Of a DNA stretch of 7,907 nt, positions 1 to 7,907 are shown one piece after another. Position 1 is the first letter of the stretch, and each line of letters opens with the position of its first letter. The position numbers and the translations under genes are program-made. The notes under the pieces were generated by a model, which was given only the letters and a program-made list of their open reading frames with translations, was not told where the DNA came from and did no database searches. Origin of the DNA: Azolla caroliniana (lineage: Eukaryota; Plantae; Polypodiophyta); assembly GCA_043228905.1 (NCBI GenBank), contig JBHGNT010001471.1, forward strand, positions 1 to 7,907, written 5' to 3'.

Positions 1-7
1 AAGAAGA

Positions 8-68
8 GTTAAACGACTAAGTCCAACTAAAATAGGAGCCGTTTGGTTGGACAACCCTTAGTGGTTCC
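8..68 (+). promoter_or_regulatory. Candidate gag/pol -1 ribosomal frameshift signal (G TTA AAC plus stem-loop/pseudoknot)
   Basis: Heptamer GTTAAAC at 8-14, then a 6-nt spacer and an 11-bp stem (21-31/42-52, one G-U). Loop bases GGAGCC (35-40) can pair with GGTTCC (63-68). The likely gag stop TAG is at 33-35. Confidence 0.55.
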
Positions 69-92
69 ATTCCCTCTAAGCAAGTTAGCAAT

Positions 93-461
93 GTGTTCTT
101 AGCCCAAGTCATGGTTAGTACTAAACGTACCCCTCCAGTACACGTCTTAGCACTTTTAGATTCCGGAGCCAATTCTTGTTTCATGGATCAGAATTTTGCC
201 CAAGCTTCTCAGATATCCTTAAGAAAACTTCCTTGCCCCGCATCTGTAGTAGTCATTGATGGTAGTCCCATTGCTTCTGGGAATATCGTAGAAGAGTCAC
301 AACCCATTCAGGTTGTCCTTAGAGATAGCTTTGTGTGTGTGGTATCATTTAATATAATTAGTAGTCTAGAGCACCCCATTGTCCTGGGATTACCTTGGTT
401 TGAATTACATGATCCAGACATGGATTGGAGAACAAGAGAAGTTTGGTATCGACAACCCTGA
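93..461 (+). pseudogene. pol: pol: retropepsin aspartic protease domain
   Basis: Catalytic motif ALLDSGANSCFMD and C-terminal IVLGLPWFELHDPDMDW. The same frame continues past stops into the RT linker (...HRPYDCPIDLQPGKEPPWGPIY). Confidence 0.92.
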
Positions 462-689
462 GAATCTACTCATCGAGTTTCGACCATTTCGCTACATCAA
501 TTATGTGAAGAAGGACGCAAGGAGTCAATGTTTCTATTTGCAATATGATGCAAGGAATCCTTAGTTCAACTTCCCGCGAAATATCATCCTTATGCCGATG
601 TATTTGACAAGGTAAAAGCCGGTACTTTTCTTCATCATCGTCCCTATGATTGTCCCATCGATTTACAACCAGGAAAAGAGCCACCTTGG

Positions 690-1300
690 GGACCTATATA
701 CAACTTGTCACCAACCGAGTTAGAAGTCCTTCGAGCCTACATAGAAGAGAATTTGGCAAGCGGGTTTATTCATCATTCGAAATCTCCGGTCGAATCACCC
801 ATTTTCTTTGTCAAGAAGAAAGATGGATCACTTCGTCTCGTCGTTGATTACCGCGGCTTGAATAAGGTCACCATCAGGAATAGGTATGCACTTCCCCTTA
901 TATCAAGTCTTTTAGAACGTGTAAATATTGCCAAGCTTTTTACAAAAATCGACCTATGAGGAGCATATAACCTCGTGCGGATCTGACCGGGAGACGAATG
1001 GAAGACTACTTTTCGCACCCGATATGGGCACTTCGAGTATACCGTTATGCCATTCGGTCTAACCAATGCGCCCGAAGTCTTCTAGCACATGGCAAATGAT
1101 ATATTCAAAGACCTCTTGGATATCTATTTGATCATCTATCTGGATGATCTATTGATTTATTCGAAGACCCAAGAAGAGCATGATTCTCAATGTGTACTAT
1201 TAGTACTAAAATGACTCCGAGAGCATGGTCTGTATGCCAAACTAGAAGAATGTAGCTTTGACTGCAAGCAAGTGGAATTTCTAGGCTACGTCATCTCCTC
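690..1300 (+). pseudogene. pol: pol: reverse transcriptase domain (interrupted by stops)
   Basis: [68 protein letters not shown] at 1137-1148, and VEFLGY. Stops at 957, 984, 1083 and 1212. Confidence 0.95.
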
Positions 1301-1569
1301 AAAAGGCATCTCCATGGATCCAGCTAAAGTCAAAACTGTGCTAGAGTGGCAAACTCCACGTTCGTTACAAGATGTGCAATGTTTCCTTGGCTTTGCTAAC
1401 TTCTACGGCAAGTTTATACAAGATTACTCGAAGATTATTTTGCTTCTCACACAACCTACCAAGAAGGGTCAGTCATTTCTTTGGTCGAATGAAGCGGACA
1501 TGGCTTTTATGCATCTTAAGAAAGCCTTTACATCAGCTCCTATTCATGCTCATGTGGATACAAACAAAC

Positions 1570-2317
1570 CATTCATCATGGAGGCCGACGCATCGGATTT
1601 CGCCCTCGGTAGCATCCTTTCACAACAAGGAGATAAAGACAAGTTACATCCTGTGGCTTTCCACTCGGGCAAATTTGATGTTGCAGAAATCAACTACGAG
1701 ATACATGACAAGGAGTTATTAGCCATCATGGATTCGTTTGTGCAATGGTGGCACTTCTTAGAGGGCTCTCCTCATCAGGTCATCGTCTTCAATGATCACA
1801 AAAATCTTGCTTATTTCCAGAACGTTGTACTAAATCGACGGTAACAATCGGCAACGGTTTGAACCGAACCGAACCACGAAACTATGGTTTAACATCTTAA
1901 CGGTTTTAACGGTTTGGTTAGGTTTCAACAGTAAAAAACCGCGGTTTAAACGGTTTAACGGTTTTTTATTTATTTATTTATTTTACAAAATTGTTTTTAA
2001 ACAATCTTTTCATTTTTAGACCTTATTCTCACATTTTAGGAACATCTTAAAAATTAAAAATTTGACCTATGTTGAAAACCGAAACTGAACCATGAAACCG
2101 CAGTTTTTTCGGTTTAACAGTTTGAAAATTGTTTACCAGTTTCGTGGTTTGGTTCGGTTTGGTTCAAGTTTCAATTTGGACCCTCTCAAACCAAACCGAA
2201 CCATTGCCAATTGTTAATCGAAGGCAAGCTCAGTGAGCCCAATTCCTCACGCGTTTTGACTTCAAAATCACATATCGGTCGGGAAAGTAGCAAAGAAAAG
2301 CAGATGCTCTATCACGA
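1570..2317 (+). pseudogene. pol: pol: RNase H domain, split by MITE at 1842-2216
   Basis: MEADASDFALGSILSQ, NYEIHDKELLAI, DHKNL...LNRR | QAQ*AQFLTRFDFKITYRSGK*QRKADALSR. Removing the MITE and one TSD copy rejoins the frame exactly. Confidence 0.93.
1842..2216. mobile_element. Non-autonomous hAT-type DNA transposon (MITE), 375 bp
   Basis: 18-bp TIRs TAACAATCGGCAACGGTT (1842-1859) and AACCATTGCCAATTGTTA (2199-2216) match at 16/18. The 8-bp TSD ATCGACGG (1834-1841) / ATCGAAGG (2217-2224) matches at 7/8. It has an AT-rich core, subterminal AACCG/CGGTT repeats and no ORF. Confidence 0.9.
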
Positions 2318-2559
2318 TGCTCATATCTTGCACCTTGTCCTGGTGATCCAACATTTGATAATCAAAAGCAGGTAATCTTGGGACCAACACGTTTGCACAC
2401 AATGCGGATTTTGCACACTCCACTGGATTCCAAGATTATGGATGCCATACGTGCCAACTTGAAGACGAACAATTTTGCTCAAGTCATTCTAACGCAAATT
2501 GATGCCTCTCGGGCATCCTGTTCCCAGTCTGAACAACCAGGTATGGACTACCGGCAATT

Positions 2560-3603
2560 TGAATATCATGATGGTTTATTATTCTTTAAAAAGCTCGTGT
2601 ATGTTCCCGATGGCTCTTGTCGCCTTCAAATCGCCCAAAATTGTCACAACACCCATACAACTGGACATTTCGGTAGTACTAAGACGTTGGATCTAGTTCG
2701 ACAATCTTTTTGGTGGCCCCACATGCGAGGTTTTGTCGACGACTACGTTCGAACCTATGATGCTTGTTGCTGAGCAAAGATGCCACGACATTATCCATAT
2801 GGCTTGTTGGAATCCTTACCAATTCCAAGTAAACTGTCGTAGTCCATTTGTCTTGATTTTATCACAAATTTTCCAGTCTCAAAGGTTAACCGTAGTTGAC
2901 CGATATGCTAAAATGGCACATTTTGTGCCTTGTACTAAGGCCATCACTAGTGAGGAAACTGCCGCCCGTATCATGCGTGAGGTATTTCGCCATCATAGCC
3001 TCCTAGACAGTATCATTAGTGACCGAGGACCTTAATTCGTCTCCAAAATTTGGAAACATCTCTTCAAGATGCTCAAGGTCTCTTGCAACCTCTCCTCCGG
3101 CTACCATCCCCAAACCGATGGGCAAGCAGAACGAACAAATCAAACATTGGACGTTATCAACAGGACTATTGGGCTGATATTCTCCACTTTTCTGAGTTTG
3201 CTTATAATAACGTTATTCACTCCTCGACTCGGGTCTCCCCATTTTACGCTTATATCGGTTCTCATCCTCGCTGGTTTGTTATCAACATTTCGGAGCTACC
3301 TACCAATCCTCGTGCCGAGGATCATTTGGAGAGGCTACACAAGATTCAAACGGATCATATGCTCAACACACACAAAAGACTTATGCAGATCGTCATCGAC
3401 TTCCCTCCTCTTTTGCCATCGGAGATCGAGTATGGCTCTTACGTCATCACATCAAGACTACTCGACCGTGCAACAAATTGGATTATCGACGACTCGATAC
3501 TTTCCGTATTACCGGCAAGGTTAATGATGTCATGTTCTGCCTTGATCTTCCTCCGCACCTTCAAATACATCTGGTCTTCCATAGTTCTCTTCTCGAACCT
3601 TAT
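2560..3603 (+). pseudogene. pol: pol: integrase (zinc finger, DDE core, GPY/F region), with frameshifting deletions
   Basis: HNTHTTGHFG...FWWPHM...VRTYDAC (first Cys changed to Tyr). Catalytic residues are LDF (D 2855), SDRG (D 3021) and YHPQTDGQAER (E 3129). Also EFAYNN and IHLVFHSSLLEPY. Frame changes occur near 2885 and 3150. Confidence 0.93.
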
Positions 3604-3788
3604 CAGGCCAACACTATTCCCGATTGTGTTACACCACCACCGCCCCTGCTTGGGTTGGACGCCGGCTCGGAGTATGAAGTTTCTGCCGTCGTCGACTCCA
3701 AGTTTGTTCGTAACAAGCTTTATTATTTGGTCGATTGGCTTGACTATAGTCCGAGCAAATGTACTTGGGAACCTGTCGAGCATGTCGC

Positions 3789-4292
3789 TGTTACCCGGAC
3801 AAAGGGGCGGTCGGTCAAGTGGAGAAGCGTCGGAGTCGGAAATGTCAGAGTTAGAGTCAGAGGCAAAGTCGGATCAATAAAGAGGATCGATGAGTCAACA
3901 TTTTGCCGAATATAATTAAAAACTGAAAATATAGTTAGTTACAGATTTTGTAATTCTTGCTGTTATGGCAATATGTTTCTTGATGAGGAAGTTCTTTCGG
4001 TTGCTTATAAAAGGAATTGAAGGCATTGTAAAAACTATCGTTTATTTTAGTAATATAAGTTTAGTTGTAGGAAATCTCAACGTGCAATTCGTTATTCTTC
4101 TAATCTATTTCCATCTTAATATAACTATATTACATAAGTAACGATCTCGATGTATGCATAACATCGATATTATTATAGTAACTTAATATTCATTCGTCTA
4201 ACCACAATCCATTGATGGAACGTTCGGTAAACAACGTTGGACTTATACGGTGTCGACAACATAGTCTATTGTTGCCCGGACAACACAGTATA
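3789..4292 (+). repeat. LTR-A (plus orientation), probably from a Tat/Ogre-like gypsy family; 3' end at 4285 or 4292
   Basis: TGTT start, TATAAAA at 4006-4012, end at ...GGACAACA (4285) or ...CAGTATA (4292), and a PBS shortly after. Confidence 0.6.
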
Positions 4293-4296
4293 ATTT

Positions 4297-4314
4297 TGGC
4301 ACGCCCGGTGGGAG
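4297..4314 (+). promoter_or_regulatory. Primer-binding site complementary to the 3' end of tRNA-Arg (probably UCU)
   Basis: TGGCACGCCCGGTGGGAG. Its reverse complement CTCCCACCGGGCGTG-CCA has the form of tRNA positions 59-76. TGGCACGCCC is the PBS type seen in plant Tat/Ogre elements. Confidence 0.8.
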
Positions 4315-4616
4315 TGTTCTTGGCTCCACCCCCCTCCCAAGGGGTTAAGTGAGAAGAAACTAGAGAGAGAAAGAAAGAGAGAGAGACAAAACAATGTTGA
4401 GAGGAAAACTTGTATTATCACTCATGTCCCCTATGGTGGGGTTATATAGGTACATTCCATGAGGGTTACAAATCAAGAACGTACAATGAGGCTTGTAGAT
4501 TAGTTATATAACCTTCTAACAACCTACCCATTATACATATTAATATACTCACACTTATGTGCACATCTGCACATACAATTACACATGACTACACACTTTC
4601 AATCCCACGGATAACA
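4315..4616 (-). repeat. LTR-B (minus orientation), 302 bp
   Basis: On the minus strand it reads TGTTATCC...CCTATATAACC (TATA 4448-4442)...AATACAAG...CT-rich tract...CCAAGAACA, which is a TGTT...AACA short-LTR layout. Confidence 0.6.
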
Positions 4617-4711
4617 GTCGCCAAGGCTCAGGATCTTCTTGCTGATTTCTAGCGACAGTATCGGGACAAACCTGATTCTCAATCAACGCCGACTCATAAC
4701 ACTCGTCGTTT

Positions 4712-4724
4712 GAAGGGGGGATAG
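4712..4724 (+). promoter_or_regulatory. Polypurine tract of chromovirus
   Basis: GAAGGGGGGATAG lies immediately before the LTR start and overlaps the last pol codons. Confidence 0.85.
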
Positions 4725-5175
4725 TATCATGATATGACTCGAACCCATGACCTTATGTTATATGGGTCGAGCTCTTGACCATTACACTATCTATTGTAAT
4801 ACGTAAGATATGTATTATTTTCATTTAAGTTTTATTATAGAAAAGTAATGTATATTCCAGATTTCTATGGAACATTCTAGAAGCTTCAAGACTACTCTTG
4901 AGAACACTATAAAAGGAGGCACAAGGCATTATTTCGAACCAAATTGTTTCAATGCCAGTCTTAAGCCTCCTAGTTATCTTGTACTTACTCTTCATATAAT
5001 ATATCATCTATTATCATCATTCTCTCCCTCTCTCGCTTGCTCTATCTCTCTCTCTCTCATTTTCTCTCTTCCTCTCTCGTGAGTGTTACGCAGTCTCATC
5101 CTTTTAGTACTAATCCTCATAGTACTTCCCTTCTCTAGTACTAATTCTCTCTCTGTTTTAGTACTATTCCTGACA
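4725..5175 (+). repeat. 3' LTR of chromovirus, 451 bp
   Basis: Follows the PPT. Starts TATCATG (inferred from TGTCATG) and ends CCTGACA, giving inverted termini. It has TATAAAA at 4908-4914 and a CT-rich tract at 5020-5080. No PBS follows; copia RT sequence begins at 5176. Confidence 0.85.
4731..4796 (-). promoter_or_regulatory. tRNA-like Pol III internal promoter relic (A box plus B box) in LTR U3
   Basis: On the minus strand, TAGTGTAATGG (4789-4779) and GTTCGAGTC (4744-4736) start 45 nt apart, as tRNA T8 and G53 do. AGGTC precedes the T arm. Confidence 0.55.
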
Positions 5176-5454
5176 GCCGAACTTGTACAACATATTCAAC
5201 ACATGGTGTCGCTGAGAGAGCAATATGCCGTCAGGGGTGTGGATCACTTCGATCCCGAGGAAGTAATGAAGGTCCCCATTTCCTTCATTTCGAATGCATT
5301 CGACAATTGGGACTTCACTCGGCCGATTTCAGCGAGTTTGAGTCCGGTGATGACTAGATCATCTACATATAACAAGATACATACCGAACCATCCGAACCA
5401 TTCTAGATGAACGGTGAAGAGTCGGACTTGGAGGCCGCAAACCCCATCTTACGC
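5176..5454 (-). pseudogene. pol: Ty1/copia reverse transcriptase fragment
   Basis: Minus-strand translation: RKMGFAASKSDSSPFI*NGSDGSVCILLYVDDLVITGLKLAEIGRVKSQLSNAFEMKEMG /frameshift at 5274-5277/ DLHYFLGIEVIHTPDGILLSQRHHVLNMLYKFG. YVDD is at 5369-5358. Confidence 0.93.
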
Positions 5455-6096
5455 TGTCGAGGTATTCCTCGCGGATGCGTGGAATGAGGCGGGACCTCGG
5501 GGGTCTTGTACCGAAGAGCAAGAGAGAAAGGAGAAGGGAACCCACTATGTGCGAGCGTAGATTCACAGGGACACGACCCTTCGACACAAAGACGCGAGTG
5601 GGACAGCAACACAGAGAGACACGAATGTATGTATGTATTAACAAAGACAAACAACAAGAACACGAAGTCGGTTACAACCGAACAGGCCGGCGAACAGATG
5701 CCGATGCCTGTTCGTAAACGCACAGAAAGGAAAGAGTAGGTTGGAGGTGTTGCCGGAAGCACTTGGGCATTCCTCAAAGCAGCGCGAGCCTCCCGAAAAC
5801 CTGCACAGAAAGCAGCCACGGAGTTGCGAGCCAGAGAGAGAGAGAAGCCTTCGCCCATAAACCGACAGCACTTCGTCCTCGACTCTCCGCGATCCCTTCC
5901 TCCTCCTCGTCTCCCTCCTTTTATAGGCAAGAAGGGAGCCGTTTCCTATTAGCTTCCTACCTACCGAATCTACCTACCTAGGATCTCTCATGTCCCTAAT
6001 TCTCTCCTATGTACAACACAAGGCGTAAGCGCATGAAGAGCCGGTTCCTATGCTCCGGCGCACCGATTCCGCTTGTGGACGGTTTTCTTCACGACA
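5455..6096 (-). repeat. 3' LTR of right-hand element, 642 bp
   Basis: Minus strand TGTCGTG...CTCGACA with 5-bp inverted termini. TATAAAA at 5925-5919. It is preceded by a PPT and abuts the copia RT at 5454. Confidence 0.87.
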
Positions 6097-6109
6097 TCCG
6101 CCCCCACCT
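6097..6109 (-). promoter_or_regulatory. Polypurine-rich tract
   Basis: AGGTGGGGGCGGA lies directly before the LTR-start TGTCGTG. Confidence 0.7.
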
Positions 6110-6169
6110 AACTGCGCATCCACCGGCATGCGCCAAATTGAGTTGGGACGGAGAAAACCGGTCCAGCCT

Positions 6170-6550
6170 TCATTCCCCGACCATCGGTTCTTCCTCGGTT
6201 TCGGATCGTTCGTCGTTCCGGTCCAGGTTAACCGGATCCGGCTCGTCGTCGTGACGCTTCTTGAACGCTTTGATCCGTTTCCCAGCTACCGGTATCGCCA
6301 TTCTCGTGCCGTCGAGTTCCGCCAGATGGTACGTCCCGTTGTCGTTGGCGCTTTGTACCACGTAAGGCCCGAACCACCTTCTTGCGAACTTCCGTGTCGC
6401 TCGGTGCTGGTTGTCGAGGTTGCTGTCGTAGACTAGCACCCAGTCGCCTTCCTCGATCTTCTTCGGTCGGAGCCGGTGCATCCGGTCGAACCGGGCTTTG
6501 TTCCTCGTCCTTGCCACCCGAAGCTTTTCCGCAGCCTGCTCCACGTCCTC
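6170..6550 (-). pseudogene. pol: Integrase C-terminal (GPY/F, SH3-like) remnant
   Basis: EDVEQAAEKLR...RFDRMHRLRPKKIEEGDWVLVYD...KFARRWFGPYVV...NGTYHLAELDG...VAGKRIKAF. An in-frame TAA just upstream marks the approximate deletion junction. Confidence 0.85.
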
Positions 6551-6731
6551 CGCTTATTTCCTCGTCCGGGCCGAGAACTCCGCACGCTCGAAGTCGCACT
6601 TCCGCCCTTGTCTTTTCTCGGCCAACGATGCCGACTATCATACACCCTCCGTTGTTGGAGAAGCAAAACTTCCTACCTATCGTACAGGGTTCCTTCGGTT
6701 TCGGTTCTATCGTACAATCGTGGGGTCTTTT

Positions 6732-6785
6732 CCGAGTGTCCGGGCTGTCTCGGCCCCACGCCTTGGCAACCCTCTCTAAAAATCC
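6732..6785 (-). promoter_or_regulatory. Candidate -1 frameshift signal after protease (G GAT TTT plus pseudoknot)
   Basis: The heptamer at 6785-6779 lies directly before the TAG stop. After a 6-nt spacer come stem 1 GGGTTG/CAGCCC and stem 2 CCGAG/CTCGG. The -1 frame stays open through the deletion junction. Confidence 0.55.
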
Positions 6786-7907
6786 TCCCGGTTCTCGCCA
6801 CCGAGGGATTCGCGGTTTCGCTCGTGGTTCGGCCGCACCGTCAGAAATTGGACCGAATGGCGCCCGTCCTGGCTTTTGACCCTCGCGTAGGCCGAACCGT
6901 TGTCCAGCACCTTGGTCTCCATTTGCGCCGCCGTGATGTATGGTTCCCCTAATATGACCGGGTGCGAGGACGTCTCCTGTACGGAGAAGTGCTGGTCAAT
7001 CTCGACGTCACCAATCTTGACTCGCACGTTCGGGCAGGCCCCGTGCAGTTCCTCGGTGGTGCGCGTCGCCGCCCGTATCTTCCACCTGTGCTTGGTGTTG
7101 AGCGGCCACTTTCGCTTCTTATAGAAGTCCATGGACATCAGGTTTATTTCCGAACCGTCGTCCACCAATGCCACCACCGGTTCCTGAACATCTCCGATCT
7201 CTATCGGGGTCTCCGTGGTCGCTCAGGCCCAGTGTGGCCTCGAATAGTGGCTCTCCGCCCACTCATCTTCCAACGCCAAGTCGTCGATGTGCGTCGTCCG
7301 CACCTCCACTGGCCTTTCCGGTTCCGTCTCCGTCGACAGCCTCTTCCGCTTCACCAAGTCCATAATGGAGTCGTGGAACTCCTTCTTAGCGATCCCTAGC
7401 ACCTCCCGCAATGACAGCTCCACTTTGCTGTCGAGGATCCGCTCTTCTAGGACCTTTCGTAGGTCCGTGGTCCTTTCTATTTCCGTCCCCAGTCGGTATC
7501 CGCCCTTCCTGGGGTTATCTTGCGCGTTGGACCCCCCGACATCGTTCCGTCGTTGCCCGAATCGGGTCTCGTATCGTTGTGAGGGCCCGGCCGCTCCGGC
7601 TTTCCCCACTCGTTTGTCTTCTACCAGAGCCTCGTAGTTCCGGCAGGCGGCCTCTACGAAGCCCGTCTTCTCCTCGACCGGGTCGCTCCACCCGGTTATT
7701 TCCCGGACCCGTCTCTCAGCGCGCTCCGTTTCATCTTTCCTTAGCCGTGCGCCGGCAAGACCTTCCAGCATTGCCGACCAGAATCCGTCTTTGCCCTCCT
7801 TTCGGGCCTCGCTGCCCCCGACCCGAATGCTGGCTGACGCCGAGTAGTGGATGGCCTCCACGTGTCGGGCTGCTGCCTCTTCCATCAATCTCTTCATTCC
7901 TCCTCGC
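6776..7907 (-). pseudogene. gag: gag C-terminal region plus aspartic protease, one frame with a single premature TGA (7225-7223)
   Basis: ORFs 7223..7897 and 6776..7177 share a frame (HWA*ATTETPIEIGDVQEPVVALVDDGSEINLMS...PVILGEPY). The stop is consistent with CGA>TGA. Confidence 0.85.

Follow-up and report, generated by a model that had tools for sequence, protein, structure and literature searches.

An antisense A-box/B-box module is a conserved, tRNA-like feature of LTRs in a chromovirus clade

The window analyzed in this study is a stretch of DNA of 7,907 nt that holds the 3′ LTR of a chromovirus. The first approximately 70 bases of this LTR form an antisense A-box/B-box pair at tRNA spacing. 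This raised the question of whether the pair is a real feature of the element, where it came from, and what it does at the tip of an LTR that it does not transcribe inward.

The window contains a dead Tcn1-type chromovirus, and its likeness to the SM-Tcn1 element was judged by eye. A broken Ty3/gypsy pol was identified on the plus strand from ORF pieces and Pfam, with Pfam matches to protease, RNase H, integrase zinc finger, SH3, and chromodomain. The parts of the element were as follows.

36–3672, plus strand: broken pol (protease, RT, RNase H, integrase, SH3) with many stops and frameshifts, from ORF pieces and Pfam
3673–3788, plus strand: first part of the integrase chromodomain (PF00385, E 6.5e-10), with the cage residues Y, W, Y present
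3789–4617, strand not assigned: nested LTR-type insertion that splits the chromodomain, with a 5-bp target duplication GTCGC
4623–4711, plus strand: second part of the chromodomain and end of pol, compared with the C-termini in the integrase alignment
4712–4724, plus strand: polypurine tract ahead of the LTR; the same tract precedes the LTR in relatives
4725–5175, plus strand: 3′ LTR of the chromovirus, 451 bp, ending in TGACA

The aromatic cage Y, W, Y was seen in the window ORF and in the integrase C-terminus alignment, and a homologue from a fern was 63% identical. The pol domains extend over 3.7 kb into the module-bearing LTR, so the carrier is not a short or non-autonomous element. The 3′ LTR aligned end to end with positions 5055–5499 of the sister locus L001 at 86.6% identity. 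The LTR start was placed at 4725; the terminal TG reads TA in the window copy, and A4726 is G in 94–100% of the depth in four sequencing runs. The LTR end was placed at 5175, past which the contigs diverged into heterogeneous loose ends. The 5′ LTR is missing from the window, and the self-priming and primer-site tests were done on relatives.

Other repeats were observed around this element. The insertion at 3789–4617 looks composite: an LTR-like part from 3789 to about 4286 (with a relative in L048, 72%), a tRNA-primer-like site near 4293–4312, and then an unrelated LTR-like part on the minus strand. A MITE-like insertion lies in pol at 1842–2216; by eye, it has inverted repeats at its ends, GAACC-type repeats inside, and what appears to be an 8-bp, hAT-like target duplication. 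Behind the LTR, positions 5176–5440 had high depth in four runs and were without a match in the fetched loci. On these grounds, the chromovirus likely lies inside another repeat. The minus strand from about 5440 to 7907 holds the remains of a further Ty3/gypsy element, rich in GC, with weak matches to DUF4100, protease, and SH3.

The boxes were scored against the consensus TRGYNNARYGG for the A box and GGTTCRANYC for the B box. A B-box consensus of GWTCRANNC is given in PMC4228148. The module in the window copy consisted of four parts.

4779–4789, minus strand: A box (tRNA positions 8–19), 0 mismatches to TRGYNNARYGG
4754–4778, minus strand: spacer made of a D-loop remnant and a decayed anticodon arm (positions 20–43), kept in length and free in sequence
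4749–4753, minus strand: variable-loop-like AGGTC (positions 44–48), between-family identity 82%
4736–4745, minus strand: B box (positions 52–61), 0 mismatches to GGTTCRANYC

The distance from A box to B box was 33 nt, and that from T8 to G53 was 45 nt. The initial annotation had read an A box, AGGTC, and a B box at 45-nt spacing on the minus strand, and this was confirmed, with both boxes at 0 mismatches. It had also described a degenerate T arm; the B box of that arm held, and the bases right after it did not, being peculiar to the window copy, since sister LTRs carry 5 more bases there. None of 60 dinucleotide shuffles, made from the first 140 bases of the LTR, contained an equally good pair. 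A narrow A-box pattern derived from the window copy occurred once in the window, against an expectation of 0.03. Neither ARAGORN nor Rfam (RF00005) called a tRNA in the window, and no run of T4 or longer was found within 200 nt downstream of the B box. In the window family, the B-box arm pairs with the spacer as a hairpin (z −3.2). The candidate explanation that the module is a mere palindrome of the LTR tip was rejected, because the hairpin is strong in the window family and not general.

The module was covered by contigs from sequencing runs of four organisms and was present in all runs examined. The summed depth over the LTR was about a million and that of the exact-match contig of the window copy was 36, neither of which is a copy number. 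The LTR is very abundant in several related organisms. Variant sites were counted at a threshold of at least 6% on the sister LTR L001 in the four runs, with one row of the count not shown here. The B box had 0/10 variable sites and positions 44–51 had 0/8; the A-box 3′ half had 1/5, the A-box 5′ half 5/6, the anticodon region 3/18, and the next U3 stretch 23/65. Another U3 block (0/30) and the LTR tip (0/16) were as invariant as the B box. Variation inside the family is therefore not enough by itself to set the boxes apart.

Related families were investigated by fetching relatives through the integrase C-terminus alignment, which avoided choosing loci by their boxes. This gave 166 relatives and, from them, 76 distinct loci. 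The LTR start was located in 64 of them and missing in 12, and 6 more had an LTR under 120 nt, which left 58 loci; L059 was left out for a doubtful LTR start, and L038 was included by hand. These 58 loci (LTR of at least 120 nt) and the window formed 25 clusters at 80% identity. With gaps of 20–50 allowed, the pair was found on the minus strand with at most 3 mismatches and a gap of 32–33 in 48 of the 58 loci and 18 of the 25 clusters. The plus strand of the same LTRs gave nothing better than 3 mismatches, and at most 2 of 60 shuffles matched the real pair for any passing cluster. A B box with at most 2 mismatches was present in 23/25 clusters. When the B box served as the sole anchor in these 23 clusters, an A box with at most 2 mismatches lay at gap 33 in 14 clusters and at gap 32 in 6, and every other gap from 15 to 60 gave an A box in at most 4. 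A gap of 32–33 is the value for a tRNA with a short variable loop.

The module was scattered through a 61-row clade plus L051 and L055, in a quick tree used for distribution only. Among the 10 failing loci, three (L046, L055, L076) look like eroded modules, four (L060, L064, L061, L068) have a B-like half at most, and in three (L038, L072, L074) no module was found in the LTR. All 48 passing loci come from one accession series, which accounts for 68 of the 76 loci; the module is thus seen in many families, but perhaps in few hosts. By eye, the module was absent from the LTR of SM-Tcn1 of Selaginella, as given in supplement S3 of PMC2864245, which indicates that it marks a sub-branch. The module model found no match in 25 distant loci (14 from genome contigs at 33–51% identity and 11 metagenome loci), several of whose contigs lack an LTR, and no relatives were found among viral contigs. 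Since 7 of the 25 clusters fail, SM-Tcn1 lacks the module, and the distant loci gave no match, self-priming chromoviruses can do without it. The initial annotation had named a copy-specific SINE fragment as the outcome that would undo its reading; this is not what was found, as the module is in 48/58 loci and in all runs. The module is a real, selected feature common to a whole clade or sub-branch.

Two further observations were made on the fetched loci. At positions 999–1022, within its LTR, L033 repeats part of the A-box half of the module in tandem. Fourteen contigs (L077–L090) from records of bacterial and archaeal genomes code for chromovirus-like integrase ends and are likely eukaryotic contamination.

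To place box conservation on a scale, 21 representatives (the 18 passing clusters plus L055, L076, and L044) were compared in 210 pairs. Pairwise identity at the four-fold synonymous sites of the integrase was 0.41 across the 21 families. The B-box core reached 0.98, a value owed partly to anchoring and to the choice of representatives. AGGTC, which was never an anchor, had an identity of 0.82, and the A-box 3′ half had 0.78. The degenerate A positions 12–13 (0.34), the acceptor side (0.35), and the anticodon arm (0.37) were low. G53, T55, C56, and A58 of the B box and G46 and T47 of AGGTC were present in 21/21 families. The A-box counts among the 21 families were 21 for R9, 20 for A14, 19 for T16, 18 for G18, and 20 for G19; position 10 was G in only 7/21 and was often T. 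In tRNA numbering, the invariant or nearly invariant columns of the 72-column alignment were A14, T16, G19, G46, T47, G53, T54, T55, C56, and A58. The B box lay 11–63 nt from the LTR end, and because this distance varies, the B box is not the integrase attachment site. The boxes, expected in the initial annotation to be better conserved than the rest of U3, were indeed far above synonymous sites and most of the neighboring U3. Purifying selection on the boxes and their spacing is therefore well supported by these sequence comparisons.

The RNA fold was not conserved. Of the cloverleaf cells, 49% were paired, compared with 46% in shuffles, with 36% in the acceptor, 61% in the D arm, 39.5% in the anticodon arm, and 68% in the T arm. 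These counts agree with the earlier statement that the acceptor and anticodon stems are not intact. The whole-structure score was reached by 3/500 shuffles, and relatedness alone can yield such a score. RNAalifold predicted no consensus pair, and the Levitt pair was consistent in 8/21. A hairpin between the spacer and T arm with z of −3 or lower, on either strand, was found in 4/18 clusters. A T4 run followed the B box inside the LTR in 6/18 clusters, a T5 run within 200 nt after the B box in 0/18, and a T4 run interrupted the module in 0/18. Upstream of plant tRNA genes the context is AT-rich with TATA and CAA (PMC11700998). Upstream of the A box, AT content was 64–92%, in a U3 that is AT-rich anyway, and CAA and TATA were at no fixed place in the 18 clusters.

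Among known promoter and gene features, the module thus has the B box and A box at tRNA spacing of a type 2 Pol III promoter, without an oligo-T terminator, and neither the four-arm cloverleaf nor the ARAGORN or Rfam gathering score of a tRNA gene. RF00005 matched the module of L010 at full length, at a sub-threshold 21.4 bits (E 0.025), in 1 of 20 loci. In a weak reverse test, a sequence-only model of the module matched one of the three real tRNA genes that the loci contain (E 0.048). A tRNA origin of the module is supported by its position-by-position match to tRNA numbering together with the sub-threshold RF00005 match. The initial annotation had suggested a tRNA-derived promoter or insulator; its tRNA origin finds support in these two matches, and its promoter or insulator role is a function that we infer.

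The TATA box and the likely transcription start of the element lie apart from the module in the LTR.

4908–4914, plus strand: TATA box for Pol II, on the inner side of the A box at a distance of 119 nt
4941–4952, plus strand: likely R start and self-primer, decayed in the window copy; by complementarity in relatives

Relatives with a located TATA box had it 114–213 nt further into the LTR than the A box. Of 20 junction rows, 16 showed complementarity over 10–12 nt between the bases that follow the 5′ LTR and a stretch 32–34 nt past the TATA box; the paired stretches fell into four sequence types that co-vary. L001 and L005 had a complement of 7 nt at the same place, and two further junction rows had nothing. 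No tRNA primer site was found behind the 5′ LTR of the relatives. This complementarity fits Tf1-type self-priming, which has been predicted for the Tcn1 clade (PMC6317226). In self-priming elements the module would not pair with a tRNA primer. In the L012 group, the self-primer sequence has changed and the U3 box has not, which weakens the ideas of tRNA pairing and of 5′–3′ pairing. The B box as a partner of the self-primer was rejected, as no covariation was found. The boxes lie antisense to pol and face outward from the LTR, so they are not placed to transcribe the RNA of the element. Given this orientation and the element's own TATA box, Pol III cannot make the genomic RNA from the boxes.

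Some related observations concern the region of the R start. At 4934–4943 and at the same place in many families, a motif like a reversed B-box core lies just ahead of the R start, and a motif of this type could fold with the self-primer. In SM-Tcn1, by eye, 15 bases from 2 nt behind the 5′ LTR complement a stretch about 30 nt after the TATA box; this is a self-priming signature, which the text of PMC2864245 says was not found.

A barrier role of TFIIIC is known from yeast and animals. In yeast, TFIIIC sites serve as barriers and insulators and block the passage of Pol II (PMC4228148). RLG1 of Physcomitrium, a chromodomain-bearing moss element, sits in heterochromatic islands, and steering of RLG1 to heterochromatin by the chromodomain has been suggested (PMC7466625). 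Against this background, we hold with evenly balanced confidence that the module is DNA selected for TFIIIC binding and likely serves as a barrier or an open-chromatin platform for the element's own Pol II promoter. Selection keeps the letters read by TFIIIC and their spacing, and not a fold or a defined 3′ end, which favors a DNA platform. The presence of a terminator inside the LTR in only 6/18 clusters likewise favors a binding platform over a defined small RNA. As a possible course of events, an ancestor would have captured a tRNA gene or a SINE head in U3. TFIIIC would bind the module and would place TFIIIB on the AT-rich inner side. In the 5′ LTR, the complex would sit between the insertion site and the promoter, and at this outer edge it might act as a barrier, a read-through block, or a nucleosome-free seed. 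The need for such shielding would arise if the chromodomain steers the elements into heterochromatin. Some antisense Pol III firing may occur as a by-product.

The platform reading has weak points of its own. The A-box 5′ half is loose (at position 10, and with 5/6 sites variable in the family), which is a point against it. Conservation also reaches AGGTC and the D-loop tail, beyond the textbook boxes, and the D and T stems are above background; these leave room for an RNA role. The main rival overall is a working antisense Pol III unit, whose RNA would run from near 4800 out through the LTR tip and regulate the element as a small-RNA trigger, in copy control, or as a decoy. Both boxes are kept at exact tRNA spacing, the module is free of T4 in 18/18 clusters, the upstream AT content is 64–92%, T4 follows the B box in 6/18, and the D and T stems persist in part, as such a unit would have it; foamy viruses, moreover, make Pol III RNAs from U3 (PMC3993851). 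However, 12/18 clusters have no terminator inside the LTR and none has T5, the CAA is unfixed, no fold is conserved, and the 3′ end of an RNA from the 5′ LTR would hang on flanking DNA. A working unit of this kind was judged unlikely. Another reading places the function in the sense RNA: U3 would pair with host tRNAs at their D and T loops, or with the 5′ end of the element itself, and so help strand transfer, dimerization, or packaging. The bipartite primer site of Ty3 and the HIV-1 U3-R motif are precedents for this. The sense strand complements conserved tRNA loops by construction, the reversed B box resembles a primer site in several families, and the spacer/T-arm hairpin folds in some. 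Yet the letters by which a particular tRNA would be matched vary freely, only 4/18 clusters have the hairpin at z −3 or below, the changed self-primer of the L012 group was not followed by the U3 box, and the elements lack a tRNA primer site and fit self-priming (PMC6317226). Such pairing appears improbable.

A role in integration was rated only a little higher, as distinctly unlikely. The boxes would mimic a tRNA gene as a landing pad for the element's own or foreign integrases, or would tether a TFIIIC-bound cDNA end. Tj1, a self-priming relative of Tf1, inserts just upstream of tRNA genes (PMC4600332), and the module is at the tip of the cDNA. Being a target, however, should harm the carrier. 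The nested insertion in the window lies in the chromodomain and not upstream of the A box, and no insertion was seen between A box and TATA box where the latter was located, a weak point because the contigs likely collapse many copies. The tRNA genes in L010 and L039 were rejected as a sign of targeting, since the elements there are truncated and 266 and 136 nt away. These genes (L010 128–201; L039 553–626 and 832–905) are real tRNA genes for Asp, Asn, and Thr, and the junctions are not LTR ends. The remaining reading is that the module is a neutral leftover from an ancient capture of a tRNA or SINE and persists by descent only. Loss or erosion of the module in 7/25 clusters and drift of the A-box 5′ half would be expected of a relic, but synonymous sites and stems stand at 0.35–0.41 while AGGTC is at 0.82 and the A-box 3′ half at 0.78. 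On these identities, the neutral-relic reading is largely refuted and was held to be very improbable.

The platform reading has a wider form, which we put forward tentatively and with somewhat less than even confidence. An autonomous chromovirus lineage may have domesticated a tRNA gene as an outward-facing TFIIIC boundary that insulates the element after chromodomain targeting and scatters Pol III-factor sites. A TFIIIC platform at the LTR edge would be a concrete answer to the open question of how transcription remains possible for elements that integrate into heterochromatin. If this is true, the module is a candidate mobile TFIIIC boundary in plants, and tRNA-type LTR boxes are extended from small non-autonomous TRIMs to protein-coding elements. 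In TRIMs the boxes are thought to be the promoter, whereas here their orientation rules out that they are the promoter of the element. Given its great abundance in several related organisms, the LTR could account for a major class of the Pol III-factor sites there, and such scattered sites could shape host chromatin domains.

No published account of autonomous plant chromoviruses whose LTRs carry antisense A and B boxes was found in a search that covered sources other than subscription journals. The nearest precedent is Helenus (TRIMp3; Kojima 2024), whose LTR holds a tRNA-derived sequence conserved around boxes A and B (PMC10886601). It is mostly not a functional tRNA, its function was deduced from conservation, and one family is in Selaginella (PMC10886601). 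Helenus is a non-autonomous TRIM of 311–1263 bp; it has a tRNA primer site, and its own RNA is proposed to be transcribed from the boxes (PMC10886601). In both cases, tRNA-derived A and B boxes lie inside the LTR; unlike Helenus, the chromovirus encodes pol, has a TATA box, and fits self-priming, and its boxes are antisense at the outer U3 tip. Cassandra and Ajax are 5S-derived, non-autonomous TRIMp3 elements, and Cassandra is found in land plants, where its transcription starts in the 5S part and copies the element (PMC10886601). Pol III promoter motifs kept in the LTR are common to these elements and the chromovirus, with theirs being of the 5S type. The analogy to Cassandra drawn in the initial annotation is therefore loose, as the carrier here is autonomous, Pol II-type, and self-priming, with antisense boxes; Helenus is closer. 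Not a few Repbase LTRs resemble part of a tRNA, and the analysis in PMC10886601 covers TRIMs below 1 kb. Since tRNA-like LTRs other than TRIMs fall outside that analysis, a Repbase entry for the chromovirus family may exist.

The chromovirus shares with the Tcn1 clade, of the Tf1/Sushi group, a chromodomain with an aromatic cage, the absence of a tRNA primer site, self-priming, LTRs of about 415–516 bp, and a pyrimidine-rich leader (PMC6317226, PMC2864245). The primer-site and R-start motifs of SM-Tcn1 are, by eye, those of the L012 group. In contrast, a tRNA-like U3 module is not mentioned in the available parts of PMC6317226 and PMC2864245. Foamy viruses are alike in having Pol III promoter elements in the U3 of an autonomous, Pol II-driven retroelement, and their cassettes make experimentally shown hairpin (microRNA) RNAs with terminators (PMC3993851). 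The chromovirus, by comparison, has no conserved hairpin or terminator and has a whole tRNA frame. The tDNA and ETC boundaries of budding yeast are TFIIIC sites that act without a needed product (PMC4228148). Those are fixed host loci, whereas the module is in a mobile plant LTR of very high copy, with TFIIIC binding predicted. Tj1 and Ty3 are Ty3/gypsy elements tied to the Pol III machinery, and Tj1 self-primes; they insert beside tRNA genes and are not described as box carriers in the available text (PMC4600332). Judged from its sequence, the module is a variant of the tRNA-box-bearing LTRs, carried here by a pol-encoding element, whereas the known TRIMs with tRNA or 5S boxes (Helenus, Cassandra, and Ajax) are all non-autonomous.
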